Below the pieces are notes generated by a model. It saw only the letters and a list, made by a program, of their open reading frames with translations. It searched no databases and was not told the DNA's origin. The translations under genes and the position numbers were made by a program. 64,000 nt of DNA from Guillardia theta CCMP2712 (taxonomy: Eukaryota > Protista > Cryptophyta), in contig NW_005434521.1 in assembly GCF_000315625.1 (NCBI RefSeq), positions 54,525 through 118,524 of the forward strand, in the 5' to 3' direction. This document shows positions 1 to 64,000 of the stretch, in pieces; within the stretch, counting starts at the first letter, position 1, and each line of letters starts with the position of its first letter.

Positions 1-721
1 AACCAAAGCGGTTTTTACCCCAGAATGTACCGTACGAGCAGTCCCGGGGCCAAGTGCCCGGCCCCCGGGGACTGAGGTCCGGTCACGTCAACTTGACCTC
101 GACTCGCCGTGACGCCGCCCTCGGCGGGCCAGGCCGATGTTGCAGCTGAGCCTCCCGGGTCGGAGAAGAACTCGGACCGTCCGGGGATTCGCAACACCGC
201 GCTGGACTCCGGATAAGGCAGTCACGCCGGCGCCGTGGCGGCGCGGCGGCCTCGTATGCGCAGCCGCGCACACTATAGTACTGAGCCTCAGGCTCCCGGA
301 GTCCGGCAAGTTGGATGATTGCTGGCAATAGACTCTGCACTGAGCCAACGCGTGAATCCGCGTAGATAAGGCAGTGAGGGGCAACCGTGCCCGGCCACTT
401 TGGCAGCCCGGCCCGTCCGACGGTCACGGCGGCGTGTCACAGTGTGGGCCCGGCCGCCGCTGCGGCGGCTCAGCTGGTCACGAGTCATGATTTCACATCG
501 GGCAGCACCGTGGCATACCAACCAGTTAATTTTTTTGAAACCAAAAGGGAGGGGGTGGGGTAGTAGGCCGTTGGAACTTCGGAAACTTTCAGGAGGGAGG
601 GAGGGAGGGAGGGAGGGAGGGAGGGAGGGAGGGAGGGAGGAGGGAGGAGGGAGGAGGGAGGGAGGAGGGAAAGACTGTTCAATGTTGGCTTTCCCTCATC
701 TAATTTTGATTGGTCAGCAAG

Positions 722-1164
722 ATGAGCAAGAAACGACCGCCAGAAGCTTCTCCTCCATCGTCTGGCATTGGCCTTTTTCTCGCTGCGGGCGAGGATGTGA
801 ATGGAAGGAAACGAGGAGTTGTGGTCACAGGACTACTGCAAGGGGGACCAGCAGAAGTCTGTGGAAAGATTCGTACTGGAGACCGCTTGTTGGCGGTGGA
901 AGAGGAGCGGGTGGAGGATAAGCCGCCGCATGAGGTAATCTCGCTGATTACCCACCCTGAGCGATGCAGGCAAAGGAGGAAAGTTTCATCCTCTTCCTCT
1001 TTTGTGCCCCAGTCACTCTGGTTGACGTTCGAGAGGCTTGAAGACTTGCCAAAGGTTTTGCCGTATGAAGTTCAAAGAATGCCGGAGGCTATGAGGAGGA
1101 GGAGGAGGAGGAGGAGGAGGAGGAGGTGGTGGTGGTGGTGGTGGTGGTGTTCTTTCAGGTCTAA
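722..1164 (+). CDS. Small single-PDZ-domain protein
   Basis: MSKKRPP...SGIGLFL (GLGF-like loop)...VVVTGLLQGGPAEVCGKIRTGDRLLAVEEERVEDKPPHEVISLI is a PDZ pattern. A likely intron (~1054-1158, gtttt...tttcag, filled with GAG/GTG repeats) is followed by GTC TAA. Confidence 0.7.
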
Positions 1165-1192
1165 TAGAGGTCTATTGCAAGTTTCAACTGCT

Positions 1193-3466
1193 TCAGTGCC
1201 AGGCCCCGGGGGTCTGAGGCTCGATGAGGCCCGGGAGGAGGTACTCACTGAGAGACTCGGCGATCTGAGCCCCGACGTTCCTCAGGCTCGCCTCGTTGAA
1301 GTGAAGCGACTGAGCCCCCCCCACCTCGGAGCCCAGGAAGCTCGCCTCGCACGTGTAGCTGTCGATGCAGCCGAGCTCGTTGTAGACCACCGCCCTCCCC
1401 GTGTTGACCTGCCGCGTGTGAGCTGAGAGGTGAAGGGAGACAGTCAGGAATGAGGGGAGGCAGAGGAAGCAGAAGAGAGGAGGCGGGGAGGCAGGAGGAA
1501 CCTTTGACTTGCCGATCTTGTAGGTAGTGTTGCCCAGTGAGTAGAAGGCGCTTCTCCTCGACATGGCCCACGGCAGCCCGCTGACCGAGTCCTCGCAGCT
1601 GCCTCATGTCAGTCTGCAGGTTCGAGAGAAGGAAGCAGAAAAGGGGGCGAGGAGGAGGAGGAGGAGGAGAAGGAGGAGGAGGAGGAGGTGGAGGTGGAAT
1701 ACCAGTAGAGGAAGAATCCCTTCTTGCAGCTGTGCCCGTGAATGTCGAGGAAGAGGACGAGTCGGTTTGCCATGGCAAGTTCCTTACAGAGTCTCTTGAC
1801 ACTGGAGATCTCAGGGTGCAGCTGGGCGTCTGCTCGCTGCCTTCAGCTCGTCCCCTCCTCCTCATCCTCACCTGGTTCGATCCACTGCCGGTTGAGATCA
1901 TGCCCGCTGAGGCTGCAGCGATAGTTGCCGAGGATGACGCCGTCCGGATTGAGCATGGGGACAACGAAGAAAGAAAACGCGCGGCGAAGCTCCTGGGACA
2001 GGGAGTGAAGAGAGAGACGAAGAAAGGAGGGGAGGGGAGGAAGTTTTACGTGAGCGTGATGTGATGGCCCTGTGAGATAGTCGAGGAGACCATGCATGCT
2101 ATGAGTCAAAACGAACTAGTCAGGTCAAGCAGAAGAAAGCAAGAGAAAGCCGTTACAGTGGCTTGGGTTGGGCAAGAGAAAGAATGCGGGAAGGGGAATG
2201 GGGCGAGATCAGGCGAAAAGGAGGAGAATAAGGGATGCAGGAGGAAGGAACAGAAAACGAGGAAGAAGGAAGGGAGGATAGGGAGGGGGAGTTAGGGAGG
2301 GAGGGAGGGAGGGAGGGGAGGGAGGTAGGTAGGTAGGCGAGAAAGAGGAGGAAGCGAGGGAGGGAGGGAGGGAGAGAGGGAGAAGGAAGGGAGGGAGGGA
2401 GGAAGGGAGAGAGGAAGGTAGGTAGGGTAGGGAGGGAGGGAGGACGTGTGAAGTCTGTCTCACATCAGCGAGGCGTTGCTCTCTCCTGGATGCACGCGGG
2501 CTGTGATGACAAGGCTCGGCTTCTTCACCTAGCTGGGGTCACAGCTGTGCGCTTCCTCTCCCGTGCACCTGCAAGTCGTTGCCTATCATGACGAGGTCCA
2601 GCACGTTTCCAGCTATCGTCTTGCAGAGCTCGCTGGCGAGAGATCAGAACAGCAGAGGAGGAGGAGCAAGACCAGCGACGGAGTCGCTGCGAGCGAAGAG
2701 AGTCGCTCTGAAGCTCCAGCAGATGCCGCTGCTCGCAACGAAAGAGAAGAAGAGAAAGCAAACGAGTCAAAGCGACGACTGCAGTGATAAAGACGACGAG
2801 GAGGAGGAGGAGGAGGAGGAGGAGGAGGAGGAGGAGGAAAGTAGAGGAAGAGGAAAGTAGAGGAAGAGGAAGAGGGAGAGGAAGAAGATGGTTGTCGTGG
2901 TTGTAGTGGTGACGGAGGAGGTTGGGAGACCTGAAGGTCGTGGTAGGTGTAGGGGTAGCACATGGCGAGGTAGCACTCGTCGTCATCGTAGGGAAGTTGA
3001 AGGCTGAACCTCAACGTGAAGAAATTATTCACCTGCTACAAGCTGAGCTTCCTCCTCTGCTCCCCTCTGCTCCCCTCCTCTCTCCTGCTCTGCTCTTTCT
3101 TTTGCTCTCTCTCACCTGCCCATTCTTGTGGAATTGCCGCACATTCGCCTGGTAGGAGATGCTCTCCCCCACTCGGTGCCATCCCTTCCCCGTCCTCCGC
3201 TCCTCCTGCAGTCTCGTCAGCGGCGTCGCGTCGCCTCCATCCGACCTCGCGCGAGTAGAGCAGCGGCTGCATCCCGTCCTTGTACCTGCGAGATGGTCAG
3301 GCGGGGGAGGGGAGGCAGGAGGCGGTACAGGCTGTCAGGTTTGATGAAGTTTAGCAAGGAGAGGGTGTAGAGCTTGGAGGATAAGCCGTTGAGCACACGG
3401 AAGTAGAACCATTGGGTGCAGTTGAAGACTCGTGAGCCCTGTGACAGGCGTCAGGATAGGAGAAAG

Positions 3467-3523
<57 letters not shown>

Positions 3524-4549
3524 AAGAAGAAGATGATGATGATGATGATGATGATGAGGAGGAGGAAGCAGGCCTGAGAGGATAGGCAGACGTCGTCGCG
3601 CATGTAGAGTCGATACTCCAAGTCTCCCACCCGGTAGGCTGACAGGGAAGTGAAGGAGAGGAGAAGAATACAAGTTCTCACCCTTCCGTAGGTTTCCGCT
3701 CTCAAACCTGGACTCGAAGCGCAGGCAAGGTGATTGAGCGCTGCTGGAGCTGACGTTGCTGCGCTTTCTTTACTTCACTTCTCCTCGAGCAAGCACAGCA
3801 ACGTCACCTGCTGCTGAAGACACTCCTCGCCCTCTGCTCAGCTCTCGGTACGAGAGACTCCTCAACGAACATCTCATCGTCGTAGACAAGCTCCCCGTCA
3901 CTCACATCCGCCAGCTCGTCCTCCTGCATCTCACCCTCTCCCTCTGTGCTTCGGTCAGCTCCTTTTGCCCTCCTCCTCTCTAGCTACCTGTGCTCGGCGG
4001 TCCGTCATCGTCATCATCGTCGTCCCCTGCTGCCCCCCACATGGAGGAGGAGCTGCCTGCAGCCGCGTACTCTGCGGGAGCTCGCCATTCCCCGTGCACG
4101 GGAGTTGAGACGATCAGCTTCCGCCACGGTGAAGACTTAGCGGCAACGATTCTCGGACCCGCCCCCTCCTGCTTCCCTGCTTCAAGCAGCGACAGGATCG
4201 CAGCCCCTCCTATCGACCCCCTGCCGCTCTCGTTCCTCTTCCCCCCGCCTCCCTTCCCTTTCCCATCTCCTGTCGATCGCTGCCGCACCAGCTTCCCTCC
4301 CAGCCTCCTCCCTCCCTTCATCGTCCCGAGCAGGTTGGCCCCTGCGCCATCGCCTCGCACCGCATCGAACTTGTTCTTCCCCTTGTCCTTGGCTTCTCCC
4401 ACTTGGCTCCTCCCCTGCTGCTTCGAGCGCCATGACGGCTCCGCTGGCTCCTTGTCTCGCGCTCGAGTGAAGGAGCTGAACTTTCGTCCTCCTCCTACCG
4501 GTGCCAGCGCGTCTTTCTCAACTTTTCTCACCAGGCTGGATGTGGACAT
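1193..4549 (-). CDS. Cytosolic carboxypeptidase (M14D, CCP/AGBL/Nna1 tubulin deglutamylase family), multi-exon
   Basis: Exons give [66 protein letters not shown] and SYTCEASF. The Zn ligands and catalytic Glu are present. The N-terminus is low-complexity. Confidence 0.92.
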
Positions 4550-4678
4550 GTTTCAATGGCATCAGCGACCAGCTCGGGCAAGGCTAGCAAGAGAACGTCG
4601 GGGGCGCGTCACCAACATCTACACCAAGACAATAAGACGAGCAAAAAACAGCAACCTTGTGCTTCTACTCTCCCCTTT

Positions 4679-5039
4679 CTAGTAGATGTCTTGCTCTAGC
4701 AGATGTAGATGTCTTGCTCTAGTAGATGTCTTGCTCTAGTAGATGTAGTTGTCTTGCTCTAGTAGATGTCTTGCTCTAGTAGATGTCTTGCTCTAGTAGA
4801 TGTCTTGCTCTAGTAGATGTCTTGCTCTAGTAGATGTCTTGCTCTAGTAGATGTCTTGCTCTAGTAGATGTCTTGCTCTAGTAGATGTCTTGCTCTAGTA
4901 GATGTCTTGCTCTAGTAGATGTAGATGTCTTGCTCGAGTAGATGTCTTGCTCTAGTAGATGTCTTGCTCTAGTAGATGTACATGTCTTGCTCTAGTAGAT
5001 GTAGATGTCTTGCTCTAGTAGATGTCTTGCTCTAGTAGA
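4679..5039. repeat. Tandem minisatellite, 17-bp unit TAGTAGATGTCTTGCTC, about 20 copies with TAGATG stutter variants
   Basis: Directly visible head-to-tail array with no spacers. Confidence 0.97.
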
Positions 5040-5137
5040 TTTCTTTGCTCGCTCGCTCCCATTTCATACGACCTCGGCGCAACCATGATTCATATTTTTT
5101 CGTATTTTTTTAGTTTTACACATACAGCCGTTGGACA

Positions 5138-8100
5138 CTAGAAGCTCTCGACTACCAGCTCCTCCAGCAGCTCCTCCAGCAGCTGGTCAGCCACAAGGTT
5201 TGACACCGTCAGCACGTCCAGCTGAAGGCTCATCATGCTGCCCTCCATCTCCATCACTTCATCTTCGATCATTCGCTTCAGGCTTGCCGTCTCCACCTGC
5301 TCATCGTCAGCAGCAGCAGCTTGGAAGCAGGTCCGCCTCACCTCATCCATCGACCAGCTGTCTTCGCTCTTCTCGCGTGCGTCAGCCGCAAACTTCTCGA
5401 GCTTCTGCAGCACTTCCTCCTTGCCTAGCTCGTGACCTTCACAGCCGCCGTGCGCGAGAGTATCGTTGATGAGGTCCAGCACGAGCTTGTGCATGATCTG
5501 CTGAGGGTCAGGCGGGGACAACAACTAGCAACTTGTACGTGATCGTCGTCAGAGGCGTGGGGGAACATCCTTCTCTCCCAGGTCAGGAAGTCTCGCTCCT
5601 CGATCTGAGCGAGTTAACCCCAGCACAACCTCAAGCATCCCTCACCTCCCCAGCATACGGACCTCCTAGCTCATCCAGAAGCTGCTCAGCGTAGGCGAAG
5701 TGAGCAGCTCCCAGCCCTCGCTCGGGGATTATCCTCTCCTCCTTCTCCGCAGCTCCCGGCGCATGACGAACAGGCTGAAGTTGTCCGAGGGTGGGGGACG
5801 GAAGGAAGTCGGCGAGGAAACACTCAAAGATTTCGTCAGCGATGCTCGTCACAACCTCTGCGACTCTCGAGCTGCGTGTTGGGCTCTTGCTGGTGACCTC
5901 GCCGGCTTTGCCCTCAGCTCCCGCTGATGTTGCGCTTGCGACGGCATGGCCAACCCGAGCTGTTGACGTGTGCTCTTGACCTCCTTCATCCAAGCCCTCC
6001 GACTCTTGCGACGAATGGCGTTGATGCATGTGCTTGGAGTCAACGAGCAGAGGAGACGGAGGGATTGGGTGGTCTCTCCGCGAGTCTTCAGCTTCCTCTG
6101 TCACTCGTTCCTTCTCGTCATTCGCCCCTTCTCCTTGTCTCTCTTCTCCTCTTCTCGCCTCCTTGCCTTCCTCATGCAGTGCAGTCCCCCCCTCCTCCCC
6201 CTCATCGACGAACGAGTCGCTGTACAGGAGTGAAGGGATCGTCGAGTCTCCTCGCTCCTCCACAAACGACTCGCTGTAGGCGGCACTGGAAGTTGCAACT
6301 CCCTCCTGCTCCTCTAGCTCATGACTCGCTCGCATGCCACCAGAGCGAGACTCCAGCTCCTCCTCCAGCACATCCTCAGCTGACCCGCTCGCCGCCCTCA
6401 CATCCTCCACATCAGAGTGAAACTCGAGCGAGTAGGACCACGCTCCTGCCGGAGCTGGCTGACCCTCCTGCTGACTCTTCTCTTCATGCTCGCTCTTCCT
6501 CCACGTGTCGACGATCTCCTCCTGCAGCACGGGAGCAGCCCCATCGCTAGAGTGACCCTGACTCACCATCTGTTCCTCCACTTCCGACGCTGACTGAGAC
6601 TCGCGCTTTAAGTCTTCCACCTCTTCCACCTCTTCCACCTCTTCCGTCGCCATGCGGGCGAAGGAGCTCGAGATGTTGCGAGAGGGCGCAGCGTCTTCGA
6701 AGTCTTGCGTGTAGTCTTCAGTCACCGAGGCTATCCTGCTCTCCCCTCCGGCTTCCCAGTCTCTCTGCGACAAGTCCGTGGCGATGGAGGAGGCTTCTCC
6801 TCCCTCCCGCTCGTGCTGGGACCTCAGTGTGTATCCTCCTCGATGGACTCTGAAACTTTGCTTCTCCTGCTCGCGTCCTCCTCCGCCACCTCCGACTCCT
6901 CGCTCGACATGTCTTGGTTGATGAATTTGCTCGTTGCAGCGCTGAAGGGATCGTAAGCAGTACGAACAAACAGTCCTCCACCCTCTCCCGCCTCTGTTCC
7001 ACTCTCCTCGCTCCTGCTACTCTCGGCTGAAGATAATTTGGCTTCCTCCTCTTCCGATGGTCCCACAGAGTCGCTCTGGTCGACGACGGGAGCGACCATG
7101 GAGGAGGGCGTGCCTGGCTGGTCGACGGGCTTCGTCCAGGACTCATCCAGCAGGACCTTGACGTCCTTCTTCGCCTCCTCGTCCACGTTGTATCGCAGAG
7201 CATGCTCCAGCAGCTCCTCGGTCCTTCGCTCCTCCGCCTCCACCGCCATCTCACGTCGCCGCATGTTGGTCAGCGCTTCCTTCTCCTCCAGTAGCCTCTC
7301 CGCGTACTCGCGCTTCTTCCTCGCCTGCTGCTCGCGCTCCTCCAGGCTCCGCGTCTCTGCCATTGAGTCGATGCGATGAAGTTCAGACGCAAGAAAGCGC
7401 ACAGACTCGGCATGGAGGCCCCGGCTGAAAGCAGCTGGGGCGTCGGCGAGGCCCGGGGGATGGTGAAAGTGAGGGATGCGATCGGAGGAGACGCTTTCCA
7501 TGCCGTCAGAGCTGAAGGACGTTTCTGACAGCATCGCGTCAACGCTCTCCTCCTGCACCCTCCTCCTGTCAGCCACGCGCTCATCCTTTGCATCTCTTGG
7601 CTCCTCCTCCTCCTCCTCCTCGTCTCGTCCCCTCCTCATCGTCAGCGTGTCTCTGCGCGCAACGAGGAATGATTCGAGTTGCATCCTGAGCTCCATTCTT
7701 CTCTTCCACAAGTCAGCTCTGCTGCTAGCTCTCAGCCTGCTGAGCTCTGCCTTCTCAGCCGCGAGTCTCATACGCAGCTTCTTCTCCTCTTGCTCGAGCC
7801 TCAACATCTTTGACCGGCTGCCCTGCGAGGAGGCCGAGCGGTACAAGGCTCTCACGCGCTCGAGCTGAGCCGCCGCGTACTCCTCTAGCGTCTCCTCTTG
7901 AAGTTTGAGAAGCGACAGCTGCCGCTCCACCCTCCCCTCCTCCTCAGCTAGCGACTTGTGGAAGGCGCCGACTGCTTGCCGCGTCAGAGAGTCCTCTCGA
8001 AGGATCGCAGGGACGTCTGCATCCTCTAGGGTCCACTTGCCCTCCCCCGTCGCGCTTCTCGTCAGGGAGACGTCAGGCGGGTGGGAGGGAGAAGGAAGCG

Positions 8101-9869
8101 ATTGAGGATGAGGAGCGACCCCTATCGCCCCGACCTTACTGGACAAGCGGGAAGCATCGCGGGAGCGGAAGGAAGTCTCAGCCTCGAAGTCCTCCGAGTA
8201 CTTCTCGGACAAGGAGACGACATTCAAGTTCTCCTCCCTCCTCACCTCATCCTCCACCGAGTCTTCAGCTACTGAACTCACTCCCCGGCTCCTCGACATG
8301 CTCTTCTCCTCCATCACCTGCGGTGGCGTTAGTTGTCTTCTCGCCCTCTCCTTACCCTCTTCACCTCCTCCGCCTCTATCGACGCATGATGTCCCTCTAC
8401 CGACGTGCGAAGCTCAACCGACGCGTTGATGCTCGAGAAGCTCCTCACTTTGCTCTCCTCCTGCTCGCCTTGTCACCTTCCACTCCTCCTCCTCCTCCTC
8501 CCCTTCTCACCTGCGACCGTCTCCCCGACTTCTCGAGCTCATCGATAGACGAGGAAGCGAGGTGGACAAGGTCATCCTCCTCATCCCCCACGATGCTGGG
8601 GGGTCGCGAGACGTTGATCTCGTCAGGCAGGTGCAGCTCCTCTGCATCCTCGCCGATCTCGTCAGGGGATCGACTCATCGATCGGTTCTCCTGCTCGACG
8701 TCCTCGAAGTCAGCCGTGTAGTCGCTGTCGTTGGAGCTCTCCGGGTCTTGAGCCAGCAGGTTCATGTGTCGCCTCCTCTCCTCCTCCGCACTTCTCTCGA
8801 GCTTCTGCTTCTCTTGCCCGACCAGCTGCGTCGTCAGCGACTGCCGGAAGATGCTCGTGATCTCCTGCAGCTGCTTCGCGTGCTCCTCTCTCAGCTCCGC
8901 CACCAGCTGCTCCCTCCCGTCATTGCGCTGCTGGGCCGTCAGCTCCCGGAGGACGAGGGAAAAGTGGTCAGTGGTCTCGTGCAAAGACTGCGACAGCTGC
9001 TGTACGAACTCCTTGTTCATGCTCGCCAGCAGCCTGCCCGTCTCTTCCTCCCGTCGCTTTTCCTCCGCCAGCTTCTCGTCGCGCATGATGAGAGTCTGTG
9101 CAAGCACGACCGACTCCTGCTGGGCTGTCGAGACTTGTTGGATCCTCACCAGACTCTCCAGCTGCTGCTCGTATTCGTTGATGTCTTCAAGCAGCTGAAC
9201 TTCGGTCATCAGCCTGTTCTGCAGCTCTGACGGCGACAGTCGCTGCCTTGTTGGCTCACGATGAACCCCAAGCAGGTCTCCTTCTGTTGCCAACGGAAAG
9301 CTGGGGTCTCCTCTAGCAGGTTTCTTCACTTCTTCGATCACCTCGCTTTCTTCTCTCTTCACTTCTTCGATCACCTCGCTTTCTTCTCTCTTCACTTCTT
9401 CGCTTCTCTTGTCCTCAACCATCTGCTCATTGGTCGTCTTGGGTGAGTTTGCCGTCTCACTCTCCTCTCCCTTCTCCTCCCCTAGTCTTGCGCGTCTCTC
9501 GGGCTCGTCAAGGATGTTCCGAGCCTGCACCAGCAGCTGCTCTACTTCTTCTGCCGGCAGGAACCCTCGCACGATTCGCTCGGCGCTTATGGGAGCCTCC
9601 CAGCCCAGGTCGAGAAGCTCTTCCCGCTGGAGCCCAGTTGCGAGTCCCTGCTGGAGTCCAGCTGGTCTTTGCGATAAGGACGGGGGGACGAGAGACTCAG
9701 CTGGTCTATCAGGCTTAAGAACCTTCGCGAGGCTCAGCGGGTCGTCAGGCTCGTCCAAGTCTGGTCGACCCTCCCATGGCTGATGTGACTGGTCGGCGAA
9801 GGAAGAGGAAGAGGACCAGTTGTCGAGGAGCCGCGAGGGGGGGAGGTGAGAACCGTAGCCTACCTGCCT

Positions 9870-9940
<71 letters not shown>

Positions 9941-11926
9941 CGACAAAGTAGGTCTGGATTGCTTGTTCTGCAACTTGGATGATCTCGCTGGTCTGCACTT
10001 CTTCCTCCTTCATCTTCGCTGCCTTCAGCTCGCCTCCGCTTCCTCCTTGTTCCTTCGCCACTTGATCATAAGCCCCTCCCTCCTCTCCGTCCTCTGATCC
10101 TTCACTTCTCCAGGTGCCATCCAGCTCGTGCGCTCTGCTGCTTCTCAGTCGGAGGACACCAACTTCGACGTCTCCCTGACCGCAGGCTGCGTTCATGTCA
10201 TACTGCTCCTTCCCCCAGCTCGCCTCAGATGCTACTTCCTCTTCCGGTACCACCTGCCTCTCCCCTCCACGCTCCTCCTCTTGTTCAGCAGCAGCAAATA
10301 GTTTTTCCACCCGGAGCGCGAGGCTTTCAGCCATCCTCGTCAACTCATCGATCTTCTCTCGCTTGCTCTCTGATTTGTGTCGCTTCTCCCGCCTCCTCCC
10401 TGCTGTCCGCCTGCTGCACATCAAGTTCAGCACCTGCAGAGTAGTCAGCACGTGCAGCCTCAAAACTCGAAGACCTCAAGCTCGACGTCATCGGGAGAGA
10501 CCCAAGCTCGACGAGGTCGAGGAGGAGGAGAGGGAGGGGAGGGAGGGGAGGGAGGGGAGGGAGGAGGTTTAAAGGGGGGAGTGGGCGACTCCTTGACCTC
10601 CTCATTTTTCTTCTCTACTTGCACTGGCTGATCGTTGGATGCCCCGGTCGAGTCTTTCAAAACCTCTTGAGGTTCCGGTTGTGACGGGAGACGTCTGGGT
10701 TTCTTCTCAAGCTCTTGTGCTCGTCTTCGACGTTCCCTGTCATACATCATCCTCTTCTGCCTTGCATCTCGAGCTTCTCCTCCTCTCCTCCCCTGGTGTT
10801 GGTTTGCAGCAGGCTGCTCACAGGCCTCCTTCTCATGCATATCTCCCGAGGTTTCCTTCTCATCTCCATCTTTCGTCTCCTTGCTCTTCGCAACATGTCG
10901 CTGTAGGAATCTCTTCGCCGTCTCTCGCGTCAACTTCTTGTAGCGATCCACTGCCGCCTGAACAGCTTTTCTCGCAGACATCTTCTTTTGTTTCGTGGTC
11001 TTTTCTCGCTCCTTCGTCTTCTTTCTCTGTTGCATCATCCAAGCCTTCACGCTCGTCACGTCGTACCATCTGGGACGCTGAGCCTGGGAGGGCAGGGCGT
11101 CATCGGACTCGTCTTTGTTCATCGCAAGCAGAGCCCCAACGGGCACTGATGCTTGACGGTCGCTTGTCCGCTCGTCTCTCTCCTCGGCATGCACATCCCC
11201 CACCTCTCGTTGTCCCTTCACCTGCGCCTTGCTAGCTTCCTTCACAGCTTTCGCTTCCTCGCCTTTCCCTGGCGGTCTCGGTCTCCTCCGGTTTCCAGGT
11301 CGAGCAGCCGCGACTCTCGGACGGGAGCTGCTGCGGCCTTGCTTCTTCTCCACGTCTCCTTGAAGAAGCGCTCTGCTCGAGACTGTCTTCTCCTCGCTGC
11401 TCTCCTGCTGCGAAGGTCGCAGATCGTGAAGGTCTTCTGCTCCCGCCTCAGCACGAGGAGCGGGAGCTCTGCCTTGACCAGATCTTCGCGTCTTCTCCAC
11501 GAGGTTGAGCTTTCGTCGCGATTCGGGAGACAGGTCGCGGAATCTGATTCCTGACTTGCATGTGAGTTTAACCTTGTCGGGGGCCGCTGGGTTGAGCTGA
11601 GCCACTGCCGCTTGCTGCTCCTTGGTCTCGTTCCTCGTAGCCGGTTTTCGCGTCCGGATACATTCATCGAGCAGCATCAGCTGCTGCTTCCTGTGCAGCT
11701 CGTTTGCCATCTCCTCCTTCTTTAGCGCTTTCAACCGACGAATCTGATGATAAAGCCCATCACTCAACGCATCAGCAAGTCAAGGGTAGAAGCAGCTCCC
11801 CCATTGCCGCACCTCCTCGAGGGCAAGCTTTGGCGCATGTCCTTTCCTACGCTGTTTCACGCCGAGCAGCTCAATCCCGTCGGGCATGACAACACGATCA
11901 AGCTCCTGCGGCGTATTCTTCGCCAT
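5138..11926 (-). CDS. CEP350: CEP350/CAP350-like centrosomal protein, large multi-exon coiled-coil; 5' end uncertain
   Basis: RLSPSELQNRLMTEVQLLEDINEYEQQL...AQQESVVLAQ and EEEGRVERQLSLLKLQEETL...RLAAEKAELSRLR match conserved CEP350 blocks. The C-terminus has HKLVLDLINDTL and VADQLLEELLEELV (TRM/CAP350 M4 and M2 motifs, DUF4378). ORFs 10460-11767, 8445-10463, 6824-8317, 5631-6773 and 5138-5524 are exons. Confidence 0.85.
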
Positions 11927-12419
11927 GATCTGCCCGCACTCTCACGAGGTGCCAGCAAGTTCCATTCAACGAACCTGCAAGAGACGCGGGTCGACGTACA
12001 TGGGAGAGTTGGGGTCTAAGCTTTGGAACCTGTTTGGGCATATTACAAGAGTCAAGCCACTGACAGGTTAATCCTTCACCTCTGCATGCTCGGCATTGTT
12101 TATCGCACTGCAATGAACCGACGGACGATCACATTCGCTTCATGTAAAATGTCAGTACATCCACTCAAATCCTACTATATTTTGGCGCTGATCTTGTTTC
12201 TCCTTGCTGACAATCCTTTGACTGATGTTTTCTTCCTATAGCCTTTCTTCTTCTCGCTGTCTTTACGCTTCTTCCTTCCCTCCCTTGTCCTCCCTTCCCA
12301 TCCGACGATCTCCCGCCATGTTTGCACTGGGAGTCTGAGGCGGGTTAGCTCAAATTTTAAAAATGAAACCTCCGGGGCCGGGGCCCTCAAGTTGCCCGGC
12401 GGCTACTGAAACTTCTCAA

Positions 12420-13320
12420 ATGCCGCGGTGGTGGGGGTAGGGAAAGGGCATCGAGGGGGTGGGGTCTCTTATTCTGGATTTTACTACGTACTATGACCCC
12501 TACCCCCTAGAAGGTATGGAATCCGTTAGTAAAAAGGGGTAGCCGTGGAGGGTCGTATCCATACAAGGATCCAATTTGAGCAACAGTGGTTGAGGGGCAA
12601 GTGGGGGTAGGGGTAATCACCCCACCCCTAAATTAAAAGGGATTCCGGTTCCAGGTGAGACGTAGAGTGTACACAAGAGCTGGATGATGGAGGTGGGTGG
12701 TGGAGAGTCTGGAGAAGTAGGGGGTCAAAGTAGAGGTTTCACAGAGAAACAAAGGGGGTGGTTTGGGAAGGGGGTGGTTTCGGAACATGGAGGGGTACCA
12801 CTCCAGGTAGATGGATATGTATCAAATTGAAGGGTGGGGTAATTTTAACTACCCCCTTTCCCATACAAATCCTATGGTGAATAGGGGGTGGGGTGATCAC
12901 GGGCAACTTTGCCCCCATCTTCTCACATAGCTGTACCCCACCCCCTCGAAGGACTATAGGAATAACCCCTACCTACAGAGGTGGCTCTTGCTCGCTTCTA
13001 CAGGACATGGGGTGGTAATGTGAGGAAGAAATTGGAGGGGTGGGGTTGTGAAGATGAGGGGGTGGGGGTCATATTTGAGGGGAGGTAGTGATGATTTGTA
13101 GTGTGGGAGTACCTACCCCTGGATGATGATTTTTCTGATAAGTACCCCACCCTATAAGTCTTTTTTTTGAAATTCGCTTCATCCCCCTTCTCCAAGGGGT
13201 TTCCGGGATGGTGTACGGGGGGTTGTGGGGACCAAGAAGGGTAGGGGTGGTGAGGGCCGTGGACGTGGGGTGGGGTAAAAAGAGGGGGTATAGAGACTGG
13301 TGGGGTGGTGTAGGATTAGC
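12420..13320. promoter_or_regulatory. Divergent promoter region rich in GGGGTA/GGGTGGGG words
   Basis: Non-coding stretch between the head-to-head CEP350 and TPT genes with dense GGGGT(A/G)/TACCCC words. The same signature lies upstream of other genes. Confidence 0.5.
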
Positions 13321-13328
13321 GACAGAAG

Positions 13329-14782
13329 ATGGCGCGGACGTGGCTGGTAATGATGGCGGCAGTGGCGGTGGAGGGCTTCGGCTTCCAGCTCGGAGGGCCA
13401 GTGACCAGGCCCTCCCTGCTCTCCTCTAGGCCCTCCTGCCCTCAGGGGGTCTCATCCCTCCGCTGTGCGATCCCAAGGGCTGCTCTCCCTCAGGCTGGCA
13501 CCAGGTCTCTCGCTCTGGCTCCAAAGACTGCCGTGCAGGCCTCCTCCTCTTCCTCCTCTTCGGCTTCCAAGGGGTTCAGCATTGACTTCCAGCTCATCGC
13601 CTACTTCGCGCTCTGGTATCTCGGCAACTACTACTGTAAGGTGATGCTGCTGCTGTCGCTTGACCTGACGTGAAGGGCAGACAACATCACCAACAAGCTC
13701 GCTCTCAAGGCGGCAGGGGGGGCTGCAGGTTTCCCTCTCACTATCGCCACCCTCCAGCTTGGTGTTGGTTGCCTCTATGCTCTCTTCCTGTGGGCGGCTC
13801 CCGATGCTCGCAAGCTCCCTAGCACGACCAAGGACGACCTTGTGAAGATTGTTCCGGTAGGCTCGCAGCCGGACCCATCGGTTGAACGTGACGCCCCCTA
13901 CTCCTCTAGGTTGCTTTCTGCTCGGCGGCTGCTCATTCTTTCTCGGTTTTCGCTCTGAGTGCCGGAGCTGTGTCCTTTGGACAGATCGTGAAGGCGGCTG
14001 AGCCGGCCTTCGCTGCTCTTCTTGGTGTTACTTTGTACCAGAAGAAGGTGGGTGAAGCTATTGGCAGTGAACGCTCAGAGCAAGCGCGTGATGGTTTTCG
14101 TCAGGTCTCCAAGGGCAAGTGGCTCTGCCTCATCCCCGTCATCGGCGGTGTCGTTCTCGCATCCGTCAAGGAGTTGGACTTCGCCTGGTCCGCCCTCATC
14201 ACCGCCTGCTTGGCCAACCTCTTCGCCGCCTTCAAGGTGATCAGCCGCCATGTGCTTGAGCGAGTGGAGTGAAGGTCTCGCAGGGACAAGAGAACCAGAA
14301 GTTGATGACTACCCCGGGAATCAAGGACAGGCTCGGCAACGTCGGCAATCAGTTCGCCATCACCATGATCCTCTCGTTCCTCATCTCCCTCCCTGTCATG
14401 ATCCTCAAGGAGGGCAGCAAGTGGGGTGAGTTCTGCACTATCTGGGCCACCAACCCAGTCGTCTCCTTCAACCTCATCGCCTCCGGCCTGTGGTTCTACG
14501 GATACAATGAGCTCGCCACCATGACCATCAAGAAGACCAACGCTGTCACTCAGTCCGTTGCCAACACCGCCAAGCGTGTCATCGTCATCATCGGTGTTGC
14601 TATCGTGCTCCAGGAGAGCTTGGATCCCATCAAGCTCCTTGTAATTCTCTTCCTCTTCCTCTCCTCTCCCGTGACTTGAATCGCAGGGCTGCGCCATTGG
14701 CATCGGAGGTGTCTTCCTCTACTCCGTCATCGACATGATCTTCCCCCCCAAGGACAGCAAGCAGGTTTCTGCTGGCAAGTAA
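13329..14782 (+). CDS. TPT: Plastid triose-phosphate/phosphate translocator family protein with bipartite targeting sequence
   Basis: Signal peptide MARTWLVMMAAVAVEG|F and Ser-rich transit peptide. Motifs YFALWYLGNYYYNITNK, GAVSFGQIVKAAEPAF, YGYNELA and VTQSVANTAKRVIVI. Short GT-AG introns; ends ...VSAGK*. Confidence 0.93.
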
Positions 14783-14980
14783 GCTGGGGTTTTCGTTGGT
14801 AAGAGAGCAGGGAAACAGTTTTCACTTCATTAAACTCGCTGGCGGAATTTTTGGGGCCCCACAACAGGAAAAAAGAGGCGAGGAGAGGAAAGAAAAGCGC
14901 AGGATCGCAGCGTAACAAAGAGTGAGGAGGGGAGGAGCGGGTCTCTCTGACTGAAGCTTCGGACGCTTATGTCTTTGACC

Positions 14981-17127
14981 TCACATTGGGTAGACTGGAA
15001 ACCTCTGGCAGAGAAGCTTCACGTGCTCCCTCACCTCCTCCTCCACGTCCTGCCCACATCTCAGTTCCGAATGCTACTCCACCTCTCCTGCTCTCAAACA
15101 TTTCGAGCTCCTACGTCTCCTCTCATCCTTCCTCCCACCTTGCCCTCGTCCTCCCTCACCTTATTCCCCTCTGGTCCGTTGGCCGCTAGTCCATCAAGAA
15201 CCCGCACGATCAGCTGCCCGACCTGCACGAGCCTCTCATCCACCGTCGCCTCCCTCAACCTACCTCGTACCAGCGACATCTCTTGGGAGCCCATCCCCCT
15301 TGACGTCAGGGTCGGTGTCCCCAGGCGGATGCCGGAGGTGACCTGCGGGGAGTGAGCGGAGGAGGAAGGCCAACGTCATGTACGAAAGGTTTCTCGGGGT
15401 CGAAAGGAATCGCGTTCTTGTTGCAGGTGATGCCTGCTCGCTCTAGGCTCGCCTCAGCCACCTGACCAAGGCAGTCACAGCGAGCAACGAGAGGGGAGGA
15501 GGAGGAGGTGGGAGTGTTGGTGCGCGAGGTGGTGGTGCCGGGGGTGGTGGTTGAGATTGAGGAGGTTGAGAAGAGTAGAAGATGTCATGGTTGATGCTGC
15601 TGCTTCTGCTGTTGCTGTTGACGATGAGGTGGTAATGATAATGATGCTGAGAAGGAGATGGAGAAGAAGGATGAACAGCAAGAGTACAAGACCTTTCCAG
15701 TGAGACCTTTAGGCCTCAAGTCAACGAGGATGAGGTGTGAATCAGTTCCTCCGGAGACCATCTTCAGCCCTCCCTCCTCGAGCTCTTTCGCTAGAGTCTT
15801 GGCGTTCCTCACGACGGCATGCGCATACTGGCGGAAAGAAGGCTTGAGCGCCTCACGGAAGGAGACGGCCTGGGAGGTAGAAGCTCAGGTCAAGCAAGCA
15901 AGACGGCAGCGGGTCAACCTTGGCAGCGATGACGTGCATGAGAGGCCCCCCCTGTAGCCCCGGGAAGACAGCAGAGTTGATCTTCTTGCCGAGCTCCTCG
16001 TCGTTGGAGAGGATGAGGCCTCCTCGCGGCCCTCGCAGCACCTTGTGGGTCGTGCTGGTGACTACATGGGCGTGAGGGAAGGGGGAGGGGTACGAGCCGC
16101 CTGCAACCAGCCCAGCGAAGTGAGCCATGTCGACGAGGAGGACAGCACCGACAGCGTCAGCGATCTCTCTGAACCTCTTGAAGTCGATGATGCGCGCGTA
16201 TGCCGAACCTCCTGCGATGATCAGCTTCGGCTTGTGCGTCTTTGCCAGCTGCTCGACCTCCTGGTAGTCGATCAGGTTTGTGTCCTCCCTTACCCCGTAC
16301 TGCACGGCTTTGAACCACTTTCCCGACAGGTTCGGACCAGCTCCATGCGTCAAGTGCCCGCCCGCTGCTAGCGACATCCCCAGCACGACATCACCTGGCT
16401 CGAGCAGCGCGAGCATCACCGCCTGGTTCGCTTGCGCACCCGAGTGCGGCTGAACGTTGGCCCAGCAGCACTGGAACAGCTCCTTGGCTCGCTGCTGCGC
16501 CAGCGTCTCGACGCCGTCGACATGCTCGCAGCCCCCGTAGTAGCGCTTGCCCGGGTAGCCCTCCGCGTACTTGTTGGTCAGCACAGAGCCCTGGGCCTCC
16601 AGCACCGCCTGCGACACGACGTTCTCCGACGCAATCATCTGCAGCTTGTCGCTCTGCCTCTCCCGCTCCTTCTGCACGCATGCGAACACGTCAGGGTCTG
16701 CCTCTGCTAGTCCTGCATGGAAGAACCCGACGGGCGGATACTCCTCATCCTTCAGCCCGTCATCCCCCAGTAGCTCTCCGGCTGCCTGGAGGTCGCTACC
16801 TTGCACGATGAGGGGATCGTCTCGCTGCGTCGTGCGGTAGAAGAAGCCGGTCTCTCCCTCCTCCAGCCGAATGTCTCGCCATGGCCGGTGCCCTCCTCTC
16901 AGTCGCCCTGCCTGCTGCTGCCCTTTGAGCGCTTTCAGTCCTGCAAGCGAGAAACCACCCATGGCGAAGGCAAGGGCTGAGCCGAGACATTCGAGGAGGA
17001 GGAGGAGTGATAAGCAAGACACAGCAGACAAACAGACTGAGCGTTCTCGTCTCCTCTTCAGCTCTTCTCTTCTTCTCCCCTCCCTCTCTTCGCTCTTCCT
17101 CCTCTCCTTTCCTCTTTCTACCGCCAT
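14981..17127 (-). CDS. glyA: Serine hydroxymethyltransferase, bacterial (alphaproteobacteria-like) type, with N-terminal targeting extension
   Basis: [58 protein letters not shown] (PLP lysine), [32 protein letters not shown]; ends RFPVYPM*. Confidence 0.97.
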
Positions 17128-17349
17128 CGTCGGCCTCCCTTGGGCGTTTGCTTCGTCCACCCTACCCCCTGGGGAAACTGCCTTTCAACCACCCCCAGGT
17201 TCAACCTCAAATGGTATTATACCCCACATTTTCCCATTTTCTTTCCCTACATGTACCGGGTACAAACATGACCCGACCCGTCTTTCTACTCCTTCCTCCT
17301 TATGACCCTCTTGCCGTCCGCCTCAGCCCTCGCACTTTGTGGGAAGCGC

Positions 17350-17388
17350 AGGAGGAGGAGGAGGAGGAGGAGGAGGAGGAGGAGGAGG

Positions 17389-17458
<70 letters not shown>

Positions 17459-17512
17459 GGAGGAGGAGGAGGAGGAGGAGGAGGAGGAGGAGGAGGAGGA
17501 GGAGGAGGAGGA
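17350..17512. repeat. Compound microsatellite (GAG)n-(GAT)n-(GAG)n
   Basis: Directly visible between the transporter 3' end and the SHMT promoter. Confidence 0.97.
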
Positions 17513-17581
17513 TGCAGGGGTAGTAGTAGCATTCAGGGTTGAGAGGGAATGAAGGACGAGGAAGCAGGGTGGAAGAGGACT

Positions 17582-19494
17582 TCAGTTGTTGTGCTTTATT
17601 CTCTTGCCCTCTCGCACATTCACCCACGAGTAGAGCACAAGGCTCAACATGGCTGCGCTCCCTCCCATCATCTGCCGCGCCGAGATCCTCTCATGCAGCA
17701 ACACCGCGCTCAACACGGTCAGCCCTGCTGTCTTGGCCTGTCATGGTACGTGAGCCCTGCTCCCTCGCCTCTCCTCCCCTCCCTTCACGTCTCTTCTCAT
17801 CTCTCTCCTCCCTGTGCCTGTCTCACCCAACTTCTCTTCTCCCTCTCGTCCCCTCCCTCTCTTATCTGTCCTCCCCTCGCCCCTCCAGCATCTCTTCCTC
17901 CCTCCTCAACTCATTATCGACCATCACCTGCCCCATGAGCGCGTGGCTCAATGCCGATGTTGTTCCCACAGCGATTCCTTGCGACCACGTGACCTGCCCC
18001 GCCAGTGATTTCCTTCCTTTCTCCTCTCGCACCCTACCAGAAAGGCGGCCATGCCCGTCGACAGGAATAAAATCATCCCGCCACTCCCTAAACCTCCTTC
18101 CTCCACCTGCGACACGCTCGTGCTCCAGAGCTCACGTCCTCCTCCTCTCACCGGCTTCACGAACACGGAGAGCGAACGATACTCGCCGAGCACAGCGACC
18201 AGGATCAGCTGCAGAGCCGCGCTCCTGCTCGGAAGTTGAGGGGAGGAGGGAAGGAGAAGGAGAGGAGGAAGAGAGCAAGATGAGGGTGAGGAATAGGTAG
18301 GTGTGAGGACAGCAGGAGATCGAGGAGGAGGGAGGAGGAGGAGCGAACCATGGCATGACTTCCAGCAGGAGCTGAGCAGGGGTCCATCCCTGCCTTACCA
18401 AGGAGGCAGTTTTCATCTATCCCCACTCATCATCTCGCGTTGGCCCGTTGGTCAACCATCACCTTCAACGTCGACGACAGCATCACAGCAGCCATCGCCC
18501 ACAGCACCTTCACGTCCTCGTCAGCCTCCTCTCCTCTTCTCACAGGTCGTTACCCCCCAGGAGATCGTCAGCCCGTCCTCGATCTCCGCGAACCCGACTC
18601 CAGTAACTATCCCGGAGAGGAAAACGAACCGAAGGATCGACATGCTCCTAACGCCCAGCACGACTTCAGCTGCCGCTACCACCTGCCGCTTGTCACTTGA
18701 TGGCGCTCAAGTCAAGCCAACTGCACAGGAGTCTGCAGGAGCTTGAAGAGCTGATAGGTCGCGGTGCTGTTGTGGTAAAGACTCTTGTTGGACGCGATTG
18801 GCGCGAGCGCGACAACAAGGACAACTATGAGCATGTCTGCGAGGTTTCCCTGCTAGCTGGTCAGGGGCGATGGAAGGATAACTGCAGCACCTTGGTGAAA
18901 CGCTTTCTTTCCAGCATCCCGGCTCGCATGCACAACCTTAAGAAGAGTAAGTGTTAACCAGGACAAGCATCAGGTAAGGACCAGAACAAGAAGGAAGAAA
19001 AAATATTATGGTAGCAGCAAAGAGTTGTCTGCAGCTGCTTCATCCCTTTGTACTGGTTGAACAACGCCTTGTTGAGCGAGATGATCGCAAGTCCCGCGCT
19101 GAAGTTGAAGGCCAGGCTCATCAACTGCCATTCACGTTCACCAGCGCTTAACCCCCTACTCCCTCTCCCATTCCAACCTCAAGGATGCGCAGCGAGTGGT
19201 CAGAGACTGACCCTGGGATCGATCCCGGTGCGCAAAGAGCTCTCAAGTAGTCCCAAGACTCGAACTGCGCGGGATCCTCCTCCCTGTCATAATGAGAAGA
19301 ATGAGACGAGAAGAATTAGCGCCATGATTGATCCTGGAGTCGCTACTCGCATCCAACTGCTACTGTCTCTCGTCTACACCACTCTTCCTCACCCTCAATC
19401 TCTCTATTTCGCCTCATGGTCAGTCAGGGTTGTCTTGTGAACCCCTTTTGCTCCATCCGTCGATAGCTCCAAGTTCGATATCGATTTCGTTCAT
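17582..19494 (-). CDS. SLC35E-like nucleotide-sugar/TPT-family transporter, multi-exon; not captured by the ORF track; start uncertain
   Basis: Minus-strand exons read by hand: LAFNFSAGLAIISLNKALF, APIASNKSLYHNSTATYQLFKLLQTP, FLSGIVTGVGFAEI, WTPAQLLLEVMPW, TTSALSHALMGQ-AKTAGLTVLSAVLLHE...LSLVLYSWVN...HNN*. These match the SLC35E3/TPT pattern. Confidence 0.82.
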
Positions 19495-20699
19495 GACAGA
19501 AACATACTACAGCTCTTCCTTCAAGTAGATACAAGTCGGAAACGACATCAAGCAATCATCTCAGCATATCATTATCTCAGGTTGAAATGAATCTTCTCTC
19601 CTCACTTGTCGCCCTACTTGTCTTATGAATGACTTTCCACTCCCTTGAATTTTTTCTTCTCTCCAGATTTTCCTCCGCTCCCTTTCTTGCTCTCAGCTTT
19701 CTTCTCATATCCTGTTGTATGGTCGCCAACTCCAAGTGTCTCTTTTTTGTCTCTGAGTTCTATGGTATCTCATTTGCCTTTCCCTTCTCCCAGAAATGTA
19801 TACTTCTCCCTACATATCCCCTTCCTTTTCTACGTTCTCCCTTGCTATTCCTCTCGCTTCTCTGACTCGTGTTCGACGATTCCTTCTGCTCCTCTCTTAA
19901 TTTCCCTCATAAAAACTTTTTGTGTTGTTTGGTTTTTGTTTCCTTCTGCTCCTCTCCTGTTTCTTTTCTTCGCCTTGAAAATTATTTCTTCGGTCTGCTG
20001 TCCTCTTCATCATCATGTTGTCATCATGTAATCATCATTTCATCATCTCTTCTTCTCTTTCTCCTCTCTTCTTGTTATTCTTCTTCTCTTCTTCTCTTCT
20101 TCTCTTCTCCTTCCTCACCTCTTCTTGCCGCTTGTTCGCCGCGATGGGCTTCGACCGCGTGTGCCCGCCATGGTATCCGATGATAACCAGGGGTAATAAG
20201 GCCAGGGGTAAGGGGTGATCTACTGGAAAAGGAGGGGTAGTGTGCCGTCAGGGTGGGACCGTGGAATTTGATGGTAAGGGTCATCGAATCATACTCATAT
20301 TGGTGGGTACTTATGGTAAAAGTAGGGGGTCATATTGACAATGAGGGGTAGGGTGTGTATTGGACTACGACCAACTTGAGTTCAGTTGTGTTCCTGTAAC
20401 GCTTTTGTAACGCCTGGGAGGCTTCGAGGCTAGCGGCCCGTCGAACTCAAAACTGAGTCTCCCGGCCCGGCCCGGGCCCGGCCGTACCGACTACTCGAAG
20501 TGACTCAGTGAAGTGCTTCTACTAGGGTACGACCGTAGTCTGATGAGGCGAGAGAGAGCGCGGGGCCGCACGGTGAATTGTAGTAGTGAGAAGAGAAAGA
20601 AAGGAGAGATTTACTCGAAGAGATGGCGATTGATGGCGATGAAATGGCGAATGAAAGCGAAACCTGAGGAGGAGAGTCGACAAGACAGCGAAAGAGGAG

Positions 20700-24525
<3,826 letters not shown>

Positions 24526-25703
24526 CCTGGCTGAAAGTCTTTTCTGCCTTGATGTGTTGCAACCCTCCTCCTCTGTTGACAAGAGCAGCCTCCTCCTCTT
24601 CAGCTCAGTCTCTGGCTCTTTCTCTCTCTCTCTCCTTCACCCTCTCTGCTGCTCCTCTTCCTCTTCCCTTCTCGCCTCGACTCCTCATGTCCTCCCTGCC
24701 ATCTCCGCAAATATTTTCTCCTACTTTACTCAACTGGTAGGCAAGCACCTTGAAGAAACCCGCCCCAGAGTCTTCACACTAAGAAAGATCCAAGGCAGCT
24801 CTTATCTCCTACTCACAACGGACTCGGAGATCACACTGACGGGCGGCCGGGCGGCGGCTCAGCCTCCGAGCCGGACTCCGGGAGGCTGGCTAGAGAAGTT
24901 GAACTTTGGCTTGTCCTGCCAATGCGTGCGGCCATTCGTGATATCTATTACCACTGCTACAGAAACTTGCAGTCGGTGCTATCACTGTCTACTTCGGGTG
25001 TCATTGCCACTGTGTCACCGTCTGTGGAGAGAAGGTTACTGGGAACTTCAACATTCGGAACCGTCGGCGGGGCCCGGTCCGACCGTCGGGCCGCCGGGCC
25101 GCCGGGGCTCAGCCCGACTGTCGGAGCCTGCCTCCTCGGAGCCGCTGGACTGAGCCTCGGTGTCACTCTCCTGGCAGCCCTGACGCGGCGCCGGGCCCGG
25201 CCCGCGGCCGGGCCGGGGCCACCGGGACCCGGGCGTGATGGCGTGATCGTGACCGTACGGCAGTTTGATCCGATAGGCTCAGGGCATGCCTTGGCTCAGT
25301 CACGGCAACACGGGCCAGGCCCGCGCGGTGAGTGATCGGACGGTCCGACCGGGTCACGGTGCCACGGTACCCGGCCGTCATTCACAGCGGCTGCAGTGCC
25401 GTGACTGGCAGGGTCCGGGCACGCCACGGTCCGACATCATAGTGCTGCAGTGCCGCCCCGCCGCCGGGTCCGCCGGGGCGGCGGCGCCGCCGCTCAGTCG
25501 GGAAGCATAGCCTAGCCTAGCGTGCGGCAGTGCGGCAGTGCCATGAATCGGAGTCGGGGGGGGCCGGTCACTGAGCTCATGAAGTGATAATTTTAGTTAT
25601 CGACTTGACATGCCACTGACTGAGTTGTGCGAGCTGCCAGCGAAGGCTGAGGCAGAGGAGGAGGCGGCGGCGCCTTCGAAGGATCCAGCGGCAGCAGGAT
25701 GCG

Positions 25704-28700
25704 TCAGGGAAGCGTGGCGATGCCGTATAGCTCGAAACCCTGCTGAGAGTTCAGAACGAGGAGGGAGAGGAACTTGGACTCGNNNNNNNNNNNNNNNNNN
25801 NNNNNNNNNNNNNNNNNNNNNNNNNNNNNNNNNNNNNNNNNNNNNNNNNNNNNNNNNNNNNNNNNNNNNNNNNNNNNNNNNNNNNNNNNNNNNNNNNNNN
25901 NGGAGGGAGGGAGTGAGAGTGTGACCTGTATCATCCATGAGAGAGAGTGATGGGGGTAGACTTCCTGCGAGGTCTCTGAGGCCAGCAGGAGGAAGCAGTT
26001 GTCGTTCTCCTGCAGGAACAGACGTCACTGCCTCCTCCTCCTCCCCGCCTCCGCACGCACATGTACGTCCAGCTTCTTCCACTTCGCTCCGTCATCGACG
26101 CTGTCCGATCCCTCCAGGACCCATCCTGTCATGCAGCGGCCCTTCCCTCCTCCGTTGCGGAGCGTGTAGTAGGTGGGGCGGAGGAGGACGCCCTGGTCCT
26201 TGGGGTCGAGGTCGATGATAAACCATCCGTCGTTGAACGCGAACGTGTCGCACATCACCGATCGCTCTAGCACGTCGTCCTTGCTCGCCTGGATCTGCCG
26301 CACCCCGTTCATGGCCGACACCCCCTTCAGCCCGCAGATGATGCGGCACAACCCGCTCTTGGTCGGGTTCTGCCAGCTGCTCCTCCCCGCGGCCCCGAAC
26401 CTGTAGAGGAGGCCGTTGGTGTCTCCGTTCATGAAGAACTGGAACTGGATGGACTGCATTACCCCGGAGGTCGTCTTCTTCACCGACCGCACGCTCCTCA
26501 GCTCCGCGTCCTTGAGCTCCATCTCCCTCGTCAGTGTCTTCACGTCTCTGTCCTTCTGCACCATCATCGCCCTCACTCCCTCCACCTCCCCTCGCAGCCG
26601 GTCGATCTCCCGCTCCCGCGAGAACTTCTGGTACTTGAGCCGGTCGACCTCCCGCTCGAGCTCCCCAGCCTCTCCTGCTTCTGCTTCTGCTGCTCCTCTG
26701 CCGTCTAACTTGAGGCTACTTGCTCGCTCCTTGATGTACGCCTTCCCCACAGGAACCAGTGCGTACTCCTTCTCTCCCGCCTGCTCGCCCTTGCTCAGCG
26801 GCTTCCTCGGCACCAGCTCCAGCCCGGTGGCTGCGGAGGGTCCAACCTTGTCCTCCTGCTCCCCATTTTCCCCTCCCTCCCCGTTGGCAACAGACCTGGA
26901 GGACAGGGAGAGGTTTCGCTGGCGCAGAGAGCGGCATTCCTCCTCTCGCTCGGCCAGCAGGGACCTCAGCTCGTCAAGGTTCTCCAGCACAGAGCTCAGC
27001 TGCTGCTTGCTCGTCACCCTGAGGGACTCCAACTGGGACTTGTGCTCCTCCATCTGGAGCTCCTTGTCCGCGATCTCCTCGTACAGCTGCTCGATCTGCT
27101 TCTCCTTCTCCACCAGCAGCTTCTTCGCCTCCTCCACGCTCCTCAGCGCCAGCGAGCTCTCCTCCTGCCCCGAGGAGACCAGGTCGGCGCTGATGTGTGT
27201 GGAGGTAGGGGGGACTTTTCTGTGCGGGGAGGAGGAGGAGGCCTTCAGCTCGAGCAGCTGCTCTTTCAGCGTCTTGTTCTCATTGATCGTCGCCTGCAGC
27301 TGCAGCTGCATCTGACTCTTCTCCTGCTGCATCCTGCTCAGGTGCTTCTCGAAGTTCGCTCGCTCCTCCTGGAGCCTCCGGTCTTGCCTCGCGAGCTCCT
27401 GCAACGACGAGGGGAAAGCAGCAAAGACGTCAGTGGGGCAGGGCAGGGCAGGGCAGGGCAGGGCAGACCTGCGGATCGTCTGCGTCTCTCTGCTTGTTGG
27501 CGATCGTTTGCTGCAAGGCGATCAAGTGACGTTCTTGCTCGATCTTGTCCTGCGTCAAGCTCTCCACCAGCTGCTCCAGCTGCCCGACCTTAGTCGAGAG
27601 CCGCTGGACCTCCTTCTCCTCCTGCCTCAACGACGACCTGCGCATGGGGGAAGGCGAGGAAGGAATCGGCTCCTCGGGCCCGATGTAGTCGGCGCGGGGA
27701 GGAGGAGGCAGCCCGTGCGAGGACTTGACGAGAGGCCTGAGGAGTTCGATGAACTCTTGAGCTGACCGGATTCGCTTCCTTGGGTCCTTCACCAGCGCCT
27801 GCTCGACCACGTTCTTCAAGGAGCTCGAGGCTCGACCGTTGGCGTGCTGGACAAGATCGCGCGGCTGCTTCGTCCTGATCTCATGCACGATCACCTCCAA
27901 CGAGTCCCCGAGCTTGGCGAAGGGCAGAGTGCCTGCTCCCATAGTAAAATGAGTAGGGAGTAGGGAGGAGTGACTAGCGAGAGAAGGAGGAAGAGGAGGA
28001 AGAAGCGCAGGAGGAGGAGGACGCAGAGGGAGGCAGGACCTGTCAGGCAGTGGAAGATCATGACACCGACGGCCCACAGGTCAAGGTTGGAGGAGATCTT
28101 AGAGCCCGAGTAAGTCTGCTCGGGAGCGAAGTACATGGGAGTCCCGACGACGTTCTCGCCCGTCAGCAGCGACTCGTCGTCAAGCTGCTTCGCCAGCCCC
28201 AGGTCGATGAGCTTGACCTGATTTGTGAACCTGAAGGCCCTTTGAGAAGGAGGGAGAGAGGGAGGGAAAGGATGCTGAGGAGGAGCATGAGACGAGGAGA
28301 AGGTTGGGGCGGGGGGCTGTGGAGGAGGGGAAGGAGGGGAAAGGAGGAGGAGAGGAGGGGAAGAAGAAGAGGAGGGGAGAACGTTCTCAGCCTCACTTTG
28401 CGATCATGATGTTGGCTGGCTTCAGGTCGCGATGGACGATGCCTTGGGCATGACAAGCTTGCAGGGCCTGTAGGACCCCGATGGCCGTGAGGACGGTGAA
28501 GTCATGCTCCAGCTGCTTGTGCTTGTCGATGAGCTGCTGCAGGTCGCTGCGGGGACAGTCATCCCTCGAGCCCGCGGAGAGGGAGGGAAGGGAGGAGAAG
28601 CTACCTTCCATGGATGACCTCCATGGCAATGAAGAGCGTTCCGTCGACTTGCTCGGCAGCATCGAAGTAGTCGACGACGTTGGGATGCTTCACCTTTGAC

Positions 28701-29244
28701 ACCAGCAAGACCTCGCGGATGAATCGCTGCCGCTGCTCGCAGGTGGCCCCTCCCAGGAGGACCTTGAGGATTACTTCCCTGTAGAAGGCTCCGCACGTGC
28801 AGTCTTGAGCGAGGTAGACCACCGCCATCGCCCCTCCCTTGAGCTTCTTCAGCACTTTGTACCTCGTCTTGTACTCTCGAATCTCCCATCCGCTCCTGGG
28901 CATTCCATCCTCCTCTTCCCGGATCTGCGATATGCCATTCTTGGGGGTCCTTGCGGGGGAAAGGAAGTGAGTTTCGTCTCGCCGTTGCCCCTGCAAACAA
29001 GCATGCTCTCAGGCACACACCAGGACACCAGAAGGCATGACAGACCTCCCTCTCACTGCCTCTCGCCTTCTCTCGGCCAACACTGCATGACCAGAGCGTG
29101 AGTGGCGGCAACGACCAACGTTCACTTACTTGGTGTAGGAGGCATGAGACCTGATGGACGACATGGAGGACCCTCTGATGGACTCCAGCCCTGACTGTAT
29201 CGAGCTTGAAGAGGAGAGATGGAAGGAGGGGGTTCCTCCCCCAT
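25704..29244 (-). CDS. Ser/Thr kinase (PknB-like catalytic domain) + coiled coil + C-terminal HECTD1-type Sad1/UNC (discoidin-fold) domain
   Basis: RYKVLKKLKGGAMAVVYLAQD, VILKVL, RFIRE, HPNVV, IVHRDLKPANIM, VKLIDLGLAK, GTPMYFAPEQ, DLWAVG. The C-terminus has DTNGLLYRFG...WQNP...WFIIDL...PTYYTLR...WVLEGS...W..LDVH...GFELYG. Confidence 0.88.
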
Positions 29245-30744
29245 GACGCTGAAACTGAGACATGCACAACTCGTCTACTTTAAGCTGCACAGATCAAGTC
29301 TTGGTTTTAGTGCTCAGCAGCGAGTAGCATCGAGATATCCTAGCGCTTCCTTAGCTTCAAGGAGTCCGCGTGACTGAGTCCCTCTTGAGTCAGCCAGCGG
29401 CCGCCGGGTCAGGCTACTAGGCTAGCCACTGCAGCCAGAGTCCACTGAGTCACCGTCATCTTGTGAAGGATCGGATGCTTCGGTGCCTGAGTCAGGCTAG
29501 TGATTGTACTGCTGAGAAAGTCTCAGCCCTCAGGCTCAGTCGATCCTCAGTCTCCTACTTGAGCCCTCACTCGCTTCACAGTCTCCTCTCCCCGCCTCCA
29601 GCCTCCGCCATCGCCACTGTCACCGGACGGTCAATCTTTTGAAAATCCACCCACTAAAATAGATTTAATCCAGTCACTGAGTAAACTCCTCTAGTTAAGG
29701 TCCCGGGTCGGGGTCCGGGCCCGGTCGAGTTCAGGGGCCACGGGGCGGGCTCGGGCGGTAATGGATACTAACGGATACCTGGGCGGATACTATCCGTAGC
29801 TGAAATAGACATGGTGGCGGCGGCAAAGGCAGCGATGTGTCGGAGAGGGGAACGAGATACGGGACGAGACAGACGAGAGAGGAGGAGGGAGGGATCATGA
29901 AGGATGTAGATGTTTCCTTGAAACTTTGGTGGTCACTGTGAATTACGGTGTTGATGTCTGACTGAGACCTGAGTTGGTCCAAATCTGTCCTCAGAGAGAG
30001 AGGGAGAGGGGAAGGAGGGAGAGATGGATGGATGGAGGGATGGATGGAGGGATGGATGGAGGGATGGAGGGATGGAGGGATGGATGGATGGATGGATGGA
30101 TGGATGGAGGGAGGGAGGGAGGGAGGGAGGGAGGGAGAGAGAGATCAGAAAACCATGAGTGTCTTCCTGTCCTGTCATGACCTTTGGTGTAAGAATTCCT
30201 GTGATCATTGCAGCATACGCTCCCCCTCCCAACTCCTCCCTTTACCATGTGGGACATGTCTGGCCCGTTCATTCTCGTTCGTGTTGGTCTGGTTGGCACT
30301 GACAACTTGCGTTTGACTTGTAGATGTTTGCTGACGTTCGTCAATACGTGGAATTGGCCACATCCAGTGGACTGGATGCATGGGCAGAAGAGTACCTCGG
30401 TCATGGAAAGGTACAGTCGGACGCCTGGACGACTGAGTACCTCGGGCAAGATCTGAATCAAAAGTATCCCACAGCCTCGCAGTTTCAGTTCGTCTGCAGT
30501 GTGTCGAGCACAGGCGTGGTCAACTGCCCTACTGGATAGATCGGAACAAGTTGAGAGCACAAGGCGCAGGGAAAGAATCGAGGGACCGAGTATGCAGCAG
30601 CGTCACCTCGATTGTAAGGAGTATATTTAAATGTAAACGATGTCTGCATACCAGTATGACAAACTTCACCCTCGTCGCCCCAAGGACTGGTCATTGCCCC
30701 TGCAAAGTTAAATCTGAACCTCAACTTGTAAGTATGAGTGCTGC

Positions 30745-31735
30745 TTAGTAGCTCTGGTTGCTCGCGGATCCCGTGGAGCACATGGGGCACTGAAGGCCAG
30801 CATCAACTCCGTTCTTAGTCTGGGGCAGGAGGGAGGACCATCCCGGGGCCCTGTCGACGTGGATCGCTCCGTTCTAGCAGAGGAAGCATGTCACCGACAG
30901 GGAACTAGAGCACATCGCGACCTACCAGGTTAGGGATCGCTGATAGGATGGCATGATGTCCGGGAGTGGCCTTGTGCTCCCACCAAGCCTTTCCGGAGTT
31001 GTCACCGGTCTGAAGCCAAGCGTTCTTCGAGAATTCAGAGCCTTCCTGTTCGCACGTCAACACTCCAGTTATGATGGAAAACTACTTCCAACATGCAAAC
31101 GAGGCCGCAGCAAACAAAGGATACGATTCGTGAATGGGTTGGTAAAGAAGATCCAACGGGATACATGAAAACAACAGTACAATAAAAAAAATGCAAAAAA
31201 AAAAAATGCCAACTAGCAATCACATCACATCTGACAATGATGATGTCGAGTGAAAGTGATAATTTCAACGAGAGCTTGTGCTGTACTACCTCAAATATCT
31301 AACTTGCTGTCCTAACAATCATTTCATTCAAGGAAAAATTCTTGATTGATCCATCAATGCAGCTGCTTACCGAGACGTTTCCCCCCATGTCCACTAACTT
31401 CATAGTTGCTGGTCTCACAACCCTACCCGTGCTCATCTGCTGTCGTTACACATCTCCTCAAAGAGTTTGTATGATATCTATCTCACTCATTCATCTAGTT
31501 TTTGCATCTTCGACATTCTGCACTATCAGGACCACAAGCTGCTTCACACTGAAAATGACACGAGCATCCTGGTGATTCGTTTTCTGCTGCCTCCTCAACT
31601 GCAGTGGAAGTAGAGAGGATCGCACGTATTGATCGAGGATGTTGTCCTTATCAGTATCGGTTCATGTCGTGTTACATTCTCTCCATCTCATCCTCCTCCT
31701 CTGCTCCATGTCCACATGACTGTTACCTTGAACAT
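30745..31735 (-). CDS. Small multi-exon hypothetical protein
   Basis: Two in-phase exons with canonical splice sites (EGSEFSKNAWLQTG...AIPNL | NGAIHVD...CPMCSTGSASNQSY*). A candidate first exon is ATG TTC AAG|gtaac. No recognisable domain. Confidence 0.4.
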
Positions 31736-32171
31736 GGCGGCGCGTTGAGATTGGAACGCCTCTGTGTGATCAAGACCGTAGTAAGATCACCGGTACTTTC
31801 TATACTGAAGTACCCCCACTTTCCCTCCTCAAAGTTGCACCCTGTTTTTTTAAAGGATCTGGGGTATCCGGTACAAATTTCTAGTACTGACGACCAAAAA
31901 AGAAAACTCTTACCCCGTCGTTCTACGCTATATGAGCTATTTCCGGCGCCCCTGACCCCTGGTTTGAGATCATTGGAAAGAAACCTCAAGTATCTTTAGA
32001 AAATTTGAAATAAAATATCTCAGAATTTGAATTATTTCATCCAAATTTTTAATGATTTTTAACATTTTTTTTTTTGGGTATTTTGAAGTTCAGAAACTTT
32101 CAGACAAACTTTTCTATTCCTAAGTTTTCAAACATCTATCAAAGTTTCAAAACTTTTTCAACCGCCCAGGA

Positions 32172-34620
32172 ATGCAGCGTCCTGATGAGGGAGGAAGGGA
32201 AGGGGATGGGGATGGAGAGGATGGAGGAGGAGGAGGGGATGCAGGACGCGATAGGGAAGTAGATACATCAGCATCAGCAGCATCAGCTGCAGGATCGGCA
32301 TCAGCAGCATCAGCTCCTTCTCAAGTGCAAGAACCGAATGTCTCTTCCCCTATGGAACAAGGAGGGGGCAGCGGGCACATGGAGGAGGATGGAAGGAATG
32401 GCGTAGAAGGTGAGGATATAATAGGCGTTTGACCTCACGAGCTCATGTTGATCGTCTTCTTTTTCTCGTCTTCCCCAGAAGGGGCGGAGCAGGATGGAGG
32501 CAAGAAGGAGCAATGGCAAGCTTGGAGCGGACAGGGTCACACTCTGGGGAGCACAGGGAGGTCTGCTGTGGTGATCAACAGCAGCAAGGAAGCAGAGGCG
32601 AAGCTGCGAGCCATGGCGGCAGCTGAGCGGCGGCTCGGCCACTCCAGAACCTCGTGAGCGTCTGCATGCGCGTGGCCTTGTTAGAGTAGCTGACGGAGGG
32701 CAGGTGGGAGGAAGAGGAGCGTCAGGCGGCGCTGCAGCACCTGCAGATGGACCGAGAGAGGAAGACGAGACTGGCTGCAGCGGCTGAAAGGCGAATGCAG
32801 GAGGGATCGTTGAGAGGAAGAGCGATCAGGTGATCTTGCGTCCGGTGTACTTGACGGCTCATGTTCTCGCAGGCCCACCATGCAAGTTCCGCAAGCAAGC
32901 AAAGGACCTCCTGGGAGGAGAAGCACGTACGAAGACGTGCAAGGAATGGAGTTTGAGGAGGAGGATGGGAGATACGAGTTCTTGAGACCGATGCGATACG
33001 ATGGCCCGAGCAGAACGTGGGGGAGGGAGGCGGAGGAGGCGGAGGAGGCGGAGGAGGCGACGTTCAGTCCAGATTCGTTGACGAGGATCAGTCAAGTTGC
33101 CTCCATGATCAACAAGATGGATTTCACATTGGGATCCACACAGTCGCAACCTCTTCCTATCTTCTCTACAGGTGAACAGCGGACTCCTGCTCCTCTTCTT
33201 CCTTCTCCTCGTCTCTTGTCTCGTCGTGCTGTTCCCTCCCCCCTAGCAGTCAACTCAGCCTCCTCAGCCTCCTTCACGCTGACTTCCTCTCTCAGCTTAC
33301 TCTGGTTTGGACTCGAGGATTGATCCAACTGTGTCAAGAGCGCGGGGTCACGATGATGCTGATGATGCTGATGATGCTGCCCTTGCTCGCGCTCGTCGCC
33401 TCCTCGCAGCCGCCAAGACGAGCATGCCTGGTTTGTTCACAGAAGGCGAGACAGCGGCAGCCGGGAGGAACAGCCTGCATGACATGACGGAGGAGGAGGA
33501 GGAGGACTTCCTCAGCAGAATCCGTCAGACAGCCAGGAGCATCTTGAACGTGCAGGAGGAGAATCTTGAGCAGACCGAGGATTTCAGCGAGGGCATCCCG
33601 CCCTTCACGTCAGAGTCGATCTCTTCTCCATTTAGGATGGAGCGGGAGCGGGAGCAAGAGAGGGAGAGGGAGAGGGAGAGGGAGAGGGAGAGGGAGAGGG
33701 AGAGGGAGAGGGAGAGGGAGAGGGAGAGGGAGGAGCGGGTTCTGGTGAGCAGGAAAACGGAGGAGGTTGGAATTCAGGCAGACGTCGAGCGAGAGATTTC
33801 CAGCCCAGCTGCAAAGACCTGGCACTCGCACAAGGCACTGCATGTCAATGTTTCGGAGCTGAGGCTGCGAAGGAGGATCGCCAGAGGAGAGGAGGAGGAG
33901 GAGGAGGAGGACGAGGAGGAGGAGGGTTCCTGCAGCTACTACCTCAAGCTGGAGCTGGCGGGCTCGAAGGCCAGGACTGCTTCCCAGCTGGCTCGAGGAG
34001 GAGAAGTGAGCTGGTCGGAGGACTTCCAGTTTCACCTGCCGTCGGACGCCTCCAAGTTGGCGCTGCAGGGGAAGGTGGTGAAGGTGAAGCAGTACGACTC
34101 CAGGTCATACCCAGTTGACATCCTGCTGGGCTCTTGCTCGCTCCCTCTCCCTCCCCTCCTCCACGGTCAACCCCAGCTGGTGTGGACCTGGGCGCAGCTG
34201 GACTCGGTCCCCCCCGAGAGGGGCAGGGAGCTGCACGTGGCGCTGGAGGTGACGGCAAGCCGCATGTTCCGGACGCACACGGAGAAGCCTAGAGGAGGGC
34301 GAGAGGAGGCGGCAAGCGCGGGAGGAGGAGGAGGGAGGGAGCGGCAGTCGCCTCTGCGTCCCAGCGGTCGGAGGAAGGAGTTGAGCAGCTGGGCCACGAT
34401 CAACGAGGAGGCAGGGAGACTGCAGCGCGCATGGAGGAGCCACCTGGCAAGGAAGATGTTGAGGAGGAGGAGGGAGGTGAGAAAGCGGCTGGGGAGGAGC
34501 GAAGAGCCGGCGGAGACGATCTCAGACGCGCTCAGCAAGCTCAAGAAAAAGACAGCTGGCGGGCGGTCGATCTTGGGGGAGGAGAAGAGCGGGCACTGCC
34601 GAGACCGGAGGCAGCACTAA
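32172..34620 (+). CDS. C2-domain + IQ-motif protein, multi-exon; ends uncertain
   Basis: LHVNVSELRL...YYLKLELAGSKART...VSWSEDFQF...ILLGSCSLPL...W..L...ELHVALEV is C2-like. AGRLQRAWRSHLARK is an IQ motif. There is also an (RE)n tract. Confidence 0.7.
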
Positions 34621-34963
34621 GATATGCGTTGAGCGATGATCTGCGGGAGCATCGAGGAGGAGGAGGAGGAGGAGGAGGAGGAGGAGGAGGAGGAGGAGGA
34701 GGAGGAGGAGGAGGAGGAGGAGGAGGAGGAGGAGGAGGACNNNNNNNNNNNNNNNNNNNNNNNNNNNNNNNNNNNNNNNNNNNNNNNNNNNNNNNNNNNN
34801 NNNNNNNNNNNNNNNNNNNNNNNNNNNNNNNNNNNNNNNNCCCCTCCTCCTATTCACATCGTCCCTCTACCGCCGTCATCGCCTTTCATGGGAGATCTTT
34901 GATCACATTTCACTCATTGTGTTTGAAAAGAATAATCTACAACTATAAGTCTCACTCCATCCA

Positions 34964-35470
34964 TCATGCCATGAGCGGACACCGCTGCACCTTCATCCGA
35001 CTTGCATGCGGCGAGCATCCGCAGCTGTCGGGCTGTACCAGGGAGAAGTACTTCTCTATCCTGAAGAAGTCCACCTCCTGATCCTTGCGTTGGTCTTCCC
35101 CGACGTTATTCCAGTCGTCGTCGATGGCAAGAAAGTCTCCGATGTCCGGTACGTCCATCGCTCCCTCTCCGCAGCGCCCAACCTCCACGAAGACACCCTT
35201 GGACTTCTTCTTGTTTCTCTTGCCGAAGCCGTACAGCACATCAGACGTGCTCTCTCCGAATGCGATATCCAGCTCCTTCACGATCGAGCTGTCGTCGGTG
35301 GGAGCATCGAAATGGTCCAGGGAGCCGTCGATCTCCATGCAGAAGGCCAGTTCCGACAAAGACAAGTTGTCTCCGTCCACTGAGTCAGATATGCTCATGG
35401 ATCGGTGGGATCCAGTCGACACGTTGTCAGACTCGAATACAATAGGTAGATGCTGATCCAGGAAGCTCAT
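34964..35470 (-). CDS. Intronless acidic hypothetical protein (168 aa)
   Basis: ATG-initiated ORF with coding-like codon usage and a promoter-type GGGGTA region upstream. Confidence 0.6.
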   Translation of the reverse strand: MSFLDQHLPIVFESDNVSTGSHRSMSISDSVDGDNLSLSELAFCMEIDGSLDHFDAPTDDSSIVKELDIAFGESTSDVLYGFGKRNKKKSKGVFVEVGRCGEGAMDVPDIGDFLAIDDDWNNVGEDQRKDQEVDFFRIEKYFSLVQPDSCGCSPHASRMKVQRCPLMA

Positions 35471-37746
35471 TTCTGACTGTTGCGGTTGGGGAGATGAGGG
35501 AGGTGAGGCTGGGAACGAGATTCGAAGTTGTGGTCAACGGAGAGCCTGAAGGATGTTGTTGTTGTCTTCTCTTCCTTGCTTGTCTGTTGCTTGCTTGCTT
35601 GCTTGTTGCTGATGCTGTTGTGGTCAGTGTGTGTTTCTCTTTTCGCAATGATGAGAAGGTCCCAACCGGGGGCTTTAACGGGGGACTGGAGTACCAGGGG
35701 TGGAGTGGGCTCTCTTGTACTTTTGGTAGGGTAGGGTACACGACTTGCACCTCCTGGTGGGTGGTGGGACTGTTTGTTACGGTGTTGATGTGCAGGGGGT
35801 AGTCTGGATGACCCAATGTACCCGGTGTATTACCCAAAATATTTCGGGAATGAGAGGGGTGTCGTATGAAGCTACCTCTGTAAAAAGGGTGGGGCAGATT
35901 GTTACGATGACCGGTCCTGAATTACCTACACCCACTTCATCGGTAGGGGTACTTCGAATACCTGAAATGCTCGAAGGGGGTGGGGGTTGTTACGATTGTG
36001 AGTTTGCTGTGCTTGCCCGGGATGGGGAGCAGGTTTATTCATGATCGAGGGTGGGGTCATCAAGGAGGGGTAGTTTTTAGAGTGAGATGTACTAGAAAAG
36101 TGGGTGGTAGCTGAAAAGGAGAAGTCCTAGTCTTGGGCTGGGGTGGTGAGCAGGCGCAAAGAAGCACGAGAACGGAGGTCGTACACCACTACCTACCCCT
36201 CCTTGAAATGTTCCATTGAGCAATGTACCCCTACTTTTAACTGTGGAACAACGGGTGTATACTCATAGCGACTCTGAGTGTGTAGGTGGGGTGGGTCTTT
36301 CCCTGAGCCGCCTCCGTTCTCCCACCGTTTGATCTTGAAAATGAGTGATTTCATTTCATGTCAGTCATCATTCCTTTTAAAACCCACTTTGTAATCCTGA
36401 GGTAAAAACAAAATTGAGTCTTCTTGAATTATTTTTACATTTGTTTGAAATTAAAAAATCCAATTTCAGGTAAAATTTAACTCACATTGAAACTTACAAT
36501 ATCTCAACCTTACACCTCAGCAACCCCACCCCCACCCCCACCTAGATCATTACATTACCCATCGATAAGTGTACAGAACCGACGGTCTCATCCTTTCGAA
36601 ACATTGTATTAATGCATCCTTTCACAACAAACGGATTCAGCTGATGCAATCGGTTATGAATTCATGTCATCTACTGTGATGGAAACACGTCTTTTCATCT
36701 CACACGCCCCCCTTATCCCTGGCAGATCGGGGGTTGAAGAGGTAGCTATAAACTTATAGTGTCGTGACTACAGGTTATGGTGTAGAGCCTATAAATTATA
36801 GAGTTTATACATAAAGTTCATACCAATATGAAGGTTTATGGAGGCCGTCACGCTCACTGAGTCAGCTTCTGATATCCGCTGACCAATCAATTTGTGACTC
36901 GGATCGGATCGGAGGCCGGGTACCCTTGGAAAGTTTGCTCCGATAGGCTCAGTGATGAGCCTCGGCGGAGCCAGCCTTGTCCGAGTCGCCCGGCCGGGAT
37001 GATCGGCCCCGCCGGAATTGGCAATGTGGCCGGGCAGTGCGGCACACCGTGGCACGGTGACTCGCACGGCAGTGGCTGACGCGGCTGAGCCTAGCACTCA
37101 CCGTCGACGGTCAGTGAAGCACAGTCACCGCCGGCCGTTCGGCCGACCGTGACAGTGCGCGCGGCGGCCACGTTGCCTCACATACTGAGCGCCGGGGGGC
37201 CCGGCCGCTGCTCAGTGCGGCCGGCCTTGAACTGATGGCACTCAGTGACTGAACTTCGGAAGTCGTGACGGTGACTTTTAAGCTGACCGAGTCTCAGCCT
37301 GAGCGGCGTACTGAAGATACTGTGACTACTTGAAACTTCACTGCCGGGCGGCACCGTCTGCAGTCACGCGGCGGATCGGACTCGCGTATTTTTGCCAACT
37401 TGTCTCAGTAGTGGCAGGGTGACTTCAGTCAACGGCCCGGCCGGGCCACGGTTGATCGGCCCTCAGACTCAGCTCGGCCCCGGTGGCATGATCGTCAAGG
37501 TTAAGTCACAACGACGGTTAAATATCTGGCTGTACTCAAAGTTAAGTTAGAAATCAGTACGAGGACAATCAGGAGAGTCATCGAGGAGGCTTGCCCCTGA
37601 CAACTGTCGCACTGTTAAAGATCAGTAGGAGCCTCCGACACGTACTGATCGCCCGGTCACCCGGTCACCGGGTATACCAGCTGCTTCTGAGGTGGGCTCT
37701 CAGAGGAACAGGGTTTGATATGGCCCAGAAACCATCGTTACATCAA

Positions 37747-37829
37747 GCAGAGGTGGCCGAGTTGGTCTAAGGCGTCGGTTTAAGGCACCGATCTCTTCGG
37801 AGGCGCGGGTTCGAATCCCGTCCTCTGCA
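37747..37829 (+). tRNA. tRNA-Leu, anticodon AAG
   Basis: Acceptor stem GCAGAGG/CCTCTGC, D arm TGGCCGAGTTGGTCTAAGGC, anticodon stem TCGGT/ACCGA with loop TTAAGGC, long variable arm, GGGTTCGAATCCC T arm, discriminator A. A T5 Pol III terminator follows. Confidence 0.96.
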
Positions 37830-38853
37830 GTCTTTTTCCTCCCCCACCCACTTTTAGTTTTATAACCTGCCACGACCTTTAAAAGTCCTCTCTGTACGGA
37901 CCCTCCAGTGGTCGATTTATAATGTCTATAAGTGTTTTGTAGCCAGGGATCGCTGTAGGCTATTTGCTTTTAAAAATATTTCTTGGTCCTTTCGTTTTGC
38001 TGTATACCCCCAAATTGCATGAAAATGTGTAGAATCCTTCGAAATCTATTGAAAAATTGCAGTCCTCTGGCTCTCCATTGTTTCAAAAGCCTCTAAAACT
38101 TTCTCCTGTTTTAGTTATTAAATTTTGTAACTATGTTTTCCATACATGTTATTAGAATCCTGGAATCTTTCCAAAAACATTTTTAATATCAAAACTTATT
38201 TTAAAATGCTGTTGAACCGATCGAGGGGACTGGCATGACGGGACAGCAATCTGCATGGCGCGGGCCAGTCGTCCTGCCTTAGCTCCTCCTCCCCTCTTCT
38301 GTGCTCTCTCTCCCCATCATCCTCCTAACTTTCTCCATGATGCTTCCTTGCCCTCCTCGCTACCTTGATTCCTTGTCGTTCCGTTTGCGGGATCCCACCA
38401 CTCTTTCGTTGCTTTCGGAGTTCCTGCTCTGGCTCTGCCGCCACGCCTCCTCTATATGACGGCTCCCTATCTGTCAACAACTATCGACATGGCTCACAAA
38501 GAGCTGTCATGAAGTTCCTCTCGTTCTTTGTTGCTTCCATCTTGCTGCTCCTTTCTTGCTATCTCATTGGTTCTGCGCCTTTTGATTACCTCAACAGACT
38601 TTTGTTCCTGCCGCTCTCGATAATTTCCCTTCTCTTCCATCGTCCACCTTCCGTTTTGACATTCTACTCCTGCTCGATCTCCTCGTTGACGCTTGAACTC
38701 GCTCTCTCCCCTCCTACTCACCTTGTCGTGACATGCAGGGATGAGGTCGCGATGACAGCGCAGCACCTCGGTCGTTAGAGGTATGCCGGCCTAGTCCTCC
38801 TCCTGCTCCATGACTTCAGTCACTTGACTCGTCCTCCTCTTCTCCAGCACGAG

Positions 38854-41800
38854 ATGGGAAACTGTTTCTCGCAAGCCCCCGAAGCCTCCCACGATCCTGT
38901 TCCGATCGGGGGGAGCAAAGTCCAGCAGGCCGACGTTAAGAGTCAAAGGGTGTTGCCGATAGAGGTGGAAGTTCACAAGGAAGACATCAAAGAGAAAGGT
39001 CACTCCTCCTCCTGCTCCCCTTGCTCCTCCTGCTCCCCTTGCTCCTCCTGCTCCCCTTGCTCCTCCTGCTCCCCTTGCTCCTCCTGCTCCCCTTGCTCCT
39101 CCTGCTCCCCTTGCTCCTCCTGCTCCCCTTGCTCCTCCTGCTCCCCTTGCTCCTCCTGCTCCCCTTGCTCCTCCTGCTCCCCTTGCTCCTCCTCACACCC
39201 TGCAGGTAATGCAAGCTTCTAACTTGTCTCTCTAGATGTAGTTGAGGTTCAGACTGTCAGTCAGGCTATCAGTCAGGTCGAACGTGGGAGCAACCGAGGT
39301 AAGGAGGCTGTGAGGAAGAGGAAAGATGTGCGCACTAAGAGGCTGTCTTGTTTCCACCCCCCCGCGGCCGGTCTGCGATGAGACGAGCGTGTCTGTGCTG
39401 TCTGTGCTGTCTTGGCGCTGCCGGCGAGTCTCACCCTCACTGACCTGAGCAACAGTGAGCGACGAGCAGCGGACGGGGGAGGACAGCGACGAGTTTGTGG
39501 ACGCCTACGACGATATCCGTCACTTCGAGAGGAGCGAGACTCCGGAAGCTCCACAGCCTCCAGGTGAAGAGGAGAGCTGTGCTGAGAGCGATCGTGAGCC
39601 GTCGTGACAGTCGTCAACGGGGAGCCGCAGGAGGCAGAGAGGAAGCGGATACTAGAGGTAGCTCTTGCTGACTTGACGTGTTGGCGGGGTTGGACGGGAG
39701 GATGTGCTTGCCGATGTGCGACGCTGCTACGATGGAGTTGAGAGCTTGCGGCAGGTTAATCCTATGCTGCTGGAGAAGCACGATCGAGTGGGCAAGGGAT
39801 CTAGCGGCTCAGTGTACAAGGCGTTACACGTCGAGACAGGTGGATTGAAGGAAGGGGAGGAGGGAGGGCGGCGGCGGTGGGGAGAGTGGTGGAGATGATG
39901 ATGACGGTGGTCTTGTGATCTTGACAGGGAGGATCGTCGCGTTGAAATGTGTCCCTCTTACTCTCAAGGCGGGCGATAGGGAGGAGGTTGTCGTGAAGCT
40001 GCGGTAAGAGCCCTCGTCGTCACCTACCTTGTCCTTGTCCTTGACCTTGTCCTCCTCCTCCTCCTCTCTACCTCGTGCTCGTGCTCTCTTGCTCTCGTCC
40101 TTTCGTGCTCGTGCTTGTCCTTCTCCGGCATTCTCTCCCTCTGATTCCTCTCCTTTCTGGCAGGGAGCTCTACAGCTCCGACCACCCCAACGTCTGTCAG
40201 TTCCATGGAGCCGAGTACGATGCCGAGCGTTCCACCATCCTCATTGCCATGGAGTACATGGACCTCCGTTCTCTCAAGGTGCCCCGCTCCCTCGCTCCCT
40301 CGCTCCCTCGCTCCCTCGCTCCCTCGCTCCCTCGCTCGCTCCATCCTCCCTCGCTCCCACCCACCTCCTCCTCCCCCTCCTCTCACCATGGCCTCGATGT
40401 CTCCTCCTACCGCCAGCACTCGCACGGGGTCGGGATACTGCTCGCCGAACACGGCGCGAAGAGCCTTGATCTTCATCGCCTTCTCCAGCGGCACGACCTT
40501 GTCAAACTGGTCAAACTCCAAATTCCCAGCTGAGAAATCTGCTGGACCTGAGCTGAGACCTCCAGACCCTCGTCGACCTTCTGACGGCAGATGGTCTCGA
40601 CCTAAGAAAAGTGAGGAGGAGCTGGGAAAGAGCTGAGGGAGGGAGGGAGGGAGGGAAAGAGGGAGAAAAGGGGGCATAGGTCACCTCAGCGAGCTGCTGG
40701 GGGGGTGAGAGCACCCTTGGCGGTGAAGTCAAACCTCAACTTGTTGTCGTCGCAGAGAGAACCCTGAGAGAAAAAGTGAGAAGAGGAGGAANNNNNNNNN
40801 NNNNNNNNNNNNNNNNNNNNNNNNNNNNNNNNNNNNNNNNNNNNNNNNNNNNNNNNNNNNNNNNNNNNNNNNNNNNNNNNNNNNNNNNNNNGGGGTTCTA
40901 GTGGTGGAGGAGGAGGTGAAGGTGAAGGAGGAGGAGGAGGAGGAGGAGGAGGAGAAGGAGAAGGAGGAGGAGGAGGAGGGGAGGGGGGGGGAGGAGGAGC
41001 AGCTGATTGTCTACTGCAGATCTTGGAGGCTCTGACTTACCTTCACACCACGAGGAGGATCATCCATCGAGATGTCAAACCCTCAAACGTGCTGGTGAAC
41101 TCCAGGTGGGGAAGGCAGAGAAAAGATCGGAAGGAAACGGGGAGAGGCACCAGGAGTGCGGCTGAGAAAGAAGAGGAGGGGCGAAGATGGGATGAATATG
41201 ATTATCATGATGATTATGATGATGGAGATGGAGATGGAGATGGAGATGGAGGTGGAGAAGAGGAAGAAGTTGTTTGTGATGCTGGAGGAGATGATGATGA
41301 CGAGGGGATGATGTTGATTGTGACGACACTTCGCTTCAGAGGTTCTTTCAAACTCGGGGACTTTGGCATGTCCAAGGAGCTTTCCAACACTCTCAGTGCT
41401 GGGCAGACTTGGGTTGGAACAAGCTCCTACATGTCTCCAGGTCCTCTTCATCCCCTCATCCCCCCACATACCACTTCTCGTTCAATCAACCCCCCTCCCC
41501 CTTCCTTGTCTTCTCGACCTCATCCTCTTCGTGCTCGTCCGTCTCCTCTCTCCTCTCCCCTTTCCTTCCCTCTCCTCCCTTCCCCTCTTTTCTTCTCTTC
41601 TCTTCTCTCCTCTCCTCTCATCGGTTCTCTCAGAGCGAGTCTCCGGCCTCGACTACTCCTACAACGCTGACGTGTGGGGACTGGGCATTCTCGTCTACGA
41701 GAGCTGCTCCGGTCAGCCAGCTTATGCGGGATCCACCTTCGAGCTGCTGGACGAGATCGTCGATGGCGAACCCCCAGCGCTAACAGCTGAAGCCTTCAGC

Positions 41801-42082
41801 GAGGAGGTGAGGAGAGGGGAGGAGGAGGATGAGGATGAGGAGGAGGAGAGGAAGGAGAGGAAGGAAAGGGAGGAAATGAGTAGAGCAGGAGGACGTGGAG
41901 GGGGACGAGGTCATGTCAGTGGTGCCGGTGGCTGATCGTCAGGACGGCAGGCTGTCAACTTTGTGCGGGTCTGCTTGGAGAAAGATCACAAGAAACGTCC
42001 AGATTGCCCGCTCCTCTCCTCTCAGCCCTTCATCCTCCTCCATGCCAAGTACAACATCACCGAATGGCTCGCCTCCCTCTGA
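38854..42082 (+). CDS. MAP kinase kinase (STE7/MKK family), multi-exon, with MGNC acylation-type N-terminus
   Basis: [93 protein letters not shown]. Part of the gene is lost in the gap at 40792-40891. Confidence 0.9.
39003..39193. repeat. Intronic minisatellite, 18-bp unit CTCCTCCTGCTCCCCTTG, about 10 copies
   Basis: Directly visible perfect tandem array in the first MAPKK intron. Confidence 0.95.
40387..40763 (-). other. Spliced internal fragment of alanyl-tRNA synthetase (editing domain), antisense inside a MAPKK intron
   Basis: Exons [34 protein letters not shown] and [40 protein letters not shown] are eukaryotic AlaRS motifs (LRFDF, LRAVFGExYPDPVRV) with GT-AG boundaries. Confidence 0.88.
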
Positions 42083-42231
42083 GAGCTCCTCCTGCTCCTC
42101 CTCTTCGCCTTCCTCCTCTCCTCCTTCCCTTCCTCCTCTCCTCTCCTCCTCTTCTCCTCTTCCTCTTATCAGCCTGCAGTAACTCGACGAGCAGAGGAGA
42201 GTTTCGTTGAGATGTAAGAATACACGAGCAC

Positions 42232-43573
42232 CTAAAGCTTCAGCTTCCCCTCGAGATCGCAGAAAGCAGATACTTCCTCTGGCTGCCCAGCCCCATCCTG
42301 CTTGTCCGTTAGCTCGTCCATGAGCTGGTCAGGCGAGGGAGAAGTGGGAGAGGAGGAGGAGAGGAAAAGAAGGAAGACCGAGTGTAAGCAAGATGTAGGA
42401 GGTTTGAAGTTGAGGTGAGAAGGACGGAGAGCGAGGAGCTGGGGGGCGGGAAGGAGGAGAAGAGGAGGATGAGAAGGAAGAAAACAGCTGATGGAGGGAC
42501 CTGGGCGTGTTCTCCTCGCTTCTCTGTAAATGTCGCAGAACTTCTTGGTCCACGTCCCCGATGATCTTGACGACCTTCACACACCTTCACTGCCCGTTCC
42601 TCCTCCTCCTTCTCCTCCTCCTCCTCCTCCTCCTCCTCCTGCACAACCAACCCATCCTTCCCCCTCCTGTCCTGCTCTCTTGATTTTCTTTCTCCTTCTC
42701 CTTCTCCTTCTCCTTCTCCCCCTCGTCCTCGACCTCTTTCTCGTCTTCTCCCCTCCAGATCACCTGCATGCTGATGAAGGCTGGTCGCGTCCACGGCTGC
42801 TCAATCTCCAGGTGAATCCACCCTCGCAGGAGACAGGAGGAGGAGGCGCTCGCTCTCCGCTCCTCCGCCCTCCCCGACGTGCTCGGGTCCTCCTGGGCGT
42901 CGCCCGATGTGTGAGGATCATGCTGGGAGAAGCTCTCAGGCGGACTGGAAAATGTACGGAGATAGAGAGGAGGAGGAGAGGAGAAGAGCAGGTAGGAGAT
43001 GATGAGGAGGAGAGGAGGAGGAGGAGGAGGAGGAGGAGAGGAGAGGAGGGGAAGAGGAAAAAGATGAAGAGAGGAGAAGAGGCGAAGAGGAGGATGGTAG
43101 AGACGAGAGGAGCAGGAGGGTAAAAGTATCACTTCGTCATCTAGTATGTCTTCAGTGTAGATCACATCGCGCACGAAGAGGCGGAGGAGGCGACATGAGC
43201 CGTCAGGATAGGTGACGCCGATGCCAAGACCTGAGTAAGAGATTGAGAGGAGGAGGAGCAGGGAGAAGAAGACAAGGAAAGGATAGGGAGGAGGAGGAGG
43301 AGGAGGAGGAGGAGGAGAAGACAAGGAAAGGATAGGGAGGAGGAGGAGGAGGAGGGGGGGGACCTTCTTGATCTGGTTTGACACCCTTGAGGGAGATCTC
43401 GATGGCGAACTTGTGGGGAAGTCTGAGCGATACAAGTGAGTCGAGGAAGAAGACAAAAAAACGGAAGAGAAGAGGAAGAGGATGGAGATGATGGAGAGGA
43501 TGATGATGATGATGATGATGATGACGACGACGACGACGACGACGACGACGATGATGATGGAGATGATGGAGGA

Positions 43574-43622
<49 letters not shown>

Positions 43623-46600
43623 GAGATGATGATGATGAAGATGGAGATGGAGATGATTGATGATGATGATGATTATGATGATGACGATGATGATGATATT
43701 TGTGGTGGAAGGGATGTGGTTGCCTAGGACGAGGCCTAGAGCATGAGGAAACAGAGGGAGAAGGATCGCAATGGTCGACCTNNNNNNNNNNNNNNNNNNN
43801 NNNNNNNNNNNNNNNNNNNNNNNNNNNNNNNNNNNNNNNNNNNNNNNNNNNNNNNNNNNNNNNNNNNNNNNNNNNNNNNNNGGGGGAGGAGAGACGAGGA
43901 GGAGGAGAGGAGGAGGAGGGGGTTGTTGTGGGGACTGACTTGACGATCTCAGCTCGGTACAGCTGAGGGAGGAGGGAAGCGTCCTGACTCCTCCAGCTGG
44001 CGTCCAGCCCGACGAGACTCGGCCAGAAGCTCTCGATAGATCGGCAGATAATTTGCGCCTGATGCTCCGGTGAGGCCGAGCAGACGGAGATGAAGGAGAA
44101 AACAAGACGGGTAGAGAGAGCGCAGGAAAGGCGGGAGGAGGGAAAGAGGAATGGACGAGGATGTAGATGAGAAGCAGTGAATGCAAGAGGTAGAGGAAGA
44201 AGAAGGGGAGGGAAAGAGCAGGGATAGACAAGAGGGTGAATAGGAGGAGGAGGAAGAGGAGGAGGAGGAGGAGGAGGAGGAGGAGGAGGAGGAGGAGGTT
44301 GTGTTGTGTAGTCGGCGGCGGAGTGAGTGGGCTAGGGGGGGAAAGAAGGAAGCAGGGGCATGCAAAAATTCAGCAGGGCGCTGAGAACTTGCCTGTGTCG
44401 CCGCGTCTGGTGTGCTCGAAGGGGCCGCGAAGTTGAGGCCGTTGAGGTGCTCTAGAGCATCTGGGATGGTGAGCCCAGCTGCACCCGGGCAGGACCATCA
44501 GTTCGTGGGGGGAAGAGGAGCAGGTTGTGGGGTCTACCTGACTCCGCTTCCTCCAGCAGCGAGTTGTAGCATCGCTCGAGCACCCTCAGCGACTGCTCTG
44601 TTTGAGCTTCTGCTGGGGAGGCCTCTGACTCGGAGGACAGGACGTGGAGGTGGGAGGCGGCGAGGGCGATGACGTGGAGCTCGATCGCTCTGACCCGTGC
44701 GTCCCCCGAGACGTTCTGCTCCTCCTCTGTCAGCTGTCGCAGCCCTCCCCCCCCCTCCCCCTCCCCTGCTCCTCGCCTCCATCCTCACCTTCATCCCCTG
44801 CCGCATCCTCGCAGCGAAGGTTGCGAGCTTGACAGGTTCGTCCCTCAGGCTCTGCAGCCAGTAGGAACGCCCACCTATGGACTATCAGGAACTTTCCCCC
44901 TCCTCCTCCTCCTCCTCCTCCTCCTCTCGGCACTTACCGTCGTACTTGGACGGAGCGGTTAGGGTCAGGAGGCAGGCGGCAGAAGAGCGCTTGAGGAGCA
45001 GGCAGGAGCGGACGGACTGGAGGCAGAGGTGCGCAAGGGATACCATCCCCTCGCAGATGGACGACTGCCATCGCCTCGCCTTCTTCACCATCCCCAGCGC
45101 CTCCTCCACCCTCCTCACTTCCAACGAGTCCGGCGCCGCACCCTTCCTCCTGCTCGCCTCCTCCTGCTCCCCCTCCAGCCCTACCCTGCTCGACTTGCCT
45201 CGACCCTGCATGTCCGCGATGATGCGGTAGGCTCGGGCGATGCAGCTCTCTGCTTCTGAGACGATCTCCCCCTGCCTGCTTTCCTGTCTGCTCCTCCTGC
45301 CGCTCTGTCACCGGCGCCCACTACCTGCACACTCGCACACACCTCTCATGCTCCAGCGAAAGCTCCAAAATCTGACCGCCGACTGGCAAGACCTGAGGTT
45401 TCCTCAGGAGGAGCTAGCAGCAAGGATGGGAAGGGCAATGGTGGAGATGATGATGGAGAAGATGATAATGATAGTAAAGAAGGAGAAGGAGAAGGAGAAG
45501 GTAAAGGACAAGGAGACGAACATTTTTGATGATGAGAAGAAGAGGAAAGAGGAGGAGGAGAAGGAGAAGGAGAAGGAGAAGGAGAAGAACATTTTGATGA
45601 TGAGAAAGGAGGGACAAGGAGGAAGAGGAGAGAGGAAAAGATCTTATACCTTGATCCAGGGGATGAGGTGCGGGTGCTTATGCCTCAGCAGCCTCCAGTG
45701 CCGCAGGCAGTGGGAGGGACACTGAGCGAGCACGTGCGGGTTTACAGCAGCTGCTGAAAGAACCATGACGAGGATGCCCACGTACGTCTCATCGTCCACG
45801 TCAGCCTGCCATCTATCAGCTTCCTCCCCCTGCGCCTCCCCCTTCCCCCCCTCTCTACCACCACCTCCTCTCTCCTCCTCTCTCTCCTTCCTCCTGCTCT
45901 TCCTCCTCCTCTTGTCCAGCTGCTGTACCTGAGTGGTGAGGTACGGGCTTTCCAGCTGGTCGTCCGTGCGATGGACCAGAAGGGCTGGGGTGACCTGCTG
46001 GTGGGTGAGGGGGCGTAAGGCCAACGGCTCCTCCTCCGACCTCCTCAGCTAGTGCCGAGCAGTTCTTTCCCAGCTTCGAGAGCGCCTTGTAGATGTTCGG
46101 GGTGTCACTTGGGTACCTGCCAGTCAACGGCCGGTCAGTGCAAGCAGGTCGACAAAGGGGTGAAGGAGAGTGGGGGTAGGAGGTGAAGGGGAGTGGGGGT
46201 AGGAGGTGAAGGGGAGTGGGGGTAGGAGGGAGGGGGGACCCGCACCTTCTGATATTGTCCAGGAGGGCCCGGACGGTGAGGTTGAGACATAGCGGGCTTG
46301 TCAAGGGGATCATGCCCAGCATCAGCTGGACCCGAGCTCGGAGCGGCTCGGAAACATCCTCCAGCAGGGACAAGACAACCTGCGAACAGGCAGGTGAGGG
46401 GCAGGAAGGCGGGGAGGCGTCGGCGGGACCTGGAGGTGATGCTCGGCAAACTCAATGACGTTGCGGAGGCGGGAGAGGGCGTTCACAGCTGCCACTCGAA
46501 CCTTCTCGATCTCATCGGCCAGCATGTCCACCAGCACGTCCATCGCCTGCTGTGGTGTCAGCTAGCCCAAAAGCCGCTCCGCGTCCTCCTCCGCCTCCTA

Positions 46601-46851
46601 CTCGTCGCTGTCTCCTCTTCCTCGTCCTCCTCCCTCCTCCCTCCCTCCTCTCTTCTCCCACCTTCTCACGAAAGGTTCTGCTGCGCAGTGCGAGATCGCA
46701 GATGCTTCCGATGGCTGCGCATCGCACTTGCCAGAACTCATCCTCGAGAGCCACCACAAAGGCGCCAGCAGCATCTGCTGTGAGGAGAGAAGAACCTTGC
46801 GAGATCTGCAAGTCTCCCTCCCCCTCCAGGGCCGTTTGTTCAACCTGTTCC

Positions 46852-46914
<63 letters not shown>

Positions 46915-48447
46915 TCTCATCCTCGACATCATCATTATCATCATCCAACCCCCCCCTCCCCCTTCAGCTCCCCCCTTCCCACGTTTCTCTCCTCCTCCTC
47001 CTCCTCCATTCTATCATCATCACCTCGTTCAGTTGCTCGGAAGACAAGACTTTCTTGGTCAGCGTCTGCAGCATGTAATGCACGCTGACCGCGGGGATCG
47101 TTCCCAGCACGCGGCATGCTTCCTCCCTCACGCTCATCTCACTGTCGAAGACAGCTCCGCATACCTGATCGTGAAAGAGAGCATGTCAGGAGGGCTGCAG
47201 GGGAGGAGAGGACGGGGTGGTGGAAAGGGGACAGCAGCAGGCCGTACCTGCATGAAGCAGGAGTCCGTGAGCTTGACTTCCGTCTTCTTCGACTTGGGGA
47301 AGTGAAAAGAGCGATTGTCGATCGCGATGTTTCCCAGCCACACTAAGGCTTGTTCTCGCACCTCCGCTATGTCGTCCGATAGGCTGCTCACCGCGTCCTC
47401 AAGCATGGTCGCGTCCATGGGCCGCCATGCTTGAAGGCTCATGATCGCAGCCGCCCGCACCACGTGGTCAGCATCCTTGCGGAACGAGCGGCAGATCTGA
47501 AGTCCCTCCTGGCTCCCGACTGAGACCTTAGACTGCGCCAGCAGCTCCAGCGCCACCTTCCTACACTGCGAGTTTCCTTCCCTCAGGGTTAGCCCGATCG
47601 CCGACCCCAGCCCCGGCCGCTGCATCTCCGGCCTCGCAGCTCCTATCCTCAGCAGCGCGATCATGCAGCGCTGCATGAGCCTCGGGGCGATCTTGGGCGT
47701 CGTTACAGCCTCGATCATCTCATGCACGATCGCGTCGGCGATCAACTCGCTCTGACCGCGTGCAAGCCGAGGGTGGGGCTGCAGCTTGAGCCGCGCTTCG
47801 GCGTCGATGATCTTGGGGGAGCAGGCGAGCGTCTCAAGGGCAGCAACGCAGAGGCAGAGAGCATGGACGTCGCCACTCGCCGTGTCCCTGAGCTGCAGCC
47901 ACAGAGTCTCCGCCGTCTCCCTTGCCGTCCGGAGGTTCCTCAAGATCCCAGAGCGCCTTTCCAGCTCCAGCAGCGCCGCGAGTCTTCGCGGTCGACCGAC
48001 AGGGCTGGAATCCGCCACAGCAGCGAGGATGACATCGAGCCCTTGCTCAACCTGAGGGACAAGACAAGACCGATCATCACGAGCCACAAGCGTCAGCGTC
48101 AGCAGGTTGGGAAGCGACTTACCCAGGATTCCTCTGCTGGGATGGGAACCAAATCTATCGCTGCCAGGTCATCGCTGATCTTGCGCTTTTTCTCCACTGC
48201 AGAATACGAGGAGTCAACGGCAGATACCGTGAGGGTGAGGCCAAGGAGGAAAGAGCACTGCAGGAAGTGGACCAGGGCAATGTTTGTGTGAGTGGTCCAG
48301 GAAAAGTATCCAGGATCTCCGAGTAGAACGAGTAGGATCGAGGAGGGAGAGTGAGAGGATCGAGGAGGAGGAGCTGATGAAGCTCCTGCATGCTTGTTGC
48401 ATCTCACCTGTCGCCTCCGCCGCTTCCTCCGCCTCCCTCCGCGCCAT
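42232..48447 (-). CDS. INTS4: Integrator complex subunit 4 homologue (HEAT repeats + C-terminal beta domain), multi-exon
   Basis: GAFVVALEDEFWQVRCAAI, DVLVDMLADEIEKVR, LLDNIRRYPSD, DVDDETYVGILVMVLSAA and RHWRLLRHKHPHLIP align with the INTS4 core (GAFVHGLEDE..EVR, LVDMFNDEIEEVR, DMDDPAYIAVLVLIFNAA). Confidence 0.88.
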
Positions 48448-49588
48448 GGGGAATGAGGGAGATGAGTTGGGGATCGGGTTGACAACTCGGTCAGGGAGGG
48501 GACGAGGCTGCGATCAACATGAGGGCGATGAGTGACTACCCCCCACCTATCCATAGAATTTCTGCAAAAGTTCTCCCCTAGTTCGTTGCGGTGGTGAGGG
48601 TAGTGACTTCGGGGTATTTCCCCCAATAAACAGAAGGAGAAAGGGGGGTGGGGGTACTTTCTGTGGAGGTGGTCGGGTGATGTGTGAGTTCGTTTAGTAC
48701 AAGTGCAGTAGGGCGGTAGAGACCCTGGTGGGGTACTCACTATCCCACTCAGAGGTGGGGTACGAAAACCCCGAACAGTAGGGGTCCCTGAACAAATTCG
48801 ATAGCTTGGGGGTAGGGGTAGAGAATCATGGAACTGAGGAGATAGGGTATTTGTGAAGGAGTAAGGGTGGGTGCTAAAATGGGGAGATGTGGGTTGTATA
48901 GTAGGGTAGGGTACTACAAGAGGTGAGTTTTTAGCTCAAGGGTGGGGTTATTTTTCATGAATCAGTAGGGGTGGGTGGGTCATGGGTCGGAGTAGGGGGG
49001 GTGCGGGCGGCCTCTCTCGATTGGCATGCAAGAAGANNNNNNNNNNNNNNNNNNNNNNNNNNNNNNNNNNNNNNNNNNNNNNNNNNNNNNNNNNNNNNNN
49101 NNNNNNNNNNNNNNNNNNNNNNNNNNNNNNNNNNNNGAGAGAGAGAGAGAGGAGCGACAGTGAGGAAGGGAGGAGGGAGAAGATGAAGAGTGGAGGGAGA
49201 TGGAGGGAGGAAGATGGAGGGAAAGAGAGAGACAGTGAGAGGAATGGAGAGTGATAGATAGAGTGGTAGAGAGCAAGATAGAGGCCAGATGGGGGAAACG
49301 ACTGAGTGAGAAGGGAAAAGGTTCAGGTGAGCGGAGAGGGATAGGAGAGAAGCATGGAGCCTAGGAGAAGATATTGCAGAAATAGGAAAGGGACTTGTTG
49401 AAAGGATACCAGGTTGGACCATGTTGACTCCATGAAGTGTGACTCATTCTGAATTGTCAATGGCTCGCACTGTGGGAGGTCGTTCGATGTTTGACTTTGG
49501 TCCCAGCAACCATGACGAGAGAGTGAACGGAGTGGTCAAGAGCGCTTGAATTCTTGTATACAAGAGCTGGAAGGAGAATTTTTTTGGG

Positions 49589-52500
49589 ATGAGGATAAGC
49601 GTTTTTCTTAAGGTTGCTTTGCTTGCACTGGTCTCTCCTTCCGTGGATGCGTTCGTAAGCACCTTCATCGCTCGCCGGGCGCTGTTGCCGTCCGCATGCC
49701 GAGCAAGATGCCACGCGCGGCGACTGAGTGTGTCGTCCTCCTTCGATCAGGGCGATAGCAAGAGCGGGGATGACTTGAAAGACGTCTTCTCTCACCCCAG
49801 CGCTGATCGACCGCACAAGGCACGGGAGGTGCTATCGAGGGACGCGGATGTCGGAGCGGACCTGTCTGACATGACCTCAGCGATCGAGCGTGCTCTGAAG
49901 CATGCAGACTTGGTGCTGCAGGAGACCTCTCATGCCGAGTGGATGCTGAGGGAGGCAGAGCAATCGAAGCAGAAGCAGTTCTTCCTGCAGGAGAAAGAAG
50001 CAGCCATGAAGCGGCTGCAAGGGGAAGGCAGCGACTACCCATCGTTCAACCCGTACATCCAGATGATGCAAGAGTGTGCCGCGAGCGCTTCCAAGGGCCT
50101 CGCAGGACGAGTGGAAGCCTTCCAGACGCTCAAGGACATGGAAGGCCTGGGGATCATTCCCAACCTCTCAACCTACAACGCGCTGATGAACGTGCTGGCA
50201 AAGGCTGCTGCGAGGGGGAAAGCGACCGTGAAGGATGGGCAGGAGGTGCTGAAGATGATCAAGACGCGAGGGTTCACCCCCAGTACCATCACCTACACCA
50301 CGTTCCTGTCTCTGATGGCCAAGTCGGCAAGCTACGGCCACACGGTGCCTCTCGAAGATGGTTTGAACATCCTTGAGAAGATGAAGGAGCAGGAGCTCGG
50401 GATCGACGCGTTCGTGTTTGCCGCGTTGCTGTCACTGTGCACATATGCGCCCATCAAGGAGGGAGAGAGCAGGATTGAGAAGGGCAAGCAGATACTGGCG
50501 TTGATGAGGGAGATGGGGGTTAAGGAGGACATTGTGGTTTACAACGGTTTCCTCGCCATCTGCGCCAAGTGCAACGACGCGAAACTTGAGGACGGGATGG
50601 AGGTGCTTGAGAGCATGAGGGAGAACAAGATCAACCCAGACACCTACACGTTCGCCACTCTGTTCGACCTCTGCGCCAACATTATGCCAAGGAGGCGGGT
50701 GACCATGTCCGATGTACAGAAGATTGTGCAGCAGATGCAGTCCAACAGGGTGCCTCCTAGCACCACGTTGTACAACTCAATCCTCAAGGTGAGGAGCCGG
50801 AGGGGCCGACGGACTTGACTGACTGTGATGGGTCAGGTGTACGTCAAGGCAGCGAGAAGGAAGTGGATTAGCTCTCGTGAGACAGAGGATGTGATCAAGA
50901 CGATGGAAAAGTTGGGTCTGAAGTTGGACAGGTAGTGTTGGTGATTGCGATTGCGATTGTGGTGCTGGTGGAGATTGAGATGATGGAGATGATGATGATC
51001 ACGCCATGAAGATGTTATCCCACTCCACGACTCTATGTGATGATGATGATTGGATGTACCAAGTTGGAATAATTCGTCTGAAATGACTCTGCCGTCAAGG
51101 ATCACTTATGGGACTTGGCTTGACATTCTTCGATATGCCGCTTTGAATGGGCTTGCAAAGCGAGGCGATGCCAAGAAAGTCATCGACAAGGTACGGGGGG
51201 AGGGGAGAAGAGGAGATGGTGGGGGAAGAGGAGGAGAGTGGGGCGAAGGGGAAAGGGAGGAGAAGGGGGAGACTGTGGAGGCAGAAGTTGATGGCTGCTG
51301 GAAGATGAGAGAAAGCGGGATGGCTCCGTCGAGCGAGATGTACCATCTTTGGTTGGACGTGATCCTCAAAGAGGCTACGAATGGAGCAGCGACTGTGCGA
51401 GACGGCATTGAAGTCGTCAAGTTCATGCAGAAAGTTGGGCAGGTGACTGATGAGTCGTTGATAGGCTGCTGCTTCTGCTGCTGTGCCGCTCACTCCTGCT
51501 CCTGCTGCTGCTCCTGCTGCTGCTCTTGTTCCTGCTGCTGCTCCTGGTCGCTCACCAGAGCTCGCAGATCCCTTCCTCTCGCGCATTCAATCGCCTCTTG
51601 AGCATCGGGGTGAAGGCAGCGAAGAACGGCAAGGATAGGATCGGTACTACCTGGCACTGCCCCCGTGCTCTCCTTACCCTCTCACCTCAAGATGCCGGGC
51701 TGGAGGTGCTGGAGCTGATGAAGACCGAAGAGATCCCCCTCTCGTCAGTCTCTCTTTCAACCTTCATCCAGATGGCAAAGGCTGAAGGCAGCCAGCGGGC
51801 CGTGAGCGAGGCCTGGAAGGTGACACTCCACCCCTCTTCTATCCTCTCTCCTGCTCCGTTTTTCCTCTATCCTCTTCGTTCGTTGGCCACCCTTGCAACA
51901 CCCACCTTGTCCCCCCTCCCTTCCTCCCTCTCCAAGTCCCCCCTCTCTCTGCCTCACTCCGCGTCCCCTCCTCCCTCGCATCCCTCACGCTCACTCGCTT
52001 CCCAGCTTTTCATCGCCTCTCCACCGAGCATCAGGAACGAGCAAGTGTACACCGCTATGATGTCCACGTTAGTCAGGGCCAAACAGGTGCTTCCTCCTCT
52101 GCTGCCTTTCTCTACCAGTGATTTCCCCCTCCCTCCCTTCAGAGGCACACGGCAAGCTCGCTGCTGGACATGGCGAAGAAGGATGGGCTGAAACCCAACG
52201 TCTACATGATCAACTCAGCCATGGGGGCCTGCACCACTCCTGAAGACATCCTCAAGGTCCTTCTCCTCTCCTCCTCTCCCTCCCTCTCCCTTCCATTCTC
52301 TGCTCTCGCTTCCTCTCCCTGTGATTCTCTGTCCTCCCTTCCTCTCCCTTCCATTCTCTGCTCCCCTCTCCCCTTTGTCCGCATTCTCCTCTCTCCTCTC
52401 TCCTCGTGTCCAACCTGACGCTCTCTAACACCTGGCGCAGCTTTGGGAGGAGATGCAGGCGAGTGGCCTCGAGAAGGATGCCGTCACCAACAAGTACCTC

Positions 52501-52740
52501 AAGCTCGCGAGCAAGGGAAGAGCTCCCTTCTCTCAGCCGCTCGGTGATCCTCTCCTCCTCGTTTTCGTCCCTCTTGTGCCTCTCCTCGTCCCGTCATCGT
52601 CCTCTCCTCCTCCTCCTCGTCCTCTCCCCCCATGTTGTTCCCTCCTACACGCCCTTGTCAAGACCGGGGCTGACGAGGCTGGTTCAGCAGGGAGAAAGTT
52701 TGGGGGAAGACCGAAGGTTCAGAATCAGTCAGAGGAATGA
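49589..52740 (+). CDS. Plastid-targeted PPR-like protein with 40-aa repeats (paralogue 1), multi-exon
   Basis: Signal peptide MRISVFLKVALLALVSPSVDA|F and transit peptide, then about 10 repeats of type P(N/S/D)xxTYNxL...AK...DG..VL..M...G, then a shorter C-terminal cap. Confidence 0.88.
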
Positions 52741-53022
52741 CGCCACACTCGTTCAGCCCCATCGACTTTTCTCGTTCTCCTGACATGACTCGACCTCTTC
52801 TATTCTTCATTCTTTTTCCTCACTAGTTTTGTTGAGATTACCACCAGCTCGAATGGTGACGAAAAAATAAATGTTCCCGGGACCCATGCTTCTTCTTAGC
52901 ACCACATCGTCCTCGTCCTCCTNNNNNNNNNNNNNNNNNNNNNNNNNNNNNNNNNNNNNNNNNNNNNNNNNNNNNNNNNNNNNNNNNNNNNNNNNNNNNN
53001 NNNNNNNNNNNNNNNNNNNNNN

Positions 53023-53083
<61 letters not shown>

Positions 53084-53342
53084 TGTCCTCCTCGTCGTCC
53101 TCGTCCTTGTCCTCCTTGTCCTACTCGTCGTCGTCGTCGTCGTCGTCCTCCTGGTTGTCCATACCTCTCGGTTGTGCTCAATTTGTAGCTTCCCATACCC
53201 ACACCCCCACAAACTGTACCCCCACCCCTTATCATAGTCTTATTATACCCCCTCTCTCGAAGCAAGCTATAGACCCCTACCCCCTTGTTGACAATTGTTT
53301 TTCTACTCTGCAACCCCCCATCGCGTATTCCTCGCACCGGCC

Positions 53343-55031
53343 ATGGCGGCCCTGGCGAAGGATGTCGAGCGTTTGCTGAAGAGAAGGAAGATTGAGCGAG
53401 AGGATCGGCAGGACATGTTAGACTCCGTCCTCTCCTCTCTTCAGAAGGCCCTCACATCCCTACAAGGCAGTGAAGGTAAGGAAAACCTTGACACCTCCCT
53501 TCCCTTCTCCCTCCTCTCCTCCCCTGCTAACGCTCGAAGCAACTTGCCAGCGACCAGCTGGGTGGTTGTCTTGAGCTAAGCGCTTGTAGTCTGTCCTCAA
53601 ACGTTTCCTCTGTGTCTCCCTATCCCTCGACTTGCTCTCCTCTCCTGTGTAAATCCCTTGCATGTTGAGAGGGAGTTTGTGCTGTAGCTGAAACAACATG
53701 GCGCGCGGCGCATGCTGCATCGCCTCGAAACCCTGCACCCATGCCCCTGACTGTGACGCCAGATTCGATGCAGTGCGAGACGAAGGAGGGAGGAGAGAAG
53801 CGCGCAGAGGCGGAAGAAGTTGCACAAGTCCTGGAGACCCTTGAAGGAGAGCTGAGCCTGGAACTCTGGACGGAGAAGCTGGAGGCGGACTACAAGGGGC
53901 TGAACATCCAGCTCAACAAGGTGGGCAAGAGCGTCGACAAGACCATGCCGCCCGACCTCGAGCGAGCATGCAGGCCGATACAGCATAGCGAGTCACAAGT
54001 GAACCAGGTCATCTTTGACCACCTGGTGCGGTCGGGGAGACTCGAGATAGCTCGGTGCTTCGCCAAGGAGGCAGGGATCCCCTTCAAGGAGGAGGACGTT
54101 CAGCCCTACGTCGAGATCTACTGCATCTCCCGGGACATCGGCCAGCAGGAGCTCGACAGCGCCTGCAAATTCGCCAGCGTGCATGCTGGCAGGCTGGAGG
54201 AAGTGGACAGCGCACTACCCTTTCACCTGGCCAAGATGAAGTTCCTGCAGCTGCTGCAGAGAGGCTGCGAGGAGGAGGCGGTAGCGCACGCTCGCAAGAA
54301 GTTCCCCTCCTTCTACGAGAGGCACCGCAAGGAAATCCTCCCGCTCTTCGGCTGCCTGGCCTTCCAACGAAGGGCAGGTGCCTCCCCCTACAAGAGCCTC
54401 TTCGATCCCCAGCTGTGGGTCCAGCTATCGCAGCTCTTCAAGAAGGAGGGCAGCAGGGCCCTGGGCCTGTCGTGCGACACTCCCCTCATCGTCTGCGTGC
54501 ATGCCGGCATCGCCGCGCTCCCCAAGCTCTACAAGTTCGCCACCGTCATGACAGAGAAGCTCGGGGAGCTCAGTAGCGGGACGACCCTGCCGATCGAGGT
54601 CAAGCTTCACCGCGACTTCCAGTACCATAGCGTCTTCATGTGCCCAGTCTCCCGCGAACAGGCGAGAAATCTTCTTCATCTCCTTCCTCCTCTCCTCGCC
54701 CCCCCGCCCTCTTACTGCCTCCTCATCTTCCTTCCCTCGATCCTGCGACAGCATTCTTGACTCAACACTCCTCTGACCTCTTCTCCTTCTTTCCTCCCGG
54801 GCTGCTCTTGGATCTCCTCCTGCTCCTGCTCCCGCCCCCCCTCCCCCCCCCTCTTCCTCCACGTCTGACTCTCCCTAGGCGTCTCATGACAACCCTCCGA
54901 CCCTCCTGCAGTGCGGGCACGTGCTGTGCGAGCTCTCGCTCAAGAAGCTCACGAGAAGCGCTGGCCGGCTCAAGTGCCCCTACTGTCCTCGGGAAGTGAG
55001 CCTCAGCGGGAGCGTGAGACTGACGTTCTAA
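53343..55031 (+). CDS. RMND5: RMND5/Gid2 E3 ligase subunit of the CTLH/GID complex
   Basis: LisH (VNQVIFDHLVRSGRLEIARCFAKEAG), CTLH/CRA helices, YHSVFMCPVSREQ, and degenerate RING CGHVLC...LKCPYCP; ends SVRLTF*. Confidence 0.92.
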
Positions 55032-55173
55032 GGGAGGAAGCGACAAGGAGGAGATAGTGGACAGATCGATCTTGGCAAGAGTGCAAGGGAAGGGAGAGGA
55101 ACGGTAAGAAGGAGGAGGGAGGAGGAGGAGGAGGAGGAGGAGGAGGAGGAGGAAGGAGGAGGAGGAGGAGGAG

Positions 55174-55757
55174 NNNNNNNNNNNNNNNNNNNNNNNNNNN
55201 NNNNNNNNNNNNNNNNNNNNNNNNNNNNNNNNNNNNNNNNNNNNNNNNNNNNNNNNNNNNNNNNNNNNNNNNNNNNNNNNNNNNNNNNNNNNNNNNNNNN
55301 NNNNNNNNNNNNNNNNNNNNNNNNNNNNNNNNNNNNNNNNNNNNNNNNNNNNNNNNNNNNNNNNNNNNNNNNNNNNNNNNNNNNNNNNNNNNNNNNNNNN
55401 NNNNNNNNNNNNNNNNNNNNNNNNNNNNNNNNNNNNNNNNNNNNNNNNNNNNNNNNNNNNNNNNNNNNNNNNNNNNNNNNNNNNNNNNNNNNNNNNNNNN
55501 NNNNNNNNNNNNNNNNNNNNNNNNNNNNNNNNNNNNNNNNNNNNNNNNNNNNNNNNNNNNNNNNNNNNNNNNNNNNNNNNNNNNNNNNNNNNNNNNNNNN
55601 NNNNNNNNNNNNNNNNNNNNNNNNNNNNNNNNNNNNNNNNNNNNNNNNNNNNNNNNNNNNNNNNNNNNNNNNNNNNNNNNNNNNNNNNNNNNNNNNNNNN
55701 NNNNNNNNNNNNNNNNNNNNNNNNNNNNNNNNNNNNNNNNNNNNNNNNNNNNNNNNN
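55174..55757. other. Assembly gap (largest of about ten N runs in the window)
   Basis: Run of N. Most gaps abut purine or pyrimidine microsatellites. Confidence 0.99.
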
Positions 55758-55759
55758 NG

Positions 55760-58510
55760 GAGTTGATCGTTGATGAAAGCCGAAGATAAGACGGAGGGGA
55801 AGTCCAAGGAAGAAGTCTGCATTGAGAGGAAGAAATCGAAAGAGGTGAAGGAGGCGAGAGTAGGGGAAAGAAGAGAGAGGAGGAGAGCCGCCGGAGTGAG
55901 GAGGAGGAGGGAGGAGTGGGAGAAAATCGTCAACACCGCTAAAGAGGAAGAGGAGATTTCATCATCACCAAGGTAGCTGATGATGATCGTGATGATCTGA
56001 ACCACTCAATGTCAGTCTCAGGCACCACAATCTCAATCCATCCTCCCCTCCTACCAAGTCTCCTCCTTCTTTCGTCTCCCCTACGCTCTCCTCCCCCTCT
56101 CCCTCCTCTTGCTCACCTTCGTGGATCCGATCAGTACGAGGTTGGAGGCAACGGCAAAGACGACTCCAGCAACGAAAGTCTCAAGAGTTTCCTGATGGCA
56201 ACGGGGAGGAGGGAGAGGGGAAGGAGAGCGGGTGAGAAAGAAAGACGGACAAGACGATATGAGAATTACCTTCACGGGGAAAACCCACGACAATCCTCGC
56301 GCTTTGATGAAGGGGATGATGGACTGAATGGTGTAAGCGGGAGAGGTGGAGTGAGTGGAGGGGGAGGGAGGGAGGGAGGGAGGGAGGGAGGGAGGGAGGG
56401 AGGGATGGAGGGAGGCAGGAAGGGAAGGGGATGCCAGGAACAAGATTACCTCGTAGACAAAACTCTCAAGAACACAGAATTCCAACCTCACTCTGACAAG
56501 CTCAGGATGAGAAAGAGAGGAACCGAAAACGAGGATAGAGGAAGGAGACGAAGTTATGTCGAGTCGCAGGGGAGTGAAGGAGCGACGGAGTGAGGGAGTG
56601 AGGGAGTGAGGGAGTGAGGAGAGGGATGGGAGGCATGAGAACGGCGAGGGTGGGAGAGGAGAGCAAAGGATTCTACCTGAGCAAGCTTCCAGCAATCAGA
56701 GGAGCATATTCCTTCAAAATGTCAATAAATCACCTCCTCCTCCTCCTCCTCCCCCACCAAAACAATCCCTCCCCTCCTCCTCCTCCTGCTGCTCTCAGGG
56801 CGTCACCTGGTATGTGTCCTTCCCTGCCACCTTGTACACAACCTGCTGGGCAATGCGATAGAAGCGATCGGCGATCTGGTAGCTCACTGTCAGCAGGGCG
56901 ACAGCTGGGGTTTCTTGTCTTTGCCTGGCAGACAGGAACAAACGTGGAAGGGTCCAGCTGCAGGTCACCTAGCTCCTTAAGGTTCAATCCTCCCTGCAGC
57001 AAACTTGTTAGAGCTTTGTCCTCCCTCCTTCCACCTCCTCGCTCGCTCGCTTCCCTCGATCTCCTCCCTCCCTCTCTCCTGCCTGCCTCCCTAAATCTCC
57101 TTCCTTTCTCCTATCCCCTCCTGCCTCCTCCATGTATCTCCTCCTTCCTCCTCTTCCTCGTCCCCGGTCTCTACACTCCTCTACTTCTCCCTCACCTGAA
57201 TGTTCGGCATGGCCGGATTCCCCACTGCAGCGTTTGCCGCTCCCGCGAAACTACCTGGAATCCGAAGTCGGAGAGGAGGAGAAGGAGGAGGAGGAGGAGG
57301 AGGAGGAGGAGGAGGAGGAGGAGAGTTACCCCGACGGGGCTGCTGCTGCCATTTCGACGGCTCCAGTAGCCGCGCTGTTGACAGAGGACAGCATGCTTTC
57401 AAGCAGCTCAGGGGAAGGAAGGAACAGGCCAGCAAAAATCACTCCGAGCCAAATCTGTGGAGGAATGAGGTGGGGACGGGCCGGAGTAGAGGAAGAGGTA
57501 GAGGTAGAGGTAGAGAGGTAGAGGTGGAGGTAGAGGTAGAGGTAGAGGTGGAGGTAGAGGTAGAGGTAGAGGTAGAGGTAGAGGGAGAGGGAGAGGTGGA
57601 GGTGGAGGTGGAGGTAGAGGTAGAGGTAGAGGTAGAGGTAGAGGTAGAGGGAGAGGGAGAGGGAGAGGGAGAGGTAGAGGTAGAGGTAGAGGTAGAGGTA
57701 GAGGAAGAGTTTAGAAGTGGTGGAGGTAGAGATAGAGGGAGAGTTAGCAGTGGTGATGAGCAAACGGGTCAGGGAAGGAGGGCCAATCTCACCGGCAGCA
57801 GCGCTATGGAAGGGAGAGTTTCCCTCTGTTTGTCCACCTCCTCCCTTGCCTCCTGGCCGAGTTGCTCATGCGAGAAGGGGTTGCCGAGCAGACTGAAGGG
57901 CTTCCCCTCGTCCTCCCTCCTCCTCTGCGCCCGCAGGGACAGAAGCTGCGGACGACACCGCGGCCTCACTTGAAGATGCGCCGCAGGTCTTTCCATTGCG
58001 GTTCTCCGCGGAAGCTGAGCAGCGAAAGGCACATGGAACGCCTTCACACCGCAGACGAAGGCTGAAAGAAGTGAGCGTATCAGGCAAAGTGATTCAAAGT
58101 GATTCAAAGGGGTTCAATGCCTCTGCTGACATGCAGTCAAGTCGCACTGATGAGCTTCTCTAGAAGTGATGGATCTACGATCAGCTCTCTAGAGACCATC
58201 TGCACACGCCACTACTTTCCCTCCTGTTTCATGTGAACAGGTTCCTGTTCCTGTATGAATTCACGCCCTTCTTCCCCGACCCAACTCATCTCGTATCACC
58301 TTTCCTGCGACTGCACCTATCCATCTTCTGTTGCTGCTCATGATGGTCGTGCCGCTCCTCTTCCTCCTCCTGATCCCCCCTCCCGAAACTCCTCCTCCCC
58401 TACCCTCCCCTGCCTGCCTGCCTACCTGCCTGCCTGTTCTCCCTCCCTCCCTCCCTCCTGCTGCTCCCGCTCGGCTTACCTGCCATAAGCCATAGACGTC
58501 CTGCCATCAT
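55760..58510 (-). CDS. Probable plastid-targeted membrane protein of unknown function, multi-exon; 3' end lost in gap
   Basis: First exon MMAGRLWLMA|gtaag splices in phase to AFVCGVKA-FHVPF, giving a signal peptide + Phe motif. Later exons are EYAPLIAGSLL, RVRLEFCVLESFVYE, IIPFIKARGLSWVFP and ETLETFVAGVVFAVASNLVLIGSTK. Confidence 0.72.
57486..57705. repeat. Intronic hexamer microsatellite (GTAGAG)n with GGAGAG/GTGGAG variants
   Basis: Directly visible. Confidence 0.93.
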
Positions 58511-59058
58511 TCCAGTGATCCTTGTGACCCTACCCCCGCCAATCACCCACCCTCCACCAACACTTTGATTTTCATTTGACACAGACCCCTCCATCACCGC
58601 GAAATCATTTATCTTCGAAGGGGGTACTTTGATACAAGAACCGGTAGTCTTACTACCCCCACCCACAAATGACATAATTTGAATTAGGATTTCTTACACC
58701 CCAGCATTTTCGATTTTCTCGTGCCATATTTCAATGTAATCTCAAGTATTTCAAATTATTCAAGTATTCAGGCCCGCCCCATCATTCCCTGGAACCCATT
58801 TCGATTTGAGGGTCATGCATCGAAATGTTTCTCAAAATCACGAAATTATCAGGAGATATTTTCAAGTGGGCAGGAAAACTCATGTACCCCATATGAAATC
58901 ATTGTACCTTACCATGGTCAGGAGTACCCCCTCTATTCCCACAGTGTACCCCATTTCAGGACCTATTACACACCCATACCTCCCTACCCCCTTTATCTAC
59001 TACCCCCTTTCCTCCCACCCCCACCCTAGTATCGAATCTTACCCCGACAGCAGCCTCC

Positions 59059-60078
59059 ATGGCGAGGCATCGCACGCTCATGATACCGATCATGGCGGCT
59101 GTTGCTCTCAGCTTGAGCTCCTCCTCCTCCTTCTCTCCTCCCCCTCTTCATCTCTCCTCATCTCTTGCCTCACAGTCCCTCTCCCCCCCCCCTCTCAGCT
59201 CCTCCTTCTTCCTCTCATCATTATCGTCGACCTCTGTCCTCCCCGTTGCATCCTCCCGTCCTCCTGCTGGCCTCTCTCTCCCACTCTCTCCTTCAACTGG
59301 CTTCGTAAGTCCTGCCATATTTTCCCGATGCTCTGCAGCCTCCGTGTGCCAAACACAGGGGAAGTTCCATGACAGCCGAAGGAATCCATGGTCGACCTGG
59401 CAACGCCCGCCGCCTTCGATTCTGGCCCATCATGGGCATCGCAGGGGCGGTGCCTTGTCCCTGTCCTCCAGCAGCTTCTTCCAAGAATTCAGCACCTTCA
59501 CCTCCATCGAGTTCGCAGCGGGCAATGGCATGCTCGACCTGCCGTCTGCCGTAACTGCGGTTGAGAACCTTCTCGAAGCCTCGGAGGCTCAGCCGAGGAC
59601 GTTGGACTTCATGGCAGCGCTCGGCGCCTGCTACATCGCGGCAGACAGTCCGAGGGAGGACTCGAGCATGCAGGACATATGGAGGATCGTGAGTTGTGAG
59701 GCTGGGCAAGGAGCATGTCGTGCTGACGATGGTGATGGGTCAGGTGAAGAAGTTCGAGGAAAGGAAGGTGGTTCCGAACAAGATGACCGGAACGCACTTC
59801 ATCGGGGTAGTTGTCAAGCTCGCTTCTGTTGGCAAGGCGGGGGTTGCAGACGGTTTTGAGGTGCTGGAGTGGTGTAAGGAGCAAGAAGTGGACACGGACT
59901 TCGTGATTATAGCTCAGGTCGTACGAGGAGGCGATGATTGTGATTGTGATGGTGATGGTGATGGTGATGGTGATTGTGATTGTGATGGTGATTGTGATGG
60001 GGATGGTGATGGTGATGGTGATGGTGATTGTGATGGTGATGGTGATGATGATGGTGGTGGTGGTGGTGGTGGTGATGG

Positions 60079-60140
<62 letters not shown>

Positions 60141-61752
60141 TTGATGATGATGATGCTGCATGCGATTGCACTGATGTATCGGCTGAGTTTGGTTGGAGCA
60201 GATGATGAATGTCTGTGCAAAAGCTGCAGGCTTCGGAGCAGCATCCTACAAGGAGCTGAGGGAGGTGAGGATAGATATTNNNNNNNNNNNNNNNNNNNNN
60301 NNNNNNNNNNNNNNNNNNNNNNNNNNNNNNNNNNNNNNNNNNNNNNNNNNNNNNNNNNNNNNNNNNNNNNNNNNNNNNNNNNNNNNNNNNNNNNNNNNNN
60401 NNNNNNNNNNNNNNTTTCCTTCCCGGTCCCACCATGTCTCAATTGCAGCTCTCTTTGTTTCCGTCATCCCTCTTGTTCTCTCACCCTTCCTCCGCTCTTC
60501 CAGCCCCCCCCCTTTCCCCCCTCCTTTCCCCTCTTCACCGCCCTTCCTCTTCTCCTCTTCCTCCTCTCTTCCTTCCCTTCCCTTCCCTCCTCCTCCTCCT
60601 CTTCTCTCTCCCTCGTTCTCTCATCCCAGCACTCTCCCTCGAGCAACTTGACTCGTCTCTCATTCGCGGGCGCAGGTGGTGGAGTGGGCGAAAGGATTAG
60701 GGGTCAAGCAGCACCTCAACGTGTTCTCCTTCACCTCCATGATGGACGGAGTTGCCAAGGCGGCTACGAGGAGGAACGCGACGGTAGAGGACGGAGATGA
60801 AGTGATGAAGCTTATGAGCGAGTACGGCATCAGGCCCAACTCCCGCACCTTCTCCTCCTACTTCACTGTCTGCGCCAACGTGGCAGCGCACGTGAGGGTG
60901 AAGACGATGGACCAGGCGAGGATGCGATGGGAGCAGATGACGGCGAGCGACTTACAGCCGATGACGGGAACTTTCAACGCGTACCTCAACTGCCTGGCAA
61001 AGAACGCCATGTTCCTGGAGCAGCCGCTGGCGGAGGGGAGAGAAGTAATCAGGATTATGAAGGAAAATGAGCTGGAGAGGAACGAGACGACCTACCTCTC
61101 CCTCATCGAGATCATCCAGCGGAGCCTCGTGTCGCACCCGAAAGAGGGAAAGAAGAAGGACAGGAACGATGATGCTGATGATGATGATGAGGTGGTAGGT
61201 GAGGATCCGGTGGAGGAAGCGTTCGGCGTGGTGGAGGAGATGAAGGAGGAGGAGATCGAAGTGACCTGTGCCACCTACAACGCCATCACCGCGGTGATCG
61301 CAAAGGCAGTGGTGGCAGGGAAGGATAACGTGAAGGAGAGCCTGGAGCGGGTGGATCGGGAGATGGAGGAGCGGGGGATTTCGCCCGACGTCTCCTCCTT
61401 CGCTACGAGAATGGAGATCATCGCGAAACTGACGGGGAGGGGAAGGGCGACATTCTCCGACGGCATCCAGCTGCTGCAGGAGATGAGGAAGCAGGGGATA
61501 TCCCCCACCACCAACGTCTTCAACATCCTCATGGACGTCACGGCCAAGGCGTCGGCCAATGGAAATGTGAGCTTGCGCCTCCTGCTTCTTCTCCTGCTCC
61601 TTCTCCTGCTCCTTCTCCTGCTTCTGCTACTGCTACTGCTACTACTTCTTCTCCTGCCCCTGCTCCTGCTTCTTCTCCTGCTCTTGCTCCTGCCCCTGCT
61701 TCTTCTCCTGCTCCTGCTCCTGCTTCTTCTCCTGCTCCTGCTCCTGCTTCTT

Positions 61753-61788
<36 letters not shown>

Positions 61789-62917
61789 ATCTGTCCCGTG
61801 ACCTCAGGCTCGACTAGAAGATGGGCTAGGAATCTTGCAGTGGATGAAATCCTTCGAAACAAAGCCAGGTAAAACTTGTGCTGGTGCTGGTGCTGGTGCT
61901 GGTGCTGGTGCTGGTGCTGGTGCTGGTGCTGGTGCTGGTGCTGGTGCTGGTGCTGGTGCTGGTGCTGGTGCTGGTGCTGGTGCTGGTGCTTCATGCTTAT
62001 CTCTTGCCCTCTCATCTTGATCGTCTTGTCCGTCCCTCCCCTCCTCATTCTCCTCTCACTCGTTCTGCCATGACGCTGCTCTCAGATCTCCGCACCTACA
62101 ACTCGCTCATGGACCTCATGGCCAAGTCCGCCAGGTTCCGACAGACGCGCGTGCGACATGGGCTGGTGAGGCAGCTGATAGTCCAGCCAAACTGCAGCTG
62201 AAACCCCAGCAGGAGGTGCTGGACCGCATCGAGAAGGACCAGCTCGAGAGAGACTGTTACACCGTAACGAGCTTCATCCAGCTGGCGAAGGAGGACGGGA
62301 GCGTGTCGGGGGTGGAGGAGGCGCGGGAGGTGAAAGGAGGAGGAGGAGGAGGAGGAGGAGGAGGAGGAGGATGAGGATGAGGATGAGGAGGAGGAGGAGG
62401 AGGAAGGGAGAAGAAAGAGAATGTTGGGTGCCATTCAGTACTTGCTCGCAGGTTTTTTCGCTTTTTCCTCCTCATCTCCGAAGTGACAGAACTTACACCG
62501 TCATGATAGCTGCTGAAGCTAGAAGTACCTTCACTCTCCCTTCTTCACTCTCCCTCCGCCACCCCCTCAGTTTCTCTTCTCTTCTTCGTCTCATTTCCTT
62601 GCAGTTGGCAGCGGTAGAGAAGTTGTGGAGAATCTGCTGAAAGATGCTGTCAGGTCTCGCCCGTTCTCCCTTCTTCCCTGTCTCTCCCTCGATGCTTCTC
62701 CTTCCTTTACTTCCGCCTTTCTCCCCCTTCCCCGTTTGCTTTTCTGAGCTCTGAGCAGCAATGGGATCGCTGTGAACAATTTTATGCTCAACGCCGCCAT
62801 GTCGGCGTGCAAGACCGCACAGGTGAAGATGCCGAGGGAGAGGCCAAGAAGAAGAAAGAAAGGAGAGAGAGGATAAGGAGGAGTTAGGCGAAGGCGGGGG
62901 GAGGTGATGGAGAGGGT

Positions 62918-62957
<40 letters not shown>

Positions 62958-63250
62958 AATGATGATGATGATCATGATCATGATGATGATCATCATGATG
63001 ATCATGATGATCATGATGGCGATCATGATGGAGGAGGAGGTGGAAGAAATTGAATGGCAACAGGATGTTCTTGACCTTCACGCGGAATATGGCAAGGGCG
63101 TCGAGATCGACTCGTTTGCACGAGAGTAAGTGGAATGAGCTTGCATGTTCTTGTTCTTGTCAGCGAGGAGACTGAGGCAGGCTTGCACAGGCTCATCAGG
63201 CGAGCAAAGGAGGGCGCTGCGCCAAACCACCGAGAACCTCGACAGTGAGG
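59059..63250 (+). CDS. Plastid-targeted PPR-like protein with 40-aa repeats (paralogue 2), multi-exon; 3' end approximate
   Basis: Hydrophobic leader + SS|F + Ser/Pro-rich transit peptide. Repeats include PDVSSFATRMEIIAKLTGRGRATFSDGIQLLQEMRKQGIS and PTTNVFNILMDVTAKASANGNARLEDGLGILQWMKSFETK (both 40 aa). Same C-terminal cap as paralogue 1. Confidence 0.86.
61877..61989. repeat. Intronic hexamer microsatellite (TGCTGG)n
   Basis: Directly visible perfect array. Confidence 0.95.
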
Positions 63251-64000
63251 AGGAGGAGGGGGGAGAGGGGGAGGAGAGGAGGGGGGGGAGGGAGGGTCGA
63301 AGGGGAGGGGGACGGAAGGTACGGTAGGGAGGGAGGTTGNNNNNNNNNNNNNNNNNNNNNNNNNNNNNNNNNNNNNNNNNNNNNNNNNNNNNNNNNNNNN
63401 NNNNNNNNNNNNNNNNNNNNNNNNNNNNNNNNNNNNNNNTTGCCCGATACCAGTATCCTGCGTCTGTCGCGAGGGTGGCGCGCTAAGGGGAGGGTCAAGG
63501 GGAGGGGGAGGAGTAGGAGGAGGTTGTGGAGGTGGAGAGGATGGGAAGTGGCTGGTGAAGGAGGGGGGAAGAGGGGGAAGGAGTTGTGTTATTTTAACGT
63601 TGGTGCAGGAATGATCCGTTGCTTAAGGGAGTTGCCTACCGCAAGGCCCGGGGAATTGTCAGCTTGTGACAAAGTTGAATGGGGAGGAGGAGGAGGATAG
63701 AAATGAATCAGATCCATAATGACGTTATGGGTGTCATTTTGTCTTAATCTTTCCAACATGATGAAATGCAAACAGTATCCTCCTCTTATGCTGCTGCTGC
63801 TCACTTGGCGCGATTGGCAATGTTGCTGTACATCTCGGAAACCTGACACCATAGATTAGGACAGGAGCGAAGAGGAAGGGAGAAAGTGTGGACACCAAAG
63901 CAGAATAAAGAGGAGAGGAGAGGAGAGGAGAGGAGAGGAGAGGAGAGGAGGATCGAGCTTCTCTTCACCTGGGCATACAAGAAAACACCAGCGATGGCGA

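What the first reader, a model, noticed from the sequence alone, without database searches (positions are those of the whole stretch)
50039..51760. A 40-residue PPR-like repeat family: candidate new class of modular plastid RNA-binding protein
Seen in sequence: after splicing by eye, consecutive units count 40, 40, 41, 41, 37, 40, 40, 40, 40 aa, for example PNLSTYNALMNVLAKAAARGKATVKDGQEVLKMIKTRGFT and LDRITYGTWLDILRYAALNGLAKRGDAKKVIDKMRESGMA. Helix A (xxTYNxLxxxxAK) and helix B (xVLxxMxxxGxxP) look like PPR. A regular 5-residue insert (AAxxGxAT..DG) joins them in nearly every unit, so the extra length is a property of the repeat rather than a sporadic loop. Established: organellar helical repeats are 34 (TPR/HAT), 35 (PPR), 37 (HPR) and 38 (OPR) aa. 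Inference: a lineage-specific 40-mer derivative of PPR acting on plastid RNA, possibly with altered superhelix pitch. I cannot confirm it is unpublished.
Basis: partly seen in the sequence, partly recalled or inferred. Interest (0 to 1): 0.85.

Follow-up and report, generated by a model that had tools for sequence, protein, structure and literature searches.

The report
Cryptophyte PPR proteins with 40-residue repeats
This expressed Guillardia theta gene encodes a probably plastid-targeted pentatricopeptide-repeat (PPR) protein whose repeats are regularly 40 instead of 35 residues long, a cryptophyte-wide length variant of a well-known RNA-binding family that I could not find described.

Summary
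The gene is Guillardia theta GUITHDRAFT_147424.

The protein has ten units of 40,40,41,41,37,40,40,40,40,40 aa, then three short units (36,34,33). No shuffle of 2000 reaches the lag-40 self-similarity.

It belongs to the PPR family:
- Pfam PPR_2, PPR_3 and PPR_long pass their cut-offs.
- The top Foldseek hits are designer PPRs and PPR10.
- Profile alignment to 35-aa units needs one 5-residue gap at the helix A/helix B turn.
- AlphaFold gives helix A 15-16, loop 6, helix B 13, loop 6, against 13/3/13/6 in a 35-aa G. theta paralogue.

The base-reading residues (position 5 and the last) are used as in ordinary PPRs.

It is a family trait. At least 11 G. theta loci have 40-42-aa units and at least 7 have 35. 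Unit spacing across all proteins analysed peaks at 35 and at 40-42, with a trough at 39. Every traceable long-type protein is from a cryptophyte.

Plastid targeting (signal peptide followed by Phe) and RNA binding are inferred. Superhelix pitch was not tested. Verdict: a new variant of a known kind, apparently undescribed. The scan's only other notes are on this same window, none on other DNA.

The parts
49505..52886 (+). Transcript of GUITHDRAFT_147424 (10 exons, polyadenylated)
   Evidence: Spliced contigs of runs X1, X5 and X8 start at 49505. Loose poly(A) ends of raw RNA reads (X20) lie at 52886.
49589..50788 (+). CDS exon 1 (aa 1-400): presequence, non-repeat N-terminal region, units 1-6 and the start of unit 7
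   Evidence: Open frame. Joint 50788|50837 is present in three runs. Pfam PPR_3 5e-23, PPR_2 3e-21, PPR_long 1e-14.
49589..49651 (+). Predicted signal peptide (aa 1-21, ending ..SVDA)
   Evidence: Read directly from the sequence: a hydrophobic core followed by an A-x-A-like site. No predictor was run.
49652..49744 (+). Transit-peptide-like region starting with Phe at +1 (aa 22 to about 52). It is basic and Ser/Ala-rich, with no acidic residue before aa 53.
   Evidence: Read from the sequence. An aromatic residue at +1 is crucial for plastid import in cryptophytes and diatoms (PMC3017844).
50045..51744 (+). Array of ten long PPR units (40,40,41,41,37,40,40,40,40,40 aa; aa 153-551), interrupted by introns 1-5
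   Evidence: The AlphaFold model has pLDDT 83.6 with helix A 15-16, loop 6, helix B 13, loop 6.
50837..50931 (+). CDS exon 2
   Evidence: Joints in three runs
51100..51190 (+). CDS exon 3
   Evidence: Joints in three runs
51305..51442 (+). CDS exon 4
   Evidence: Joints in three runs
51568..51643 (+). CDS exon 5. The NCBI model starts it later and runs on through intron 5.
   Evidence: Joints 51442|51568 and 51643|51692 in three runs. The NCBI protein P0001 differs here. The RNA-supported form restores a complete 40-aa unit 10.
51692..51819 (+). CDS exon 6
   Evidence: Joints in three runs
51745..52479 (+). Three C-terminal short units without the insert (36, 34, 33 aa; aa 552-654), conserved in the orthologues
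52006..52086 (+). CDS exon 7
   Evidence: Joints in three runs
52143..52256 (+). CDS exon 8
   Evidence: Joints in three runs
52441..52543 (+). CDS exon 9
   Evidence: Joints in three runs, plus one raw RNA read
52688..52740 (+). CDS exon 10 with the stop codon
   Evidence: Joint 52543|52688 in three runs plus one raw read. It agrees with the C-terminus of P0001.
59059..63250 (+). Second long-type PPR gene of the window (paralogue). Its N-terminus again reads as a signal peptide followed by Phe.
   Evidence: The ORF at 60676-61872 has unit spacings 40,41,40,41,40 and Pfam PPR_2 3e-25. I did not verify its exon model.

Best explanation
GUITHDRAFT_147424 is an expressed nuclear gene of the cryptophyte Guillardia theta. 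It encodes a P-class-like pentatricopeptide-repeat protein.

Its ten main repeats are 40 aa long because every unit carries about five extra residues at the junction of helix A and helix B. Helix A is two to three residues longer, and the A-B turn is six residues instead of three. The rest of the PPR unit is kept: T3, Y/F4, N/T/S5, the Met of helix B, and the G-x-x-P-[DNST] loop before the next unit.

The insert lies at the end of helix A opposite the base-reading residues (position 5 and the last position). So the protein most likely still reads single-stranded RNA one nucleotide per repeat with the ordinary PPR code, while the inserts form an extra, slightly basic ridge along one edge of the solenoid.

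The N-terminus reads as a signal peptide followed by a transit peptide beginning with Phe. That sends the protein to the plastid stroma, where it would stabilise, process or help translate a specific plastid transcript.

The 40-42-aa unit is the commoner PPR format among the G. theta loci I could examine (at least 11 against at least 7) and is shared by other cryptophytes.

Shown: the gene model, expression, the period, PPR membership, the insert position, and family and lineage distribution as far as sampled. Inferred: plastid location, RNA binding, the one-nucleotide register and the role of the insert.
For: - Gene model and expression. Nine GT..AG joints are present in transcript contigs of three studies, and poly(A) tails are seen.
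- Period. Units measure 40,40,41,41,37,40,40,40,40,40 aa. No shuffle of 2000 reaches the lag-40 score.
- PPR membership by sequence. On P0001, PPR_3 scores 1.2e-36, PPR_2 9.2e-33 and PPR_long 5.9e-21, all above their cut-offs.
- PPR membership by fold. All leading Foldseek PDB hits are PPR proteins: designer cPPR/dPPR at 1e-11 to 4e-09 with 22-26% identity, PPR10, and PPR subunits of the plastid RNA polymerase and of mitoribosomes.
- Insert position. Global hhalign of the 40-aa unit profile against the 35-aa unit profile gives probability 96.5% with a single 5-residue gap after canonical position 17. The 38-, 41- and 42-aa units show 3-, 6- and 7-residue gaps at the same place.
- Structure. 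The AlphaFold model has pLDDT 83.6 with a 15-16/6/13/6 layout. A 35-aa G. theta paralogue folded the same way gives 13/3/13/6.
- Code residues. Position 5 is N 0.60, T 0.14, S 0.11. The last position is D 0.49, N 0.17, S 0.17, T 0.13. The commonest dyad is N-D, as in the 35-aa units.
- Family in G. theta. At least 11 loci have 40-42-aa spacing and at least 7 have 35.
- Family more widely. Over 150 representative relatives plus further cluster members and G. theta open frames, spacing peaks at 35 (896) and at 40/41/42 (151/70/67), with 17 at 39.
- Lineage. Named long-type proteins come only from G. theta, Baffinella frigidus and Hemiselmis. Two metagenomic long-type genes have neighbours whose best named matches are Teleaulax amphioxeia (48%) and G. 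theta (64%).
- Constraint on the insert. Orthologues keep the insert length and its Gly.
- Targeting rule. An aromatic residue at +1 of the transit peptide is crucial for plastid import in cryptophytes (PMC3017844).
Against: - No experiment or predictor supports the localisation. I read the signal peptide and its cleavage site by eye.
- No RNA-binding data exist for any long-type PPR.
- Only about half of the ten long units carry a dyad with a known nucleotide assignment. Several have A, G, H or I at position 5, so binding may be partly non-canonical.
- The single-unit Pfam models stay below their cut-offs: PF01535 scores 17.5 against 25 bits, and PF12854 scores 18.5 against 23.8.
- TM-scores to designer PPRs are only 0.55-0.59 with rmsd 6-7 A. 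The overall superhelix may therefore differ, or the single-sequence model may be imprecise.
- The lineage range is known only from the best 150 representatives and a few named sequences. Absence elsewhere is not shown.
Confidence: 0.7

Rival explanations
1. It is a PPR-derived solenoid that no longer acts as a sequence-specific code reader. It could be a structural or adaptor PPR, as in ribosomes or polymerase complexes, or the enlarged A-B junction could serve as a docking surface for a partner protein.
For: Five of the ten long units have non-code residues (I, A, A, G, H) at position 5. Many structural hits are ribosomal or polymerase-associated PPR subunits that bind non-canonically (PMC13041630). 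The insert is conserved in length and has a net basic charge of +0.73 per unit, as a functional surface would.
Against: Family-wide use of N/T/S at position 5 and D/N/S/T at the last position matches that of ordinary P-class units. That is hard to explain without selection for base reading.
Confidence: 0.18
2. It is a real long-type PPR but works elsewhere than the plastid stroma: in the periplastidial compartment on nucleomorph transcripts, in mitochondria, or along the secretory route.
For: The targeting call rests on reading the sequence alone. Other long-type G. theta loci have signal-peptide-like N-termini without an obvious Phe at +1, for example those on C7 and C1.
Against: The focal protein has the hydrophobic N-terminus, an ..VDA|F.. 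junction and a basic, acid-free stretch of about 30 residues. That is the pattern tied to stromal import in cryptophytes and diatoms (PMC3017844). The neighbouring paralogue and GUITHDRAFT_112421 show the same pattern.
Confidence: 0.1
3. It is not a PPR but a separate helical-repeat family of 38-40 aa (OPR/HPR-like, or TPR/Sel1-like) that merely resembles PPR.
For: OPR repeats are described as 38-40 aa (PMC8635915). The single-unit PPR models fall below their cut-offs.
Against: Three Pfam PPR models pass with E-values from 1e-21 to 1e-36, and no TPR, Sel1, FAST or RAP model appears at E of 0.01 or better. hhalign aligns the unit end to end with the 35-aa PPR unit using one gap. Foldseek returns PPR proteins only among the top matches.
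Confidence: 0.02
4. The extra residues are an artefact of splicing by eye or of gene prediction (intron sequence read as coding).
For: The NCBI model does contain such an error at exon 5 and intron 5.
Against: Six long units lie in one uninterrupted exon. All nine joints are seen in transcript contigs of three studies. Only one intron (intron 5) falls in an insert region, and its removal is RNA-supported and restores exactly 40 aa.
Confidence: 0.01

Closest known systems
P-class pentatricopeptide repeat proteins (e.g. maize PPR10, PDB 4m57/4m59; designer dPPR/cPPR, PDB 5i9f, 5orm)
   Same: Same fold: helix A, turn, helix B hairpins stacked into a solenoid. Same signature residues and the same usage of position 5 and the last position. 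Same Pfam families. Nuclear-encoded with an organelle presequence.
   Different: The unit is 40-42 aa instead of 35. Helix A is 2-3 residues longer and the A-B turn is 6 residues instead of 3, in nearly every unit and in many genes. The single-unit Pfam models (PF01535, PF12854) miss it. No function is known.
L and S motif variants of PLS-class PPR proteins of land plants (35-36 and 31-32 aa)
   Same: Length variants of the PPR unit that occur regularly within a protein and define a subclass.
   Different: PLS variants differ by 1-4 residues, alternate in P-L-S triplets, are tied to RNA-editing domains (E, DYW) and are restricted to plants. Here one long unit type is repeated uniformly, no E or DYW domain is present, and the lineage is cryptophytes.
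Octatricopeptide (OPR, 38-40 aa) and heptatricopeptide (HPR, 37 aa) repeat proteins
   Same: Organellar alpha-solenoid RNA-binding proteins with units longer than 35 aa in algae and alveolates.
   Different: They are separate sequence families. The units here align end to end with PPR and pass the PPR models, and no RAP or FAST domains are found.
38-aa PPR proteins of Chromera velia (P0012 = Cvel_19306, P0024 = Cvel_7616), found here
   Same: They are PPR by Pfam (PPR_2 1.5e-130). They have a strictly regular longer period caused by an insert at the same A-B turn.
   Different: The insert is 3 residues, not 5-7. The lineage (alveolate) and the insert consensus differ, so this is probably an independent elongation.
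Sel1-like repeats relative to TPR
   Same: An analogy only: a known case where a helical-repeat family (TPR, 34 aa) has a subfamily with regularly longer units (36-44 aa).
   Different: An unrelated sequence family that binds proteins. This comparison rests on my own knowledge and was not tested here.

Membership tests
PPR (Pfam clan of PF01535, PF12854, PF13041, PF13812, PF17177) | Score above the curated Pfam cut-off for PPR models | tested here: met
   On P0001, PPR_3 scores 125 bits (cut-off 25), PPR_2 112.6 (30) and PPR_long 75.3 (27). Exon 1 alone also passes.
PPR | Match to the single-unit models PF01535 (31 positions) and PF12854 (34 positions) | tested here: not met
   PF01535 scores 17.5 bits against 25, and its only partial match is to a short C-terminal unit. 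PF12854 scores 18.5 against 23.8. The insert splits the unit for these models.
PPR | Repeat period of 35 aa (31-36 in the known P, L and S variants) | tested here: not met
   Ten units measure 40,40,41,41,37,40,40,40,40,40 aa. Only the last three units are 33-36 aa.
PPR | Two antiparallel helices per unit, stacked into a solenoid that resembles solved PPR structures | tested here: met
   The AlphaFold model has pLDDT 83.6 and 18 helices in A/B pairs. The top Foldseek hits are designer PPRs and PPR10, probability 1.00, E from 1e-11 to 1e-07.
PPR | Conserved unit signature (T3, Y/F4, Ala at the start of helix B, Met in helix B, G-x-x-P-D loop) | tested here: met
   Consensus of 83 units of 40 aa: T3 0.54, Y/F4 0.94, M32 0.73, G36 0.66, P39 0.75, D40 0.49. 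The helix-B Ala position holds G 0.42 or A 0.31. Global hhalign to 35-aa units gives probability 96.5%.
PPR | Base-specifying dyad: N/T/S at position 5 and D/N/S/T at the last position | tested here: met
   Dyad usage in 40-, 41- and 42-aa units mirrors that of 35-aa units, with N-D commonest at 0.31-0.39. In the focal protein, 5 of the 10 long units carry an assignable dyad.
PPR | Organelle targeting | tested here: inconclusive
   The N-terminus reads as a signal peptide followed by Phe and a basic transit-like stretch. The rule is taken from PMC3017844. No predictor or experiment was available.
PPR | Sequence-specific binding of single-stranded RNA | not testable with these tools
   This needs Bind-n-Seq, RIP-seq or small-RNA footprint data.
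OPR / HPR (FASTK-like helical repeats, 37-40 aa) | Similarity to OPR/HPR/FASTK proteins, often with FAST or RAP domains | tested here: not met
   No FAST or RAP model appears at E of 0.01 or better. Foldseek top hits are PPR proteins. The unit profile aligns to PPR. No OPR or HPR profile was available for a direct comparison.
TPR / Sel1-like repeats | Match to TPR or Sel1 Pfam models | tested here: not met
   None is listed for P0001 at E of 0.01 or better.

The most novel reading that the evidence does not exclude
The PPR unit is not fixed at 35 aa. Algal lineages with red-derived plastids may each have fixed their own discrete period by inserting at the A-B turn: 40-42 aa in cryptophytes and 38 aa in Chromera, plus 32 aa and alternating 44/38 aa in organisms not yet identified. 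In cryptophytes the conserved, basic 5-7-residue ridge would then be functional. It would change superhelix geometry or provide a second contact surface for the RNA backbone or a partner protein (as MORF proteins use L motifs). Long-type PPRs would then read RNA with an altered register or affinity, and would offer a new scaffold for designer RNA binders.
Probability: 0.15. Interest if true: 0.7.

Novelty: new variant of a known kind. Interest (0 to 1): 0.5.

Why it matters
PPR proteins are the main sequence-specific RNA binders of organelles and a platform for designer RNA-binding proteins. Their 35-aa unit, with the 31-36-aa plant variants, is treated as defining.

- Tolerance of the scaffold. 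An algal lineage in which the commoner PPR format among the loci examined is a regular 40-42-aa unit shows that the scaffold tolerates, and keeps, a longer helix A and A-B turn while retaining the code residues.
- Annotation. Single-unit PPR models and motif callers tuned to 31-36 aa will split or under-call these proteins. The public model of this very gene is mis-spliced in a repeat.
- Biology. The work supplies named candidates for the almost unstudied post-transcriptional control of cryptophyte plastid genes.
- Engineering. A consensus 40-mer could be built and compared with dPPR for pitch, stability and RNA affinity.

It does not overturn anything. It extends a known family.

Tried and rejected
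- Word-indexed protein search. Searching with exon 1 returned only the protein itself, because the 8000-candidate prefilter saturated. It says nothing about relatives, so I used the exhaustive representative search instead.
- Second batch of G. theta loci. The census is therefore a lower bound. C10 and C40 are classed as long-type only from autocorrelation on shorter loci.
- Raw RNA reads. Run X20 covers only the 3' end, as a 3'-biased library would. It supports only the last two joints and the poly(A) site. The other joints rest on assembled transcript contigs whose 'RNA' label is the tool's guess. Their spliced form and their 57-59% share of the genomic words fit RNA.
- ESM Atlas look-alikes. 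These gave only generic PPR clusters (diatoms, haptophytes, plants), with no way to read periods.
- Targeting difference between types. I looked for one by reading N-termini of open frames. Both the 40-type and the 35-type include signal-peptide-like starts, so I make no claim that the long type alone is plastidic.
- Superhelix pitch. It could not be measured because model coordinates are not exposed.
- Target RNA. I did not try to predict one from the dyads: only about five positions are informative and the plastid genome was not at hand.
- Rejected readings. A mis-splicing artefact, and OPR, HPR, TPR or Sel1 membership (see the rival explanations).
- Operators' limits.
Full report
**What is there**

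The window is nuclear DNA of the cryptophyte Guillardia theta CCMP2712. An exact protein match names the gene GUITHDRAFT_147424 (P0001, 692 aa), and the window is G000:C153:54525-118524.

I built a GT..AG exon model from the sequence. I then laid public runs on window 49500-52900.

- Single spliced contigs in three runs from three studies (X1, X5, X8) carry all nine joints of my model: 50788|50837, 50931|51100, 51190|51305, 51442|51568, 51643|51692, 51819|52006, 52086|52143, 52256|52441 and 52543|52688.
- The contigs start at 49505, and raw RNA reads end in poly(A) at 52886.
- The 'RNA' label of these contig runs is the tool's guess. The spliced form itself is the evidence.
- The NCBI protein is wrong in one place. 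It starts exon 5 too late and reads through intron 5. The RNA-supported form replaces an odd stretch with a complete repeat unit.

**The repeat**

I cut the units at the conserved boundary (..G-x-x-P-[DNS] | x-x-T-Y-N..). The protein has ten units of 40,40,41,41,37,40,40,40,40,40 aa (aa 153-551, window 50045-51744). Three short units of 36, 34 and 33 aa follow.

BLOSUM62 self-similarity of the ten units peaks at lag 40 (0.267, next best -0.42). None of 2000 shuffles reaches that value. For the part inside exon 1, where splicing plays no role, 1 of 2000 does.

**What it is**

Sequence and fold both place it in the PPR family.

- Pfam puts it above the cut-offs of PPR_3 (1.2e-36), PPR_2 (9.2e-33) and PPR_long (5.9e-21). 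The two single-unit models, PF01535 and PF12854, stay below theirs.
- A single-sequence AlphaFold model of aa 148-527 is confident (mean pLDDT 83.6). It is a regular stack of helix pairs.
- Its best matches among solved structures are designer PPR proteins (E 1e-11 to 4e-09, 22-26% identity), maize PPR10, and PPR subunits of the plastid RNA polymerase and of mitoribosomes.

To place the extra residues I needed many units. I built a 24-residue HMM across the unit boundary, a segment that long and short units share.

| Unit length | Consensus |
|---|---|
| 40 aa (83 distinct units) | VVTYNALLdVCAKAArrGRAsLaDGlkVLeeMRaaGLePD |
| 35 aa (908 units) | VVTYNALIdACAKAGdlEeALeLLeEMKeaGVkPD |

- Global profile-profile alignment joins the two with one 5-residue gap after canonical position 17, at the helix A/helix B turn (probability 96.5%).
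- The 38-, 41- and 42-aa units need 3-, 6- and 7-residue gaps at the same place.
- In the model, the long units have helix A of 15-16 residues, a loop of 6, helix B of 13 and a loop of 6.
- A 35-aa G. theta paralogue folded the same way has 13, 3, 13 and 6.

**Is it a family?**

Yes.

- In G. theta, the open frames at PPR loci fall into two groups. At least 11 loci have spacings of 40-42: both genes of this window, C30, C54, C1:1137k, C7, C59, C11:817k, C11:1089k, C100 and C55. At least 7 have spacings of 35: C23 twice, C93, C20, C1:13k, C68 and C12.
- Within G. theta the spacing counts are 31 at 35, none at 38, three at 39, and 17/14/10 at 40/41/42.
- Over all proteins analysed the spacing histogram has peaks at 35 (896) and at 40/41/42 (151/70/67), with 17 at 39.
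- By protein, 43 of 160 are long-type and 97 are 35-type.
- Other discrete periods also appear. There is a strict 38 in two Chromera velia proteins and three unnamed ones, a strict 32 in three metagenomic proteins, and alternating 44/38 in two more.

**Lineage**

- Every long-type protein with a name is from a cryptophyte: several G. theta genes, two from Baffinella frigidus CCMP2293, and Hemiselmis.
- I traced two abundant metagenomic long-type genes through their neighbours. A glycosyltransferase next to P0011 is closest to Teleaulax amphioxeia (48%). A photolyase near P0177 is closest to G. theta (64%, against 52% for Emiliania).
- This fits a cryptophyte trait. It does not show absence elsewhere, since only the best 150 representatives were examined.
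- Orthologues of the focal protein keep the inserts at the same length with a conserved Gly. They also share the three short C-terminal units.

**How it most likely works**

- The two residues that specify the base in PPR proteins are used in the long units as in ordinary ones. Position 5 is N 0.60, T 0.14, S 0.11. The last position is D 0.49, N 0.17, S 0.17, T 0.13. N-D is the commonest dyad in 35-, 40-, 41- and 42-aa units alike.
- These residues sit at the start of helix A and just before it. The insert is at the other end of helix A.
- I therefore infer that the protein still reads single-stranded RNA one nucleotide per unit.
- I also infer that the inserts form an additional, slightly basic ridge along one edge of the solenoid: net charge +0.73 per insert region against +0.12 for the ordinary turn.
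- In the focal protein only five of the ten long units have an assignable dyad (C, G, U, U, C), so part of the binding may be non-canonical.
- The N-terminus is a hydrophobic signal-peptide-like segment ending ..SVDA. A Phe follows, then about 30 basic, acid-free residues.
- An aromatic residue at +1 of the transit peptide is the feature reported as crucial for plastid import in cryptophytes and diatoms (PMC3017844).
- The second gene of the window and GUITHDRAFT_112421 show the same pattern.
- Plastid location and RNA binding remain inferences. The moderate TM-scores of 0.55-0.59 to designer PPRs neither support nor exclude it.

**Comparison with what is known, and novelty**

The protein is a member of the PPR family by sequence and fold. 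It fails the classical 35-aa period and the single-unit models.

- Known PPR length variants are the plant P, L and S motifs of 31-36 aa (PMC13041630).
- OPR (38-40 aa) and HPR (37 aa) are separate families (PMC8635915 and PMC6212722).
- Full-text searches found no description of a 40-aa PPR unit. They combined pentatricopeptide with Guillardia, with cryptophyte, with '40 amino acid', and with the names of the other tricopeptide families.
- A 2025 review states that repeats outside 34-38 aa are apparently missing (PMC12691811).
- A 2026 survey of organellar alpha-solenoids covers Archaeplastida only (PMC13126933).
- A dinoflagellate review mentions a SACEK variant of the 35-aa unit in some cryptophytes, which is a different feature (PMC12787238).
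- The library lacks most subscription journals, so prior description cannot be excluded.

I class this as a new variant of a known kind.

**Verdict**

The core of its interpretation also holds: a lineage-associated, family-wide 40-residue derivative of PPR.

- 'New class' overstates it.
- The period is 40-42, not exactly 40.
- Function and geometry remain inferred.

Interest is moderate. This is a clean and apparently unreported extension of a major RNA-binding family, with practical consequences for annotation and protein design, but it is not a new kind of system.

The scan's other notes on this same window (s1-437049, s1-444014) describe the same gene pair. They pointed me to the second gene, whose 40/41 spacing I confirmed. 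I found no note on other DNA.

Noticed in passing
window 51442-51692: The public protein model of GUITHDRAFT_147424 (P0001) is mis-spliced. It uses a later acceptor for exon 5 and retains intron 5 (51644-51691). Transcript contigs of three studies support 51442|51568 and 51643|51692, which restore a complete 40-aa unit.
   Followed up: yes
window 52288-52385: Separate contigs in runs X5 and X8 skip 96 bases (ends CC..AT, not GT..AG) inside intron 8, and carry 81-103 unmatched letters before 52268. This could be an allele or assembly variant of the CT-rich intron, or unspliced RNA from a second haplotype.
   Followed up: no
window 59059-63250: A second long-type PPR gene lies about 6 kb downstream. 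It has unit spacings 40,41,40,41,40, one unit with a long acidic insert, and a signal-peptide-plus-Phe N-terminus. Microsatellite-like coding and intron runs and N-masked stretches interrupt it, and I did not verify its exon model.
   Followed up: partly
P0012 and P0024 (Chromera velia Cvel_19306, Cvel_7616); also P0039, P0073, P0138: Large PPR proteins with a strictly regular 38-aa unit (for example 12 of 14 spacings at exactly 38). The cause is a 3-residue insert at the same A-B turn. This looks like a separate length class in an alveolate alga.
   Followed up: partly
P0109 (1333 aa, metagenomic); also P0121, P0129: PPR proteins with a perfectly regular 32-aa unit (15 of 15 spacings). P0109 also has an N-terminal TIR_2 domain (6.5e-16), an unusual TIR-PPR fusion from an unknown organism.
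   Followed up: no
P0069 and P0113 (metagenomic): PPR proteins whose units alternate between 44 and 38 aa. P0057 alternates between 35 and 42. These are heteroperiodic arrays reminiscent of plant PLS triplets but with different lengths.
   Followed up: no
L052:8003-9964 (metagenomic cryptophyte-like contig): Directly upstream of a long-type PPR gene lies a 653-aa gene with an RRM_1 domain and faint PPR_2 hits. It may be an RRM-PPR fusion, or the two called genes may be one.
   Followed up: no
P0155 (cluster of P0011): A member of a eukaryotic, cryptophyte-like long-type PPR cluster is deposited in NCBI as a protein of a 'Promethearchaeia archaeon' MAG. This is most likely a mis-binned eukaryotic contig.
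   Followed up: no
P0002 (Baffinella frigidus KAJ1467429.1): The orthologue's public model contains several near-identical duplicated segments inside repeat units. These look like gene-model or assembly artefacts rather than real extra repeats.
   Followed up: no
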